DNA of 64,000 nucleotides, from NCBI GenBank assembly GCA_963760795.1, contig CAVXEP010000015.1, positions 96,001 through 160,000 on the forward strand, in the 5' to 3' direction. The translations under genes were made by a program, and so were the position numbers. The notes under the pieces are model-generated. The model worked only from the letters and a program-made list of their open reading frames with translations, was not told where the DNA came from and did no database searches. Positions 1-64,000 of the stretch are shown here, piece after piece; the stretch's first letter is position 1, and the number at the start of each line of letters is the position of its first letter. The stretch is from an uncultured delta proteobacterium (GTDB lineage: Bacteria > Desulfobacterota > Binatia > UBA9968).

Positions 1-176
1 AACGTGGCGGTTTCATCGGTGCTCGCCCGCTAAACCCGACGGCGGCGGGTTGGCGATCTGGCAGCGAAATAAACTTGGCTTTGGACGAAGGTTCACGGCT
101 ACAGCATACGCCAAAAGGCCACCGTCTGTTGCCAGACGATGGCCTGTGACGTTCATTGCTTTGGTCCGGCGAGCGC

Positions 177-3100
177 CTACGAAACTTTATGCGTGGTGGG
201 GTTGTCGACGCCGAGATTCGCCGTCATGCCAGCCGCTGGCACAACGCTGGATTTGCCGCGCAAGCGCGCCGGCAGGCCGGTTGCGAGCGTCAGGAGTTTC
301 TCCATGTAAAGATAGACCACCGGAGTGATGTAGAGCGTTAGGATTTGCGAAATGACCAAGCCGCCGACCACCGCGATACCGAGTGGCTGGCGCGCTTCGG
401 CGCCGGCGCCCCAACCGACCGCAATGGGCACGGCGCCGACGATCGCCGCCATGGTGGTCATCATGATCGGCCGAAAACGCACCAAGGCCCCTTCGTAAAT
501 CGCCTGGGCCGGCGCTTTACCGTCGTTGCGCTGGGCGTCGAGGGCAAAGTCGATCATCATGATGGCGTTTTTCTTGACGATGCCGATCAACATGATCAAG
601 CCGACGAAGGCATAAATACTCAGGTCCATATTAAAAAGATAAAGTGCGATCAAAGCGCCGAGACCGGCGGAGGGTAGGCCGGAAAGTATCGTTAGCGGAT
701 GGATAAAGCTCTCATAGAGAATCCCCAAGACCAAGTAAACGACGAACACCGCGAGCGCTAAGAGAACCCATAAGCTCTTGAGGGACGATTGAAATTCCTG
801 AGCCGTGCCTTGAAAAGTGGTGCTGATCGTACCCGGCAGATTTTCACGCGCAAGCTTGTTGATGGTCGCCACTCCGTCTCCCAAGGCGACCCCCTCGCGC
901 AAGTTAAAAGAGATAGTCACCGAAGGGAGCTGGCCGGAGTGATTAACCGTAAGCGGTCCCACAGTATACTTGAGGGTAGCCAGAGAACCTAAAGGAACCA
1001 TCGGTTGCGCCGTCGCGGCTTGGCCGGTTGTCGAGCGTATATAGAGCATCGATAGCGCCGATGGGTCGTTTTGAAATTTCGGATCCAGCTCCAAAATCAC
1101 CTGGTATTGGTTGTTGGGCGTATTGATCGTCGAGACTTGCCGCGTCGCATAAGCGTTCCAGAAAGCCTCTTCGACCTGCCTTGGTGAAATTCCTTGCGCC
1201 GTAATCCCCATGGTCGCCATTTTGTCGCGGTCAATCACGACCTGCAACTGCGGATTCTTCAGCTGTAAATCGCTGCCGACATCTTGAAAATCCGGCAACG
1301 CTTTGATTTTTTCTTCGAATAACGCGGCGTTGCGGTAAAGTTCCGCTGCGTCCGGACTCTGCAGGGTAAACTGGTAAAGACTGCGGCTGAGTCGTCCGCC
1401 GACACGGATCACCGGCGGGTTCTGCAATGAAACGCGAATTCCCGGCACACGCGCCAGCTTGGGTCGCAATTCTCGAATCAGCTGATCGGCATTGAGTGGC
1501 TGGCAGGATTTACCCCATGCCCTCTCGGAGCAGACCACCGGCCGCTCTGAGCGCGCCTTGAGTTTCATAAAAATACGGCCGGTATTGCCGGTGAGTCCCA
1601 CACCGCCAACGCCGACGCTGGAGAAAAATGACTCGACATTGGGATCCTTGGCGACGATGGCGGCCAGCTGCTGCTGGTACCCGACCATTTGTTCATAGGA
1701 AACGCCTTGCGCCGCCTCGGTGTTGATCAGCAGTTGACCGGTATCTTCGCTCGGAATAAATCCCTTGGGCACCAAGCCAAACATATAGACGGTCGCAACC
1801 AATACCAGCAGCGAGACCACCATAGTCGTGACGTGGTGGCGCATCACCCAGCCGAGTGAACTTCCATAGCCATTATTCATCAGGTCCAAGCCGCGGCCGA
1901 GCAGATGATACAACCAACCATGCTTCTGATTATGCGCAGGACGGAGGTAACGGCTGGCGAGCATGGGAGTTAAACTTAACGAGATGAACCCCGAAACCAG
2001 AATCGCGACGCAGATAGTGACGGAAAATTCCCGCAGGATTCGTCCGAGCATGCCGCTCATAAACAGCACCGGGATGAAAACGCTCACCAGCGATATCGTC
2101 ATCGTGACGATCGTAAAGCCGATTTCCTGGGCGCCTTTGACCGCAGCTTCGTAGGGTGGCTCTCCCAACTCCATATGGCGGACGATGTTTTCGAGAACGA
2201 CGATGGCGTCGTCCACGACGAAACCAACGGCCAGGGTCAGCGCCATCAGCGACAGGTTGTCCAGGCTGTAATCGAGCAGATACATTACGGCAAACGTGCC
2301 GATGATCGACATCGGCAGGGCCAAGCTGGGAATAATCGTGGCGGACACGTTGCGTAGAAACAAGAAGATGACGAGGATGACCAGAAAGATCGTGCCGATC
2401 ATTGTCAATTGCACGTCGTGCACCGATTCGCGAATCGAAACGGTGCGGTCAAAAAAGACCTCCAATTTGATCGACTGCGGAATTTGCGCGCGCAAAGCCG
2501 GGAGAATATCCTTGACGGCATCGACGACTTCGACAACGTTGGCGCCCGGTTGCCGCTGTATTCCGAGGATGACGGCCCTTTTATCGTTGAACCAGCTGCC
2601 GACTCTGCTGTTCTCCACGCTATCGATCGCCGTGCCGACGTCTTGAATGCGCACCGCCGCGCCGTTGCGATAGGTGACGACCATCGGCCGATAAGCTTGC
2701 GCATTCGTCAGCTGCGCGTCTGAAACTAAGGTGTAGGCACGGGTGGGGGCATTCAACGTTCCCACCGGCAGGTCGACGTTACCGCGCAGCACGGCGGCGA
2801 CCACATCGTCGATGCCAACCTGGCGGGCGGCCAGCTGATTGGGATCGAGCTGGATCCGCACCGCGTATTTTTGCGAGCCGATGACATCGACCTGGGCAAC
2901 GCCGCTCACCATCGAGATCCGCTGCGCTAAAATCGTCTGGGCAAATTCATCGACGGTCGACAAAGGCAGTGTCGGCGAGGTCAACGCCAATAGCAAAATG
3001 GAATTGTTCGCCGGATTGACCTTCCGGTAAGATGGCGGAGTCGGCATATTGGGCGGCAGGTCGCGCGCCGAACGGGCGATCATCGCCTGCACGTCTTGAG

Positions 3101-3413
3101 CCGCGGCATCGACGTTGCGGCTCAAACTAAACTGCAGAGTTATTTGCGTCCGGCCCAAACTGCTGGTCGAACTCATGGAATCGAGGCCGGCAATGGTCGA
3201 GAAGTTTTTTTCCAGCGGCGTTGCCACCCCCGATGCCATGGTTTCGGCGCTTGCCCCGGGCAGATTGGCGTTGACCGTAATGGTCGGAAAATCCACCGTC
3301 GGAAGATCGCTTACCGGCAGCGACCTGTAACCCAAAGTGCCGAAGATCAGAATGCCAATCATGATCAGCGTGGTGGTTACCGGACGGCGTATGAATATTG
3401 CGGAGATGTTCAT
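177..3413 (-). CDS. RND efflux permease (AcrB/MdtB-C-like)
   Basis: 1078 aa; MNISAIFIRRPV N-terminus; proton-relay motifs VVDDAIV, VKKNAI, RFRPIMMT. Confidence 0.95.
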   Translation of the reverse strand: MNISAIFIRRPVTTTLIMIGILIFGTLGYRSLPVSDLPTVDFPTITVNANLPGASAETMASGVATPLEKNFSTIAGLDSMSSTSSLGRTQITLQFSLSRNVDAAAQDVQAMIARSARDLPPNMPTPPSYRKVNPANNSILLLALTSPTLPLSTVDEFAQTILAQRISMVSGVAQVDVIGSQKYAVRIQLDPNQLAARQVGIDDVVAAVLRGNVDLPVGTLNAPTRAYTLVSDAQLTNAQAYRPMVVTYRNGAAVRIQDVGTAIDSVENSRVGSWFNDKRAVILGIQRQPGANVVEVVDAVKDILPALRAQIPQSIKLEVFFDRTVSIRESVHDVQLTMIGTIFLVILVIFLFLRNVSATIIPSLALPMSIIGTFAVMYLLDYSLDNLSLMALTLAVGFVVDDAIVVLENIVRHMELGEPPYEAAVKGAQEIGFTIVTMTISLVSVFIPVLFMSGMLGRILREFSVTICVAILVSGFISLSLTPMLASRYLRPAHNQKHGWLYHLLGRGLDLMNNGYGSSLGWVMRHHVTTMVVSLLVLVATVYMFGLVPKGFIPSEDTGQLLINTEAAQGVSYEQMVGYQQQLAAIVAKDPNVESFFSSVGVGGVGLTGNTGRIFMKLKARSERPVVCSERAWGKSCQPLNADQLIRELRPKLARVPGIRVSLQNPPVIRVGGRLSRSLYQFTLQSPDAAELYRNAALFEEKIKALPDFQDVGSDLQLKNPQLQVVIDRDKMATMGITAQGISPRQVEEAFWNAYATRQVSTINTPNNQYQVILELDPKFQNDPSALSMLYIRSTTGQAATAQPMVPLGSLATLKYTVGPLTVNHSGQLPSVTISFNLREGVALGDGVATINKLARENLPGTISTTFQGTAQEFQSSLKSLWVLLALAVFVVYLVLGILYESFIHPLTILSGLPSAGLGALIALYLFNMDLSIYAFVGLIMLIGIVKKNAIMMIDFALDAQRNDGKAPAQAIYEGALVRFRPIMMTTMAAIVGAVPIAVGWGAGAEARQPLGIAVVGGLVISQILTLYITPVVYLYMEKLLTLATGLPARLRGKSSVVPAAGMTANLGVDNPTTHKVS

Positions 3414-4699
3414 GATGCTCCTCTTTTTTCTTCCGCCTTAGCTTTGTCTCTCTTGCCTCGGTTGGCGCCACCCTTCTTCGTCTCCGCCGTGGTTTTCTCT
3501 GCCGCGCCGCTCTGGTCCTTGATGTCCACGCGCGATTCCGGGCCCAGCAAAAACTGCCCTTCACGCACGACTTGTTCACCGACGGCCAGGCCTTTAGCGA
3601 TGATCGCTAGACCTTCGCTCGAGCTGCCCATCGTCACCGGTCTAACCTCGACCCGTTTGTCTTCTTTGACCACGAAAACATACTGGCCGTCCTGACCGAC
3701 TTGGACCGCCTCGGCGGGAATGACTACCGCATCCCCTTGCGTCTCCAACGTCAGCGCTACGTTAACGAATTGACCGGGCCAAAGCCGTCTTTCCTGATTC
3801 ATGAACTCGGCCTTCAGCTTAACGGTGCCTGTGGACCGATCAACGGCATTATCGACAAATGCCAATACGCCCTGTTCCGGCCGGCCTTCATCCGATTGGA
3901 ATCTCGCCTCCGCCTTTAATTTACCGCCAGCCATATGCCTTTTGAGATCGGCCAAATTCTGTTCGGGCACAGCGAACGTGACATTGATAGGATTGATTTG
4001 GTTGATGACTACCAGCGGCGCGCCGTCATTGAGCCGAATCAAGTTTCCTTCATTGATCAACAGGCTGCCGATGCGACCAGTGACGGGTGAATAAATGTAG
4101 CAGTAGCTAAGCTGTACTTTGGCGTTATCGACAACGGCTCTGTCCGCATCGACCACCGCTTCCGCGGCATCCGCATTGGCTTTGATTTGATCGTATTGTT
4201 CGCGCGAGACATATTGCTTATCGACTAACTCGCTATAGCGTTTTAGCTGCTCGCGCATGTTCCTTAACTGCGCGCTGTCGCGCGCCAAAGCCGCCTCGGC
4301 CTGTTTGAGCGCTGCTTCGAGCGGGCGTGGATCTACGGTAAAGAGCAATTGTCCGTCTTTGACGTCCTGACCTTCCTTAAAATGAGCTTTCTGAAGCACC
4401 CCGGTGACTTGGCTCTTGATCGAAACGGTGGTGTAAGCTTCGACATTGCCAACGGCGCGAAGTTGAATCGGCACTGATTTTTGCATCGCCGTCGCGACCA
4501 GCACCGGCACTCCTTCGCGGCCTGGGCCTCGACCACCACCGCCAGCGCTCCGGCCTTGCCCCTGGCCGGCGCCACCTTGGGGTTTTGCCGTCGCGTCGTC
4601 TTGGGGTTTCTTATTGAGCGACCAGGATTGATACTGTTGGAAGCCGGCAAAGCCGCCGACTACGATAAGCAATGCTAGGATCCAAAGAGTGCGTTTCAT
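3410..4699 (-). CDS. RND periplasmic adaptor (MdtA-like membrane fusion protein)
   Basis: N-terminal TM, lipoyl/helical-hairpin pattern, VDRSTGT and LWPGQFV motifs; 4-nt overlap with permease. Confidence 0.93.
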   Translation of the reverse strand: MKRTLWILALLIVVGGFAGFQQYQSWSLNKKPQDDATAKPQGGAGQGQGRSAGGGGRGPGREGVPVLVATAMQKSVPIQLRAVGNVEAYTTVSIKSQVTGVLQKAHFKEGQDVKDGQLLFTVDPRPLEAALKQAEAALARDSAQLRNMREQLKRYSELVDKQYVSREQYDQIKANADAAEAVVDADRAVVDNAKVQLSYCYIYSPVTGRIGSLLINEGNLIRLNDGAPLVVINQINPINVTFAVPEQNLADLKRHMAGGKLKAEARFQSDEGRPEQGVLAFVDNAVDRSTGTVKLKAEFMNQERRLWPGQFVNVALTLETQGDAVVIPAEAVQVGQDGQYVFVVKEDKRVEVRPVTMGSSSEGLAIIAKGLAVGEQVVREGQFLLGPESRVDIKDQSGAAEKTTAETKKGGANRGKRDKAKAEEKRGAS

Positions 4700-4733
4700 A
4701 GGGTTACTAGTATACCCCTTTCTGACGTTGGAC

Positions 4734-6155
4734 CTATTTGATCGAGTTCTGTTTCAAGACGCCGACCCGGGTATCGCCCATGGCGCGCGCCAGCTGCGCG
4801 TCGGCAATCTTGTACTCATAAATGGTGCGTACATACGTGGTTTGCGCGTCCGTGTAAAGGGTCTCGGCATCGGTTACTTCGATAATCGACCCGACCCCAA
4901 CCTGGTAGCGGCCTTGAGCGAGATCGAGGTTCTCCTTGGACGCCCTGGCCGCCGACTCCGTGGCTCTGATGCGCTCCTGGGTTTCCACCACTCTGAGGTA
5001 GCTCTGCTCCACCTCCAAGGCGATCAGCTGCCGTCGGTCCTCTTCCTGGGCTTTTACGTTGTAATAATTGTGGAGCGTCTCTTCGACCCTTTGCGTAGTG
5101 CGAAAACCGTCGAAGATCGGGATGTTAAGGCTTAACTGAACGAACCAAGCGGGCTGCAACGGAAAGGTGTTGAGATGACGGTGTGGACCACCGGTAGGCC
5201 CTTCCACTTCATTGCTTATATGTCGTCTTCCGTAACTGGAGTCAAAAATTAGATCAGGCAGATGGCCACGCCGGGCTGCGGCGATCAATTGGTCAGATGC
5301 CTTGCGTTGCGCCTCGAAGCTTTTTAATTCGGTGCGCGTATCGAATGCGACATTTCGAGCACCCGCTAGATTTATGGAAAACTCCACTTCGGGAGAATCT
5401 TCGGCCACCGGCTGTTCTGGCAAGCGTGGCGATCCCATCGCGTTGCGCAGAGTGACCCAAGCGACTTTAACCGCATTTTCGGTGGCGATGAGGTCGGCTT
5501 GCGCCGTGTAAAGGTTGGCTTCCGCCCGCGCGACATCGATCTTGGCCCGCGTACCCACCTCAAAGAAGCCTGTGGCCTGGCGCACCAGCAGCTCTCGGCT
5601 CCGCACGGTTTCCTGGCGCACCTTGACGAGCGCTTGTGCCCCCAAGTAAACATAATAAGCCTGCTTGACCGAAAGAACGATATCCTGAGTCGTCGTCGCG
5701 TAGTCCTGTTGCACCGCGCCCAAGGTTTCGCGCGATGCTTGCACGTTGGCCTCGCGCTTGCCGAAATTGTAAAGCGTCATGTTGAAGTTCGCTACGCTGG
5801 TGATCGTGTCGGACGCCGACGCGCCGGGAACCGCTGTACCGGTATAAGCAGCTCTGTATAGGTTAGCGAAGGTAACCGTCGGGTAATAAGCGGCCATTTG
5901 TTGGCCGACAACCGCCTGCTGGGACAAGATACGTTCATTGGCCGATTTGATCCTCGGATGGTTATCCAAACCGATCCGCACCGCGTCTTCGATGGTCAGC
6001 AGTTTTCCAGTTGGTGATAGTGCAGCTTGCGCTCCTGGTACCGCCTGAACCTGTAGCTGAATCTCGGCCGCTTGGGCAACCGCTGCGAGCCCTGCCGACT
6101 GCGTCAATGCAAAAGCAATCAGCCATGTTGTAAGATTTTTGGTACGCCCGGTCAT
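4734..6155 (-). CDS. TolC-family outer membrane efflux protein
   Basis: Signal peptide, LSLNIPIFDG, RYQVGVGSIIEV; upstream of MFP and RND genes. Confidence 0.92.
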   Translation of the reverse strand: MTGRTKNLTTWLIAFALTQSAGLAAVAQAAEIQLQVQAVPGAQAALSPTGKLLTIEDAVRIGLDNHPRIKSANERILSQQAVVGQQMAAYYPTVTFANLYRAAYTGTAVPGASASDTITSVANFNMTLYNFGKREANVQASRETLGAVQQDYATTTQDIVLSVKQAYYVYLGAQALVKVRQETVRSRELLVRQATGFFEVGTRAKIDVARAEANLYTAQADLIATENAVKVAWVTLRNAMGSPRLPEQPVAEDSPEVEFSINLAGARNVAFDTRTELKSFEAQRKASDQLIAAARRGHLPDLIFDSSYGRRHISNEVEGPTGGPHRHLNTFPLQPAWFVQLSLNIPIFDGFRTTQRVEETLHNYYNVKAQEEDRRQLIALEVEQSYLRVVETQERIRATESAARASKENLDLAQGRYQVGVGSIIEVTDAETLYTDAQTTYVRTIYEYKIADAQLARAMGDTRVGVLKQNSIK

Positions 6156-6275
6156 ACTTTTCCCCCTTACTTAAGCGCGCTAAATTCTATCGGTTTTACC
6201 GTTCTTATGCAAAATCAAATCAAAGTGCTAGAGCCCCGTCCACGAGCCATAGAGACACCCTACGCCGAACCCAAT

Positions 6276-7046
6276 TTAGGGCAGGATAGCGAAGATTCGC
6301 AGCGGCGCGCCGCTGCCGCCTTTGATTTTCATGGGAATGGCGTAAATCGTCGCGTTTTTTGCCGGCAGGCGGTCCAGGTTAGCGACGTTTTCCAAGATCG
6401 ACAGATTCGCCGCGCCAAGTATCTGATGCGTGGGGAATTCCTGCGACGGTCCGTGATCGATGCTCGGGGTATCGATACCGACGGCTTTGATACGCCTCTG
6501 TTTGACCAGGAATTCGGCTGCCTCTTTAGAAAGCCCGGGGAAATGGAGATTGTCGGTGTCGCCCGGGGTGTCGGTACCGAAGTAGCGTTTGCGGTCGCCC
6601 CAGAATTTGCCCCAACCCGAACGAATCAACAAGATCGCGCCGATGGGAATGCGCCCATGAGCTTTTTCCCAAGCGCCAATGTCGCTCAGCTGCAATTTGT
6701 AATCGGCATCTTTCCCAACCTGTCGGCTCACATCGATGACGACTCCAGGTCCAATGAGTTGCGACAGTGGAATCTGCTCGGCGGTCCTTTTGCCCTCGGC
6801 GAAATGAAACGGCGCGTCCAAGTGCGTACCGACATGCTCCGAGCCGCCGTAGTTATAGGACGAATACCAGAAGCCGCCCGGGGTTTTGCCTTCCGCGACT
6901 TTTTCGAGGTGAAAGGGTTTCGCCGTCGGCCAATGATGAGTTTCAGCACTGAACTCGTAGGTCAGATCGACCAGTTTTTTCTCATCGAGCGCGTGCGCCG
7001 GGTATGCCATCATCAGCGCGAACGTCATCGCGATTAGCTTAGTCAT
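6276..7046 (-). CDS. Cyclase family (kynurenine formamidase-like) metal hydrolase with signal peptide
   Basis: HVGTHLDAPFH, GIDTPSID, ENVANL, GGSGAPLR motifs; start at MTKLIAM. Confidence 0.9.
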   Translation of the reverse strand: MTKLIAMTFALMMAYPAHALDEKKLVDLTYEFSAETHHWPTAKPFHLEKVAEGKTPGGFWYSSYNYGGSEHVGTHLDAPFHFAEGKRTAEQIPLSQLIGPGVVIDVSRQVGKDADYKLQLSDIGAWEKAHGRIPIGAILLIRSGWGKFWGDRKRYFGTDTPGDTDNLHFPGLSKEAAEFLVKQRRIKAVGIDTPSIDHGPSQEFPTHQILGAANLSILENVANLDRLPAKNATIYAIPMKIKGGSGAPLRIFAILP

Positions 7047-7124
7047 GACAGAACCTCCCAAAGTTTGATAAGTCTGGCGCGAGGAACTGCTTAGAGATGA
7101 GCCGTTGAAAATTTGGCCAAGCAA

Positions 7125-7585
7125 TTAGCGACTGCCACGCAGACTGTCCAACTGACGGCGCGCTTCGGCAAAACCAGGATTGATCTTGAGCGCGGCACTG
7201 CGAATTCCTGTTCCGCTTCACCGCGCCGGCCGGCATCGACAAACGCGCGCCCAAGCTCGTAATGCGCCACGTCGTCATCGGGACACAGCTGTAATCCCTG
7301 CTGATATAGCGAAATCTGTTCGTCGCGGTTTGTCGACAGCTGGGCCTTTTCGAAGTAGTCGCGGAAGGCGCGGTTGCATTGATCTGAAATCTGCTTCCCC
7401 TGCCTCATGGCTTCGAGTTCTGCCCGTTGCCTGGCCATCTCCGCGTTCTGCTCCTTAATCTGTTCCTGTTGCTTCTTTAGGTCTTCCTCCAGATAACGGG
7501 TGAGACAGGAGGACAATGGCGCGATACTCAATAGTAACAAGACGACACAAGCCAGCGTGGATTTGTTTCGCGGCAACCTTTTCAT
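7125..7585 (-). CDS. Coiled-coil/TPR lipoprotein (frameshift near 7195)
   Basis: Lipobox-like LSSC; TPR AHYELGRAF; alternate frame continues AALKINPGFAEARRQL to TAA at 7125. Confidence 0.7.
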
Positions 7586-7629
7586 GATCTGCTCCAATTT
7601 GCCTGAATAACTCGCAAGTCGAGAGACTC

Positions 7630-9974
7630 TTACGATTGGCTTTCTGCTAGCGCAAGAAAAATCTTTTCCGCCTTGATCGGCAGATCCTTGATGCGCACAC
7701 CGACGGCGTCGTAAATCGCGTTGGCGATGGCGGGAGCGACCGGGATCAGCGCGCTTTCACCGATGCCCTTGGCGCCAAAGGGGCCGTTGCGGTCCGGCAC
7801 TTCGACGGCGATCGAATCGATCACCGCCGGCATGTCGCCCAGCGAGGGCAGGACATAATCGACTAAATTGGGATTGATCAACTGGCCGTTGTCGTAGGCG
7901 ATCTCTTCGAACATCGCCTGGCCCATGCCGGTAATCGCCGCGCCGGCCAACTGCTGTTGACAGCCGAGCGGATTGAGCGCCTTGCCGACATCGACGGCGC
8001 TGGCGTATTTCAATAATTTGAATTTGCCGGTGTCAATGTCGACTTCCACTTCGGCGGCGCCGGCGGCGAGAAACCAAAACGCCGAGGTGCTCTTTTCGCC
8101 GAACTCGTCTTTAGTCGAAGTCTTCACCTGCCCTTCGCCGACCAAGGTGCCGCCCTGCATGCCAAAGCGCTTGAACATCACCTCGGCATAATCGAGCTGC
8201 GCTTCCGGCAGACGAATCTTGCCGTCGGCGAAATCGATTTTGTCTTCCGGCACGTCGTATTCCTTGACAACGATCTGCTTGAGTTGGCGCTTGATATCCT
8301 GGGCGGCCAGCTGCACCGCTTTGCCCATGTGAAAGGTCGAACGGCTCGACGAAGTGGTCAAATCGTACGGCACCACGTCGGTGTCGACGCCGAGCACTTG
8401 AATGGTCGGCATCGGAATACCCAACTCCTTGCCGGCAATCTGCGCCAGCACGGTCTCCGATCCCTGCCCCATCTCCACGGTCCCGCTATATATAGATAGG
8501 CTCGCGTCTTCGTTCAGTTTCACCACCGCGCAGGAAATCGACGGCGTAATCGTCGCCTTGATCATGCAGGCCAACCCTTTGCCGCGACGCAAGTCCCTCC
8601 GGTTGAACCCTTCGACGGACTCAGGGCAGGCTCTTGAACCGTTGAACCCTTGAACTTATTCGAATCCCACCCGATCGACTTCGCCACTTCGTCAATACAC
8701 TCTTTCAATCCCACCGCTCGCAGCGTCTCTTCGGTAACGAACTTATCGCCCTCGTTGTAGCCGTTGTGCTTGCGCAGCTCCACCGGGTCCATCTTAAGCG
8801 CCGCGGCGATGATGTCCATCTGCGACTCCACCGCCCACGCCGACTGCGATACGCCGAAGCCGCGGAACGCGCCGGCCGGCGGCTTGTTGGTGTAGACCGA
8901 ATAGGAATCGATTTTTAAGTTGGCAATCTTATACGGTCCCGCCGCCGTGTAGCCGGATTTTTTCGCCACCCGCGGGCCGATCTCGGCATAGGCGCCGGTG
9001 TCGAGATGAATCTCGCACTCGCGCGCGATCAGCGTGCCGTCGTTTTTAACGCCGGTCTTCATGCGGATCACCGCCGCATGCTTGGTGATGGTGTAAAAAA
9101 CTTCTTCGCGGGAAAGCACCAAGCGCACCGGCCGGCCGGCTTTCTGCGACAACGCCACGGTGATCGGTTCGACCTTAGGATAGACTTTGCCGCCGTAGCC
9201 GCCGCCGAGGTAAGGCACGATCACGCGCACCTTTGCCACCGGAACTTTGAAAATATTCGCCAGCTGGGTGCGCACCACGAACGGATTCTGCGTCGTCGCC
9301 CAGACGGTGATGCGTCCGCCGGGCTCGACGGACGCGATGCAGGCGTGGGTCTCAAGAAAACAATGCTGCGTCGCCGGCAGCGTGAAGGTATCTTCGAAAA
9401 CATGATCCGCTTCGGCGAAACCTTTGTCGATGTCGCCGCGATTGAGGCGGAAGTGGGTGCAAAGGTTAGTGCCGTCGATGGGCTTCAAGTCGGCGAGATC
9501 GGCAAAACCGGAAGCCGGCAGCTTGACCGAGTCGTGAACCAGCATCGCGCCGGGCTTGAGCGCGTCGTCAATGTTGAGCACCGCCGGCAGCTCTTCATAA
9601 TCGACTTCGATCAGCTTGAGCGCCGCTTCGGCGGCATCGATGGTCAATGCCGCCACCGCCGCCACCGGATCGCCGACATGGCGTACCTTCTCCGTCGCGA
9701 CGATGGTCTGATCCTTGAACACCGGCCCGTAAAACGGCTCGATGCCTTGGTCGTGCAAAATGTCATCGCGCGTCAGCACCGCCATGACGCCGGGAACTTT
9801 CTCAGCCTTGGTGGCGTCGATACGTGTAATCCGCGCATGCGGGTAAGGGCTGCGCAAAATCTTGCCATGCAACATCCCCGGCACGCTCATGTCCGCCAGA
9901 TACTGCGCCCGTCCGGTCACTTTGGTTTCGTAATCCAGCCGGCGATAGGATTTGCCGATTTCAGTGGATTCCAT
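7630..9974 (-). CDS. Xanthine dehydrogenase family Mo-binding large subunit (one frameshift near 8595)
   Basis: ORFs 8562-9974 and 7630-8592 join into one subunit: KVTGRAQY, GGGYGGK, AFRGFG, MGQG, SSRS, GAKGIGE. Confidence 0.92.
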
Positions 9975-10018
9975 TTTTGTTCTCTACAACCTTGATACTC
10001 GTGTCCTAAATTCCGTCC

Positions 10019-10483
10019 TTACGCCTCACCCCTAACGTTCTTCACCGCCTGCATAATCTCCTGATAGCAACCGCAGCGGCAGAAGTTGCCCGCCAGATAA
10101 TCGCGAATCTCCTGATCGGATGGCTGCGGACACTCATCGAGCAGCGCTTTGGCGGTTAAAATAAAGCCGGACGTACAGTAACCGCACTGCAGCGCGCCAA
10201 ACTCCATGAACGCTTCTTGAAGCGGATGGAGTTTGTCCTTGCTACTCAAACCTTCGATGGTCTCGATCGCGCAACCGTCCACGTCGACAGCTAACATCGA
10301 ACAAGCGCTCACCGGCTTGCCATCGACCAACAACGTGCACGCACCGCAAACTTGGATATCGCAGCCCAACTTCGCGCCGGTGAGCCCAAACTGCTCCCGC
10401 ACTAAGTCCAGCAGCGTCGTGCGCGCTTCGACTTCCACGCTACGCTCGCTGCCGTTAACTTTGAGTGAAATAGTTTTTTTCAT
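10019..10483 (-). CDS. XDH-family (2Fe-2S) small subunit
   Basis: GCDIQVCGAC...C, QCGYC, NFCRCGCY. Confidence 0.95.
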   Translation of the reverse strand: MKKTISLKVNGSERSVEVEARTTLLDLVREQFGLTGAKLGCDIQVCGACTLLVDGKPVSACSMLAVDVDGCAIETIEGLSSKDKLHPLQEAFMEFGALQCGYCTSGFILTAKALLDECPQPSDQEIRDYLAGNFCRCGCYQEIMQAVKNVRGEA

Positions 10484-10492
10484 GATTTCGAA

Positions 10493-11365
10493 TCAAATTT
10501 GTGAAGCACCTTCATTCGCTTTCATCGCCGCGCGCTTCACTAACGTCTTCACGATCGCGCGCTTGTAATGCTCCGAGCCGCGCAGATCGCTCGTGGGGCT
10601 GCATTCTTGCGACGCGAGCGAACCTGCTTCTTCCGCTAACTGCGGCGTGAGTTTTTTTCCATTGATCAACGCCTCGGCATTGCGCGCGCGCACCGGCGTC
10701 GCGCCGACACAGCCAAGCACGATGCGCGCGGTCTGAATCGTCGCATCCGAATTCACTGTCAGCCGCACCGCCACGCCTGCGCACGGCTTGTCGACCACCG
10801 AGCTGCTGGAGAAGCGAATGTATTCGATGCCCGAACGCGCAGGCAGCGGCGGCAACACAACATGGGTAAGAATCTCGTCTTCTGCCAAGCTGGTCGTGTA
10901 AAAGTCGAGAAACAGTTCTTCAACCGCAATCGTTCTCGGTCCATTGGGACCGGCAATTTTAACCTTGCCGTCGAGGGCGATAAAGATTTGCGCTAGATCC
11001 GTCAGCGCCTCGCCGGAAGCGAGATTGCCGCCCACCGTGCCCATGTTGCGCACGCGGATGTTGGCGACTTCCCGTTCCGCCGCGCACAGCACGGGACATT
11101 GTTCTTGCACCAGCGCGGAAGTTTCGAGCTCGCGGTGGGTCACCAGCGCGCCGATGGCCAAGCCTTCACTTGCATCGAAGCGGATGCCTTTAAGCTCGGC
11201 AATCTTTTTGATGTTGATTAGTGACGCCGGTTCCAACAATCCCTGCTTCATGAGAATGGTCAGATGCGCGCCGCCGGCAAAGACTTTCGCGTCACTGCCA
11301 TGCTGCTTGAGCAGCGCACACGCCTCGGCTACAGTCTGCGGTTCCAGGTAGTCGAAGTTTTTCAT
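10493..11365 (-). CDS. XDH-family FAD-binding medium subunit
   Basis: FDYLEP, AGG, RNMGTVGGNL, DLRGSEHYK. Confidence 0.93.
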   Translation of the reverse strand: MKNFDYLEPQTVAEACALLKQHGSDAKVFAGGAHLTILMKQGLLEPASLINIKKIAELKGIRFDASEGLAIGALVTHRELETSALVQEQCPVLCAAEREVANIRVRNMGTVGGNLASGEALTDLAQIFIALDGKVKIAGPNGPRTIAVEELFLDFYTTSLAEDEILTHVVLPPLPARSGIEYIRFSSSSVVDKPCAGVAVRLTVNSDATIQTARIVLGCVGATPVRARNAEALINGKKLTPQLAEEAGSLASQECSPTSDLRGSEHYKRAIVKTLVKRAAMKANEGASQI

Positions 11366-11390
11366 TGATGGTCAGTCGGATTAAGATCAT

Positions 11391-11480
11391 CTCTCGCAAA
11401 GGCACCAAGGCGCGAAGTCATAACGAAGAATAATTTTTGCTAGTTTTCCGACCTTGGCGTCTTTGCGTCTTTGGCGAGAG
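11391..11480. repeat. Inverted array of ~9-nt repeats (CGCAAAGGC / CTTTGCGTC type)
   Basis: ctctcgcaaaggcaccaaggcgcgaag ... ccttggcgtctttgcgtctttggcgagag. Confidence 0.75.
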
Positions 11481-11497
11481 TAATTCCTTTTCCGATA

Positions 11498-12844
11498 TTA
11501 TATATACTTCACCTGATCGACGCCGGGGATCTCGACCTTCTCGAAGCGCCAGTGTTCTTTCAACGGCGCGGTGGCGTCGATGCCCATGCCCGCGGTGACC
11601 CGCGCTTCGGGGCAGGATGGGTCGAGGGTCGAGCAGGCGATGCGCGGGATGACGATTAAATCCTTATCCGCCTGAAAGCGCGTCGCCATCGCCCAGTCGA
11701 CTTGCATCGGATCGAAGGGATCGATGTCGTCGTCGACGACGATCACTTGCTTCAAACCGATGCCCATGGACAACAGCGCGAGAATGACGTTGCGCCCTTC
11801 GTTCTCCGCGCGCTTCTTGATCGCCACCACGACATGATGGCGAAACGTCCCGCCCGGCGTCATGTTGACGCCTTTGACTTCCGGGACGATTTTTTTCACT
11901 TCACGATGGACCACCGCGGCGTTGCCGTATTCGATCAGCGTGTGGTTTTCCGTCACCGGCATGCCGGTGAGCGCGGTCTGCCAGATCGGCTGCTTGCGCA
12001 TGGTGATCGCGGTCACCTTCAACACTGGCGCCTGCTTGGCGTCGCTATAACAGCCGGGATACTCACCGTAAGGACCGTCCGGCACGCGCTCGCCGGGGAT
12101 CGTCACGCCTTCGATGATCACCTCCGCCATGGCCGGCACTTCGACATCGATGGTTTCGCATTTCACCAGCTTCACCGCGCCGCCGCGCAGGCCACCGGCG
12201 ACGTGAAATTCGTCGATGCCGTAGGGCACCCGTGCTTGCGACGCAACGACGATCGACGGCTCCACCCCCACTGCGGTGGCGACCGCCAATCCCTTGCCAT
12301 TTTCCTCGGCCTTCAAAATCATCCGGCCGAGATGGTGGTCGGCCGGCGCCCAGAGCGATAACTTGTCTTTGCCCAACACCAGCATGCGGTGGACGGAAAG
12401 ATTGCGAATGCCGGTGTCAGGATCTTTGCCGATCTGCATGCCGATGGTGACGTAGGGGCCGCAGTCTTTGGTCGCGTGGGTGACGATGGGGAGCTTGGTC
12501 AGGTCGATTTGCTCGCCGGTCCATTTGATTTCCTTGCACGGACCGGTGGCAACGATCTCAGGCGGGATGCGCTTGTCTTCCAAGGTCATATAGCGCTCGA
12601 GCAGCTCGTCCTGCGGCACGCCGAGACCAAGAGCAACGAGTTTGCGCGTCGCGAACAAACCGCCGAGCACGCGCCAGTCGGGATAGTTTTTCACGTTTTC
12701 GAACAGCAGCGCCGGCCCTTCGATGTCCGAGGTCTTGCGCATGCCCGCGGCGATCTCATGCTTGACGCTGACCTCGTCTTTAACCAGCTTCAACTGCCCC
12801 AAGTCTTCCAGGTGGGCGAGAAAGCTTCTTAGATCTTCAAACAT
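11498..12844 (-). CDS. UbiD-family (prFMN) decarboxylase
   Basis: DLRSFL, GPALLFE, NLSVHR, DGPYGEY, VVDDDID, LDPS, GIDAT. Confidence 0.93.
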   Translation of the reverse strand: MFEDLRSFLAHLEDLGQLKLVKDEVSVKHEIAAGMRKTSDIEGPALLFENVKNYPDWRVLGGLFATRKLVALGLGVPQDELLERYMTLEDKRIPPEIVATGPCKEIKWTGEQIDLTKLPIVTHATKDCGPYVTIGMQIGKDPDTGIRNLSVHRMLVLGKDKLSLWAPADHHLGRMILKAEENGKGLAVATAVGVEPSIVVASQARVPYGIDEFHVAGGLRGGAVKLVKCETIDVEVPAMAEVIIEGVTIPGERVPDGPYGEYPGCYSDAKQAPVLKVTAITMRKQPIWQTALTGMPVTENHTLIEYGNAAVVHREVKKIVPEVKGVNMTPGGTFRHHVVVAIKKRAENEGRNVILALLSMGIGLKQVIVVDDDIDPFDPMQVDWAMATRFQADKDLIVIPRIACSTLDPSCPEARVTAGMGIDATAPLKEHWRFEKVEIPGVDQVKYI

Positions 12845-12866
12845 GGAAACCCCTCAAACTTCCAAA

Positions 12867-12954
12867 TTGGAGTGGTGGAGTATTGGAGTGATGGAATGTT
12901 GGGTAGGAAATCCGGAACCCATTACTCCAACACTCCAGTACTCCATTACTCCAA
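12867..12954. repeat. Inverted array of 8-nt repeats (TGGAGTRN / NYACTCCA)
   Basis: ttggagtggtggagtattggagtgatgg ... ccattactccaacactccagtactccattactccaa. Confidence 0.85.
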
Positions 12955-12957
12955 CCT

Positions 12958-13941
12958 TCAGCCCATCCGCAACAGCGGCAGCACTTCGTCGACAAATCGC
13001 TTCACCTGCCCCGGCTGATCCTGAGCGGTGAAACGCAGCACCGGCGTGGTGATACCCATGTCGAGCCATTGTTGGATTAATTTCGCGCAATCTTTCGGCG
13101 CACCGTGAGCGAGCCAGACCTTGATCAGGCTATCCGGCGGATAGTTCGGACCGTAATAATGATTGAAGTAATCCTTGGACTGCTGATAAGCCAATGCCCT
13201 GTCGTCGTTGATGTTGACCATGCCGTGGATGGCAACTTCAAAGTTGGACAAATCCTTGCCAATCTCCTGGGCAGTCTGCTCAATAACTATCAGACGCTTG
13301 GCCAATTCTTCGGCAGTGACGCCCATGGTAATGTAACCGTCGGCGAGGCGACCGACGCGACGCATCGCTTGATCAACGATGCTGTCGCCCACCTGCTCAC
13401 GGTCGGGACTGACAGCGATCCAGATCGGCGGCGGCTTTTGTACCGGCTTGGGCACGATGTTGTAGTCGTCGAGAGTGTAATACTTGCCGTGAAACGAAGT
13501 ATTCCGGTCGCTCCAAATCTGCCGCAACAGCTCGATCCCTTCGCGCATGCGGCCGACCCGTTCTTCTTTTTTCACGCCGAAAGCGCGCAGCTCGCCGTCA
13601 TGACCGCCGCCGATGCAGACACCGAGCAGCGAGCGGCCTTGAGAGAGCTGGTCCAACGACGCCCACTGAATCGCCAACAAGACCGGATGACGCACCGGGA
13701 ACGACGCCATGCAAATGGTGCCGAGCCGAACCTTCTTGGTATGGGTCGCCACCGCCGCGAGCATGGTAATTGCTTCAAGCCGTGGTTTATGAATCAAACT
13801 ATCGCCAAACCATACCGACTCGAAGACACCGGATTGCTCAGCCAGGACCGCAGTGTGAATCAGTTCCTCGACGTCGGTGAGACCGAACAGCGCGCCACGG
13901 TTGGGCAGGCTGATGCCCCATTTCACCGGCAGCTTAACCAT
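12958..13941 (-). CDS. LLM (luciferase-like) flavin-dependent oxidoreductase
   Basis: ESVWFGDS, RLGT, SLDQLSQGR, PKPVQKPPPIW. Confidence 0.92.
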   Translation of the reverse strand: MVKLPVKWGISLPNRGALFGLTDVEELIHTAVLAEQSGVFESVWFGDSLIHKPRLEAITMLAAVATHTKKVRLGTICMASFPVRHPVLLAIQWASLDQLSQGRSLLGVCIGGGHDGELRAFGVKKEERVGRMREGIELLRQIWSDRNTSFHGKYYTLDDYNIVPKPVQKPPPIWIAVSPDREQVGDSIVDQAMRRVGRLADGYITMGVTAEELAKRLIVIEQTAQEIGKDLSNFEVAIHGMVNINDDRALAYQQSKDYFNHYYGPNYPPDSLIKVWLAHGAPKDCAKLIQQWLDMGITTPVLRFTAQDQPGQVKRFVDEVLPLLRMG

Positions 13942-14090
13942 GGCTTTGTGTTAGAAGAACCGTCACAGGGAGTCAAGCCAATCTTGGCTTGACAGAAACA
14001 GACATTTGCGAGCATAGCATACTCAGCGCGCTCGCCCGCGACGGCCAGCGTTCAGCGATTTTCACCTCAAGAAACCGGAGGTTCATGGCC

Positions 14091-15524
14091 ATGTCAAAAG
14101 ATCTGCGCAGTTATCTCGATGAGTTGTTGGAGAAGCGTCCCAAGGATGTCGTCGTCGTCGACAAGGAAGTCGATCCGGTTTACGAAGTCACCGCCATCGT
14201 CGAAAAATTTGAACGTGAGAATAAATTCCCCTTGGTGTTTTTCAAAAACGTCAAGGGTTCCAAGATCCCGGCGATCGTCAACCTCGGCGCCACCTACGAG
14301 CGCTTGGCCTTGGCGCTCGGTTCGCCCAACGTGCCGCAAATGGTCCGAGACCTGGCCCATCGGGAACATAACCCGCGGCCGGTAAAAGAAGTCGCCGCCA
14401 AGGACGCTCCTTGTAAAGAAGTAATCCTCAAAGGCGATCAAGTCGACCTCGATCTGTTCCCCGTCTTGACCCATAACGAAGGCGATGCCGGCGCCTACAT
14501 CAACGCCGCGGCGTTGATCTGCAAAGAACGTGGCACCGGCGCGGTGAACGTCGGCATCTATCGCCATCAAAAACAGGGCAAACGACAACTCGGCTTGATG
14601 GTCAATCCGGCCAACCATGCCAACTACGTGCGCGCCGAATACGAAGATCACAACGAGCCGATGGAAGTCGCGCTCTGCATCGGCCACCATCCGGCGCTCA
14701 ACATGGCGGCGGTCAGCAAGCAAGCCGGCGTCGGTTCCGAACTGGAGATCGCCGGCGCATTCCTCGGTGAGCCCTTGGAAGTCGTTAAAGCCGAGACCGT
14801 CAATCTGCTGGTGCCGGCCCATTGCGAGATCATCATCGAAGGCATCGTGCCGCCCAAGAAGCGCCATTACGAAGGCCCATTCGGTGAATGGCCGCACTAC
14901 TATTACAAGGAGGGCGAGCAGCCCTACATCGAGGTGACCGCCATCACCATGAAGAAAAATCCGATCTACCAGAGCATTCACAGCGCCCACATCGAACACA
15001 ACATCATCGGCGCCGCGCCGCGGCTCGGCAGTCTGCTCAAACGGGTGCAAGAAGTCGTGCCCAGCACCACTGCGGTCAACCTGCCGATCTCCGGCGCCGC
15101 CCGCTCGCATTGCTACATCTCGGTGAAAAAACGCGCCGAGGGGGATCCCAAGCAAGCAGCCCTGGGCGCCATCGTCACCGATCCGAATATCAAACATGTC
15201 ATCGTCGTCGACGACGATGTCGATGTCTTCAACGAAAACCAAGTGCTGTGGGCATTGGCGATGCGGTTCCAAGCCGACCGCGACTTGGTGATCATCCCGA
15301 ACATCATCGGCTCGCACTTGAACCCCACCGCCTACGGCTACAACCGTATGGAGCGCGGCCCGATGGAGACCAAACTAATTTTCGACGCCACCAAACCGCT
15401 GCCGCCCTACGACTTCCCCAAAGAAGCCCAGGCGCCTGACGCGGTATTGAACAAGATCGATCTTAATCGCGACACCCGCCCCTACGAGCCGGGCAAGGAC
15501 GACAAAATCATCACGGGCAAGTAG
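14091..15524 (+). CDS. UbiD-family (prFMN) decarboxylase, second paralog
   Basis: DLRSYL, NVGIYR, EGPFGEW, VVDDDVD, FDATKP; GGAGG upstream. Confidence 0.93.
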   Translation: MSKDLRSYLDELLEKRPKDVVVVDKEVDPVYEVTAIVEKFERENKFPLVFFKNVKGSKIPAIVNLGATYERLALALGSPNVPQMVRDLAHREHNPRPVKEVAAKDAPCKEVILKGDQVDLDLFPVLTHNEGDAGAYINAAALICKERGTGAVNVGIYRHQKQGKRQLGLMVNPANHANYVRAEYEDHNEPMEVALCIGHHPALNMAAVSKQAGVGSELEIAGAFLGEPLEVVKAETVNLLVPAHCEIIIEGIVPPKKRHYEGPFGEWPHYYYKEGEQPYIEVTAITMKKNPIYQSIHSAHIEHNIIGAAPRLGSLLKRVQEVVPSTTAVNLPISGAARSHCYISVKKRAEGDPKQAALGAIVTDPNIKHVIVVDDDVDVFNENQVLWALAMRFQADRDLVIIPNIIGSHLNPTAYGYNRMERGPMETKLIFDATKPLPPYDFPKEAQAPDAVLNKIDLNRDTRPYEPGKDDKIITGK

Positions 15525-15544
15525 CAGCCGAGTCAATGATCGGT

Positions 15545-15623
15545 ATTCCAAATTACAGATTACAAATTCCAAAAGCAGAATCTGGAATATGGAGTCTGGA
15601 ATATGGAATGTGAAATTTGCAAT
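15545..15623. repeat. Inverted array of 7-nt repeats (ATTCCAA/ATTACAG vs TCTGGAA/TATGGAA)
   Basis: attccaaattacagattacaaattcca ... tctggaatatggagtctggaatatggaat. Confidence 0.85.
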
Positions 15624-15643
15624 TCCCTGCGCAGCGAGGACGC

Positions 15644-16432
15644 ATGGTAGAAATCGAGCGGGTCTCGAAAAGTTTTCACAAGACCGTCAAGGAGCACACC
15701 ACCGAGGTAAAAGCTCTGGCGGAAGTGAATCTTTCGATCCGCGCAAACGAGTTTTTGAGCATCATCGGTCCGAGCGGCTGCGGCAAGACGACGCTGCTCA
15801 AGATGATCGACGGTCTGATTCCCTACGACAGCGGCAAGATTTCCATCGCTGGCAAGCTAGTCACCGCGCCCGGTCCGGACCGCGCCGTAGTCTTTCAAAC
15901 CTTCGCGCTACTGCCATGGCGCACGGTGTTGGCTAATGTCGAGTTCAGTCTCGAGCTGCGCCAGATCGGCGCCCAGGAACGCACCGAGATCGCCCGCGAT
16001 TGCTTGCAGCGCGTCGGCTTGAGCGATTTTGAAACCCACTATCCCCACGAGCTCTCCGGCGGCATGCAGCAGCGCGCCGGTCTCGCCCGCGCCCTGGCGG
16101 TCAATCCGTCGATCTTGTTGATGGACGAGCCCTTCGGCGCCGTCGACGCCCAGACCCGCCAGTTATTACAGGAAGAGTTGCTCGAACTCTGGCAGCGCGA
16201 GCGCAAGACCGTGATCTTCATCACTCACAGCATGGACGAAGCGGTCTACCTATCCGACCGCGTCGTCGTCATGACGCCGCGGCCAGGCCATGTCGCCGAA
16301 GTCCTCGATGTCCCGCTGGCGCGTCCGCGCAGCGCCGAAGCAGTCCGGCGCGAGCCCAAGTTCGTCGAGTTGACCAATTACATCTGGGATAGCCTCAAGA
16401 AAGCGATGGAGAATGGCCATGCAAGCACGTGA
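15644..16432 (+). CDS. ABC transporter ATPase (NitT/TauT family)
   Basis: GPSGCGKT, LSGGMQQR, LLMDEPF, H-loop. Confidence 0.95.
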   Translation: MVEIERVSKSFHKTVKEHTTEVKALAEVNLSIRANEFLSIIGPSGCGKTTLLKMIDGLIPYDSGKISIAGKLVTAPGPDRAVVFQTFALLPWRTVLANVEFSLELRQIGAQERTEIARDCLQRVGLSDFETHYPHELSGGMQQRAGLARALAVNPSILLMDEPFGAVDAQTRQLLQEELLELWQRERKTVIFITHSMDEAVYLSDRVVVMTPRPGHVAEVLDVPLARPRSAEAVRREPKFVELTNYIWDSLKKAMENGHAST

Positions 16433-16496
16433 CGCTCGCTGCCGTCACGAAGGTAAGATTCTGAACCTATGGCGCAATTCGCAAAAGTCCGATTGC

Positions 16497-16643
16497 TGCC
16501 ATCCCGAGCAGGCGAGGGATCTCGTCTTTTCTGCCACTTACGAAGACGAGATTCCTCGGCGGAGTTTATCCTGAGCAACGTCGAAGGGCCTCGGAAGGAC
16601 AGTTGCGACACAGTCTCTTGCGGGAGAAGGTGAGGATGAGGGT
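16497..16643. repeat. Composite REP-like palindromic element
   Basis: catcccgag..cgagggatctc ... gagattcctcg, nested cctgag..gtcgaaggg, then gggagaaggtgaggatgaggg; first module recurs at 56820. Confidence 0.65.
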
Positions 16644-16666
16644 ACGACCAATGAGGGGTAAGGCAA

Positions 16667-17422
16667 TTGCATAGCCAATTCAAAATGAATGCGCTGTCGA
16701 TCCTCTCCCTCGCCGCGGTTTGGGAAATCGCCGGGCGCATGGCCGACTCGACGCTGATCCCGCCGCTAACGCAAATCGCCGCAGCCTGGTACAAACTATT
16801 GCTTGGCGGCAAGCTCCTGCCCAATCTCGGCGCCAGCCTCTGGACCATGGTCGTCGGCTTTGTCCTGGCGGTCTTAGTCGGCATCGTCATCGGCCTGCTC
16901 ATGGGCCGCTTCCGCGCCGTCGAGCATTTTCTCGATCTTTATGTCAACGCCCTGATGTCGGCGCCCACCACCGCCTTCGTGCCCGTGCTGATCCTCTGGT
17001 TCGGTCTCGGCGTGCAATCGCGCATCGCCGTGGTCTTTCTCTTCGCCGTGTTCGTCGTCATCATCAACACCATGACCGGCGTCAAACAGGTCGACCGTGT
17101 GCTGCTTGAGATGGCGCGTTCCTTCGGCGCCAGGGAGAAAGAAACGTTTTTAAAAATCATTCTGCCCGCCGCCATGCCGGCGATCATGGCCGGTGTCCGC
17201 CTCGCCATGGGACGCGCGGTCAAAGGCATCGTCACCGCGGAGATGCTGCTGACCCTCACCGGCATCGGCGCCATGATCATGCAATATGGCTCGGCCTTCG
17301 CCACCGACGCGCTGTTCGCCGTGATCTTGACGATTTTAATCGTCGCCATGATCGCCATGAAGCTGGTCCAATTGCTCGATCGTCGTCTCACCGGCTGGAA
17401 AGTCGAAGTCGCCATTGAATAG
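16667..17422 (+). CDS. ABC transporter permease (NitT/TauT)
   Basis: TM segments; EAA-like LEMARSFGA...KIILPAAMP. Confidence 0.93.
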   Translation: MHSQFKMNALSILSLAAVWEIAGRMADSTLIPPLTQIAAAWYKLLLGGKLLPNLGASLWTMVVGFVLAVLVGIVIGLLMGRFRAVEHFLDLYVNALMSAPTTAFVPVLILWFGLGVQSRIAVVFLFAVFVVIINTMTGVKQVDRVLLEMARSFGAREKETFLKIILPAAMPAIMAGVRLAMGRAVKGIVTAEMLLTLTGIGAMIMQYGSAFATDALFAVILTILIVAMIAMKLVQLLDRRLTGWKVEVAIE

Positions 17423-17446
17423 TCGATTAAACCAGGAGGGATTCCT

Positions 17447-18430
17447 ATGACCAGGTCACTCGTAAGATTATCCGCCCTACTGATCGTGCTTGCCGTCGGA
17501 GTCGCGATGACCGGACCGGCACAAGCGCAGAAAAAAGTCCGCTTCGCTTACCCATCGTCGGCCGACATGGGTGACGTACCGTCACTGCTCGCTTGGGAAC
17601 AGCTCAAGAAACAGGGCATCGAAGTGGTGCCGGTTTTTTTCCCGAGAACCGATCTCGCCGTCCAAGCGGTGGTCGCCGGCGAAGCCGATATTGGCTCCGC
17701 CGCCGGCATCGCCGTCATCAAGGCGGTGGAAAGCGGCATGAACGTCAGGGTAATCGGCGAACAAGTGCGCAACGAATGGCAACTGGTAACGCCGGTGTCG
17801 ATCAAAGACCCCAAGCAGCTCGACGGCAAGCGGGTCGGTTACCATGCGCCGATCACCGTCACCGAGGCGCTGGTCAAATGGATGGCGCAGCACTACAAGA
17901 TCGCGCCCAACTGGCTGATTATTCCCGGCTCGGATGTGCGCGCCGAAGCGATCATGCGCGGCCAGCTCGACGCCACCCCGGCGGAGATCGTCGACGTGCT
18001 GAATATTTTGAACGCCAAGCCCGGCCAGTTTCATGTCTTAATCTCTTACGCCAAGATCTTCCCGCAACTGATCGGCTCCATGTACTTTGCCCGCGCCGAT
18101 TACTTGCAAAAAGAAAGCGCCGCCGTCGATAGCGTGATGGAAGCGCTCCTGCGCGCCCACCGCAACGCCGAAGAACGGCCGGCGTCGGTGCGCGAAAACG
18201 CGCTCAGGCTGCTGCCCGAGACCAAACCTGAACTGATCGACGCCATCGCTGCGAATTACAAAGACCTGCGCATCTGGGATATCAACGGCGGCGCCGGTAA
18301 AGAGCGCGGCGATGCCAGCATCAAGTTTTTCGAGGATGCCGGACTGCTGAAGAAAGGCGCGGTGAGCTTCGCGCAATCCTTCGACACCGGCTCCCTCGAC
18401 CGCGTGCTCAAGAAGATCGGCCGAAAATAA
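17447..18430 (+). CDS. ABC substrate-binding protein (SsuA/NMT1-like)
   Basis: Signal peptide ending AQA; LDGKRVG; between permeases. Confidence 0.9.
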   Translation: MTRSLVRLSALLIVLAVGVAMTGPAQAQKKVRFAYPSSADMGDVPSLLAWEQLKKQGIEVVPVFFPRTDLAVQAVVAGEADIGSAAGIAVIKAVESGMNVRVIGEQVRNEWQLVTPVSIKDPKQLDGKRVGYHAPITVTEALVKWMAQHYKIAPNWLIIPGSDVRAEAIMRGQLDATPAEIVDVLNILNAKPGQFHVLISYAKIFPQLIGSMYFARADYLQKESAAVDSVMEALLRAHRNAEERPASVRENALRLLPETKPELIDAIAANYKDLRIWDINGGAGKERGDASIKFFEDAGLLKKGAVSFAQSFDTGSLDRVLKKIGRK

Positions 18431-18467
18431 ACGCTCGCATCGATTCACGACCGCATGTGACGCATTC

Positions 18468-18496
18468 GCAAGGGCGGGTTTGAAACCCGCCCTTGC
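18468..18496. repeat. REP-like palindrome
   Basis: gcaagggcgggtttgaaacccgcccttgc; same core at ~40928. Confidence 0.8.
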
Positions 18497-18511
18497 ATGG
18501 GCGACGACGAA

Positions 18512-19255
18512 ATGAAACCCAACACGCTCAGACTGCTCTCCCTCATCACCCTTGGCGCGGCCTGGGAGATCGCCGGCCGCACCGGCAACGCCCGCTTGCT
18601 GCCGCCGATCTCGAAAGTCCTGAGCGCGTGGTTCGACCTGCTCGTCTCCGGCCAACTCTTTCAAGCCCTCGGCGTAAGCTTGCAGGCGCTCACCATCGGT
18701 TTCGTTCTCTCGGTACTGTTCGGTGTCCCGCTGGGGTTGCTCATGGGCCGCTACCGCCGGCTCGAAGCTTTTCTCGATATCTACATGACCGCCCTGCTCA
18801 CGGTGCCGATGATTTCGTTCATCCCATTTTTAGTCATCGCCTTCGGCCTCGGCCTCCACTCGCGAGTCTGGATCGTTTTTCTGTTCGCCTTCGTCATCAT
18901 CGCCATCAACACCACCGCCGGCGTGCGCAACGTCGATCCGACGCTGACCGAAATGGCCAAGTCCTTCGGCGCCAAAGAGAGTGAGCTATTTTTAAAAATT
19001 ATCCTGCCCGCCGCTCTGCCGATGATCATGGCCGGAATTCGTCTCGGCATGGGACGCGCGGTGTTGGGCATGGTCACCAGCGAAATGATTCTCGCCGTGG
19101 TCGGCTTTGGCGCCATGCTGATGACTTTTAGCGCGTCGTTCAATTCGGCGGCGCTGTTTGCGACGATTCTGACGATTGTCCTGCTCGCCGTGGCATTGTT
19201 GGCATTGATTCAAAACCTCGACCGCCGTTTAACGCCCTGGCGTGCGGCCGCGTGA
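18512..19255 (+). CDS. ABC transporter permease (NitT/TauT)
   Basis: Paralog of 16667 gene; EMAKSFGA...KIILPAALP. Confidence 0.93.
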   Translation: MKPNTLRLLSLITLGAAWEIAGRTGNARLLPPISKVLSAWFDLLVSGQLFQALGVSLQALTIGFVLSVLFGVPLGLLMGRYRRLEAFLDIYMTALLTVPMISFIPFLVIAFGLGLHSRVWIVFLFAFVIIAINTTAGVRNVDPTLTEMAKSFGAKESELFLKIILPAALPMIMAGIRLGMGRAVLGMVTSEMILAVVGFGAMLMTFSASFNSAALFATILTIVLLAVALLALIQNLDRRLTPWRAAA

Positions 19256-19350
19256 GGCTTTTTAAATCCGCCGACTTGGGTTACAGATGCACCGAGGCCA
19301 CGGGCCGGCGTTTACCGGTGAATCAGCCCATCCCTGGAGATTATTTCGTG

Positions 19351-20358
19351 ATGAAAAATCGCATCTTGAATAGACCGCTCTCGCTCCTTTGCGCATTCAT
19401 GGCAATTTCGCTGGCGCATTCTCATGCCGGGGCGCAAACGCCAATGGAGAAACTGCGCGTCGCCTACACCGTCATCGCGCCGACCCAGGCGACCGTCTGG
19501 ACCGCCAAAGACCTGGGCCTGTTTGCCAAGCACGGACTCGACGTAGATTTGGTCCTGCTCGTCGGCGCGCCGCTGGCCATCGCCGCCCTGGTCTCGGGGG
19601 AAACACCGATCGTCCATGCCGGAGCTTCCGCAGTGGTCACCAGCAACCTGCAAGGGTCCGGCACCGTGCTGGTTGCGGGCGGGGCCAATCGCTTTCCCTA
19701 CGTGCTTTTCGTCACCGACGAGATCAAACGAGTGGAAGACCTGAGAGGCAAGAAATTTGGCGTCAGCCGCATCGGCAGCGCCGATCACGCCGCGGCAACT
19801 ACCGTTTTCGACAAGCTCGGCGTCAAGGAGACGGAAATCACCTACGTGCAAGCCGGCAATATTCCAGCGCGCCTGGCCGCCATGCAGGGGAACGCGCTGC
19901 AGGCGAGCTTGCTGCAAGCACCGGAAACGCTCAAGGCCAAAGAGCTTGGCTTTCGCGCCCTGCTCGATTTCACCAAGCTCGACGTCGAATGGCAGCAAAA
20001 CGGCGTCGCCGTCACCCGCGACTACATCAAAAAAAGGCCCGACACCGTGCGCCGCTTCTTGCGAGCTTACGTCGAGGGCAGCCATTACAATCTGACCAAT
20101 GCCAGGGGCGCACAGAAAATCCTGCAAAAATATCTGGCGATCAAAGACGAAAAGTCCGTCGAAGAAGCTTACAATGAAATCGTCGTCAAGCTGACCAGAC
20201 GCGTGCCCTATCCGACCGAGCCCGGCATCCAGCTCTTTCTCGACCAACTAAAAGTGAAAAACCCCAAAGCCGGCCAGGCCAAACCGAGTGATTTTACCGA
20301 CGTAAGTTTTTTGAAGGAACTCGAGTCCAGCGGCTACATCGACAAGCTGTATAAGTAG
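19351..20358 (+). CDS. ABC substrate-binding protein (SsuA/NMT1-like)
   Basis: Signal peptide; GLFAKHGLDV, DLRGKKFGVSRIGS. Confidence 0.9.
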   Translation: MKNRILNRPLSLLCAFMAISLAHSHAGAQTPMEKLRVAYTVIAPTQATVWTAKDLGLFAKHGLDVDLVLLVGAPLAIAALVSGETPIVHAGASAVVTSNLQGSGTVLVAGGANRFPYVLFVTDEIKRVEDLRGKKFGVSRIGSADHAAATTVFDKLGVKETEITYVQAGNIPARLAAMQGNALQASLLQAPETLKAKELGFRALLDFTKLDVEWQQNGVAVTRDYIKKRPDTVRRFLRAYVEGSHYNLTNARGAQKILQKYLAIKDEKSVEEAYNEIVVKLTRRVPYPTEPGIQLFLDQLKVKNPKAGQAKPSDFTDVSFLKELESSGYIDKLYK

Positions 20359-20362
20359 AATA

Positions 20363-20436
20363 CGCTCAAGTAGTTCAAACCGTCCGAATCTTTCGCAACG
20401 ATTTGAACGCCTTGAAAGTTTTGAACGGCTTGAACG
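20363..20436. repeat. 9-nt TTGAACGNN repeat array with partial inverted arm
   Basis: gttcaaaccg ... atttgaacgccttgaaagttttgaacggcttgaacg between convergent genes. Confidence 0.7.
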
Positions 20437-20477
20437 AAAACCGTGCAAACGTAAAGCCGTTTGCGAATCCACCAAGG

Positions 20478-21113
20478 CTACGGTTTGTAGATAACGATCC
20501 GCAAATCCCTCCCCCGCCCGCCTTCCGGACAAGCGCTGATGGCGACCAAGCAGTCCATTTCCGAGCGGAAGTCGACCCTATCGCCCTCCGGCCGCGGCCG
20601 GGTCATCGAGTAGCGCATGCTGCCGCTCTTGGCGTTGATCACCATGGTTTGAAACACGTTGAGCGGGCTCGGCACATCTTCTTTCGCCACGCCGTGGGGC
20701 TTGAGCGCCTTGGCAAGATTCTCCCAGCAGCCATGCTTGGGCGCGACGACTTTTTTTCTACCCAATTTTTTCCACACGCCGCCGTAAATTTTGAAAATCT
20801 CCTCGCCCCATTTCTTGTAGAAAGACGTGCTGCACATGCCTTTCTCCATATCATGGCTGCCTTTGTAGGTGTCTTTGACGATGGTCTGCATGACGTTGTT
20901 GAATTTGGAAATGAGCACGTCGCCAGTCGACACGTAAATTTTCCCCTGGTCGACCTTGGTCCGCGCCTGATCGAATCGCTCTTTGACGTTGTGCAGATTG
21001 AACACGGTGTAGTCGGCGGTCGAATGCCCCATCACGCTAATGATCCGGCCTTTCTTGACGGCAAAGGTCGCGCCGCTATTGCTCTTAATGATCGACTCAC
21101 TGACGATTTTCAC
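20478..21113 (-). CDS. Urea-carboxylase-associated family (DUF1989) protein
   Basis: HD...C, HGCWENL, PLNVF, AISACP metal-site pattern. Confidence 0.88.
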   Translation of the reverse strand: MKIVSESIIKSNSGATFAVKKGRIISVMGHSTADYTVFNLHNVKERFDQARTKVDQGKIYVSTGDVLISKFNNVMQTIVKDTYKGSHDMEKGMCSTSFYKKWGEEIFKIYGGVWKKLGRKKVVAPKHGCWENLAKALKPHGVAKEDVPSPLNVFQTMVINAKSGSMRYSMTRPRPEGDRVDFRSEMDCLVAISACPEGGRGRDLRIVIYKP

Positions 21114-21260
21114 GCTCGCCTCCTCGGTGAAACGAAAATAATTTTTTGTAAGTTACCGACTGGTCCCGTCAAAAGCAAGTTAATCCCGCGCCGCGCTGGC
21201 AGTTTGATTGACTCTACCGTGGGCTCGTGGATAAATACGCGGCAAGTTGAGCGCAAACCC

Positions 21261-22095
21261 ATGAGCGATCCATCGGCAATCAACCCGTCATCCTCATCCG
21301 TCATCCAGGTCGAGAACGTTTCCAAAACCTTTCAGACTTCCGACGAAGACAAAATCGCCGCTCTCGAAAACATCTCACTCGAAATTCATCCCGGCGAGTT
21401 TGTCACCGTGGTCGGCCCGAGCGGTTGCGGCAAGTCGACTTTGATAAAATTAATCGCCGGCCTGGTCGGTTTGAGCGCCGGGCGGATTATCTGCCAGGGC
21501 GAAGAAGTGCGCGGTCTGAATACCAAGGTCGGCTACGTGCCGCAGGAAAGTAAACTGTTCCCCTGGCTCACCGTGGAAGAAAATGTCGCCTTCGGCCTCG
21601 ACAGCAAAGGCTATTCGAAAGAAGAGCGCACGCGAGCGAGTGCGCCATTACATTCAACTGGCCGGGCTGGCGGGTTTTGAGAAACGTTATCCCTCGCAGC
21701 TCTCCGGCGGCATGGCCAAGCGCGCCTCCATCGTCCGCGCGCTCGCCTACGATCCCACGGTGATATTGATGGACGAACCCTTCGGCCCGCTGGACGCCCA
21801 GACGCGCATGATCCTGCAAGACGAGCTGTTAAAAATCTGGGAGCAAAAGCGCCAAACGATCATCTTCGTGACGCACGATCTCGTCGAAGCCGTGGCGCTG
21901 GCCGACCGCGTCGTGGTGCTGACGCACCGGCCGGGAAAAATCCGCGACGTCATCACCGTGGCGATGCGCCGGCCGCGCAATATTTTCGAAATCCACCGGC
22001 AAGATGGTTTTGACGAAGCCCATGCCCGGCTATGGAATATTTTCCGCCATGAGCTCAATGTGCGGGATAACGGCGCCAACCCGACAACTGAATAG
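21261..22095 (+). CDS. ABC transporter ATPase (frameshift near 21635)
   Basis: GPSGCGKS in ORF 20403-21680; LSGGM and MDEPF in ORF 21583-22095. Confidence 0.9.
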
Positions 22096-22099
22096 TGAC

Positions 22100-22936
22100 A
22101 TGAGCACCGATCGACAATCCCAAGTCCGCCGCACGCCGACACTGTCACAGCCTGGCTGGCGCCGGAACTTAATGATTCACGCCATTCGCATCTTCGTCGT
22201 CGGCGGTTTCTTCCTGCTCTGGGAAGTCGCCTCGGGCCGCTGGATCGAAGCGTTCTTGATCAGCAGCCCGAGCAAGATCTGGAAGGCGTTTTTGCAGGCC
22301 TTTCAATCCGGCGATCTGATCAATAATACCTGGGTGACCTTTCAGGAGATCGGCATCGGCTTTCCCATCGGCGCCTTGACCGGCATCTGGACCGGCTATA
22401 TTTTCGGCAGGAGCAAAGCGTTGGCTGAGATCTTCGAGCCAATCATCATCGCGCTCTACGGCGTGCCGCGCACGGCGCTGGCGCCGCTGTTCATCGTCTG
22501 GTTAGGCATCGGCATCTGGTCCAAGGTCGGCGTCGTCTTCATCCTGGTTTTCTTTCTGAATTTTTTTAACACCTACGCCGGCATGAAACAGCTCGATCAA
22601 GAGTTCGTCGATCTGGCGCGGCTGATGGGCGCCAACCGCTGGCGCTTGTCCTTTCGCGTCATCCTGCCGGCGGTGTCGCCGTACATTATCACCGGCTTCA
22701 AAACCAGCATCCCGTTCTCGGTCATCGGCGCCATCACCGGCGAATTCATCGCCGCCACCGAAGGGCTGGGCTATTACATCCGCGCCGCCGCCGGTGTGTT
22801 TAGAACCGCCGACGTGTTTGTCGGCATCGCCGTCTTGATGATAATCGTGATCCTAATGAACAAAGTTGCCGATCTGATCGAACGGCGCGTGTTGCGCTGG
22901 CAGACTCAGACCGAAAGCGTCCAGGTCCAAGGATAA
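22100..22936 (+). CDS. ABC transporter permease (NitT/TauT)
   Basis: PRTALAPLFIVWLG, DLARLMGA. Confidence 0.92.
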   Translation: MSTDRQSQVRRTPTLSQPGWRRNLMIHAIRIFVVGGFFLLWEVASGRWIEAFLISSPSKIWKAFLQAFQSGDLINNTWVTFQEIGIGFPIGALTGIWTGYIFGRSKALAEIFEPIIIALYGVPRTALAPLFIVWLGIGIWSKVGVVFILVFFLNFFNTYAGMKQLDQEFVDLARLMGANRWRLSFRVILPAVSPYIITGFKTSIPFSVIGAITGEFIAATEGLGYYIRAAAGVFRTADVFVGIAVLMIIVILMNKVADLIERRVLRWQTQTESVQVQG

Positions 22937-22946
22937 GGAGGTTTCG

Positions 22947-23984
22947 ATGAATAAAAAGCTATGCGCGCTGGCCATCGCCGTCATGGCCTGGGACGCCGTC
23001 CCCGTCGGCGCTCAGCAAAAAGAAGAAATTACTATCACCACGGCGGTTTCCAACCTGGCTTTCTCGGCGGTCTGGGTCGCCGAGCAATTGAAATATTTCG
23101 ACCAGGAGGGCGTGCGCGCCAAAGTCGTCGCCGCCGGCGGCGGCTCGCAATGCCAGAGCGCGGTGGTCGGCCGTTCGGCGCAGTTCTGCGCCTCGTCGTC
23201 GGAAGGTTTGATCCTTGCCTACGCCGAAGGCGCGCCGTTGATCGCCGTGCAGTCGCATAACCGTAACATGACCCTCACAGTCGGCGTGCGCAAAGCGATC
23301 GTCGATAAATTAAAGCTCACGCGCAAAAGTCCGCTGCAGGAGCGCATGCAGGTGGTGACTCACCTTGGCACCATCGGCACCACCGGCCCCGGCGCGGTGT
23401 CGGAGCAAATCTTTCGCTTCATGGCCAACAAGGCCAAAGGCGCCGACCCGAGCAAGTTAAAATTCGCCGCCCTCGGCGGCAATGAACTGGTGCCGGCGCT
23501 GATGAACAACGTCATCGATGGCTTCGCCCAATCACCGCCATCGGTGGAGATCACCGAAGCCGCCGGCAAAGGCTACGCGCTGATCCCGTTGGGGCTCGGC
23601 GAGATAGCGGAATTCACCGACTATCACTACGAAGTCTTGATGGCCCGCCCCGACTACGCCGAGGCCAACCGCGCCACCACCACCGCGGTATCCCGCGCGA
23701 TCTCCCGCGCCGGCGCGCTCTACCACAGCAAACCCAATGAGTTCAAAGCCGCCCTGCGCGCCCATAAATTTTCCGACAAATCGAAGCTGGAAGACGATGT
23801 TTTCAACCTGGCCTACAGCATGGTCGCCCCGGCGATGCCCAAGTGGGGCAATATGACCGTCGAAGGGTGGAACAAGGTCATCAACTTCGCCGCCGGCGCC
23901 GGCATGTTGAAAGACCGCGCGAAGATCCCGACAGCCACCGAAGGATTGTTGTGGACCAACAAATTCATTGGCAAAGCGCCGTAG
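22947..23984 (+). CDS. ABC substrate-binding protein
   Basis: AGGAGG RBS, signal peptide, KYFDQEGV; follows permease. Confidence 0.88.
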   Translation: MNKKLCALAIAVMAWDAVPVGAQQKEEITITTAVSNLAFSAVWVAEQLKYFDQEGVRAKVVAAGGGSQCQSAVVGRSAQFCASSSEGLILAYAEGAPLIAVQSHNRNMTLTVGVRKAIVDKLKLTRKSPLQERMQVVTHLGTIGTTGPGAVSEQIFRFMANKAKGADPSKLKFAALGGNELVPALMNNVIDGFAQSPPSVEITEAAGKGYALIPLGLGEIAEFTDYHYEVLMARPDYAEANRATTTAVSRAISRAGALYHSKPNEFKAALRAHKFSDKSKLEDDVFNLAYSMVAPAMPKWGNMTVEGWNKVINFAAGAGMLKDRAKIPTATEGLLWTNKFIGKAP

Positions 23985-24001
23985 CCTCGCGGCGCTCGGC
24001 C

Positions 24002-24196
24002 TTCCAGATTACAAATTCAAAATTCCATATTAGGAGACCGCGGCCGTGCGATCCGGCAATCTGGAATATGGAATTTGCAATTTGGCATTCGTTGAGCGCC
24101 GGCAAAATTTCAAATTACAGATTCCAAATTCCAGATTGGGAATTTGCCACTGATCGCAGCCCGGCTATTGAATCTGGAATTTGTAATCGGGAATTC
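24002..24196. repeat. Two tandem inverted arrays of 7-nt repeats (same family as 15545)
   Basis: ttccagattacaaattcaaaattcc/ctggaatatggaatttg and aattacagattccaaattccag/tctggaatttgtaatc between convergent genes. Confidence 0.85.
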
Positions 24197-24212
24197 GCTG
24201 AGCGCGCAGCGC

Positions 24213-24887
24213 TCAGCGATACCCCATCGCCGCCAGGAATTGTTTCAGCGAGCCAAATCTTAAATAGGGATTGGTCTTCTTCTGCTCGCCGATGGTGGCT
24301 TGCTTGAGCGCCGCATAGTTGTGGCCGGGGAACAGAATCGTGTCTTCCGGCAGCGCCATCAGCTTTTGCGTCAGGCTGTAATACATCTGCTCGGCGTTGC
24401 CGCCGGGGAAATCCACGCGGCCGCAGGCGTCGATGAACATCGTGTCGCCCGAAACCACCCGCCCATCGACCAAAAAGCACTGCGAACCGGGCGTGTGGCC
24501 GGGGGTGTGCATGAGTTCGATCTCGATACCGCCGACGTCGATCTTGTCGCCGTGATCGGTTTTAACCAGGTCCGACGCTACCAAGCCTTTGAGAAACTCC
24601 GCCTCGGCCTTATGCACCACCACTTTGGCTTTGCACTTCTCCAACAATTCACTCACGCCGGCGATCTCGACGCCGGCGAACGCGCCGCCGACATGATCCG
24701 GGTGGGTGTGGGTGACGAAAGCGTGAGTAATCTCCATGTCGTCCTGGGCCGCGGTTTTGACAATCGTGTCGATCTCCCACGCCGCATCGACCACCGCGAC
24801 TTTGCGGGTCTCGGTGGAACCGATGAGATAGACGTAGTTCTGCATCGGGCCGATTTCGAGCTGTTTAAAATAAAGCGAAGGATTCAT
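24213..24887 (-). CDS. MBL-fold metallo-hydrolase (glyoxalase II-like)
   Basis: THTHPDH, TPGHTPGS, SGDT, FPGH. Confidence 0.93.
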   Translation of the reverse strand: MNPSLYFKQLEIGPMQNYVYLIGSTETRKVAVVDAAWEIDTIVKTAAQDDMEITHAFVTHTHPDHVGGAFAGVEIAGVSELLEKCKAKVVVHKAEAEFLKGLVASDLVKTDHGDKIDVGGIEIELMHTPGHTPGSQCFLVDGRVVSGDTMFIDACGRVDFPGGNAEQMYYSLTQKLMALPEDTILFPGHNYAALKQATIGEQKKTNPYLRFGSLKQFLAAMGYR

Positions 24888-24949
24888 GAGAGCACTGTAG
24901 CAATGGCTGCGGAATTTGTAATGTGAAATTTGCTATATGGAATTCGCTT

Positions 24950-25396
24950 TCAGCGTCCTTTCGCTGAAAGCGATTGGTAGCTAACCCCGTCGCCATTATC
25001 ACTACTCACCGGCAGCCCCGACGCCGACCAGCCCGGCGCGATGACCGTTCCAGATTGGTCGCGCATGCCGCCGAAGCCGCCGAGTAAGTTGGAAATGTCC
25101 TGATAACCGGCTTCTAACAGCATACCCGCCGCCCTAGTGGAGCGCGGACCTGCCTGGCAACCGACGATGATTTTCTTGTCTTTGGCAAAGTTTTTATCGA
25201 CGACGTTGACGAAGTTCTCATTCAACACCATGCCGCGCGCCGGATCGGCAAACGCCACGGGAATATTCACCGCGCCGGCCGGATGGCCATTGGCAAACTC
25301 CTGCGCCGTGCGCACGTCGATGTAGACGACGCTCTTATCGGCGCTTAGAGTTTCGTGCGCCTGTTGTGGTGTGATCTCTTTGATCGCCATAGTCAT
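24950..25396 (-). CDS. Rhodanese-like protein
   Basis: IDVRT..EF..GH..GAVNIP, CQAGPRS. Confidence 0.93.
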   Translation of the reverse strand: MTMAIKEITPQQAHETLSADKSVVYIDVRTAQEFANGHPAGAVNIPVAFADPARGMVLNENFVNVVDKNFAKDKKIIVGCQAGPRSTRAAGMLLEAGYQDISNLLGGFGGMRDQSGTVIAPGWSASGLPVSSDNGDGVSYQSLSAKGR

Positions 25397-25413
25397 AATC
25401 CATTTCCAAGTTC

Positions 25414-25442
25414 GTTGAACTTTGAACCTTGAACGTTGAACC
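25414..25442. repeat. 7-nt TTGAACN repeat (single arm)
   Basis: gttgaactttgaaccttgaacgttgaacc. Confidence 0.7.
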
Positions 25443-25456
25443 GCGCGGTGCGCGCG

Positions 25457-26228
25457 CTACATCCCCATAATATTGTAGCCGGCGTCGACATGCACGACTT
25501 CGCCGGTCACGGCGCTGCCCCAGTCGCTGCATAGATATAGCGCGGTTTTGCCGACTTCTTCGGCGTCGATGTTGCGCTTCAGCGGCGCGCGCTCGGCGAC
25601 GTGGTGCAGCATGGATTTGAAGTCGGAAATGCCAGCCGCCGCAAGGGTTCGCAGCGGCCCGGCGGATATCGCGTTGACGCGAATGCCCTTTCGGTCCGAG
25701 ATCATGGGCCAGATAACGCACGCTCGCTTCCAACGCGGCTTTGGCTACGCCCATGACATTGTAGTTGGGAATGACTTTTTCCGAACCCATGTAGGTCAGC
25801 GTCAAGACCGCACCGTTGCGCCCTTCCATCAGCGGCGCGGCGTGGCGCGTCAGTGAAACCAGTGAATAGGCGCTGACATCCATCGCCAGATGAAATCCCG
25901 CCCGGCTGGTCTGCACATAGGGATTGGCCAGGTCTTCTTTATTAGCGAAGGCGATGGCGTGGATCAAGATGTCGAGACCGCCCCATTCCTGCTTGAGCGT
26001 CGCGAAAACTTTCTCGACCTCTTCGTCCTTGGTCACGTCGCAGGGCAAGATAATTTTCGCGCCGATTCCCTCGGCCAACGGCCGCACGCGCTTCTCCAAA
26101 ATCTCGCCGGCGAAGGTAAAGGCCAACTCCGCCCCCTCGGCATGAAACGCCTCCGCGATCGCCCAAGCGATGCTCCGCTCATTGGCCACGCCAAAGATCG
26201 CCGCCTTTTTCCCCTCCAACAGTTTCAT
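25457..26228 (-). CDS. fabI: Enoyl-ACP reductase (frameshift near 25690)
   Basis: GVANERSIAW, YNVMGVAKAALE, then RVNAISAGP...GEVVHVDAG in the alternate frame. Confidence 0.93.
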
Positions 26229-26244
26229 GAACGCCTCCCCGCCT

Positions 26245-26381
26245 ATTTTGGATTTTGGATTTTCGATTTTAGATTGTCGGACAGAGAATCCAGAACTCGG
26301 AGCCAAGAATTTTCATCCACGCGTGTACTTCCTAATCCAAATCCGTCCGAGTCGCCTTACTCCTCACTATTCACTCCTAAC
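26245..26381. repeat. 7-nt repeat arms (ATTTTGG type and TCACTCC type)
   Basis: attttggattttggattttcgattttagatt; ccttactcctcactattcactcctaac. Confidence 0.75.
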
Positions 26382-26383
26382 AG

Positions 26384-27446
26384 TCACCTGATGATTCTAC
26401 TCGCCCGCGCCAACACTTCGGGTGGTATCGTCATGCCGAGCTGCTTTGCCGTCTTCAGGTTGATGACCAAATCGAACTTCTTGGGCCGTTCCACGGGTAT
26501 GTCAGCGGGTTTTGTCCCTTTGAGAATCATATCGACGATCTCAGCGGCGCGCCGAAACATCTCTGCACGATCCTCCCCGTAAGACATCAATCCACCTGCC
26601 TCAACAAACCGCTCGACAATATACATTGCTGGAAGCCGATTCTTTGTCGCCAGATCTATGATCCGTTTCTCGTGAAAGGCGAAGAACCCGCCGCCTCCCA
26701 GCATAAGCGCCTGAGCCCGCTTTTTGGTTGCGGCTTGAAATGCCCCTTCGAAGTCGTCAGGCCCTTTCACCTCTATGGATTGAAGCCCTATCCGTAAAAA
26801 CCGAGCTACAGGCTCCACCTCCTTCAACTCATCGTCCGCGTTGGGATTGGTCGGACTCCAGAGAAAAGCCACTCGCGCGAGCTTGGGAACCGTTTCTTTT
26901 AATAGCTCGAGCCGTTTGCCGTATAGCTCGGCGCCAGCATTGGTCATCCCCGTTATGTTTCCACCCGGATGCGCGAGGTCGGCGACAATACCACGCCTTA
27001 CGGCATCCGCGCCGAATGCCATGACAACGGGGATCGTCTTGATCACGTCCTTGGCAGTCTGCGCCGCTTCAGTTCCTTGGGTAACGATGACACCACAGTT
27101 GAGACGGACGAACTCGGCGGCAAAGTTTTGGAGGCGGTCAACATTGCCCTCCCAATACCGATAATCGATTGTGAGGTTCTGCCCCTCGACATAGCCGAGC
27201 TCCCGTAAACGTTGTTGAAATGGCTTTATGATTTCCGCTGTAGCAGAAACGGTGTTCCCTAGATAACATACGCGTGCAACTTTCTTAGGGTGCTGCGCGT
27301 CGACCATTACCATCACCACAGCGCAAGACGTGATAGCGATCGGCGACAAGCCCAACCCATTTTGGATTTTGGTCCGCGTGGCCGCTTTTAGATTTTGGAT
27401 TACCGGAACAAGAATTCCGGACTGAATTCCAAAGTCTGTGTGTCAT
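26384..27446 (-). CDS. ABC substrate-binding protein, ABC_sub_bind type (frameshift near 27342)
   Basis: LRELGYVEGQNL, HPGGNITG, GGLMSYG, PADIPVERP; upstream frame from ATG 27446 supplies ...QNPKWVGLVA signal region. Confidence 0.88.
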
Positions 27447-27546
27447 CGATTTGCCCTAGTTCAATCCAAAATCGAAAATCCAAAATTACTAGCGCTTCCT
27501 CGGCTTTTCTTTTTCCCTTTGCCTTTTTACTTTTTACTTTTGCCTT
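27358..27546. repeat. Inverted 7-nt ATTTTGG/CCAAAAT array plus TTTTTAC-type arm
   Basis: attttggattttgg, ttttagattttggatt ... aatccaaaatcgaaaatccaaaatt; cctttgcctttttactttttacttttgcc. Confidence 0.8.
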
Positions 27547-28138
27547 GGCCGCGCAATCCGCGCTGCCAAAGATACTCCGGTTCGCCCATTTGATGACTGA
27601 TCCAGCGCGCTAGGACGAAAAACAAATCGCTCAGCCGGTTAAGATATTTAATCACGTCGTCGTTGATCATTTCCTCGCGCGATAGGCGCAAGACATCCCG
27701 TTCGACGCGCCGGCACACCGTGCGGCACTGGTGCAAGTAGGCGCCGATGCGGCCGCCGCCGGGCAGGATGAAGGACTGCAACGGTTCGAGATCTTTCTGG
27801 CACTGGTCGATCCATTTTTCCAGCCGCTTGATTTCATCCGCGCCGACGCGGTACATGCCCGCTTGGAAAAACTCCGGCGGCGTCGCCAGCTCGCTGCCGA
27901 TATCGAACAGCTCGTCTTGTATCTGGCACAGGACTTCGTCGAGAAACCGATGCCCTTCACCCGATTCGCGATCTTCTTCGTTGAAAACCCGCGCCACGCC
28001 GACAACCGAGTTCAGCTCATCGACGGCGCCATAGGCCTCGACCCGCAGCGAGTCCTTGGCGACGCGCTTGCCGCCGACCAGCCCGGTCTCGCCCCGGTCG
28101 CCTGTGCGTGTGTAAACTTTAGTGATGCGAACAGCCAT
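27527..28138 (-). CDS. pduO: ATP:cob(I)alamin adenosyltransferase (PduO type)
   Basis: KVYTRTGDRGET, YGAVDELNS, FILPGG, RTVCRRVER, YLNRLSD. Confidence 0.93.
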   Translation of the reverse strand: MAVRITKVYTRTGDRGETGLVGGKRVAKDSLRVEAYGAVDELNSVVGVARVFNEEDRESGEGHRFLDEVLCQIQDELFDIGSELATPPEFFQAGMYRVGADEIKRLEKWIDQCQKDLEPLQSFILPGGGRIGAYLHQCRTVCRRVERDVLRLSREEMINDDVIKYLNRLSDLFFVLARWISHQMGEPEYLWQRGLRGQGKSKK

Positions 28139-28145
28139 GGATCTC

Positions 28146-28268
28146 AATTCAATTGAGAATGAAAAGTGCAGAATGCAAAATTCAAAATTAAGACAATCGA
28201 AACAGCTCCAAATCTATTCCTAAATTTTGCATTCTGCATTCTATCTGCACTTTTCATTTTGCATTCTG
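28146..28268. repeat. Inverted array of 7-nt repeats (AATGCAR / TGCATTY)
   Basis: agaatgaaaagtgcagaatgcaaaattcaaaatt ... aattttgcattctgcattct..ttttcattttgcattct. Confidence 0.85.
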
Positions 28269-28271
28269 TCT

Positions 28272-29642
28272 TCAGCTCTTCGCCGCCCGCTTGCGCCAGA
28301 TCAAATAAGCCGGAATGCCCAGGCAAACGATGGCGAGACCGATCAGCGAATCTTTCGGTTTTTCGGTCACCGAGCCCCAGACGATCCACAGGTGAACCAG
28401 GACAAAGAGTATCGGCACCAGCGGATAGCCCCAGAGCCGATAGGGCCGTTTGAGTTCCGGCCGCTTGATACGAAGCACGATCACCGAGCCTACCGTGAAA
28501 GCGGAGAAAAGTGTGATGACCACGCTGACATAGGTAAACAAAGTGCCCCAAGTATTGGTGAGAATCAGCAGACAACACCACAAGGCCTGGAGCAGAATCG
28601 CCTTGGTCGGCGTGCCGAAGCTCGGGTGAACGTAGGTGAGCTGGTGAAAGAAGACACCGTCCTTCGCCATCGCATAATAGATGCGTGGCCCGATCATCGT
28701 CACCACGTTGAGCGCGCCGAGAATCGACACCGTGATGATTGCGGTGATCCAGGCTGAGGTCTTGTAGCCGAACAGCGCCGTGGTCGCGACTTCCGACATG
28801 CGCAGCGCGCCTTTCATCTCGGTCACCGGCACGGCATAGATATAGACGGCGTTAATCGCCAAGTAGAGCGCGATAACTATAAGCACGCCGTACATCAGCG
28901 CCCGTGGCAGGTTCCTATCGGGATCTTCCACTTCGCCGGCAATGTAGGTCACCGCGTTCCAGCCCGAGTAAGCAAAGATCACCGGAATGAAGGCCGCGCC
29001 GAACAAACTTGAGTTGCCGATCTTACTCCAGTCGAACAGCGGTTGGAAGTGGCTCGTGTTGCCGTTGCCGAAGAATATGCCGAGTAGAATGATCCCCAGG
29101 AGCGCGCCGATCTTCAAGATCGTCAAGATATTCTGCGTCACAGTTCCTTGCCGGACGCCCATACAGTGGAGTCCGGACAAGAGCAACACGACCCCGATGG
29201 AAAACAGCGTGCCAATTTTGACGGTGATCGGTATCAACGGTAGAGACAGAGAAAAGATCACTTCTTCCGAACCCAAGATAGGGAAAAAGAATGACATAAA
29301 GCCGTTCAAGATGACCGAGAGAAATGCGATGGCGCCGGAAAAAGTTACCAGAAACGAAGACCAGCCGGAGAGAAATCCCATCAGTCTGCCGTAAGCCTCG
29401 CGGATGTAAATGTAATCGCCGCCAGCGTAGGGCAGGCTTGCGGCCAATTCGGCGCAAGTCAGCGCGCCGGCAAGAGCCAGCAAGCCGCCAAAAAGCCAGA
29501 CGAGCAAGACACCGCCGGGGGACGGCAAGGTCTCCGCGATCGCCCCAGTAGAGATAAAAATTCCCGTGCCGATCATATCGCCGGCGATCAGCATCACCGC
29601 TGAAAACAACCCGATTTGCCGCTTGAGTTCAGTTTGCGCCAT
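28272..29642 (-). CDS. APC-family amino acid permease
   Basis: IGTGIF, AELAASLPYAGG, FAYSGWN, PRIYYAMAKDG. Confidence 0.94.
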   Translation of the reverse strand: MAQTELKRQIGLFSAVMLIAGDMIGTGIFISTGAIAETLPSPGGVLLVWLFGGLLALAGALTCAELAASLPYAGGDYIYIREAYGRLMGFLSGWSSFLVTFSGAIAFLSVILNGFMSFFFPILGSEEVIFSLSLPLIPITVKIGTLFSIGVVLLLSGLHCMGVRQGTVTQNILTILKIGALLGIILLGIFFGNGNTSHFQPLFDWSKIGNSSLFGAAFIPVIFAYSGWNAVTYIAGEVEDPDRNLPRALMYGVLIVIALYLAINAVYIYAVPVTEMKGALRMSEVATTALFGYKTSAWITAIITVSILGALNVVTMIGPRIYYAMAKDGVFFHQLTYVHPSFGTPTKAILLQALWCCLLILTNTWGTLFTYVSVVITLFSAFTVGSVIVLRIKRPELKRPYRLWGYPLVPILFVLVHLWIVWGSVTEKPKDSLIGLAIVCLGIPAYLIWRKRAAKS

Positions 29643-29747
29643 AGCGATTAGAAATACAGGGAAACGGCAAAACAGGCAACGTCGAATCGTAATTTCTGCA
29701 GCGAGAAGCATTCATAAGAACTCGCAACAGACAGAACGGGGTAGGCC

Positions 29748-30263
29748 TTAGCGACATTTAAGCACGGGCGGTTCGCCCGGTGCTAATTTAGATCGATTTA
29801 TCTTCCCCTCGGTCGGCGCCACACAGCCGCACCGCCCGGCAGAAGCCGCATCAGGTTTTTGCACGGTGACGCCTCGGTGGCAAAACAGCTGCAGCAAACG
29901 TTTCAGGGTTACATTTTGAGTTTTAGATTGGCGCCGATAGAGTGCCGCCAACACTCGTTGGCCGAGCGCTTGTATGTAGTTTCTATCCCCCGCGTAGAGA
30001 GTGACCAGGTGGCGGCGATAGCGCAGATTCGTCGGATCCAATGCCACACAATAACGAGCTTCAGACAGAGCATCCTGCATGCGGCCGTTTTGCGCCAAAA
30101 GTTTGCTGAATTGAAACCTGAGCCTTGGTTCAAGCGTCTTCCAACCTGCGTTACCGCCGATAGACTTGCACTCACGGGATGATATCATCGGGAAACAATG
30201 CAATGCCAATCTACTCAACGCAAGTGAAACATGGATCGGCGCAGTCCAACTCGCTAATATCAA
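29748..30263 (-). CDS. Hypothetical, possibly TPR-like fragment
   Basis: Helix pair LAQNGRMQDAL...ALDPTN resembles TPR; atypical composition and overlap with neighbouring upstream region. Confidence 0.25.
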   Translation of the reverse strand: MILASWTAPIHVSLALSRLALHCFPMISSRECKSIGGNAGWKTLEPRLRFQFSKLLAQNGRMQDALSEARYCVALDPTNLRYRRHLVTLYAGDRNYIQALGQRVLAALYRRQSKTQNVTLKRLLQLFCHRGVTVQKPDAASAGRCGCVAPTEGKINRSKLAPGEPPVLKCR

Positions 30264-30283
30264 GTAAAAGAGGGCGCTTTATC

Positions 30284-30961
30284 ATGACACAATCGTGGTT
30301 ATCTCTATCACTGCTATTTCTGGCGTTCATATCGACGAACGGCGACGCCCAAGACGCAGCCAAGCGCGATCATCAACGAATGGATCGCCTGCACAATGAT
30401 CCCAAAGCGTACATGAAAGCTTTGGAGGACCCCAAGCGCGATGAATATCAGAAACCTCATGAGGTCCTGAGCGCGCTCAACATCAAGCCCGGCGAAACCA
30501 TCGCCGATATCGGCGCCGGCACGGGCTATTTCACATTCCGCCTGGCCCATCATGTCGGCGACAAAGGCAAAGTCTACGCCGTCGACGTCAGCGCCGACAT
30601 GGTCCGCCACATCAACCGGCGCATCCGCGAAACCAAATCGGCCAACGTCGTCTCCATCCTCGCCGACCTGGACGATCCGCTGCTGCCGGACCAATCGGTC
30701 AATCGCTTCTTCATCTGCGACGTCTGGCACCATGTCGAGAATCAAACGAAATATCTCTCGCTGATGAAGAAGATGCTCAAACCCGGCGGCGAGATCGTCA
30801 TGATCGACTTTCACAAAAAAGAACTCCCCTTCGGCCCGCCGCTGCAAATGAAAATCGCCCGCGAGGATTTGATCAGACAGATGGAAGCCAACGGCTTACG
30901 ACTCAGCAAAGAACACACCTTCCTGCCGCACCAATATTTTCTGGTCTTCATGGTGAAATAA
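30284..30961 (+). CDS. Class I SAM methyltransferase with predicted signal peptide
   Basis: IADIGAGTGYF, VYAVDV, LKPGG. Confidence 0.9.
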   Translation: MTQSWLSLSLLFLAFISTNGDAQDAAKRDHQRMDRLHNDPKAYMKALEDPKRDEYQKPHEVLSALNIKPGETIADIGAGTGYFTFRLAHHVGDKGKVYAVDVSADMVRHINRRIRETKSANVVSILADLDDPLLPDQSVNRFFICDVWHHVENQTKYLSLMKKMLKPGGEIVMIDFHKKELPFGPPLQMKIAREDLIRQMEANGLRLSKEHTFLPHQYFLVFMVK

Positions 30962-30963
30962 CC

Positions 30964-30990
30964 GACGGGCGCAGCATGCAGCGCCCCGAC
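30964..30990. repeat. Degenerate REP palindrome
   Basis: gggcgcagcatgcagcgccc after stop codon. Confidence 0.55.
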
Positions 30991-31074
30991 AGTTCTCGCA
31001 GGGGCGATTTGCATGCGTTCTCTTCTCTGCGTGCCATATGCCCTGAACGCCCTGAGCGCCGTCGAAGGATGCGG

Positions 31075-32175
31075 CTATTTCTCCCTGATTCCGTAGAATT
31101 GGATCGCATTCTCATACAAGATCGCGCCTTTTTCCGCTTCCGACAGTTCGCCATTTTCAATCAACTCGTTCAACTCTTTCTTGCAGGTCGCGGCGTTGAC
31201 CTCATGTGGAAAGTCGCTCGAATACATGAATGGCTCGTTGCCGACCATCTGCACTGCTTTACCGATTAACGGCTCGCCGCCTTCGCAGCCGACGAAGATG
31301 CGCCGCGCTTTGACATGGCGGATGATGTAGTCGCTGACTTTCTCACCGGGCTGTAGTCTTAAATAACTGCCGCGCAAATCGCGCATCACATGAGTATCGT
31401 AGGATCGATCGAAGCGTTCCAGGCAGAAAAGCAACCAGGCGACGCCGCCTTCGAGAAAGCCGAAACGAATCTTCGGGAACCTCTCCAGGACTCCGTTGAA
31501 GACCAGCGACGCCAGCGAGATCATTTGTCCCAACGGATGGCCAATGGCGTGTACCGCCGCGTAGGGATCGAGGCCGTCCATACCCATGTTGCCATGCACA
31601 CCGCCATGGATGGCGACGCAGCAACCGAGTTCATTGGCAGCTTGATAAACCGGGAAATAGGTCGGCGTACCCAGCGGCGGCGCGTGCAAACTATTCGACG
31701 GCAGCACTGCGCCGCACATGCCGAGCTTGATCACAGCACGGCTAAGCTCATCGGCCGCCGCGCGCGCATTGATCAGCGATTGCGGCAAGAGCGCTAGACC
31801 GCAAAAACGCGGACTATGCTGTAAATAGGTCTCGTACATCCAATCGTTGTATGCCCGCGTAGCATCGACCGCCCAGTCGGGATTGACGATATTCGCCGAG
31901 GCCACGCCCGCGGTCGGATAGAGCACCGTCGTGTCGATGCCGACTTCGTCCAAGAACGCCAACCACTCCTGCGGCCCGACTTTGCGGTTAAACGCCCCCG
32001 GTGGCATGTCGACCAGATGCCCCGCGTGCAAATGATCGAAGGGCGGAAACGGATTGAATGGCTGCGCTTTCGCCTTCTCCCGATACGCCTTCGGCATCCG
32101 CGCAATGATCGCCGCTGAATCCTCGGCTACGTGGCCGTCGGCGTCGATGATCTGCCGCTGCTCATTTGTCACCAT
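31075..32175 (-). CDS. Amidohydrolase_2 family (ACMSD-like hydrolase/decarboxylase)
   Basis: IIDADGH, AYNDW, AIHG, FLEGG, YSSDFPH; AGGAGG RBS. Confidence 0.92.
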   Translation of the reverse strand: MVTNEQRQIIDADGHVAEDSAAIIARMPKAYREKAKAQPFNPFPPFDHLHAGHLVDMPPGAFNRKVGPQEWLAFLDEVGIDTTVLYPTAGVASANIVNPDWAVDATRAYNDWMYETYLQHSPRFCGLALLPQSLINARAAADELSRAVIKLGMCGAVLPSNSLHAPPLGTPTYFPVYQAANELGCCVAIHGGVHGNMGMDGLDPYAAVHAIGHPLGQMISLASLVFNGVLERFPKIRFGFLEGGVAWLLFCLERFDRSYDTHVMRDLRGSYLRLQPGEKVSDYIIRHVKARRIFVGCEGGEPLIGKAVQMVGNEPFMYSSDFPHEVNAATCKKELNELIENGELSEAEKGAILYENAIQFYGIREK

Positions 32176-32407
32176 TGTTACACCTCCTACGCCTTTCGTC
32201 AGCGTTCCTTCTCCCGTCTGATACTGTGTTGTTATTGTCATTCCGAGGCCCTTCGACTCCGCTCAGTCTCGTCTCGCGGGAAGGAAAAATACCCAGTGCC
32301 CTTCATGAGATAGCAAACCCCACTCCCCACACGCAACGTCTTTCACGATTGCGCCGATCGTTAGGCCTGTCGTATAGAAGCAATGAGCAAAACCCGGAGG
32401 TCATTCA

Positions 32408-33343
32408 ATGAAAATCATGGTCGTCGGCAGCAGCGGCTACATCGGCCGCCACGTGGTGAAAAACCTGGCGGCTCAAGGCGCCGAAGTCGTCGCCTTCGAC
32501 CTCGTGCCCGCGCCGGCGCAGTGGTCGCTGCCTGGCGTGCCGTTCATCCAAGGCAACATGACTAATCTCGAAGAAGTCATGTCGGCGGTATTGGAGAATG
32601 GCATTCAGCGCATGGTCGCGCTGGGCTACTACATGACGCCGCTGCTCTCGCCCGAATGCCGCGATCTGTTGAACGCCGCCCGCGTCAACATCATTGGCGT
32701 GACCAATCTGTTCGAAGCCGCGCGCTTGGCAAAAATCCAGCGCGTCATCTTCGCCAGCACCGTCGGTATCTTCGGCTACCAAGACGGTTACGGCTCCGAG
32801 CCGATCGATGAGAACACCGAATCGCGCGCGCCAAAAAGCCTTTACGGCCTGATGAAGCTGGTCAACAATGGTTTAGCCGAGCGCTACACCAAGACTTACG
32901 GTGTCCAGATCGTCAAAGTCCACTCCGCCGCAGTCATCGGCCCCGGCAACACTGCATTTTCGAAACGGATGATCCAAGATCCCGCTCTCGGCAAACCCGG
33001 CTTCGCCAACTGGCCGTCCAACGGCCCGCGCAACATCGTCGGCGTCGGCGACATCGCCCAGCTCTACACCAAGATGGCGCTGGCGAGCGAGGTGAAACAA
33101 GACACCTACATGGGCACCGGCCCAAGCCCAACCGGTAAAGATCTCGCCACCCTCGTCAAGAAATATCTACCCAGCGCCGAAATCACCTTCGACGAAAAAG
33201 CCCGTATTCCAGCCTGGAACTTCAACAACTCTAAGGCCATGAACGAATTCGATTGGAAGATTCAATCGGTAGAGGAAATGGTATTGGATGAAATCAATGG
33301 CACAAGGCAAGCGGCAGGATTGTTACGAGTTGGCGCTTCGTAG
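32408..33343 (+). CDS. NAD-dependent epimerase/dehydratase (extended SDR)
   Basis: GSSGYIG, FAST, YGLMK. Confidence 0.9.
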   Translation: MKIMVVGSSGYIGRHVVKNLAAQGAEVVAFDLVPAPAQWSLPGVPFIQGNMTNLEEVMSAVLENGIQRMVALGYYMTPLLSPECRDLLNAARVNIIGVTNLFEAARLAKIQRVIFASTVGIFGYQDGYGSEPIDENTESRAPKSLYGLMKLVNNGLAERYTKTYGVQIVKVHSAAVIGPGNTAFSKRMIQDPALGKPGFANWPSNGPRNIVGVGDIAQLYTKMALASEVKQDTYMGTGPSPTGKDLATLVKKYLPSAEITFDEKARIPAWNFNNSKAMNEFDWKIQSVEEMVLDEINGTRQAAGLLRVGAS

Positions 33344-33420
33344 GATGGGTGGAGCGAAGCGATAGCCATCACCTCAGAAGACGATGGGTATCGGCACAAG
33401 ATGCCTCCACCCATCCTAGG
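33339..33420. repeat. GTAG-type REP inverted doublet
   Basis: cgtaggatgggtggagcgaagcgatagccatc ... gatgggtatcg...ctccacccatcctag. Confidence 0.8.
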
Positions 33421-33622
33421 GGACTAAATCCCACCGCTGCGGATTGTCCCACAGAGTCTCGCGCGGCAAATTCGCGGCCAGATCCTTGCAATCATGAACC
33501 TCGTTTACCTCTTCTCGGATATGACAGCCAGCGTCGGTGATCGGAATTTTAATCATTCAAACCTCCAGCCAAGTACAGTCTCACCGATCATGCATGCATC
33601 TCTGTTTACGACGTTGTCCCGT

Positions 33623-33746
33623 GTAGGGGCAACCCCCTGTGGTTGCCCTTCGGGAGGATAAGCGGGGGGCCGGCCTTCAATGAATTAAGTCTTGAGTTGT
33701 GGAGTTTGGCGTCTGGCGTTCCGCGAACTCCAAACCCTAGACGCTA
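33623..33746. repeat. GTAG REP plus inverted 7-nt array
   Basis: gtaggggcaaccccctgtggttgccct; ggagtttggcgtctggcgtt / aactccaaaccctagacgc. Confidence 0.7.
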
Positions 33747-33791
33747 ATCCGAGTTGAAATAATCGCGAGATTCTATAGAAAAGACAAACCT

Positions 33792-34448
33792 ATGAACTGG
33801 CACGACCCCGTAGATTTCGAAGCCGGCAACCACGGCAATAAACCTTTTTCCATCCGTATCCCATCGCTGGTCGTCACCCGCGGCAAAAACGATCGCTTGA
33901 ACTTTTTGACCGCCATGTGGTTCACCCCCACCGGCGCCGAGCCGTCGCGCATGATCGTGGCGATTCAGAAAAAAACTTTGACTTACGACTTCCTGCTGGA
34001 GCGCGGCGAGTTCGTCATGAGCGCGCCCACCGACAAGATGATGGACGTGGTGGTTTTCGCCGGCTACATTTCCGGCCATGATGTCGACAAGTGGGCGGCG
34101 GCCAAGCTCACCGCGGTCACGCCGTCGAAAGTCTCCGTGCCGCTGATCGGCGAAGCGATCGGCAACGTCGAATACAAAGTCGTCAAGCAGATCCCTTTCG
34201 ACGACGGCATGGACTTGTTCGTCGGCGAAGTCCTCGCCACGCATATCCGCAAAGGCGTCATGGAAGGCGAGCTCTATCGCGAGGACGCCAACCCGCTGCT
34301 CTACATGGGGACGAAATATGACGAGCAAGGCAAATCCACCGGCAAATACTACGCCCATCTGCAAGGCGTCGGCAAAGCCGATTACGATTCGCCGCTGTTG
34401 AAAGAATACCTATCGCGTCCCAAACGCCGGCCGGAGAAAACCGACTGA
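33792..34448 (+). CDS. Flavin reductase-like family protein
   Basis: NFLTAMWFTP, SGHDVDKW, VPLIGEA, LFVGEV. Confidence 0.88.
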   Translation: MNWHDPVDFEAGNHGNKPFSIRIPSLVVTRGKNDRLNFLTAMWFTPTGAEPSRMIVAIQKKTLTYDFLLERGEFVMSAPTDKMMDVVVFAGYISGHDVDKWAAAKLTAVTPSKVSVPLIGEAIGNVEYKVVKQIPFDDGMDLFVGEVLATHIRKGVMEGELYREDANPLLYMGTKYDEQGKSTGKYYAHLQGVGKADYDSPLLKEYLSRPKRRPEKTD

Positions 34449-34469
34449 GCCGGGATTTCCAATCGAACC

Positions 34470-35453
34470 ATGAAGCGGAATATCACTATCCTGACTATTT
34501 TGTTTGTCGCACTCGTCTGCGCCGCTACAGTCAGCGTTCACGCCCAGGAGCGCGAGAAGCTGCGCGTCAGCACGCTGTTCATCGGCTCGTCCCTAGTGCC
34601 GTTCTGGATCGGCCAGGAGCAGGGAATCTTCGCCAAGCATGGCATCGACGTCGAACTGATCTGGATGCAGTCCAATCTGTCCACCGCGGCGCTGCTCGCC
34701 GGCGAAGTCGATACCGCCTTCGGCACGCCGCAGTCGCTATTCGCCGTGCTCGCGGCGAAAAACCCGCCGCCGTTGACCACCATCGGCGCATGGGGTTCCG
34801 CTTCGGAGCATTGGTTGGTGGTCAATGCGGCAATCAAATCCGGCAAGGATTTAGAAGGCAAAATCATCGGCGTCAGCCGGCCGCGCTCGGCCGACCACGG
34901 CTACACCACGGTCATTCTCGAACGCATGGGCATCGATCCGCGCAAGATCACGTTTCTATCAACCGGCGGTCAGGGACAGCGCGCTGCAGCCGTGGAGGCG
35001 GGAACCACGATGGGCAGCTCGTTCAACCGCTATTACACTCTCCAGCTTAAACGAAAGGGGTTTCGCGATCTGGCCAAACTCGAACGACCCGACTATCCGT
35101 TTCCGCCGTCGATCTTCGTCGCCAAGAAAGACACGCTGCAAAACAAACGGCGCGCTTTCAAATCCCTGCTCACAGCCATGATGGAGGCGTCGGAACGGCA
35201 GAAGAGCAACAAGGAACTTTCGCTGCGGCTGATCCGCAAACATTTACGCATTCAGAATCCCGAAGTCGTCGAGACGGCCTATGAAGATGGCATCACGCTG
35301 AGCTATCCTTATTTCACCGAGCGGCAGTTCAAAATCTCCCTTGAGCTGCTCGAAAAAAGCATGGAGCAGCCGGTACAGCTCACCTATAAACAAGTGATCG
35401 ATCACAGCATCCTCGACGAAATTAACCGGCCAGGAATGAACCGGCCCAACTGA
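34470..35453 (+). CDS. ABC substrate-binding protein (NMT1-like)
   Basis: Signal peptide; GIFAKHGIDV, DLEGKIIGVS. Confidence 0.88.
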   Translation: MKRNITILTILFVALVCAATVSVHAQEREKLRVSTLFIGSSLVPFWIGQEQGIFAKHGIDVELIWMQSNLSTAALLAGEVDTAFGTPQSLFAVLAAKNPPPLTTIGAWGSASEHWLVVNAAIKSGKDLEGKIIGVSRPRSADHGYTTVILERMGIDPRKITFLSTGGQGQRAAAVEAGTTMGSSFNRYYTLQLKRKGFRDLAKLERPDYPFPPSIFVAKKDTLQNKRRAFKSLLTAMMEASERQKSNKELSLRLIRKHLRIQNPEVVETAYEDGITLSYPYFTERQFKISLELLEKSMEQPVQLTYKQVIDHSILDEINRPGMNRPN

Positions 35454-35530
35454 TCCGCCGGGCGGATCGGTTGCAGCCATTGGCGCTGTGAAATAGACTC
35501 CAAGGCCGTGAGAAATAGGAGTATTACGCT

Positions 35531-36628
35531 ATGAGATTTTCGCTCAAACTCGCCGCTATCGCCGTCGCCATGCTGACAACGCTGGCTGCCGGCAACTTCG
35601 CAATGGCTCAGACCTCCGAGGACCTTTGGAAATCTCTTGAGAAACTTCCCGCCGCCGAGCGCGAGAAAAAGCTCCTCGAAGGCGCCAAAAAAGAAGGCGA
35701 GATGGTGTGGTACACCAACTCGGGCATCGAGAACGCGACCCGCTACATCCAAGGTTTCAAGAAAAAATACCCGTCCATCAACGCCAACTTCTGGCGCTCA
35801 AAGACGCGCCAGGTGACCCAAAGAATCGTAGCGGAAGCCAACGCCGGCAAACACCTGGTCGACGTCATCAAACCGTCCACCGACCTCCTGCCGATTTTAC
35901 TCGAACGCAACTTAATCGGTAAATACGACACGCCGCTGCGGGCGATCTATCCGGCCCATGCCAAGTCGCCGTTTTACACCAACATGAACTACGCCTTCCG
36001 AGTGTTCGCCTTCAATCCGCGCAAGGTCAACGCCAAGGACGCGCCAAAGAGTTGGGACGACTTGCTCCAACCCAGGTGGAAAAATGAGATTCTCTTTGAC
36101 GAATCTTCGCTCGAAGAAGTCATGGCGATGCTCGGCGCCTGGGGCAAAGATCGAACGGTGAATTATTTAACCAGACTGACGCAGCAAAATCTCATGATCC
36201 GCGTCGGCCGCGATACCACGACGCAAATGATGATGGCCGGCGAGGGCAACCTCGCGGTGACGACTTACGCCTACAACAACGAAGGGCTGCGCGCGGCGAA
36301 TGCACCGGTCGATTGGGTCGCGGAGGATTTGATCCCCGCCTTGATTTATCCGCTCACTTTGGCGCGCAATGCCCCACATCCTCATGCCGCTGCGCTTTTT
36401 TACGACTATTTGATCTCGGAAGAAGGCCAACGCTTGATCGCCAGAGAAGGCCGCGTCGTCGCCCATCCCAAAGTCGAGCCGATCTATCCGCGCATGAAGG
36501 AGCTGCAAAATCTGCTCGGCACGCCGCGCATCCAACTCAACACACTGGAGCAAAATGCCAAGCTGTTGAAAGACGGCGTGCAGATCCTCGACGAAGTCGT
36601 TTTGAAGCGAAAATCTTCAGGGCACTAA
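35531..36628 (+). CDS. Extracellular solute-binding protein (AfuA/FbpA-like)
   Basis: GAKKEG, PKSWDDLL, APHPHAA.LF.DY.ISEEGQ. Confidence 0.88.
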   Translation: MRFSLKLAAIAVAMLTTLAAGNFAMAQTSEDLWKSLEKLPAAEREKKLLEGAKKEGEMVWYTNSGIENATRYIQGFKKKYPSINANFWRSKTRQVTQRIVAEANAGKHLVDVIKPSTDLLPILLERNLIGKYDTPLRAIYPAHAKSPFYTNMNYAFRVFAFNPRKVNAKDAPKSWDDLLQPRWKNEILFDESSLEEVMAMLGAWGKDRTVNYLTRLTQQNLMIRVGRDTTTQMMMAGEGNLAVTTYAYNNEGLRAANAPVDWVAEDLIPALIYPLTLARNAPHPHAAALFYDYLISEEGQRLIAREGRVVAHPKVEPIYPRMKELQNLLGTPRIQLNTLEQNAKLLKDGVQILDEVVLKRKSSGH

Positions 36629-36640
36629 ACGGAGAAGTTT

Positions 36641-37537
36641 ATGTTTCAAGCTGAGACCCTCGACCATGTCGCCTTCCCGGTGCGCGATCTGCCGCGTTCG
36701 GAGAAGTTTTATTTGGAAACCGTCGGTCTGGCATTCATGACCCGGCGCAAAAACGCCGACGGCTCGCCGCGCCATACTTATATGAAGGCCGGCGAGAACA
36801 TCGTTGGCTTGACCTTGCCGGGCGTCGCCGTGCCGGCATCGGCGAGCGGCGCGCCGCGTTACGCTCTGGCCATGCCGGATGAGCCGAGCTTTACTGCCGC
36901 GGTCGAGAGAATTCGTTCCAGCGGCGTGAAATGTTTCGATGTCGAGAGTCCCCCAACGGATTCCCCGATCGTCAAGGCGTTTCAGTTCATCGATCCCGAC
37001 GACAACCAGATCGAACTTTGCGTGCGCCGCCAACCGCTGGCGGCCAAGGACGGTATTAGCCATGTGATTTTCGAAACCGCCAACCTCGCCCGCGCGAAGA
37101 AGTTTTACACCGAAGCGCTGGGGCTAAAGCTTATCGGCGAAGTGCGCGGTGAAACGCTATTCGAATTTCAAAACGGCCAAATGGTCGGCGTCAAGGAAGT
37201 CAAAGAACTGTCCGAACGGACCAAAAAGAAAGGCCGCGCCTGCCATGTCGCCTTCAACGTCAGCCAGGAAGATTACGACGTGATGCTCGAACGCATACCA
37301 AAACTGGAAGGTAGATCACTCGGCGACTTCCGCGCCACCGACGGCCTGCGCCCGGACGGCGAACGAAGCATTTACTTCTTCGACCCCGACACCAATTATT
37401 TACAAATCACCGCCCTCGGCGACAAAGAGGCGGGCATGATCTCCGACGAAGAGAAATGGAAACTCACCGTCGAAAATCGCCAAAAGCAGGGCCGCGGCAT
37501 CTCTAGCTTCGATAAAGGTGTAAAGATTCAGAAATAG
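36641..37537 (+). CDS. Two-domain VOC/glyoxalase family protein
   Basis: DHVAF..FY..., DPDDNQIEL; SHVI, HVAF, YFFDPDTN. Confidence 0.88.
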   Translation: MFQAETLDHVAFPVRDLPRSEKFYLETVGLAFMTRRKNADGSPRHTYMKAGENIVGLTLPGVAVPASASGAPRYALAMPDEPSFTAAVERIRSSGVKCFDVESPPTDSPIVKAFQFIDPDDNQIELCVRRQPLAAKDGISHVIFETANLARAKKFYTEALGLKLIGEVRGETLFEFQNGQMVGVKEVKELSERTKKKGRACHVAFNVSQEDYDVMLERIPKLEGRSLGDFRATDGLRPDGERSIYFFDPDTNYLQITALGDKEAGMISDEEKWKLTVENRQKQGRGISSFDKGVKIQK

Positions 37538-37541
37538 CTTC

Positions 37542-37615
37542 TCACCACGAAGGACACGAAGATCACGAAGTTCGGAATATTATTTTTCCGAAACCTTCGT
37601 GCTCTTCGTGGCGAA
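37542..37615. repeat. Inverted array of 9-nt CACGAAGNN repeats
   Basis: caccacgaaggacacgaagatcacgaag ... cttcgtgctcttcgtggcg. Confidence 0.85.
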
Positions 37616-37649
37616 TTTTCCATTTTGACATTCTCGCAAAGGAAGGCCC

Positions 37650-38841
37650 GTGGCATTAGAAAAACCGATCATCCCAACCTTCTCCATGAAAGAACGCGAC
37701 CGGCGCTGGTCGCTGCTGCGCGCGGCCATGGCGCAGGCCAATTTCGACGCGCTCATCGCCTTGCCCCACGAGGGCCATTGGGACCAGTTCGGCTGCGACA
37801 CGCGTTACATCACCCAAATCGGCGGCACTCAAACTGAAGTAGGCTGCGTGATGCCCTTCGAAGCCGATGTCACCGCCGTGGTGCGGGGCGAAAACGAAAT
37901 CGAATGGTGGGGCCTGGCACAAGAATGGGTAACAGACATTCGTCCATCGCGCCGTTCCTATGGCGAACCGGTCATCGACCGCTTGAAAGAAGTTCGCGCC
38001 GAGCGCGTCGGCGTCGTCGCCCTCTCGGGCATGGTACGCGCCCCGGAAGGCGTCGTGCCCTGGGGAACCTTTGAAAAGATTCGCACGGCGCTGCCGAACG
38101 TCAAGTTCGCCAACGCCACCGATGTCATGCAAGAAGTACGCTCGGTGAAAAGCGCCGAAGAAGTCGAGTTTCATTGAGAACGCCGCGGAGATCATCGGCC
38201 ATGCCAATGAAGTCTTGATCCAACACGCCAAGGTCGGAGTTGGCGAACATGAGCTGATCGCCGAAATGCTGCGCGAAGTGGTGCGCCGCGGCGGCGAACC
38301 GATTACCATGATGCTGTTCGGCACCGGCGGGCCGGAAGTGCCCTGGGCGCAGCGCGTGTTCACGACAAGAAAACTCAAAGCCGGCGACTTGATCAACACC
38401 GAGGTCGAAGGCAAATACGCCGGCTACATCGCCCAGGCATTGCAACCGATTTCCCTCGGACCAAAGCCAAAAGAATTGGAGAAAATCTACGACGCCACCA
38501 AAGTCATTTTCGACCGCATGTTGAAATTTCTGAAACCCGGCATCAGCTTCGGTGCGGTCGCGAAGTTTTACCAGGACGAAGTCGCCGCCGCCGGCTACGA
38601 ACCCGACGGCGCGCTCATGCACGGGCGCGGTTTGGGCGAAGACGCGCCGATGCTCTGGGGCGCGCGCAAGGATTTTCCCGAAAAAGATCAGCGATTGAAA
38701 GAAGGTCATGTGTTCATCCTGAAGCCCGCCTGCAAACAGGGCTTCATGCGCGACTCCATCCGCGCCGGCGACACCGTGGCCATCGAAGCGAGCGGCGCGC
38801 GCCGGCTGGGCAAGCGAGATTTGACATTTGTCGCGGTCTAA
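37650..38841 (+). CDS. M24/creatinase-fold protein (frameshift near 38172)
   Basis: Creatinase_N-like ERDRRW, RSVKSAEE linker, pita-bread HGRG. Confidence 0.85.
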
Positions 38842-38877
38842 ACATTAGATGCGGTAATTCCCAAACGGAGGATTTCT

Positions 38878-39465
38878 ATGAGCGATGAAAACATCAACCC
38901 CGATGCGCCGCTGCATATTCGCGGCTTGAATCATTTAACCATTCCCGTCAAAGAGCGCTATCGCGCTGCGCGCTTTTACATCGTCGCCCTGGGCGCGGAG
39001 GCGCACCATGAGTCGGCGCCCGATCGTGTCGCCAAGGGCCTATCACGGTCACTTCAATTTGGCGTACGCATGGCGGCCAATTTCGAGATCGATCTTTTCG
39101 AACAAGAGTTTGGCCAACCCGACTGGAACCAGTCTCATCCTCATGTGGCTCTCGATACTTCCGCCGACGACCTTGAAAAATGGGCCGAGCATTTCAATAA
39201 ATGGCGGATTCCGTTCGTCGGCCCAGTGACCCGCTCGGGAACCAAAGGCGCGGAGATCTATTTCAACGACCCCGACGGCAATCATCTCGAGGTTCATTGC
39301 TCCGACGTCCCTGAAGAGAAGCGCAGCAAGTACCACGTCGGCCCCTACGACAAGAGCCTATGCGTCCACAAAGAAGAATGGCCGCCGAAAGAATTAGCCG
39401 ATGAAGCGGAGCGATTATTCCAAGCCTCGATCACGCGTATGCGCGCGCGTCGAAAACCGCACTGA
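38878..39465 (+). CDS. VOC family protein
   Basis: LNHL, HPHVAL, IYFNDPDGNHLE. Confidence 0.9.
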   Translation: MSDENINPDAPLHIRGLNHLTIPVKERYRAARFYIVALGAEAHHESAPDRVAKGLSRSLQFGVRMAANFEIDLFEQEFGQPDWNQSHPHVALDTSADDLEKWAEHFNKWRIPFVGPVTRSGTKGAEIYFNDPDGNHLEVHCSDVPEEKRSKYHVGPYDKSLCVHKEEWPPKELADEAERLFQASITRMRARRKPH

Positions 39466-39492
39466 GACTGGTAGGCAAGTCCGAAAGAATTC

Positions 39493-39598
39493 TTCACCAC
39501 GAAGACACGAAGAGCACGAAGTTCGAAAAATTATTGGTCTCGAATCCTTCGTGTCCTTCGTGACCTTACGTGTTGAACAACTTGAACGACTTAAACGA
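39493..39598. repeat. Inverted 9-nt CACGAAG array followed by TTGAAC arm
   Basis: caccacgaagacacgaagagcacgaag ... cttcgtgtccttcgtg; ttgaacaacttgaacg. Confidence 0.85.
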
Positions 39599-39608
39599 AA
39601 GATTTTCC

Positions 39609-40832
39609 ATGTCCGAGCTGTACCCCTACCCTCGCTTCTCCCTCGCCGAACGCGACCGCCGCTGGCAAGCAGTGCGGGCGAAAAGATGGCCGAGCAAAAC
39701 CTCGACGTCATCGTCACGCCGCAGAACACCGGCCATTCCATGGACTTTCAAGCCAACACCCGCTACTTGACCCATTGCGGCGGCGGCGGCGATGCCGACA
39801 TCGCCGCGGTGTTTCCCTTGCATGGCGCGGTCACGGCCATCGCCACCTCGGCCAATCCGCGCTGGACCACCACGCAGGAGTGGACAACCGATGTTCGCGA
39901 AGCGCGCCGCGAGTACGGCAAGATCATCGTCGAGCGCTTGAAAGAATTAAAGGTCGATCACGGCCGTATCGGCATTACCGGACTGGGCGAGGTCGAGGGC
40001 ACGCGCACGCCCGAAGGAACGATCCTGCACGGCACCTGGCAAAGAATCCGCGACGCCTTTCCTAATGCTCAACTCGTCGACGCAACGCCGATCCTGGTCG
40101 AGGTGCGCTACATCAAGAGCGCCGAAGAAATCCAAGTGTTGACGCAATCGATGGCGATAGTCGAAGAGGGGTACAAGGCGGAGATTGAAGCGGCCAGAGC
40201 CCGGCGTCCGAGACTGGGATGTTTGGGCCGCGGCGCAGTACGGCATGATGCGCAACGGCTCGGAGATGCCGGTGCACTGCAACTGGATCTCCGGCAAGAA
40301 TCCCGTGCGCACCCTCACCCGCCCGAGCATGCGCCTGCTCGAGCACGGCGACTTGATCATCAATGAACTGGAAGCGAACTGGGTCGGCTACCGCGCCCAA
40401 GGCGTGCAGCCGGTTTTTGTCGGCGCGGTCAATCCGGTGCATCAAGAACTGATCAAAGTCCAGCGCGAAATTTTCAACCGCGTCATGGAACATTTGAAAC
40501 CCGGCGTCACAGTAAAGGAGCTGGCCGAACTGACGATCAAGACCGCCGAAAGCGCCGCGCCCAAATCCGGTCCGGCGGCGGGAGCGCGCGGCGATTTGAA
40601 TATGCATGGCCGCGGCGCCGGCGACGACGGCCCGATTATCACCGCCCATGCCAAGAGCCCGCGCCAACTCGGCGTCACGCTGCAAGAAAATATGGTCTAC
40701 ATCTTCAAACCGTCGGCGGTCGCCGCCGACGGCCAATCCCTCAGCACCTGGGGCGACACCATCGTCGTCACCGCCAGCGGCGGCAAACGCCTCGGCAAAC
40801 GGCCCCATGATTTAGCGGTGTCGGGTGGTTAG
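39609..40832 (+). CDS. M24/creatinase-fold protein, paralog (frameshifts near 39683 and 40195)
   Basis: ERDRRW, RYIKSAEE, HGRGAG, WGDT across three frames. Confidence 0.83.
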
Positions 40833-40844
40833 TGAATTCTCGGC

Positions 40845-41080
40845 TTCACCGCGAAGAGCGGCAGAGCCGCAACCAAAAAGAAGAATGGCCGCAAAGAACG
40901 CAAAGGGCGCAAAAATTATCGGGAGTTGTAGGGGCGGGTCTTAAACCCGCCCTCTTGGCTTTGGCGCATCGAGAAATTTGCGTAAGCCGCGCAAATTGTC
41001 ATGGATAGTCATACGAAGAGCACGAGGATGGGAAAAATATTTCAGAAACCTTCGTGTCCTTCGTGTCCTTCGTGGTGAAA
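40845..41080. repeat. Nested repeat mosaic (CACGAAG arms enclosing CGCAAAG array and GTAG REP)
   Basis: ttcaccgcgaag ... cgcaaagaacgcaaagggcgcaaa ... gtaggggcgggtcttaaacccgccc ... cttcgtgtccttcgtggtgaa. Confidence 0.75.
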
Positions 41081-41126
41081 ATTTCTTCCATAGTTAGCCG
41101 CGGCACCGACAACTTCGAAACCGCTC

Positions 41127-42644
41127 TCACTTTATTAACCAGCTACGCTTCACTTTCAGCAGAATCAAGACCAACGTCGCGATCGTCATCGCCCAGGCGA
41201 ACCAGTCGCCGAAGCGGACGTAGTAAGTCGTTTCATCCAAAACATCCACTTCGGTCTGCATGACCGCCGCAGTAAACATCGGCAAGGTTTTGACCAATTC
41301 GCCCTTGGCATTGACCAATGAAGTAACACCGGTGTTGGTGACGCGCAGCAAGCTGCGGCGGGTTTCGATGGCGCGCGATTGCGCCAGACGCAGGTGCTGC
41401 CAAGGTCCCACCGATTTGCCGTACCATGCGTCGTTGGTGAGATTGATCAGAATATTGGCGCGGGTTTCACTGACGAACTTGCGCACCACCTCGGGCAGCA
41501 GATCTTCGTAACAGATGAGCGGCGCCACCCGCACCGCGCGCGGCAAATGAAACACCACCGGACCCGGTCCTGGCGTAAAACCATCGGCCATGGGCAACGC
41601 CGGAATCCATGACAACAATTTTGCGAAGGGCAGATACTCGCCGAAGGCGAGTAATACTTGTTTATGATAGCGGGCGAGAATCCGCCCCTTGACTGTCGGT
41701 AAAAAAAGCGGTGTTGAAGGCTTTGCCGTCGGGCTGCCCGGGATTGCCGCGAAAACTTTTCGCGCCGAAGATGAAGTAGGCGCGGTCCGACTTGAAAGCC
41801 GGCATCACGTCCAACGGCAGCGCCTGCACCCTCTCCGGAATGATCGCCTCGATCGCCGACTCCGGCCAAACCACCAGCGGCACGGCGGGGAGATCGTTGG
41901 TGAGCTGGCGGTGCTGGTCGAGGTTTTTTTGCGCCAGCACTGGATTCCATTTCATGTCGATGTCGACATTTCCCTGGACCACGCCGACTGATAATTTGCG
42001 CGCGCCGGCCATTTCGTCGCCGACACTCTGCAAACGCTGGAAGCCGTAAACCAGGGCAACGACGATCGCTAAACTAGCGTAAGCCAATGGCAGGATTTTC
42101 TTTCTCGGTTCCGCACTGGTGAACAGCGCGTGATAGAGCGCTGCGCTAAACCACATGACGATGAAACCAGTACCATAGGGGCCGACCAGGTCGGCGGTTT
42201 GGATCACCCAGAGAAACGTCACCTGGGAGTTGGCGATATACCACGGGAACAAAAGCGGAAAGAGAAATTCGAGGGGCACCCAAAACAACGCCGGGAAAGA
42301 TCAGCAACGGGCCGAAACCGATGCTACGCACGAGCAGGGCAAAGAGCGCCATCTGAATCCCCTGCAGCGCTGCATACAGCACGAAGACCACGACGCTGAC
42401 GGCGAACGGCAAGCCGCCGAAGACACTGATCGTATAGGTGAGCCAATGGAAGCCGATCAAGTGCGCCACCAGCCCCATCAACCAACCGTACAAGATCGCA
42501 TGCTCGTAGACTTTCGGCGCGATCGATGGCCCAAAACAGCGGCACGAAGGCAAACCAAGCCAACGGGAAAAACCACGGTTCGAGAAACGGCGCGGCAAGC
42601 AACGCCGCGGCGAGCATCGGCAGCAGGATGTTAGGTAATTTCAC
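41127..42644 (-). CDS. lnt: Apolipoprotein N-acyltransferase (several frameshifts)
   Basis: VQGN, WPES, ICYE, TNDAW, RAIE, NTG across consecutive frames. Confidence 0.9.
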
Positions 42645-42671
42645 GGAATCGGATTGCGCTCGTTACAGAGT

Positions 42672-43139
42672 TTAGGGAACCGCGACCGGATGGGTGTCCT
42701 TGCCGTCGAAGGCCGGTGCGTACACCGCCAACACCACCGTCGCTTCGCTCGCGCCGTTGACATACTGATGGGCGACGCCGCGCGGGATGTGAATGACGTC
42801 GCCGGCTTTCAGATCGATGCGCTTGTCGGCCAACACCAGATAGCCTTGGCCGCGCAGCAGGGTCACCGTGCCGTCATGAAGTTTGTGCACATGCAAGATC
42901 TCGCGGTCGCGGATCTGCACGATATGCTGGCTGGCGCTCGCCGAGCGGCCGAGATTGGCGACTTTGATATTCTCCCCAGGCGCCAGTGGATTATCGGCGA
43001 GGATTTTTTCCAGATCGGTCTCGCGGTATTCATCGCCATACTGCAAATAAAAACGCGGCCCGGAAACGCAGGCGGACAAAAGTCCCAAGCCGGCGGCGAG
43101 CAGCAGCGCCAGACTATTTCTTTTCAGACTCAAAATCAT
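42672..43139 (-). CDS. Cupin-domain lipoprotein
   Basis: Lipobox LLSAC; HVHKLH and GD.IHIPRGVAH; start uncertain. Confidence 0.8.
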   Translation of the reverse strand: MILSLKRNSLALLLAAGLGLLSACVSGPRFYLQYGDEYRETDLEKILADNPLAPGENIKVANLGRSASASQHIVQIRDREILHVHKLHDGTVTLLRGQGYLVLADKRIDLKAGDVIHIPRGVAHQYVNGASEATVVLAVYAPAFDGKDTHPVAVP

Positions 43140-43689
43140 AAGCGAGCTCGAGAAACTGCACCAGGATGCGCGCGGTGACGCCCCAAATATCCCAGCCATT
43201 GTTGACATAGAAGTGATAACTCGGATGGCCGCCGGGCGAGAGATGGGCATTTTTCACATAAGTGCCGGGCTCCATCAGCGAGCGAATCGGCACCGAGGCG
43301 ACCGCGCTGGTCTCCGCCAGATCGAGGAGAAAATCGTATTGCGGCGGAATCACGCCGACCACCGGGGTCACGACGATGCCGTAGCCGGCGGTGAATTCGT
43401 CCAGCCGGCCGAGCACCCGTACATGTTCCGGCACGACGCCGATCTCTTCATGGCTTTCGCGCAACGCGGTGGCAACCAGATCGGCGTCCCCCGCATGCAC
43501 CCGCCCGCCGGGAAAGGCGATCTGTCCTTTGTGCGTCGGCATGTTGTCGCCGCGCTTGGTCAGCACGACGTAGTCGCCGTCGGCGCGCTCTTGGATCGCG
43601 ATCAACACCGCCGCCGGCTTGAGGCTGTTACCCGCGACGATCTCCGGCGTCCGCGATATTAAAGCGGAAAAAATTTTGTCGGTAACCAT
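43114..43689 (-). CDS. Nudix CoA pyrophosphatase (NudL-like)
   Basis: AAVL, HKGQIAFPGG, ALRESHEEIG, IWGVTA. Confidence 0.92.
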   Translation of the reverse strand: MVTDKIFSALISRTPEIVAGNSLKPAAVLIAIQERADGDYVVLTKRGDNMPTHKGQIAFPGGRVHAGDADLVATALRESHEEIGVVPEHVRVLGRLDEFTAGYGIVVTPVVGVIPPQYDFLLDLAETSAVASVPIRSLMEPGTYVKNAHLSPGGHPSYHFYVNNGWDIWGVTARILVQFLELAYDFESEKK

Positions 43690-43770
43690 GGGGGAATAAC
43701 TTTTGCCGGATGTGCGATCTGTGATAGATACCGTGGCAATTTAGCCAATCGAAAGGCAAAACACTAGCCC

Positions 43771-44427
43771 GTGACCGAACGTGAAATTCATGCCGCCGTG
43801 CGCATCCTGCGCCGCGAAGTGCCCAAATGGGAAACCCCCGTCGTAACCCTCATGGCGGAGACCTACCAAAGCCCGTTTCGGGTGTTAATCTCGTGCATTC
43901 TGAGTTTGCGCACCCAGGACGCCACCACCGCGAAAGCGTCGCACCGACTGTTCGCCGTCGCCGATTCGCCGCAAGCGATGGTCAAACTGACGGCGAAGAA
44001 AATCGAAAAGCTGATCTACCCGGTGGGCTTTTATAAAACCAAGGCGCGGCAGATTCGCGAAATGTGCCAGACCATCATCGACCGTCACGACGGCAAAGTG
44101 CCCGACGAGATCGACGAGCTGCTCAAGTTCAAGGGCGTCGGGCGCAAGACCGCCAACCTGGTCGTCACCTTGGGCTACAACAAGCCCGGCATCTGCGTCG
44201 ACACCCATGTGCACCGGATTTCCAATCGCTGGGGCTATATCCAAACCGCCACACCGGAGAAAACCGAAGTTGCTCTGCGCGCCAAACTACCGAAGCAATA
44301 CTGGATCGAGTACAACAACTTGCTGGTGAATTTCGGCCAGCATCTGTGCCGGCCGATCTCGCCCATGTGCAGCGACTGTCCGGTGAAAAAATACTGCCCG
44401 CAGTTGGGCGTCGGCGTGAGGCGATAA
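43771..44427 (+). CDS. nth: Endonuclease III
   Basis: HhH GVGRKTAN, VDTHV, C-x6-C-x2-C-x5-C. Confidence 0.95.
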   Translation: MTEREIHAAVRILRREVPKWETPVVTLMAETYQSPFRVLISCILSLRTQDATTAKASHRLFAVADSPQAMVKLTAKKIEKLIYPVGFYKTKARQIREMCQTIIDRHDGKVPDEIDELLKFKGVGRKTANLVVTLGYNKPGICVDTHVHRISNRWGYIQTATPEKTEVALRAKLPKQYWIEYNNLLVNFGQHLCRPISPMCSDCPVKKYCPQLGVGVRR

Positions 44428-44429
44428 CC

Positions 44430-45662
44430 ATGGCGCAAGCGGTTCCCAAAGGCTACTTCGCGAAAAATATTGACGCCGTCGGCTACCATGATTTGAACGG
44501 CAAGCCGGCCTTCAAGTTGGCGATGCAGGAGAAAAATCGCCGCTGGTATCTCTACGTCGCCCACCTTTGGCATCGCGGCTGGAGCATACTCGATGTCACC
44601 GATCCGGCGGCGCCGCAATATTGCACTTCCGTTCCAGGGCCGGAAAATACCTGGACCATTCAGATCCAGGTCGCCGACGGTAAAATGATCGCCGGCCTCG
44701 AACGCATCGCACCCGGCTGGGGCGGCGCTGACGGCCAGCCATCGGCGGAAGGGTTTTTTATTTTCGATGTCAGCGAGCCGACCGAGCCCAGACAGATCGG
44801 CCACTGGAAAACCGGCAGCACCGGCACGCACCGCAACTTCTACGCCGGCGGCAACATGGTTCACGCCGCCGCCGGCGCGCCGGGACTGACAGGGAAAATT
44901 TATCGCAGCATCGACATCGGCGATCCGAGTAATCCACGCGAGGTCGGCCGCTTCTCGTTACCGGAACAGGAGGCTGGCGCCGATACCAAGGGGTTAAAAT
45001 TTTCCTTTCACGGCCCGGCCCATATCGAAGGCGAGCGCGCCTACCTTTCCTACGGCGACGGCGGCGGCATTATCCTCGATGTCAGCGATCTCGCACAGCC
45101 GAAGTTGGTGAGCCAGTTGGCCTTCCGCGGCATCACCGCGACTCAAGGAATTCATACCTACCTGCCGCTGCCACGGCGCAAGCTTGCTGTGATCAATGAC
45201 GAGGCGATTAGGGAGAACGGCGACGAGAATTTGAATCTCGCCGGCATCGTCGACATCAGCGACGAAAAGCGGCCGCGCATGCTGTCGCTCTTTCCCCTGC
45301 CAGAACCGCCACCGGAGAGTGAACTGAAGAATTTCTACGAGAAAGCCGGTCGCTTCGGCCCGCATAACCACCATCACCCGAACCACCAAGCCTGTCTCGA
45401 AGACCGCGACGACGTCGCCTACTTGACCTACTTCAATGCCGGCTTGCGAGTCTACGACATCCGCGACCCACGCCAACCCAAAGAGTTTGGCTATTTCGTC
45501 CCGGCCGATCCAACGAAAAGAATCGGCACCAAGCCGAGTCGACTGGTAGCTCAGTCCGAAGATGTCCTGGTCGACCGCCGCGGCTTCATTTATCTAAGCG
45601 ACAAGACCCATGGGATTCATATCCTACACGTAAACAAATTCTGGCCGTACCGAGACACGTAA
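44430..45662 (+). CDS. LVIVD-repeat beta-propeller protein
   Basis: Repeated ILDV/IFDV/IVDI/VYDI..P motifs; FGPHN, YFNAGLR. Confidence 0.8.
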   Translation: MAQAVPKGYFAKNIDAVGYHDLNGKPAFKLAMQEKNRRWYLYVAHLWHRGWSILDVTDPAAPQYCTSVPGPENTWTIQIQVADGKMIAGLERIAPGWGGADGQPSAEGFFIFDVSEPTEPRQIGHWKTGSTGTHRNFYAGGNMVHAAAGAPGLTGKIYRSIDIGDPSNPREVGRFSLPEQEAGADTKGLKFSFHGPAHIEGERAYLSYGDGGGIILDVSDLAQPKLVSQLAFRGITATQGIHTYLPLPRRKLAVINDEAIRENGDENLNLAGIVDISDEKRPRMLSLFPLPEPPPESELKNFYEKAGRFGPHNHHHPNHQACLEDRDDVAYLTYFNAGLRVYDIRDPRQPKEFGYFVPADPTKRIGTKPSRLVAQSEDVLVDRRGFIYLSDKTHGIHILHVNKFWPYRDT

Positions 45663-45674
45663 ACAGAAACCTCT

Positions 45675-45899
45675 CGTAGATTGGGTTACCAAAGCGCAAC
45701 CTAACATTAGTCTGTCATCACCAGCTGAAACCATGAGGCGGGTTATCGGCCGGCGCCCAGATCCGGTGGACTATCCGAATCGGAACCGTCGGGTTACGCT
45801 GGGCTAACCCGATCTACGGTACTAAAACCGTCACCCATTGAGTCCTTTCAACGATTTGAACGGAGCGCAGCGTTTGAACGGCTTGAACGATTTGAACGG
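45675..45899. repeat. GTAG REP doublet plus 9-nt TTGAACG array
   Basis: cgtagattgggttac ... taacccgatctacg; ttgaacggagcgcagcgtttgaacggcttgaacgatttgaacg. Confidence 0.75.
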
Positions 45900-45910
45900 T
45901 AGTTTTCTTC

Positions 45911-46240
45911 CTAGGGTTTCATCGACTCGGGAAAATATTTTGACGGCGCCCAAACATTGACCGTGAAATTTCGGCAACCTAAAACGCGCAGCTCGCGCAT
46001 GATCCGGATATAATCCGCCGAATCGATGAAATCTCGCCAATTATCCAGCGTTTCGAAATCGATGGTGATCGCCACGTGGGGCGTCACTTCCAGCGGGTTG
46101 CGGTAGTTACGCACTTCGATCACGCCCTTATGGCCCAGGGTGACCGGCAACCAATCGTTCTTCGCCTTGTTGGCGTAAACCGTCAGGTTGGCCTTCTGAT
46201 CGGGCAGATCCCACTGGATGACGAAATGCACCATGGTCAT
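45911..46240 (-). CDS. Small hypothetical protein (possible dimeric alpha/beta barrel)
   Basis: AGGAGG RBS directly after SDR; alternating strand/helix pattern. Confidence 0.65.
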   Translation of the reverse strand: MTMVHFVIQWDLPDQKANLTVYANKAKNDWLPVTLGHKGVIEVRNYRNPLEVTPHVAITIDFETLDNWRDFIDSADYIRIMRELRVLGCRNFTVNVWAPSKYFPESMKP

Positions 46241-46246
46241 GTCCTC

Positions 46247-47038
46247 CTACTGCGTCGCGCGCACGAGGCCGCCATCGATGGCGATGGTCGTACCGGTGAT
46301 GTAGCTGGCGCGGTCAGATCCGAGAAACACGATCAGATCGCCGGCTTCCTCAGGCGTGCCGTAGCGTCCCAACGGTACCTCCGCCGCCATCTCCTGGTTG
46401 ATCTCCTCCAGCGAACGGCCCACGCGGTCGGCGCGCGCCTGGTTCAGCTTCTGCGCGCGATCGGTATCGATGCGGCCGGGGCAAACGTTATTGAACAGAA
46501 TATTGTCGCGGGCTAGTTCCCGTGACAGCGTCTTGGCCCAGCCAATCACCGCGCTGCGCACCGCATTGGACAGTACCAACCCTGCGATCGGTTCTTTGAC
46601 TGAGTAAGAAGTAATGTTGATCACTTTGCCGCCGCCGACTTTGCGCAGATGCGGCACCGCTTCGCGGGTCATGCGCATGGTGCTCATGAAACTGAGATTG
46701 AAAGCATTCTGCCAGTCCTCGTCGGTAAACTTCATGAACTCGCCGGGAGGCGGACCGCCGGCGTTGTTGACCACGACATCGACCCGGCCAAAATGTTTCG
46801 CCGCATCGTCGACGAATTTCTTGATATCCTCCGGCTTGCTCATATCCGCGACGATTGCCAAGACGTCGCCGCCGGTCTGTTTGCGAATTTGTTCCGCGGT
46901 TTCGTTCAACGCCGCTTGGCCGCGGGCGCAGATCGCCACCTTGGCGCCTTCGCGCGCGAAGCCCACCGCCGCCGCCTTGCCCATGCCCTGGCTCGCGCCG
47001 GCGACCAAGGCCACTTTACCTTTGAGTCCGAGATCCAT
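46247..47038 (-). CDS. SDR oxidoreductase
   Basis: GASQGMG, NNAGGP, SNAVR in place of YxxxK, DGG. Confidence 0.92.
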   Translation of the reverse strand: MDLGLKGKVALVAGASQGMGKAAAVGFAREGAKVAICARGQAALNETAEQIRKQTGGDVLAIVADMSKPEDIKKFVDDAAKHFGRVDVVVNNAGGPPPGEFMKFTDEDWQNAFNLSFMSTMRMTREAVPHLRKVGGGKVINITSYSVKEPIAGLVLSNAVRSAVIGWAKTLSRELARDNILFNNVCPGRIDTDRAQKLNQARADRVGRSLEEINQEMAAEVPLGRYGTPEEAGDLIVFLGSDRASYITGTTIAIDGGLVRATQ

Positions 47039-47272
47039 GCGTGCTTTTCCCCCTGGTAATTTTTGAATGTGCCGGATACTAACAAACCTAATGGAAGCGG
47101 TCAAAACAGGTCGTAGCTGGAGGTTGGCTCGGCAGTCCGACAGGTCACGGAGCGTCCGTGCTAACGTCAGCCGTTCAAGTCGTTAGGGGAATGAAGCATA
47201 AGCAGAGAATCGACAGCACAGTGACAGCGTCAATCATGCTGCCGGACGCAGTTCATGGCCTACCTTTTAGTA

Positions 47273-47314
47273 GACCGCCGATTTCCGACCGCCGACCTCT
47301 GATCTCTGACCACT
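47273..47314. repeat. 7-nt CCTCTGA/CCGCCGA repeat arm
   Basis: accgccgatttccgaccgccgacctctgatctctgacc. Confidence 0.7.
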
Positions 47315-47318
47315 AGTC

Positions 47319-47564
47319 TCACTTTTGCGCCCAATAAATATTGTCGCGAAACTGTGGATTGAGCCGCTTGATGTACAGACAGAGCATGCCGTGCACGCCC
47401 AGCTGGCGCAGCTTGCGCGGATCGCCGGCGCGCAGCGCGTCTTTTTCTTCGTTCGATAGCTCATAACCGGTCATGACGCTTTCGAAGTCGGCTGACGCTC
47501 GCTGGTAGATCGCTTCGTTCATCTTGAGATCGAACAACAAACGACTTAAATCATAACAGCTCAC
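47319..47564 (-). CDS. LigA-like extradiol dioxygenase small subunit
   Basis: YELSNEEKDAL..GD..KL..LGVH; downstream of LigB-like gene. Confidence 0.8.
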   Translation of the reverse strand: MSCYDLSRLLFDLKMNEAIYQRASADFESVMTGYELSNEEKDALRAGDPRKLRQLGVHGMLCLYIKRLNPQFRDNIYWAQK

Positions 47565-47591
47565 AAACCCTCCCTGACACCCGGCTCTCGG

Positions 47592-48459
47592 CTAAACTAG
47601 TTTCCAGCTGACAAAGCCCCACCCGGTGGCGACGAAGTCCGGCATGTAGGCGGTAAAGCTCGCCTTGGCATCGCCCACTGCGCCGATCACCACCATCCAG
47701 TTGAGAAACTCGGTATCGCCCGCCTGCAAGAGATCTTGCACTGAATAGTCAACCAAACTGCGGCCTTTCCCCTGGCGCATGACTTCGAGCAGCTTATGAT
47801 CGAAACTCTCGTCGATCTCGCCGATGCGCGGCGAGCCGGGGAAATGGGACAAGCCGCCGGTGGCGAGGATCGCCACGCGCTCTTTTGCGCTATGCGCAAC
47901 TTCACGGATCAGCTCGCCGACCTGATAACAGCGCCGCGGCGATGGCGCCGGGTCGACCCAGGTGTTCACGTAGATCGGTAAGATGGGAATCGTTGGTTGC
48001 GGCAGGAGAAAATGGAGCGGGACATTCTGCGTATGTTGCAACTCGACATGCTCGCCATAGGAAAAGTCGATGCCCTTCTCCATGCCGGCGCGGATGATCG
48101 CTTTGCCCAGTTCCTGGTGATTTTGATAATCGAACTTATGCCGGGTGAACTGCCCCTGCACACGCTCGGCGATGGTGACAAAAAAAGTCGGGATATTGTT
48201 CCAAAAAAAATTGACGAATTGATCGTTGGCAACGACGATCAGCACATCCGGTTTCGCCTGCTCCAGATCGGCGCGCAGCGTTGAAAATGCCAGCCTCCGC
48301 GTCTCGCCGCAGCTTCTTCTGCTGCTCCAGAGTCGGCCGGTTGGCCGAGGCCTGCGGCGCCATGCTGTAGTGCAAGTCCATAAAATCTTCCCACTCTTGA
48401 CCGGGCTCGAGAAGAATATTCGGCGCATGGCTCGCCGCTAAGGCGGAAACTAGGGGCAT
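47592..48459 (-). CDS. LigB-like class III extradiol dioxygenase (frameshift near 48292)
   Basis: SHAP, KPDVLIVVAND, GGLSH, FD, EFLNW. Confidence 0.87.
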
Positions 48460-48633
48460 AGCTCAAACTCCTCCGTGAAGTGAGCGAAATCCTATTCCCC
48501 GACCTGAGTAATTGCAACTATGGAATGGAACTATGGAAGGGCGCCATCGCGAAGAGACTATGAGCTGAGACCAGATGCGGGGCTGAGCGGTCGGTTCTTG
48601 CTCCGACTAATCGCCAGCCCGATGACCAATCGC

Positions 48634-48780
48634 TTAAAGCATCCGATAATTGCGCACGGACACCCAGACCGCAACAAAGACAACGACGAGCGAAACAATC
48701 GGATGATTCAAAACCCACGCGAGCGACGGTTCAAGAGCATGGCGCGAAATCAATTCGAAGTACCGTGATAGAAGATCCAT
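48634..48780 (-). CDS. 48-aa small membrane protein
   Basis: Hand-translated MDLLSRYFELISRHALEPSLAWVLNHPIVSLVVVFVAVWVSVRNYRML; GAGG upstream; one TM. Confidence 0.6.
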   Translation of the reverse strand: MDLLSRYFELISRHALEPSLAWVLNHPIVSLVVVFVAVWVSVRNYRML

Positions 48781-49198
48781 ATAATGCCTCTGTTTGGTTG
48801 GTTTCTGGTTATTCTACAGCAACCGGCGTTTCCGAATACCACAAACTAGCCCGATGCGAATTCCTCAGGTCAATCATTGACGCCGCTGTCATCAATCCGC
48901 CAAGGGCACCGAGCTCAATTTTTTGAAGAGACTCCAGGTGTCGGCCCGGCGAGTGTCCGGCCATGAGAATCTGCCGTATCAACGACATTCACCTTGCTCA
49001 CGGTTCCCGCATGGAAGTAATTTTTGGCAGTTTTAGATCGTTAACGCAGGTTTCCCCCAGTTTTCCGTACAATCTTGGCTCGAAGTTGGACAATTCTGAA
49101 AGCTTTTCCGCCGACTTTCATTCCGTCATGGTCAGGGCAGCCTGCCGTAAATGACGAGATTCGTGAGGATTTAGTCCGTCCGATGACGTTTCGAGAGT

Positions 49199-49215
49199 CT
49201 GGCACCATGGTTGCT
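49199..49215 (+). promoter_or_regulatory. Sigma54-type -24/-12 promoter
   Basis: CTGGCAC-CATGG-TTGCT, exact GG-N10-GC spacing, in non-coding region. Confidence 0.65.
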
Positions 49216-49422
49216 CTATCGTCGGTATGTCAACGCAAACGAAGTATCATCCGATGAAACTTTTACTCGTAACCATGTTTAGGAAAGTTCCCGTGCGCAA
49301 GACCAAGCAGCGTGCCACGTTCTGCAAACAATGCGGCACAAGAATTTATTCGTTGACGTTTCTCAAGGCCCATCTCGAGTCCCATCAACGGAAGCCACAC
49401 TAAACACAAAATGGAGACAAAA

Positions 49423-49615
49423 AATGGATTTTTCAGTGATCCCGTGGAAAATCTTTCTCGACGCCCTGCAGCACCAGCAACCGAGCACGTTGGAACTTTG
49501 GTTGCACCGCTGGCTGTTCACCAACGACGGCGTAATCATGGCGACCACTGCCTGGCAAGAAACAGTGAGCCGAAGGAATAGTGGCACAGCCGATCATGAA
49601 GCTCTTCAAGCGTAA
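49423..49615 (+). CDS. Small hypothetical protein
   Basis: GGAG RBS before MDFSVIPW. Confidence 0.45.
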
Positions 49616-49832
49616 TTCGATCGACGATAGGCGGCGGCCGGTTGCGGCGCGCTGTAACCATCGGCTCGCGGTGATCGTCGATCCCAGCGAACGGGAATTG
49701 ACTGAACTCGAAACCATGCTCGCGCGATGTCCCAACTGCAGCCAATGGCATCCTGGCCAAGGACCGATCATGGCGGTGTTAACCAGCCGCCAAGACTCTA
49801 GCCAGAATAGTTCCAACCATTACATGCTGTGA
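49596..49832 (+). CDS. Small Cys/His-rich hypothetical protein
   Basis: CNH...CPNC; overlaps upstream ORF. Confidence 0.45.
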   Translation: MKLFKRNSIDDRRRPVAARCNHRLAVIVDPSERELTELETMLARCPNCSQWHPGQGPIMAVLTSRQDSSQNSSNHYML

Positions 49833-49871
49833 CCAGACTAGAGGAATCGCCAACCCTAGGAAAGTGTAACC

Positions 49872-50204
49872 ATGGAAGCTTTAAAGGTTGTCCTCCCCAG
49901 CGCCGAAAGCAAACCTTGCGTATGCGGCGCCACAATTTTTCGCACAGACGTAACTAGGCCCAGACACGAACCGATCTGGCTCTGCTCGCGTCACTGCGGC
50001 GCCTACGGGCTCACCTACGAAAGCGCGCTGCGGCGCAAAGTCAGACTGGATCTGTTGAGTTGGGGTAATCTGCGGCGCCATGCACAGAGGCTGATCGCTG
50101 CGGATGAGAAATCCGACGACGAGATTCCTCCGCAGTCCATGACTCTGCGCACCGCACCGGTTTGCGCCACATTGGCAAGCGGTAATCGTTTTGAATCGTG
50201 GTGA
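49872..50204 (+). CDS. Small Cys-rich hypothetical protein (possible Zn ribbon)
   Basis: AGGA RBS; CVCG...CSRHCG. Confidence 0.5.
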   Translation: MEALKVVLPSAESKPCVCGATIFRTDVTRPRHEPIWLCSRHCGAYGLTYESALRRKVRLDLLSWGNLRRHAQRLIAADEKSDDEIPPQSMTLRTAPVCATLASGNRFESW

Positions 50205-50490
50205 AATAGCCGGAGGAAAGATCCTCGGCCTGAGTCCGCCCGCTCGCAACATCAATATAAACCGGGAATTCGCGCCGCTCAGTGCCAACTTGATAAATTG
50301 ATGAGCGCTGACGTCAGTTCAAGCTGAGATTTTTGGCGTTGGTAAAACCTGATATCAACTAGTGCGAACCGTTAGACTGATAAGAAATCCTGTGTTGTAA
50401 ACATCCCTCACACTGCGCCGCGCGCGCTGGACTGTGCGGCGAAATTTGTTGAAAGCAAGAATTGATCGGTTCGGTTTGTTGGCGCTAGAT

Positions 50491-50907
50491 TCAGAAGGCG
50501 CTTGGCTGAAGATGAATATCCCCGCTCTGACCGCTGGCAATACGCAAAATCTTTTGACGCTCAGGACTAATGATGACCGCCGCTTCAGAAACGCCTCCAC
50601 CACAAAAGCTGCTGATCGAAGTAGCCGCTACAACGTGCTCACCAAGGGGAACGAAAATCTCGACCTTTTCTGACGGTGCGAGATCGGCAACTGGCACGGC
50701 ACCGACGAAAACCCGAATGGTGCAAGCCGAACCCATGAAACCACCGTCACGCTTGATAACGAGGCTCCCCGTGTACTGGGCTTCCGCTAACAAGTGCGGT
50801 GCCAGGATTCGCGAGGTCGGCACCTGGGATGCCTGATTAATGGCGATCGGGGAGGTGGCACACCCCATGAACAACAGAGTTACTAATACGGGAAAGGCAC
50901 GCATCAT
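50491..50907 (-). CDS. Lipoprotein (DUF2846-like)
   Basis: Lipobox LFMGC; RDGGFMGSAC; beta-rich. Confidence 0.75.
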   Translation of the reverse strand: MMRAFPVLVTLLFMGCATSPIAINQASQVPTSRILAPHLLAEAQYTGSLVIKRDGGFMGSACTIRVFVGAVPVADLAPSEKVEIFVPLGEHVVAATSISSFCGGGVSEAAVIISPERQKILRIASGQSGDIHLQPSAF

Positions 50908-51245
50908 GCGTCCTGATAATGTGACTGGTCTCGACGGCTTTACAGTATTCATTAGTTTTTTCTCCTCGGCATGTCGCAAGCCGCCACATGCACGGTAGAT
51001 CACTCAGTTGTTAAAGGGTTTCGTGCAACGCAGGTTTAGCGTTTTAGCCGGCCGTGCTGACGATTCCGGCGCGAAGCGTTTAGTTCCACGATGCTACAGT
51101 TCATCACCCTCAAAAAAATACGACACAACCTTTTCTATCTAATATGCCATCACACCACGAATCTATCATAGAACGATATCGGTAGAAGTTACGACAACCC
51201 TACAATTTTTTTTGCGTCTAACAAAGTAATGGCAATGTAGACGGC

Positions 51246-51275
51246 AAAAACGAACTTCCGCGACTAGAGCGGAAG
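51246..51275 (-). terminator. Putative intrinsic terminator downstream of the tRNA 3' fragment
   Basis: Minus strand CTTCCGC-7nt-GCGGAAG followed by TTCGTTTTT. Confidence 0.5.
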
Positions 51276-51303
51276 ACGTAACGGATTGGATTTTAAGAGG
51301 TAA

Positions 51304-51329
51304 AAATGTGGCCAGGGACGGAATCGAAC
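51304..51329. repeat. att direct repeat (tRNA-Phe 3' end copy)
   Basis: aaatgtggccagggacggaatcgaac identical to 53169-53194. Confidence 0.92.
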
Positions 51330-51384
51330 AATGGACACGGGGCCTAAAATTAGTATCAAGATATGGATCGACTGAAAATAGCCG

Positions 51385-51417
51385 TTGCTAACTTATAGGC
51401 TGAAATGTACACTTCAG
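51385..51417 (+). promoter_or_regulatory. Sigma70 promoter with overlapping TGTACA palindromic operator
   Basis: TTGCTA-N17-TACACT; CTGAA-A-TGTACA-C-TTCAG covers the -10 box. Confidence 0.7.
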
Positions 51418-51438
51418 CCATCAAGGGGGTCAACGGCT

Positions 51439-51693
51439 ATGGCACAGGTAAACACGGTAAATGCGCGGGCACAGTTTTCAGATATCATTAATCGGGCGGC
51501 TTTCGGCAAAGAGCGGGTCACGCTTACCCGCAGGGGCAAAGAGATCGTCGCCGTGGTGCCGATCGAGGATGTGAAGTTGCTGGAAGCATTGGAAGACAAA
51601 ATCGATCTTGAAGAGGCGCGGGCTGCGCTGGCGGAGTCCAAGAAGAAAGGCACCGTGTCTTGGGACAAGATCAAGAAAGAGCTGGGCATATAG
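51439..51693 (+). CDS. Phd/YefM-family antitoxin
   Basis: NARAQFSDIINRAAFGKERVTLTRRGK; acidic C-terminal half. Confidence 0.92.
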   Translation: MAQVNTVNARAQFSDIINRAAFGKERVTLTRRGKEIVAVVPIEDVKLLEALEDKIDLEEARAALAESKKKGTVSWDKIKKELGI

Positions 51694-51963
51694 TTGGCTT
51701 ACCGGATTGAGTTTACACCCAAAGCCCAGCGCGATTTTAAGGCCCTCGATGGCTCGATACGCGGCCGGATTGCGCGGCGAATTGACTCGTTGGCGGAGAA
51801 CCCGTTTCCATCGGGTATCAAGAAGCTTGAAGGCGAAGATGAGCTTTACCGCTTGCGCGTGGGCGACTATCGGGTGCTCTATCAAGTGCAAGGCAAAGTG
51901 TTGTTGGTTTTGATTGTGGGCATGGGTCATAGACGAGACATTTACCGGCGGATCGGGGGATAG
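51694..51963 (+). CDS. RelE/ParE-family toxin
   Basis: YRIEF..KA.RD, KKLEG, YRLRVGDYRVLY, GHRRDIY. Confidence 0.93.
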   Translation: MAYRIEFTPKAQRDFKALDGSIRGRIARRIDSLAENPFPSGIKKLEGEDELYRLRVGDYRVLYQVQGKVLLVLIVGMGHRRDIYRRIGG

Positions 51964-51965
51964 TC

Positions 51966-53235
51966 ATGGCAAAAGGCATCTACGAGCGCAAAGGTTTGAA
52001 CGGCGACGTTACCTACTACATCCGTTACCAGGTCGACGGCACGGACATCAAAGAGCGCGTCGGCCGGAAGTCGCGGGGGTTCACTCGCGAGATGGCTAAG
52101 GATGCTTTGAGAGCGCGGCTCGGTGAGATCACCCAAGGTCGGTTCAATCTGGAGAAAACCCGTAAGCCTATCCCATTCTCAAAACTGGCGGAACGTTACC
52201 GCGAATACGGCGCCAGCACCAAGCGCGCATGGGACGACGAAAAGCATATTACCGAACGGTTCGCGGACCTATTCGGGGAGACACCGTTGGCGTTGATCAC
52301 AACTTGGCAGATCGAGAAGTGGAAGGGTGAGCGCGGCAAGGAGATCAAGCCGGGATCGGTGAACCGCCAGCTAACCGTCATCAAGCATATGTTCAAAATG
52401 GCCATCGAATGGGGCATGACGTTGACCAATCCGGCGAGCGCTGTGAAACGCTTACCTGTGAACGATCAAAGAACCCGTTTCTTAACCGGCGATGAAATCC
52501 AGGCAATTCTCAAAACTTGTGAAAGTCAGATCACTTCGCCGTGGTTGCTCCCCTCGTGACGCTGGCGCTCAATACCGGCATGCACCAGGGCGAGCTTTTG
52601 AATCTGAAATGGGAAGCTGTGAATCTCGCGCAGGGACTGATAACCGTGCGGCAATCGAAAACCCTTCGGCTAAAAACCATCGCAATCAATGCGCCGGCCA
52701 AAGATGCGCTAGATTGGCTTGGTGAAAACCGGTATGGAGAATATCTCTTCATGTGGCCGTGGGGCGATAAGATCGGCAAGGTCACTGTTTACGATGCTTT
52801 CAAAAAGCCTGTAGCGCGGCAGAGATCACCGATTTTCGCTTTCACGATCTGCGCCATACCTTTGCGTCTAATCTAGTCATGGCAGGCGTGGATTTGGTCA
52901 CTGTGAAGGAACTCATGGGCCATGTCGGCATCGCTATGACCGTGCGTTACTCTCACCTGGTGCCAGAGCACAAAGCGCAGGCCGTGACCAAATTGAGCGA
53001 ACGGTTCGACGGATTCAAAACTGAATCGGCGAATCAAAGCGCAATCGTTTCACCGGAACTGAAAGAGGCGATCAATGCAGTTTTGCCGCTGAACTTGGAA
53101 CAAGACCGGAACGTTTTCTTAATGCGGATGGGACGTGGATTGAAAATCGTTAGTGATGTTAAGAGGTTAAATGTGGCCAGGGACGGAATCGAACCGCCGA
53201 CACGGAGATTTTCAGTCTCCTGCTCTACCGACTGA
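51966..53235 (+). CDS. Tyrosine integrase (two homopolymer frameshifts near 52552 and 52804)
   Basis: SVNRQL, RFLT, TGMHQGEL, FHDLRHTFAS, MGH...MTVRYSH across three frames. Confidence 0.88.
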
Positions 53236-53246
53236 GCTACCTGGCC
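53174..53246 (-). tRNA. trnF: tRNA-Phe (GAA), CCA not encoded
   Basis: GGCCAGGTAGCTCAGTCGGTAGAGCAGGAGACTGAAAATCTCCGTGTCGGCGGTTCGATTCCGTCCCTGGCCA cloverleaf. Confidence 0.97.
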
Positions 53247-53299
53247 AAAAGAAGTGAACCTGGAATATTGCTTAAAAGTTTCGGCGAGTCAAGTTTGAC

Positions 53300-54262
53300 C
53301 TAGGCTTTGGCGAGCTTTTCGACCTGGCGTTCGACGAAATCGATGACTTGGCTTTCGAGGCGCACGCCGTCTAAAGAATTAATTTCTTGGATGCCCGTCG
53401 GACTGGTCACGTTAACCTCGGTGAGAAAGTTGCCGATCACGTCCAGACCGACGAAGTAAAGCCCATCCGCGCGCAGAAGCGGCGCCAGCGCCGCGCAAAT
53501 CTCCCGGTCGCGCTCAGTCACTTCGCTCTTCACGCACTGGCCGCCGACATGAATGTTGCCGCGGGTTTCCGACTCCAGCGGCACGCGTAAGACCGCGCCG
53601 AGCGGCTCGCCGTTGAGAACGATGATTCGTTTGTCGCCCTGGCGGATCTCGGGCAGGTAGCGTTGCCCCATCACCAGCCGCCGGCCGTTGTCGGTGGCCG
53701 CTTCGAGAATCGAATTGGTGTTGCGGTCCTGGCCGTTTAAGTAAAACACACCGCTGCCGCCGCAGCCGTCGAGCGGCTTGACGATCAGCTCGCCGCCCAG
53801 TTCATCCATGAACGCGCGCAGCCGCTCCATATTGCTGCTCACCAGCGTCTGCGGGATCTGTTCCGGAAAGCGCATGGCATAAAGTTTTTCGTTGGCCTCG
53901 CGCAGCCCCTTGGGATTGTTCATGAGAAAACATTTGCTCGGGTCGATCAAACTGAGCAGATGAGTGGCGAAGAAAAATTTCATGTCGAAGGGCGGATCTT
54001 TGCGCATCCACACCGTGTCGAAGTCCGCCAGCGATCCGGTGGCAAATTCACCAAGTTGGGTGTGAGGGGTGGCACGGGCCAGTTGCAGCCGGCGATAGCG
54101 GCCATGGGTGGCGCCGCCGCGCACGAACAGATCGTCGACTTCCATGAAATAAAGTTCATGGCCGCGCCGCTGGGCTTCGAGCATCAGGACGAAGGTGGTG
54201 TCCTTGTCGATGTTGATGTTTTCGACGGGGTCCATCACGACCCCGATTCGGAGTTTCCTCAT
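53300..54262 (-). CDS. gshB: Glutathione synthetase
   Basis: VMDP, KDTT, MRKDPPFD, NEKL, GDKR, EVNVTSPTG. Confidence 0.96.
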   Translation of the reverse strand: MRKLRIGVVMDPVENINIDKDTTFVLMLEAQRRGHELYFMEVDDLFVRGGATHGRYRRLQLARATPHTQLGEFATGSLADFDTVWMRKDPPFDMKFFFATHLLSLIDPSKCFLMNNPKGLREANEKLYAMRFPEQIPQTLVSSNMERLRAFMDELGGELIVKPLDGCGGSGVFYLNGQDRNTNSILEAATDNGRRLVMGQRYLPEIRQGDKRIIVLNGEPLGAVLRVPLESETRGNIHVGGQCVKSEVTERDREICAALAPLLRADGLYFVGLDVIGNFLTEVNVTSPTGIQEINSLDGVRLESQVIDFVERQVEKLAKA

Positions 54263-54283
54263 GACGATTGCATCCTACGAAAT

Positions 54284-54985
54284 TTACTCGCGCACGACCC
54301 AAGTGCGCGCGACAAAGTCATGCCAGCCGCGCTTCTCAGACTGCCAGAGCACCCAGAGAAAGCCGAGGCCAATGGGCGCGAAGCCCACCGCCGCGAGCCA
54401 GCGAAGCGCCGCTTGGCGAAAGCTCGGCGGCTGGCGATCGTCGCCGACGACGCGCAGACCGAGTAACATCTTGCCGATGGTCTGACCGCCCAGTCCATGC
54501 ATGACGATGAAATAGGCGTCGATCAAGCCCAGCCAGCCCAGCGTGAGGATGGCAAACAGCGCCGCGGCGTTGTCGCCGGAGATGACCTGCCCGTGGGCGC
54601 TGAGGCCTACTTTGTAACCAACGTAGGCCATAGCACCCATGATTGCCGATAGCAAAGCGATGACGAACAGATCGATGCTCAACGCATAGGCGCGGCGGAA
54701 AAAGCCGCCCCAGCTTACTCCCGCCGGCGATTCTGGCGTTGGCCGCTTAAGGGTGCCGAACCGCGTCAACTCAGCCTGAGTTAGGAACTGCCAATCATCA
54801 CCCCCGGCATCCTCTTCAACGTCAGGCTTGTTCTCCTCCGCGGTTAAAGAAAAGTTCTCCGGCTTCGGCACACCCAGGAGCACACGGCGATGCAACAGTT
54901 TAGCGCCGCACTTGCCGCACAGTTCGTCGGCTGCCACGACTGGAGCTTCACAGTTCTGGCATTTCAAGTTTTGTTCAGCGAACAT
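54284..54985 (-). CDS. RDD-family membrane protein with N-terminal zinc ribbon
   Basis: CQNC...CGKC; FFRR..A..ID, GQTIGK, WHD. Confidence 0.9.
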   Translation of the reverse strand: MFAEQNLKCQNCEAPVVAADELCGKCGAKLLHRRVLLGVPKPENFSLTAEENKPDVEEDAGGDDWQFLTQAELTRFGTLKRPTPESPAGVSWGGFFRRAYALSIDLFVIALLSAIMGAMAYVGYKVGLSAHGQVISGDNAAALFAILTLGWLGLIDAYFIVMHGLGGQTIGKMLLGLRVVGDDRQPPSFRQAALRWLAAVGFAPIGLGFLWVLWQSEKRGWHDFVARTWVVRE

Positions 54986-55031
54986 TTAATTACCACATGC
55001 TAAAAGTTGCAGCGCGCCAAGGCAAGCCGAA

Positions 55032-55773
55032 CTAAGTCAAATCGCCCCAAAGGAACTGCACCAAGGACAAAGCAGTCACCGCGGCGGTCTCAGCGCGCAA
55101 AATGCGCCGGCCTAAATGGACGCTGTGGAAACCCCGTGCGTTCGCCAATTGCACTTCAGCGCTGCTCAAGCCGCCCTCGGCACCGATGGCGACCAAGATC
55201 GCCGTCGCGTTAGCATGGGCCTCATGAATCTGGCGCAGCGATTGCACCGTCTCCTTTCTCCCAGAAAACAACTTGAGCTGGCCGCAGCCAGCACCCTCGA
55301 CCATCTGCGTCGAATTCGCACAGCGGCATAATCTCCGGCACCTGGGTCCGGCCGCATTGTTTCGCCGCGCTCAGCGCGATCTTCTGCCAGCGCTCGGTGC
55401 GATTGGCGATTTTCTTGTCGTCGAGCTTGGGCACGGTAAAACTTGAGGTAAACGGCATGATCGAAGCCACGCCAAGCTCCGTCGCCTTCTCGACGACAAA
55501 GTCCATCTTTTCGCCCTTGGTTAACCCCAGCGCCAAAGTCAGCGCCAGCGGCGATTCTCGACCGGCTTCATAGGAGCGGCGAATTTCGAGCTCACCCCGA
55601 TCGGCGTGGAGGCTGCGAATCACCGCTTCATGTTCCCAGCCGGTGTCATCGAACAGCGTCACGGGATCGCCCACGGTCAAGCGCAGCACGCGGCGCAGAT
55701 GCTCCAGTTCCTGACCGGCGATGGTCGCGCTGGTCGCTTGGATATTCTCTTTGCGGACGAAGAATCGAGCCAT
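55032..55773 (-). CDS. rsmE: 16S rRNA m3U1498 methyltransferase (frameshift near 55305)
   Basis: HLRRVLRL, KATELG, AAKQCGR; EGG, LGRRILRAETA; follows prmA. Confidence 0.92.
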
Positions 55774-55779
55774 AGGTTG

Positions 55780-56646
55780 CTAGCGCCGCTGGAGCAGCAA
55801 GGTCACCCACTCGCGCGCCCGCTTGCGTTGGACGACGCGAAAGCGCGGCACAAAACAGCGCAGCACCGAGGCCGCCTTGTCATGCAGGATGCCGGACAAA
55901 ATCAAATACCCGCCAGCCGCAACTCTTGGCGCTAAGGCGCTGGCAAGCGCGACAATCGTTTCCGCCGTCAGATTACCGACCACGACGGAAAATTTTCTTT
56001 TGAGGCGGCTAAGCGGGGTGCCGGACAGCTCGACCTTGTCCGCGGCACCGTTGATATGAAAATTTTCCCGAGCGACGCCAAGCGCCACCGGATCGTTGTC
56101 CAGCGCCCAAACCCGCTTTGCCCCCAACTTCGCCAACGCGATCGCCAGGATTCCCGAGCCGGTGCCGACATCGAGCGCGGTGAATTTCATCGGTGGCAAC
56201 AGCGCCGCGACCTGCTCGATAAATTCCAAACAGCCGCGCGTGGTCGCATGGGAGCCGGTGCCAAATGCCATGCCGGGCTCGATGGTAATCACCTGGCGCG
56301 AGCGAAACTGCGGCGGCGTTAACCAGGGCGGCGTCAGCCAAAACTGATTACCGACCCGGCTGGGCCGGATAAAGCGCTTCCAAGAATTCTGCCAGTGTTC
56401 CGGCCGGGCGATCTGCCAAGACAAGCGCGGCTTGCTGCTGCGGCCTTGGAGTTTGACAACATCCATGACGAAGCTGTGAACCGCGCGCTTAAGCGCCGCC
56501 GCATTACGGTTATTGGGGAAATAAGCCTCCACAGCGCGGCGTTTCAAGATGACGCCCGACGAGCCGCTCTCGATCAAAAAGTTCGCCACGGCGTCCAGAC
56601 AGGCGGCGCTGGTATGAACCGCGAGATGCAACCAAGATTCAGTCAC
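55780..56646 (-). CDS. prmA: Ribosomal protein L11 methyltransferase
   Basis: IEPGMAFGTGSHATT, LDVGTGSGIL, LILSGI. Confidence 0.95.
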   Translation of the reverse strand: MTESWLHLAVHTSAACLDAVANFLIESGSSGVILKRRAVEAYFPNNRNAAALKRAVHSFVMDVVKLQGRSSKPRLSWQIARPEHWQNSWKRFIRPSRVGNQFWLTPPWLTPPQFRSRQVITIEPGMAFGTGSHATTRGCLEFIEQVAALLPPMKFTALDVGTGSGILAIALAKLGAKRVWALDNDPVALGVARENFHINGAADKVELSGTPLSRLKRKFSVVVGNLTAETIVALASALAPRVAAGGYLILSGILHDKAASVLRCFVPRFRVVQRKRAREWVTLLLQRR

Positions 56647-56819
56647 GGTTTTTTATGCCACAGCGATGCCAGTGGATCAATTGATCGATATAAAACTCGC
56701 GCGCTGTTATTTCGAGCGCAGCGAGAGACCTCGCCGGGATTTGCGCCGCCGGGTAGAACCGAAGGTTATCGGATGGGGGAATTCCTCCTGCCAAGGCGCA
56801 AAGTGACGGGCCGAGGCCC

Positions 56820-56920
56820 GTCATCCCGAGGTGATACGAGGGATCTCGGAAAGATTTCTCCCTTCGGTCGAAATGACATGTTACTTGTCCTTTGCGGCCT
56901 TGGCGGCTTTGCGGGCGATC
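56820..56920. repeat. REP-like GTCAT...ATGAC element plus 9-nt CTTTGCG arm
   Basis: gtcatcccgag..cgagggatct..agatttctc..cgaaatgac; ctttgcggccttggcggctttgcg. Confidence 0.7.
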
Positions 56921-57021
56921 TTCCGAGGTTCGGATGCAACACTTCTGCGCTTTTAACCGTCCAGCTTGTCAAAATCGCTACTTCCAGATATTGAAAATAG
57001 TTACACTGAAAGGAACTGCCG

Positions 57022-57894
57022 ATGAAATTCGCCACGATCAAACCTGACGACCTCGCCATCGTTCACAACGACACGCTGATCCCCATCACCGGCGTCTTAG
57101 CCAAGGGAGCGACCATGCTCGACCTGATCGCCCATTACGATCAAGTCAAAGCCGGCTTAGCCGACCTCTCCGCCAAGGGCGGCGGCACCAAGCTCGATCC
57201 GAAGCAGCTCAAACCGCCGGTCGAGCGGCCATCGAAGATCTGGGCCGCCGCGGGAAATTATAAGCGCGGCAGCGGCGGACTCGACGACGCCCGCGGCCGC
57301 GGCACGGCGTCGAAAACTTCGCCGGAAGAGCTGCTGGAAAATATCTTCTTAAAGCCGCCGTCAGCCATCGCCGGCCCGGAAGACAACATCATCATCCCGA
57401 AAAACGCCGACTCGGTGTTTCCCGAGTTGGAGCTTTGCGTGGTCATCGGCAAGCAAGTCCGTAACTTGACCAAAGCGCAAGCGATGGATGCCATTTTCGG
57501 CTACACCATCATGCTCGACATGACCGCGCGCGGCTACGGCTTGAGCAAAAATATGTCGGGCACGCGCAGTGTCCGCAAAGGTTTTGAAACCTTTGCCCCC
57601 ATCGGCCCATGGATCACGACGAAGGACGAAATCGCCGACCCGCATAACCTGTGGATGAAATTGTGGATCAACGGCGAGCTCAAACAATCGGCCAAGACCG
57701 ACGCCATGATCAACGATATCGCCACGCAAATCAGCTTTCTTTCCCAGGTGACGACTCTGTACCCAGGCGACCTGCTGACGACCGGCAATCCGGACTCGCC
57801 GGAGTTTCAAGAGAAACTCAAACCAGGCGATGTCGTGAAGTCGGAGATCGAAGGCATCGGCGCCATGAATCAAGGCGTGGCCAAGGAAAGCTAA
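57022..57894 (+). CDS. Fumarylacetoacetate hydrolase family protein
   Basis: FLKP, ELELCVVIGK, DMTAR, KGFET..PIGP, PGDLLTTG. Confidence 0.92.
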   Translation: MKFATIKPDDLAIVHNDTLIPITGVLAKGATMLDLIAHYDQVKAGLADLSAKGGGTKLDPKQLKPPVERPSKIWAAAGNYKRGSGGLDDARGRGTASKTSPEELLENIFLKPPSAIAGPEDNIIIPKNADSVFPELELCVVIGKQVRNLTKAQAMDAIFGYTIMLDMTARGYGLSKNMSGTRSVRKGFETFAPIGPWITTKDEIADPHNLWMKLWINGELKQSAKTDAMINDIATQISFLSQVTTLYPGDLLTTGNPDSPEFQEKLKPGDVVKSEIEGIGAMNQGVAKES

Positions 57895-57916
57895 TCACCG
57901 AGCGGATTCAAACATA

Positions 57917-59248
57917 ATGATACATATAGCGCCGTTTCGAGCACTCTGTTACAGCCCAAAAAAAATCAAGGATTTGAGCAAGGTAATCGCGCCGCCCTAC
58001 GACGTGATCTCCAAGGAAGAGCAAGACAAGCTCTATAAGAAGTCGGTCTATAACTTCGTCCGTCTCGATCTCAATCAAGAAGCCGATTCGTACAACGCCG
58101 TCGCCCAGCTGCTCGACGAGTGGCAGAGCCAGGGTATTCTCGAGCGGGATGTTGCGCCGGCGATTTATTTCTCGGCGCACCGCTTCAAGTTAAAAAGCGG
58201 CGAGCAGAAAGTCCGGCTGGGCTTTTTCGCCTTGACCGAACTGCAAGATTTTGCCACCGGCGCGATCAAGCCTCACGAAAAGACCCTCGACGCGCCCAAA
58301 GAAGACCGGCTGAAACTCATGCTCGCCTGTCACGCCCAGTTGAGCCCGATCTTCGTCCTCTACGCCCAACCGAAACGGACGATCCATATCATCCTCAGCG
58401 TCGCCGTCGAAGGCATGGCGCCATTTATCGAAACCGAACTGGACAACGGCGACGAACTCAAACTATGGCGCATCACCGACTCGGCGGTCATCGAAAAAGT
58501 CCAGCGGGAAATCGCCGAGCAGACCCTGCTGATCGCCGACGGCCACCATCGCTACGAGGCCACGCTGCGCTACCGCGACCAGCTCCGCGGCGAGCGCGGC
58601 CCAGGCAACGGCAATGAAGCGTACAACTTTATCTTGACCTATTTCGCCAATATCAATGACGACAATGTCGTCATTTTGCCGACCCATCGGCTGGTGCGCG
58701 GCTTCACCCACAAGCCATTTTTGGAATTGGAAGAAGCGCTGCAAACCTATTTTTACGTCGAGCAGCACCCAAAGACGCCGGAAGGCAAGATTTCGTTTCT
58801 CAAAGCGCTCAAGAACACCGCCAAGAAGCACCGCGTCATCGGCGCCAGCTTCAAGCGCGACCCGCGTTATTTGATCCTGCGGCTGAAAAACAAACGCATC
58901 ATGCAGCGCTTGGCCAAAGACATGAGCGCACCACTCCGAGAACTCGATGTCAGCACGCTGCATCTACTGATCCTAGAGCATATTCTCGGCATGCCCCCCG
59001 ACCAGCAGGTCAGCGGCGCCACCATCCGTTACTCGCAGGACGAAGAATTAGTATTGCAGGTGTTGGAAAATGAAGACTACCAAGCCGGGTTTATCTTGAA
59101 CGCCACCAAGGCAGAAGAGATCCAATCCATCGTCGCCGCCAACGAAAAGATGCCGCAGAAATCCACCTACTTTTACCCCAAGCTAAGCTCGGGCCTGATC
59201 GTCAATAAGATCGATCCGGATGGAACAGTCGAGGCGGCTACGAGGTAG
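57917..59248 (+). CDS. DUF1015 family protein
   Basis: APPYDVIS, PHEKT, IADGHHRYE, MPQKSTYFYPK. Confidence 0.92.
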   Translation: MIHIAPFRALCYSPKKIKDLSKVIAPPYDVISKEEQDKLYKKSVYNFVRLDLNQEADSYNAVAQLLDEWQSQGILERDVAPAIYFSAHRFKLKSGEQKVRLGFFALTELQDFATGAIKPHEKTLDAPKEDRLKLMLACHAQLSPIFVLYAQPKRTIHIILSVAVEGMAPFIETELDNGDELKLWRITDSAVIEKVQREIAEQTLLIADGHHRYEATLRYRDQLRGERGPGNGNEAYNFILTYFANINDDNVVILPTHRLVRGFTHKPFLELEEALQTYFYVEQHPKTPEGKISFLKALKNTAKKHRVIGASFKRDPRYLILRLKNKRIMQRLAKDMSAPLRELDVSTLHLLILEHILGMPPDQQVSGATIRYSQDEELVLQVLENEDYQAGFILNATKAEEIQSIVAANEKMPQKSTYFYPKLSSGLIVNKIDPDGTVEAATR

Positions 59249-59278
59249 TGGTTCAATTTGGTTTTAACGACGCGTCAA

Positions 59279-59340
59279 TGTAGGGGCGGACCTGTGTGTC
59301 CGCCCTCTCGGACGGGCGACCACACAGGGTCGCCCCTACA
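59279..59340. repeat. GTAG REP inverted doublet
   Basis: tgtaggggcggacctgtgtgtccgccc ... gggcgaccacacagggtcgcccctaca. Confidence 0.85.
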
Positions 59341-59546
59341 ATGTATTTGTGAAACTGAAACATTACCGGATATGGAGGCGCACTGACGACGCGCGAACGA
59401 GCCCGTCTTCTCCCTAAAACAGAACGCTGCTTAGTGCATCTCAATCCATATGGCTCCATCCGAATAACCGATTGCGACGCACTCCGCGATCCAGCGAAAT
59501 TTGCGTCGAAAACTTTGGCCTTGTTTACGACAAATCAAACTTAAGT

Positions 59547-60929
59547 CTAACCCACAGGCTTCACCAACTGCCCGTCGCCCGGCTTGCCGGTGATCTTACC
59601 GTCGAGCATCACAGTCTTGCCGCGCAGGATCGTGCGGATCGGCACACCTTTGACCTTGCGTTCGTTATACGGTGTCCAGCCGACTTTGGTGTAAGTGGTC
59701 TCGTTGGAGATCACTGCCTCTTTGTTCATGTCGACGATCACCATGTCGGCGTCGGAACCCGGCAGGAGCACGCCCTTCTTTGGGTAGATGTTAAAAACCT
59801 TGGCCGGGTTGAACGACGAGATGCGCACCAAGCGATCGAGCGACAGCTTGTCTTGGTTCACAGCGTCGAGGAACAAACTCAGGTAATCTTGGATCTGCGG
59901 TTCGCCGCCGGGGCAGCTCCACATATCGGTCCAGCCGCGGTCTTTTTCCTCCTTGGTATGGGGCGCGTGATCGGTGCCGATCATGTCGATGGTGCCGTCG
60001 TTGATCGCGTCCCACAGTCCGTTGACATGGGCCGGCGGCACCCAGAAACCTAAACAGTAGGGCCCCATCTTCTCGACATTCTCCCAGGTGCCCAGAAACA
60101 TCGCCCAAGGATTCACCTCGCAGCTGCACGGCCGGCCTTCGTCTTTGGCGCGGCGCAGCATGGCGATGCCTTCCGGCGTGGTCATGTGGAGAATATGCAG
60201 CGGCGTGCCGAGGGCTTTTTGCATGCGAAACAACGTCGCCATCGCCGTGTCCCAAATGATGCCGTCGTAGTCGCGATAAGCTTTGGCGTAGGCCTGCGGG
60301 CTGCGGTCTTCTTTCTTCCAGTAGCGCCCTTCGATCTCGTCCATTAAATCTTGATCGTGCGGATGCACCATCAGCGGCAGGCCGGTGCTGCCGACGGTTT
60401 CGAAGCATTTGAACAGTTCGCCGTTATTGTTGATGCCGATGCCGGGCATATGCGGATAGTCGCGGCCGGTGTCTTTGACCATGAAGATTTTGAACGCCAG
60501 CGGTCCTTCCTTGGCCAGCCCCGGGATTTCCTCGGGCACCGTGCCGGAGGGATTGTGGTTGAAATCGACAATCGCATTCTTGCTATGATGTTGCACCAAC
60601 GCGCGGTAGCGCTCCACCGTGGTGGTCGGTGGATTGACGTTGGGCATACCGATGGACGTGGTCACGCCGCCGGCGGCCGCGGCCATGGTCGCGGTAGTAA
60701 TGTCTTCTTTATGAGTAAAACCGGGATCGCGATGATGAGTGTGGGTATCGACCAAGCCGGGGATGATTTTCTTGCCCTTGGCATCGATCACTTGGTCGGC
60801 CGTGTCCGGCAGCACCGGCGACTTGCCAAGCGCGATGATCTTGCCGTCGTTCACCGCGATATCGGCGTCGATGAAACCGCCCGGCGTCCACACTGCGCCA
60901 TTTTTAACCAGCAAATCCAGCTTAGCCAT
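59547..60929 (-). CDS. Dihydroorotase/allantoinase-like cyclic amidohydrolase
   Basis: DTHTHHRDPG, AAAGGVT, FKIFM, GTDHAPH, GSDAD. Confidence 0.9.
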   Translation of the reverse strand: MAKLDLLVKNGAVWTPGGFIDADIAVNDGKIIALGKSPVLPDTADQVIDAKGKKIIPGLVDTHTHHRDPGFTHKEDITTATMAAAAGGVTTSIGMPNVNPPTTTVERYRALVQHHSKNAIVDFNHNPSGTVPEEIPGLAKEGPLAFKIFMVKDTGRDYPHMPGIGINNNGELFKCFETVGSTGLPLMVHPHDQDLMDEIEGRYWKKEDRSPQAYAKAYRDYDGIIWDTAMATLFRMQKALGTPLHILHMTTPEGIAMLRRAKDEGRPCSCEVNPWAMFLGTWENVEKMGPYCLGFWVPPAHVNGLWDAINDGTIDMIGTDHAPHTKEEKDRGWTDMWSCPGGEPQIQDYLSLFLDAVNQDKLSLDRLVRISSFNPAKVFNIYPKKGVLLPGSDADMVIVDMNKEAVISNETTYTKVGWTPYNERKVKGVPIRTILRGKTVMLDGKITGKPGDGQLVKPVG

Positions 60930-61068
60930 GAACTTAAATTCTCCCTTCGCCGATTGTGAGAAATCTTTTATATGATCGGTGCTTGACGGAGTCAAATCAC
61001 GATCTGACTAAGCAAGTTAGGTTCTTCAGGCTTTAGTGTGAATAATGTGCCGCGTTCAGGTTGTTTTG

Positions 61069-61175
61069 TTCACCACGAATTGCCCGAAGGACACGAAGGT
61101 TCCGGCTAATCAACACTCCGAACTTCGTGCTCGTTGCCTGTGGTGAGCGTAGTCGAACCATGTCCTTCGTGGTGA
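61069..61175. repeat. Inverted CACGAAG array with nested GTGAGCGTAGTCGAAC module
   Basis: ttcaccacgaa..aggacacgaag ... cttcgtgctc..tggtgagcgtagtcgaacca..ccttcgtggtgaa. Confidence 0.75.
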
Positions 61176-61308
61176 AAACATCTTCACAGTAAAACGCGGA
61201 AGAACCGCAAGTTAAGCGCATCAAACTTAGCTTGACTCACTAGGTTAAATCTGAAAATATCGCTGCGCTTCGCCGACCGTCGACCGCAGGAAGCCAAGGA
61301 GAAATTCC

Positions 61309-62317
61309 ATGCTAGCCATTTATCTCGTGCTGTTCGCGTTTCTCAGTGTGCCGTTAACCGCGACCGCGCTGTTTGCCCAAAGCGCCCAACTTATAGAAGC
61401 CGCCAAGAAGGACGGCAAAGCGGTGATCTACGGCTCACTGGAATCCGACACCATGGATGTCATCGTCCAAGGCTTCAAGAAAAAGACCGGCATCGACGCC
61501 GAGTATTGGCGCGCGTCGGCGACCAAAGTGATGGACCGCGCCATGACCGAGTTTCGCGCCGGCAAACCGGCCGCCGACGCCATCGTCGCCGCCGATAACG
61601 TCATGCGCCTGATGCACAAGGAAGGCTTCTTTCAGAAGTACGATTCGCCGACCAACAGCGATTATCCCAAGGATGTCCTCGATCCAAACTTAGGACCGCG
61701 CTACCGCAATGTCGTCGTCGGCGTGGTCTATAATAAATCGGCGCTCAAGCCGAACGAATACCCCAAATCGCTGGAGGATCTCGCCAAGCCGCTATACAAA
61801 GGCAAGATCGTCATGCCCGACCCGACCCAGCATACGACGACGACCCAGTGGCTGGCGAGTCTGTATAAAATCATGGGTAAGGAGAAGGCCGAAAAGTTCA
61901 TGCGCGACCTCGCCGCCAATAAACCGGTCTGGGTCGAATCGCTCTTGCCGTCGGCGGAACGGGTTGCCAGCGGCGAGTCCCCCGTCGCCATCACCTATAT
62001 AAAATACGCCTACATCCACGGCAAGAAAGGCGCGCCGGTGGATTATGTCAGAGACGCAAAACTGATCGGCGATGCCAGTTACATCACGCTGGCTAGCAAA
62101 GCGCCCCATGCGAATGCCGGCAAAGCCTTCATCGATTACTTTCTCGGCGACGAGAGCATGAACCTGATGGCCAAGCTCGGCGAGTTTGTCAATCGCAAAG
62201 GCATACTGCCGCCATTGGCCGGCGCCGACAAGCTCGGCTTCGTCGAGATGGACGATCTCAGCACCAAAGATTTCGCCGAGAAGAAAAAAGAATACACTCA
62301 AATATTTCCTGCGCTAA
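61309..62317 (+). CDS. Extracellular solute-binding protein (AfuA/FbpA-like), absent from ORF track
   Basis: Hand-translated MLAIYLVLFAF..EAAKKDG..PKSLEDL..APHANAGKAFIDY; expected stop is one base out of frame. Confidence 0.85.
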
Positions 62318-62328
62318 GCGTGTATCCC

Positions 62329-64000
62329 GTGTCCACTCCTGAAACCACTCTCAGCACCCCAGCGCCGCGCACCTCTGCCTGGAGCCGGTCGCGCATCGGC
62401 GTCTTTCTCAGCCAACCGGTCAGTTGGGTGTTTCTCATCGTCGGCGCCATCATCGCCTTTCTCAGTCTCTATCCGACCTACTTCTTGTTCTACGGCAGCC
62501 TGACCGACGCGCCGCTCGGGCTGCCGGGAAAGTTTACGCTGCAGAATTACGTGCGCGCCTACAGCGATCCCGAAGCCTATTCGCTGATGTTGAACTCGTT
62601 TATCTTCGGCATCGGCTCCTCGGGGCTGTCGGTTCTCTTTGCCCTGGCGCTGGCATGGATCACCATTCGCACCGACGCGCCGTTGCGCCGTTTGTTCGAA
62701 TTGACCGCGATCATTCCGAATATTCTGCCGCCGATTCTGGTATCGATCTCCTGGGTCATGTTGCTCAATCCGAGCAACGGCCTGATCAACGGTCTGTTCG
62801 TGAAGATTTTCGGCATGGAGAAGGGGCCGTTTAACATTTACTCCATGGCCGGGCTGATTTACGTCGAAGCGCTGATCCTGACGCCGCTGGCGTTTTTGAT
62901 CGTCGCCGCCGCCATGAAGAGCATGGACCCTTCGCTCGAGGAATCGGCGAAGACGCTCGGCTCAGGCGAATTCGGCGTCATGCGGCGGATTACGTTTCCA
63001 TTGATACGCCCGGCGATTCTCGCCGCCGGGACTTTGAACTTTGTCCGCGCCATCGAAAGTTTCGACACCCCGGCGATCATCGCCCTGCCGGCGCGCATCG
63101 AAGTGTTCACGACGAAAATCTGGCGCGAAGCGCTCGGCTCGTTTCCGACCAATCATAACCTCGCCGCCGCCTACGGCGTCGGCATCCTCGCCATCGCGCT
63201 GGTGTTCGTCTATCTCTATCGCCGCTTTACTTCGCAGGTCGAGAGTTTTTCCACCGTCACGGGCAAGGGCTTTCGGCCGCATCAAATCGAGCTCGGTCGT
63301 TGGCGTTATGCCGCATCGGGTGTGGCCTTTTTGCTGCTTGTCATGCTGGTCGTGTTGCCGATCTTGGTTTTGTTACTGGTCGCGATCCTGCCCTACTACC
63401 ATGTGCCCACTTGGCAGACCTGGCAGAATCTGACGATGTCGCATTTTCAGTATGTCTGGGCTACGCCGCGAGTGCACAAGGCGTTCATCAATAGTCTCAT
63501 CCTCGCTCTGGTCGGCGCCACGCTGTGCATGCTGCTCGCCTCCTTAGCCGCTTACATTACCGTTAGAACCAAAATCGCCGGTCGCGGCCTGATCGAAGGT
63601 TTGGTTTTCATCCCCTGGGCTTTTCCCGGTACGGCGATGGCGTTAGGGCTCTTGTGGGCCTATGTCGATTTCCCGATTCCTGTCTACGCGACCATTTGGA
63701 TTATTCTGATCGCCTACGTCACGCGCTTTTTGCCCTACGGTCTGCAGAGCGGTCACCAGCACGATCATTCAAGTGCACAAAGAATTGGAGGAAGCCTCCA
63801 TCGTCTGCGGCGCCGGCTTTTTGGCCACCTTCCGGCGCATCCTGGTGCCGATGATGCGTCCCGGCGTCATGGCCGGCTGGATTATTCTCGTGACCATCTT
63901 CATGCGCGAGTTCAGCGCAACCTTGTTCTTGTACAGCCCCGGCGCCGAACCGCTCGGACCGCTGCTTTATTTTCTCTATCTCGACGGCATGCGCGGCCGG
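62329..64000 (+). CDS. Iron(III)-type ABC permease (partial; frameshift near 63746)
   Basis: Two EAA motifs DPSLEESAKTLG and ELEEAS..CGA; multiple TMs; runs off the window. Confidence 0.88.
   Translation, partial: MSTPETTLSTPAPRTSAWSRSRIGVFLSQPVSWVFLIVGAIIAFLSLYPTYFLFYGSLTDAPLGLPGKFTLQNYVRAYSDPEAYSLMLNSFIFGIGSSGLSVLFALALAWITIRTDAPLRRLFELTAIIPNILPPILVSISWVMLLNPSNGLINGLFVKIFGMEKGPFNIYSMAGLIYVEALILTPLAFLIVAAAMKSMDPSLEESAKTLGSGEFGVMRRITFPLIRPAILAAGTLNFVRAIESFDTPAIIALPARIEVFTTKIWREALGSFPTNHNLAAAYGVGILAIALVFVYLYRRFTSQVESFSTVTGKGFRPHQIELGRWRYAASGVAFLLLVMLVVLPILVLLLVAILPYYHVPTWQTWQNLTMSHFQYVWATPRVHKAFINSLILALVGATLCMLLASLAAYITVRTKIAGRGLIEGLVFIPWAFPGTAMALGLLWAYVDFPIPVYATIWIILIAYVTRFLPYGLQSGHQHDHSSAQRIGGSLHRLRRRLFGHLPAHPGADDASRRHGRLDYSRDHLHARVQRNLVLVQPRRRTARTAALFSLSRRHARP

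Follow-up and report, generated by a model that had tools for sequence, protein, structure and literature searches.

An islet of 1865 bp at the tRNA-Phe gene, encoding an antitoxin, a toxin and a tyrosine integrase, probably derives from a family of small islands, as a stranded, minimal form that has retained its toxin–antitoxin (TA) pair (probability of about 0.6). The islet is located in the window, a 64,000-nucleotide stretch of the genome of an uncultured Binatia bacterium. It is ordinary in kind, and its assignment to a new class of mini-elements is not supported. The family appears to comprise tyrosine-integrase islands, equipped with an HTH_17 excisionase-type gene and a primase, that enter tRNA-Phe or tRNA-Cys genes of Binatia-type soil bacteria. 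Within this family, the islet would be the smallest element and most likely the product of a reduction, which may have occurred before or after the integration.

Insertion at the tRNA-Phe gene

The features of the islet are, by position in the window:

51304–51329, no strand: attL core of 26 bp, identical to the 3'-terminal part of tRNA-Phe and the next 4 nt outside the tRNA
51330–51366, no strand: element left arm, about 37 bp
51367–51438, plus strand: predicted TA promoter/operator block, conserved in 6/6 aligned loci
51439–51693, plus strand: Phd/YefM-family antitoxin, 84 aa, PF02604 and TIGR01552 above cut-off
51694–51963, plus strand: toxin of 89 aa starting with TTG, RelE/StbE type (RelE/ParE superfamily), with scores for PF05016 and TIGR02385 that pass the cut-offs
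51966–53235, plus strand: tyrosine integrase, full length in three frames (pieces 51966–52559, 52541–52876 and 52879–53235)
53100–53168, no strand: element right arm, overlapping the integrase 3' end
53169–53194, no strand: attR core, the second copy of the 26-bp repeat, which now forms the 3' end of the functional tRNA
53173–53246, minus strand: tRNA-Phe(GAA), identified by ARAGORN, the integration target

The repeat that an earlier note on this DNA had placed at the tRNA-Phe 3' end, bracketing 1865 bp, is indeed an exact 26-mer. Its copies at 51304–51329 and 53169–53194 contain no mismatches to each other and start 1865 bp apart. Imperfect homology extends to about 48 bp (51293–51340 versus 53159–53205). 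There is no third site with three or fewer mismatches, and 100 shuffles yielded no match. The repeat overlaps the 3' end of the minus-strand tRNA-Phe(GAA) gene, which is the sole tRNA-Phe among the 43 tRNAs detected by ARAGORN in the genome. Direct repeats derived from a tRNA 3' end are thus present at both ends of the element, as in islands that use tRNA genes as integration sites.

The same site is empty in the closest relatives, as established by sequence for genomes G019 and G013 and by coordinates for G002, and the boundary of the insertion lies inside the repeat. In G019, the flanks of which are 88–96% identical to those of the islet, the left flank runs straight into the tRNA, with a 54-bp overlap. 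Comparison with the empty sites shows that the host arm was kept at attL and the element arm at attR. The attL retains the host-type left arm GGTAAAAATG, matching the unoccupied sites in G019 and G013, and the right arm contains the element-type GGTT-AAATG where the host has GGTAAAAATG. Because the closest relatives carry the same site empty, the 1865-bp insert is, at the level of sequence comparison, a clean site-specific insertion. The element entered by integrase-mediated recombination of its attP with the tRNA-Phe 3' end and crossover within the 26-bp core, which is the step that the empty sites document. The integration proposed in the earlier note, with attL and attR at the ends of the insert, therefore holds as a true site-specific event with empty-site alleles in three relatives, and the complete lack of such alleles, which the note had listed as evidence against itself, is contradicted by them. 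The role of an att-site blocker, also put forward there, is unsupported: after integration, attR again possesses an intact tRNA-Phe 3' end and core and is thus a complete target.

The element left arm resembles the arms of 8–10-kb tRNA-Phe islands from G006, L050 and L051, as judged by eye and not by a statistic; the likeness comprises GACACGGGG.., GGCCTAAA.. and CAAGA..TG.AT. Both att arms and identical cores have been kept, as would be needed by a mini-element that is still mobile, an observation that counts against the preferred reading.

Toxin–antitoxin operon

The Phd/YefM antitoxin and RelE-type toxin recognized in the earlier note pass the family cut-offs, and the spacings given for them are correct: there are 0 nt between the antitoxin and the toxin, and 2 nt between the toxin and the integrase. 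The antitoxin matches PF02604 with 43.3 bits (cut-off 29.8), and its C-terminus weakly resembles the RelB model (29.9 bits, under the cut-off of 50). The toxin matches PF05016 with 51.5 bits and TIGR02385 (RelE/StbE) with 29.4 bits (cut-off 27.9). Among solved structures, its best named match is RelE; the matches in the PDB include E. coli RelE with an E-value of 2.6e-7, and the RelE structures compared include 4fxe and 4v7j. Small size, adjacency and the antitoxin in first position, together with scores over the curated family cut-offs for both proteins, are those of a type II TA pair.

In the block upstream of the antitoxin, an inverted repeat, ATAGCCGTTG...CAACGGCTAT, is accompanied by a TGTACA-containing palindrome; AAGGGGG, which resembles a Shine-Dalgarno sequence, comes after them. 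The YefM operator contains TGTACA. We infer that the block 51367–51438 acts as the TA promoter, and the phd/yefM-relE operon is probably autoregulated; a consensus scan of the islet detected no sigma-70-like plus-strand promoter matching at least 9/12 positions. The arrangement resembles those of E. coli YefM-YoeB and RelBE, in which an antitoxin with the Phd/YefM fold is encoded upstream of a toxin from the RelE superfamily and TGTACA palindromes are located in the promoter region. By contrast, the pair of the islet is mixed, its antitoxin being of the Phd type and its toxin of the RelE/StbE type, and is predicted from sequence.

In comparisons with five relatives, dN/dS is 0.02–0.10 for the antitoxin and 0.05–0.14 for the toxin, and purifying selection on the pair is strong across six loci. 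The islet probably persists because of this selection and because, by the usual addiction logic, such a pair would be hard to lose. The selection could also be expected of a pair domesticated by the host for stress response or phage defence, with the integrase and att sites as decaying baggage and addiction irrelevant, and the pair does outlast the loss of the integrase in G017 and in soil variants. However, the pair is patchy in the genus, with junction-spanning matches in 4 of 31 genomes (including the unpublished G004); G017 contains just the pair and G002 a fragment of the toxin, and the site is empty in the closest relatives; domestication is therefore regarded as highly doubtful.

As a stranded derivative, the islet would correspond to the tRNA-proximal backbone of the family, composed of the phd/yefM-relE operon, the integrase 2 nt downstream, which is probably co-transcribed with it, and the left arm of about 37 bp. 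It is decidedly unlikely that phd-relE-int with an arm of about 40–70 bp on each side forms a self-sufficient cassette for integration and retention, which would spread as a 1.9-kb circle, gate its integration by the TA balance and serve as an exchangeable backbone for the construction of larger Binatia islands. Such a cassette would imply that the frameshifts in the integrase are assembly noise, and that the 2-nt spacing and a shared promoter couple the integrase to the TA operon.

Integrase as assembled

The gene that the earlier note had called a tyrosine integrase belongs to that family; however, it is not a single open reading frame. Two −1 shifts in homopolymer runs divide it among three frames; the first lies in a C-rich run at about 52549–52553 and the second in an A-run at 52802–52806. 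The motifs HDLRH and RYSHL are present, but the catalytic Arg-I position is occupied by His (codon CAC, 52583–52585). Across the 50 family loci in which the motif was found, this position is Arg in 48, Lys in one and His in the islet alone. The reading frame continues into the tRNA on the opposite strand. The integrase of G006, which is intact and 430 aa long, shares 87–96% identity with the three pieces. A mosaic origin was rejected, as the whole length is closest to the tRNA-Phe type (G006 and L050; 78–88%). No relative of the integrase was found in viral contigs. The dN/dS of the integrase relative to G006 is 0.03–0.15, and polarized amino-acid changes number 12 on the branch of the window and nine on that of G006; therefore, any inactivation would be recent.

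Each indel was assigned to its carrier genome by comparison with three relatives (G019, G003 and G013). The 34.8 kb covered by all three alike contain 13 window-specific indels of 1 nt, about eight of which lack compensation and interrupt host genes, rsmE among them; rpoB and rpoC are intact in the same assembly. Because such error-like indels affect housekeeping genes, the two shifts in the integrase are unproven. Both are −1 shifts in homopolymers, and therefore fit consensus errors of long reads as well as natural slippage. The frameshifts may thus be assembly errors; at 0.2–0.4 such indels per kb, the probability of two or more in 1.27 kb is estimated arithmetically at about 0.03–0.1. An assignment of indels to genomes by the span of open reading frames was uninformative because long off-frame reading frames are common at the GC content of the window. 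The best public runs contain a fraction of 0.26 of the sampled words, and contigs of the four best, all from one study, provide no coverage of 52174–52810.

As assembled, the integrase would be disabled by the two frameshifts and the replacement of the catalytic Arg by His. With the integrase disabled and an excisionase and a primase absent, the islet is most likely no longer self-mobile. It could nevertheless be mobilized in cis to its att sites if the integrase and excisionase of a related island acted in trans on attL and attR. The identical 26-bp cores, the left arm similar to those of G006, L050 and L051, and the intact related integrases for the same tRNA-Phe site (G006, L050 and L051, from the genus and from metagenomes) are consistent with such mobilization. 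However, the genome contains no helper: apart from the copy in the islet, tblastn detected only a C-terminal scrap of the same family at tRNA-Cys on contig C2, and all remaining integrases are at most 31% identical to that of the islet. Neither the back-joint of a circle nor an empty-site joint is present in contigs of four public runs, which is a poor test in that contigs cannot show rare forms. Mobilization in trans is thus considered improbable.

Equally unlikely is a working minimal element, in line with the minimal selfish unit of the earlier note, in which the integrase, both att arms and the TA pair suffice for a 1.9-kb circle to integrate and be retained by addiction. On this reading, the assembly would be wrong at both frameshifts, and the His would be either another error or tolerated. 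The cleanness of the insertion, with both arms and identical cores in place, argues for it, as do the full length, high identity to an intact relative and low dN/dS of the integrase, the error-like indels in host genes, and the occurrence of phd-relE-int with an intact integrase in L036 and L038. By contrast, the His at Arg-I counts against it, as do the composition and size of the islet.

Island family and decay series

The Binatia-type relatives share a longer arrangement, in the order attL, cargo, primase, HTH_17 excisionase, phd, relE, int, tRNA. Locus L036 has the order primase, HTH_17, phd, relE, intact 432-aa integrase, tRNA-Cys, and L085 the order HTH_17-phd-relE-int. The phd-relE-int of L038, with an intact integrase, lies inside an island of 6.1 kb, and the island of G012/L041 is 3.85 kb long. 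An HTH_17 excisionase-type gene was found in L036, L085, G006 and G018, and the end of an excisionase reading frame was recognized by eye upstream of the antitoxin in L038 and G012/L041. The primase/helicase genes encode Zn_ribbon_DnaG and DUF3631 domains in L036, and Toprim and AAA_25 in G006. With phd-relE placed between the excisionase and the integrase, these elements constitute an apparently undescribed island family of Binatia-type soil bacteria.

The excisionase, primase and cargo of the relatives would have been lost from the islet. No HTH_17 excisionase-type gene is present upstream of its integrase and no primase/helicase replication gene occurs in it, unlike in a P4-like or tycheposon-like backbone; it has no relaxase, oriT or conjugation gene of the kind that marks an ICE or IME, and the 1865 bp contain no further open reading frame that matches a family, in agreement with the absence of excisionase, replication, transfer and cargo genes reported in the earlier note. 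A working minimal element would thus lack the excisionase that is present in every relative read upstream of the TA pair (L036, L038, G012/L041 and L085). It would also lack replication and transfer functions, and therefore its 1.9-kb circle has no evident route to a new cell. The eight other measurable islands of the family span 3,846–15,466 bp, and none is shorter than 2.5 kb; a long repeat was obtained for only 2 of 80 metagenome loci, most public contigs being too short for element length to be measured. The distinct class of mini-elements suggested in the earlier note is at odds with these sizes, with the broken integrase and with the missing excisionase. In this sample, homologous integrases reside in larger islands (8/8, 3.8–15.5 kb) and the islet is a one-off, which is the pattern that the note had named as speaking against such a class.

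A candidate element of 1.73 kb in L052, consisting of an HTH gene and an integrase, rested on a 14-bp repeat. It was dropped because the repeat lies within the HTH gene and because L063 and L060 also contain the 328 bp to its left, at a distance of about 1.6 kb upstream of their integrases.

The family resembles the tycheposons of Prochlorococcus and their remnants, which are decayed tRNA-associated integrative islands (bioRxiv 10.1101/2020.12.28.424599). Tycheposons share with the family a tRNA-adjacent tyrosine recombinase, direct repeats of partial tRNAs, relatives that encode primase/helicase and excisionase, broken integrases and residual partial tRNAs. They differ in phylum and integrase lineage and in the phd-relE backbone between excisionase and integrase; the word "toxin" has no occurrence in the main text of the preprint. 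TA systems that stabilize elements include HipAB (PMC8978831), encoded by the integrated island GI21/CGI48 of Shewanella putrefaciens, and ParESO-CopASO (PMC8706911), encoded by prophage CP4So. Both are, as in the islet, type II pairs on tRNA-integrated elements proposed to retain them. However, those elements are 21–48 kb or prophage-sized, possess a working integrase and excisionase, and were tested experimentally, whereas the islet consists of a TA pair and an integrase known from sequence. CIMEs, catalogued for ICE-related elements, are defined in ICEberg 2.0 as lacking integrase genes (PMC6323972). Their att sites, like those of the islet, enclose DNA in which a functional recombination module is missing. 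By contrast, a near-complete integrase gene, possibly only just inactivated, remains in the islet, which excludes it from the CIMEs.

The integrase has decayed while the TA pair was kept in several relatives. It is split over two frames in G012 and distributed over three in L085-87, and in G022 it has an internal deletion and a mutated HxLRH motif. Soil contigs X1, X2 and X4, from one study, join 52095 to 53139, which removes 1043 bp of the integrase. In G017, the pair lies about 110 bp from tRNA-Phe, as measured from the ends of BLAST matches, and the integrase is gone. The relatives thus form a natural decay series from the full island, through loss of cargo, primase and excisionase and then decay of the integrase, to a bare TA pair beside the tRNA. 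The series fits the view that many chromosomal TA pairs are leftovers of mobile elements. Chromosomal TA islets, in which the pair remains after other genes of a mobile element were lost, are described in a review (PMC12548467); compared with these bare islets, the islet represents an early stage, with both att sites and a near-complete integrase, and its relatives exhibit the later ones. Of the 49 metagenome loci that extend far enough upstream, three have the TA pair and all three have a decayed integrase, which also counts against a working minimal element. TA-linked integrases seem to have decayed more often than others: in a small and non-independent sample, 6 of 8 copies linked to the pair are broken, compared with 10 of 40 near-full-length metagenome copies that lack it.

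Integration of the islet at tRNA-Phe

The islet is bracketed by a 26-bp sequence of which a string search of the whole window returned exactly two copies, with starts 1865 bp apart. A third site with up to three mismatches was not found in the window, and none is expected by chance. The repeat extends imperfectly to 37 nt with 89% identity and, by eye, to approximately 48 bp (51293–51340 versus 53159–53205).

Features of the islet
51304–51329, left repeat copy (attL)
51439–51693, Phd/YefM antitoxin (PF02604, TIGR01552)
51694–51963, RelE/StbE-type toxin (PF05016, TIGR02385)
51966, start of the tyrosine integrase; frame pieces 51966–52559, 52541–52876, and 52879–53235
53169–53194, right repeat copy (attR)
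53173–53246, minus strand, tRNA-Phe(GAA), the 3′ end of which is the right repeat copy

The earlier note had described a repeat at the 3′ end of tRNA-Phe and genes for antitoxin, toxin, and integrase spaced 0 and 2 nt apart. The exact copies are present at both sites, both gaps are as described, and the antitoxin and toxin match their families. The solved structures that best match the toxin, among those named, are RelE proteins. Of the 43 tRNAs identified across the assembly, this is the only tRNA-Phe, and the toxin–antitoxin pair is single-copy in the source genome. The GC content of the islet is 0.51–0.56, which is below the 0.58–0.62 of the host genes on its right.

In G019, another genome of the genus, the left flank matches window positions 50491–51342 with 88% identity, and the tRNA side matches 53155–54276 with 96% identity. 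Both matches are on one contig and overlap by 54 bp; therefore, the site in G019 is empty. Empty sites, which the earlier note had suggested looking for, also occur in G013 (from sequence) and G002 (from coordinates). In attL the host arm (..GGTAAAAATG..) is retained and followed by element DNA (AATGGACACGGGGCC..), and in attR the element arm (..GAGGTT-AAATG..) precedes the genuine tRNA. Judged from the sequence, this is the junction pattern expected for attP × attB recombination with the crossover within the 26-bp core. Site-specific recombination at the 3′ end of tRNA-Phe integrated the islet and regenerated the tRNA.

At the same locus in genome G003 (locus L017, 2417–10814), the conserved left flank is separated from tRNA-Phe by about 8.4 kb, in which neither a repeat of a tRNA fragment nor a match to the integrase is present, and G003 therefore carries another kind of insertion. 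Window positions 48460–50490 (about 2 kb), left of a host lipoprotein-like ORF (50491–51003), contain no ORF longer than 135 residues, have a lower GC content of 0.48–0.56, and are kept in G019 with 93% identity and numerous small indels.

State of the integrase and of the assembly

The reading of the integrase as one gene could not be upheld, as its coding sequence is split over three frames. The pieces align end-to-end with the intact 430-residue integrase of genome G006 with 89, 96, and 87% identity, and the only losses are of a single base at two positions. The first −1 shift is in a C-rich run near 52549–52553, and the second is in an A-run at 52802–52806, which has five A in the window and six purines in relatives (six A in locus L050). 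The catalytic Arg-I of the box LNTGMRQGELL is His in the window (codon 52583–52585). Among the 50 fetched loci with the box, 48 have Arg at this position, one, itself a multi-frame copy, has Lys, and the single His is that of the window. The His codon is immediately 5′ of a CCAGG site; methylated CCWGG sites are possible places of systematic base-calling errors.

Relative to G019, G003, and G013, 13 indels of 1 nt are private to the window within the 34.8 kb that the three genomes all cover, and about eight of them are uncompensated. The uncompensated indels coincide with split host genes, including rsmE (55306) and genes near 38169, 40197, 41691–42503, and 48293. Window-specific indels that coincide with such split genes are at 19331, 25685, 38169, 40197, 41691, 42503, 48293, and 55306. 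Indels that split the host genes of a free-living genome look like consensus errors, which calls for caution in any ORF-based reading of the window. Both rpoB (open frame of 1373 residues) and rpoC (1389 residues) are intact. Host genes split into overlapping ORFs include rsmE (55032–55773), and the gene at 41130–42640 is split into roughly three pieces or more.

At 0.2–0.4 indels per kb, the probability of two in a 1.27-kb gene is, by our own arithmetic, approximately 0.03–0.1, which is low but not negligible. The two −1 homopolymer shifts fit slippage and long-read error alike. The integrase is probably truly inactive (about 0.7). Its inactivation, if real, would be recent, because dN/dS relative to G006 is 0.03–0.15 and the outgroup-polarised amino-acid changes number 12 on the window branch versus 9 on the G006 branch.

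In this family, the integrase frame continues for about 20 codons through the opposite-strand tRNA (window 53173–53235; L016, the locus of G006, 11574–11636; locus L022, 4887–4966). Therefore, the codons of the C-terminal tail extend across attR, and excision would alter the tail.

Larger islands and retention of the pair

Where more surrounding sequence is available, phd-relE-int belongs to a larger island and occupies its tRNA-proximal end.

Integrase loci with the pair
L036: primase (Zn_ribbon_DnaG + DUF3631), HTH_17 (excisionase-type gene), phd, relE, intact 432-residue integrase, tRNA-Cys
L038: phd-relE-int with intact integrase, island of 6.1 kb
L041 (genome G012): island of 3.85 kb, three small extra genes, one CAAX-protease-like, integrase in two frames
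L085–87: HTH_17, phd, relE, decayed integrase

The window integrase is closest throughout to the tRNA-Phe type of G006 and L050 (78–88% nucleotide identity); the G006 island measures 9.7 kb and the L050 island 8.2 kb. In the G006 island, a Toprim/AAA_25 primase and an HTH_17 gene are present, and the place of the pair is taken by an XRE-type HTH protein; L050 likewise lacks the pair. The left arm of the window, about 37 bp long, is similar by eye to those of G006, L050, and L051, and is followed by the conserved putative promoter block of the toxin–antitoxin pair. The excisionase gene, directly upstream of the pair in relatives, is missing from the islet, as the earlier note had stated. None of the eight other islands measured is shorter than 2.5 kb (3,846, 6,137, 7,174, 7,880, 7,907, 8,230, 9,673, and 15,466 bp; most contigs are too short for measuring).

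Matches spanning the junction of the pair and the integrase are present in four of the 31 genus genomes, including the source (G000, G012, G022, and the unpublished G004); G017 has the pair without the integrase, and G002 a toxin fragment. The pair lies beside the integrase on 4 of 7 genome contigs and in 3 of the 49 metagenome loci that have a close integrase and at least 560 bp upstream (L085–87, probably one lineage). The coding sequence of near-full-length integrases is spread over two or more frames at 13 of 43 metagenome loci and at 4 of 8 loci in genomes; therefore, decay of this integrase is common, with assembly error in those contigs also a possible cause. When linked to the pair, the integrase is in one frame in two of eight loci (L036 and L038) and not in the window, G012, G022, and L085–87.

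The G022 pair (L049), adjoining tRNA-Cys, has 99 and 92% amino-acid identity to that of the window, and the G022 integrase carries frameshifts and an internal deletion, with its HxLRH box mutated as well. In G017, the BLAST match to the pair ends about 110 bp from tRNA-Phe; the integrase is entirely absent, and the tRNA fragment is 15.5 kb away. In soil-metagenome contigs of a single study (three runs), position 52095 is joined to 53139 across seven other letters; this deletes 1043 bp of the integrase and retains the pair and right arm. The dN/dS of the pair relative to five relatives is 0.02–0.14.

The 15.5-kb G017 island also encodes a protein with an N-terminus that is TIR-like by eye (L018, 12675–13556), several putative GAF-sensor kinases, and other cargo, with no integrase match. 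The source genome has no other integrase of the family except a C-terminal remnant on contig C2 (approximately 75700–76111; 43% identity over 92 aligned residues). It flanks the only tRNA-Cys of the genome and is a second, older scar.

Possible history of the islet

The conserved palindromic block suggests that phd-relE is autoregulated; a TGTACA-type operator is known from work on YefM. The integrase would be co-transcribed with the pair, because the spacing is 2 nt and a GGGGGA box precedes its ATG. With a damaged integrase and no excisionase, the islet would be stuck, and the pair may outlast the remainder owing either to the cost of losing it or to its usefulness. Reduction to 1.9 kb may have occurred before integration, in a mini-circle that then integrated, or in place.

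The interpretation in the earlier note is supported with respect to site-specific insertion but not to a distinct class. This kind of locus, a decaying tRNA-associated island with a toxin–antitoxin pair left as an islet, is known already. A review mentions chromosomal islets retaining only toxin–antitoxin systems (PMC12548467), and fragmented integrases with leftover partial tRNAs are among the features described for tycheposons (bioRxiv 10.1101/2020.12.28.424599). Experimental precedents include a Shewanella island stabilised by HipAB (PMC8978831) and ParESO-CopASO of prophage CP4So (PMC8706911). Keyword searches of open-access literature found no report of an element consisting only of a toxin–antitoxin pair and an integrase, or of this Binatia island family.

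Over its last 30 or so residues, the XRE-type protein upstream of the G006 integrase (L016, 9922–10209) shares 70% identity with the window antitoxin at the C-terminus of the latter. The protein looks like a chimera from exchange or partial loss of the toxin–antitoxin cassette, and L052 315–578 resembles it. L038 contains a 54-bp exact copy of the 3′ part of tRNA-Cys (11199–11252) inside the integrase 3′ end, 81 bp upstream of tRNA-Cys (11280–11355), and a distal 46-bp copy 6.1 kb away; the 54-bp copy may be a tandem att duplication. In L052, 14 bp of the 3′ end of tRNA-Cys are repeated (313–326 and 2040–2053); the repeat falls within the 5′ end of an HTH gene at a distance of 1.73 kb from the tRNA and may be due to chance or represent a secondary site for integrase-mediated deletion.
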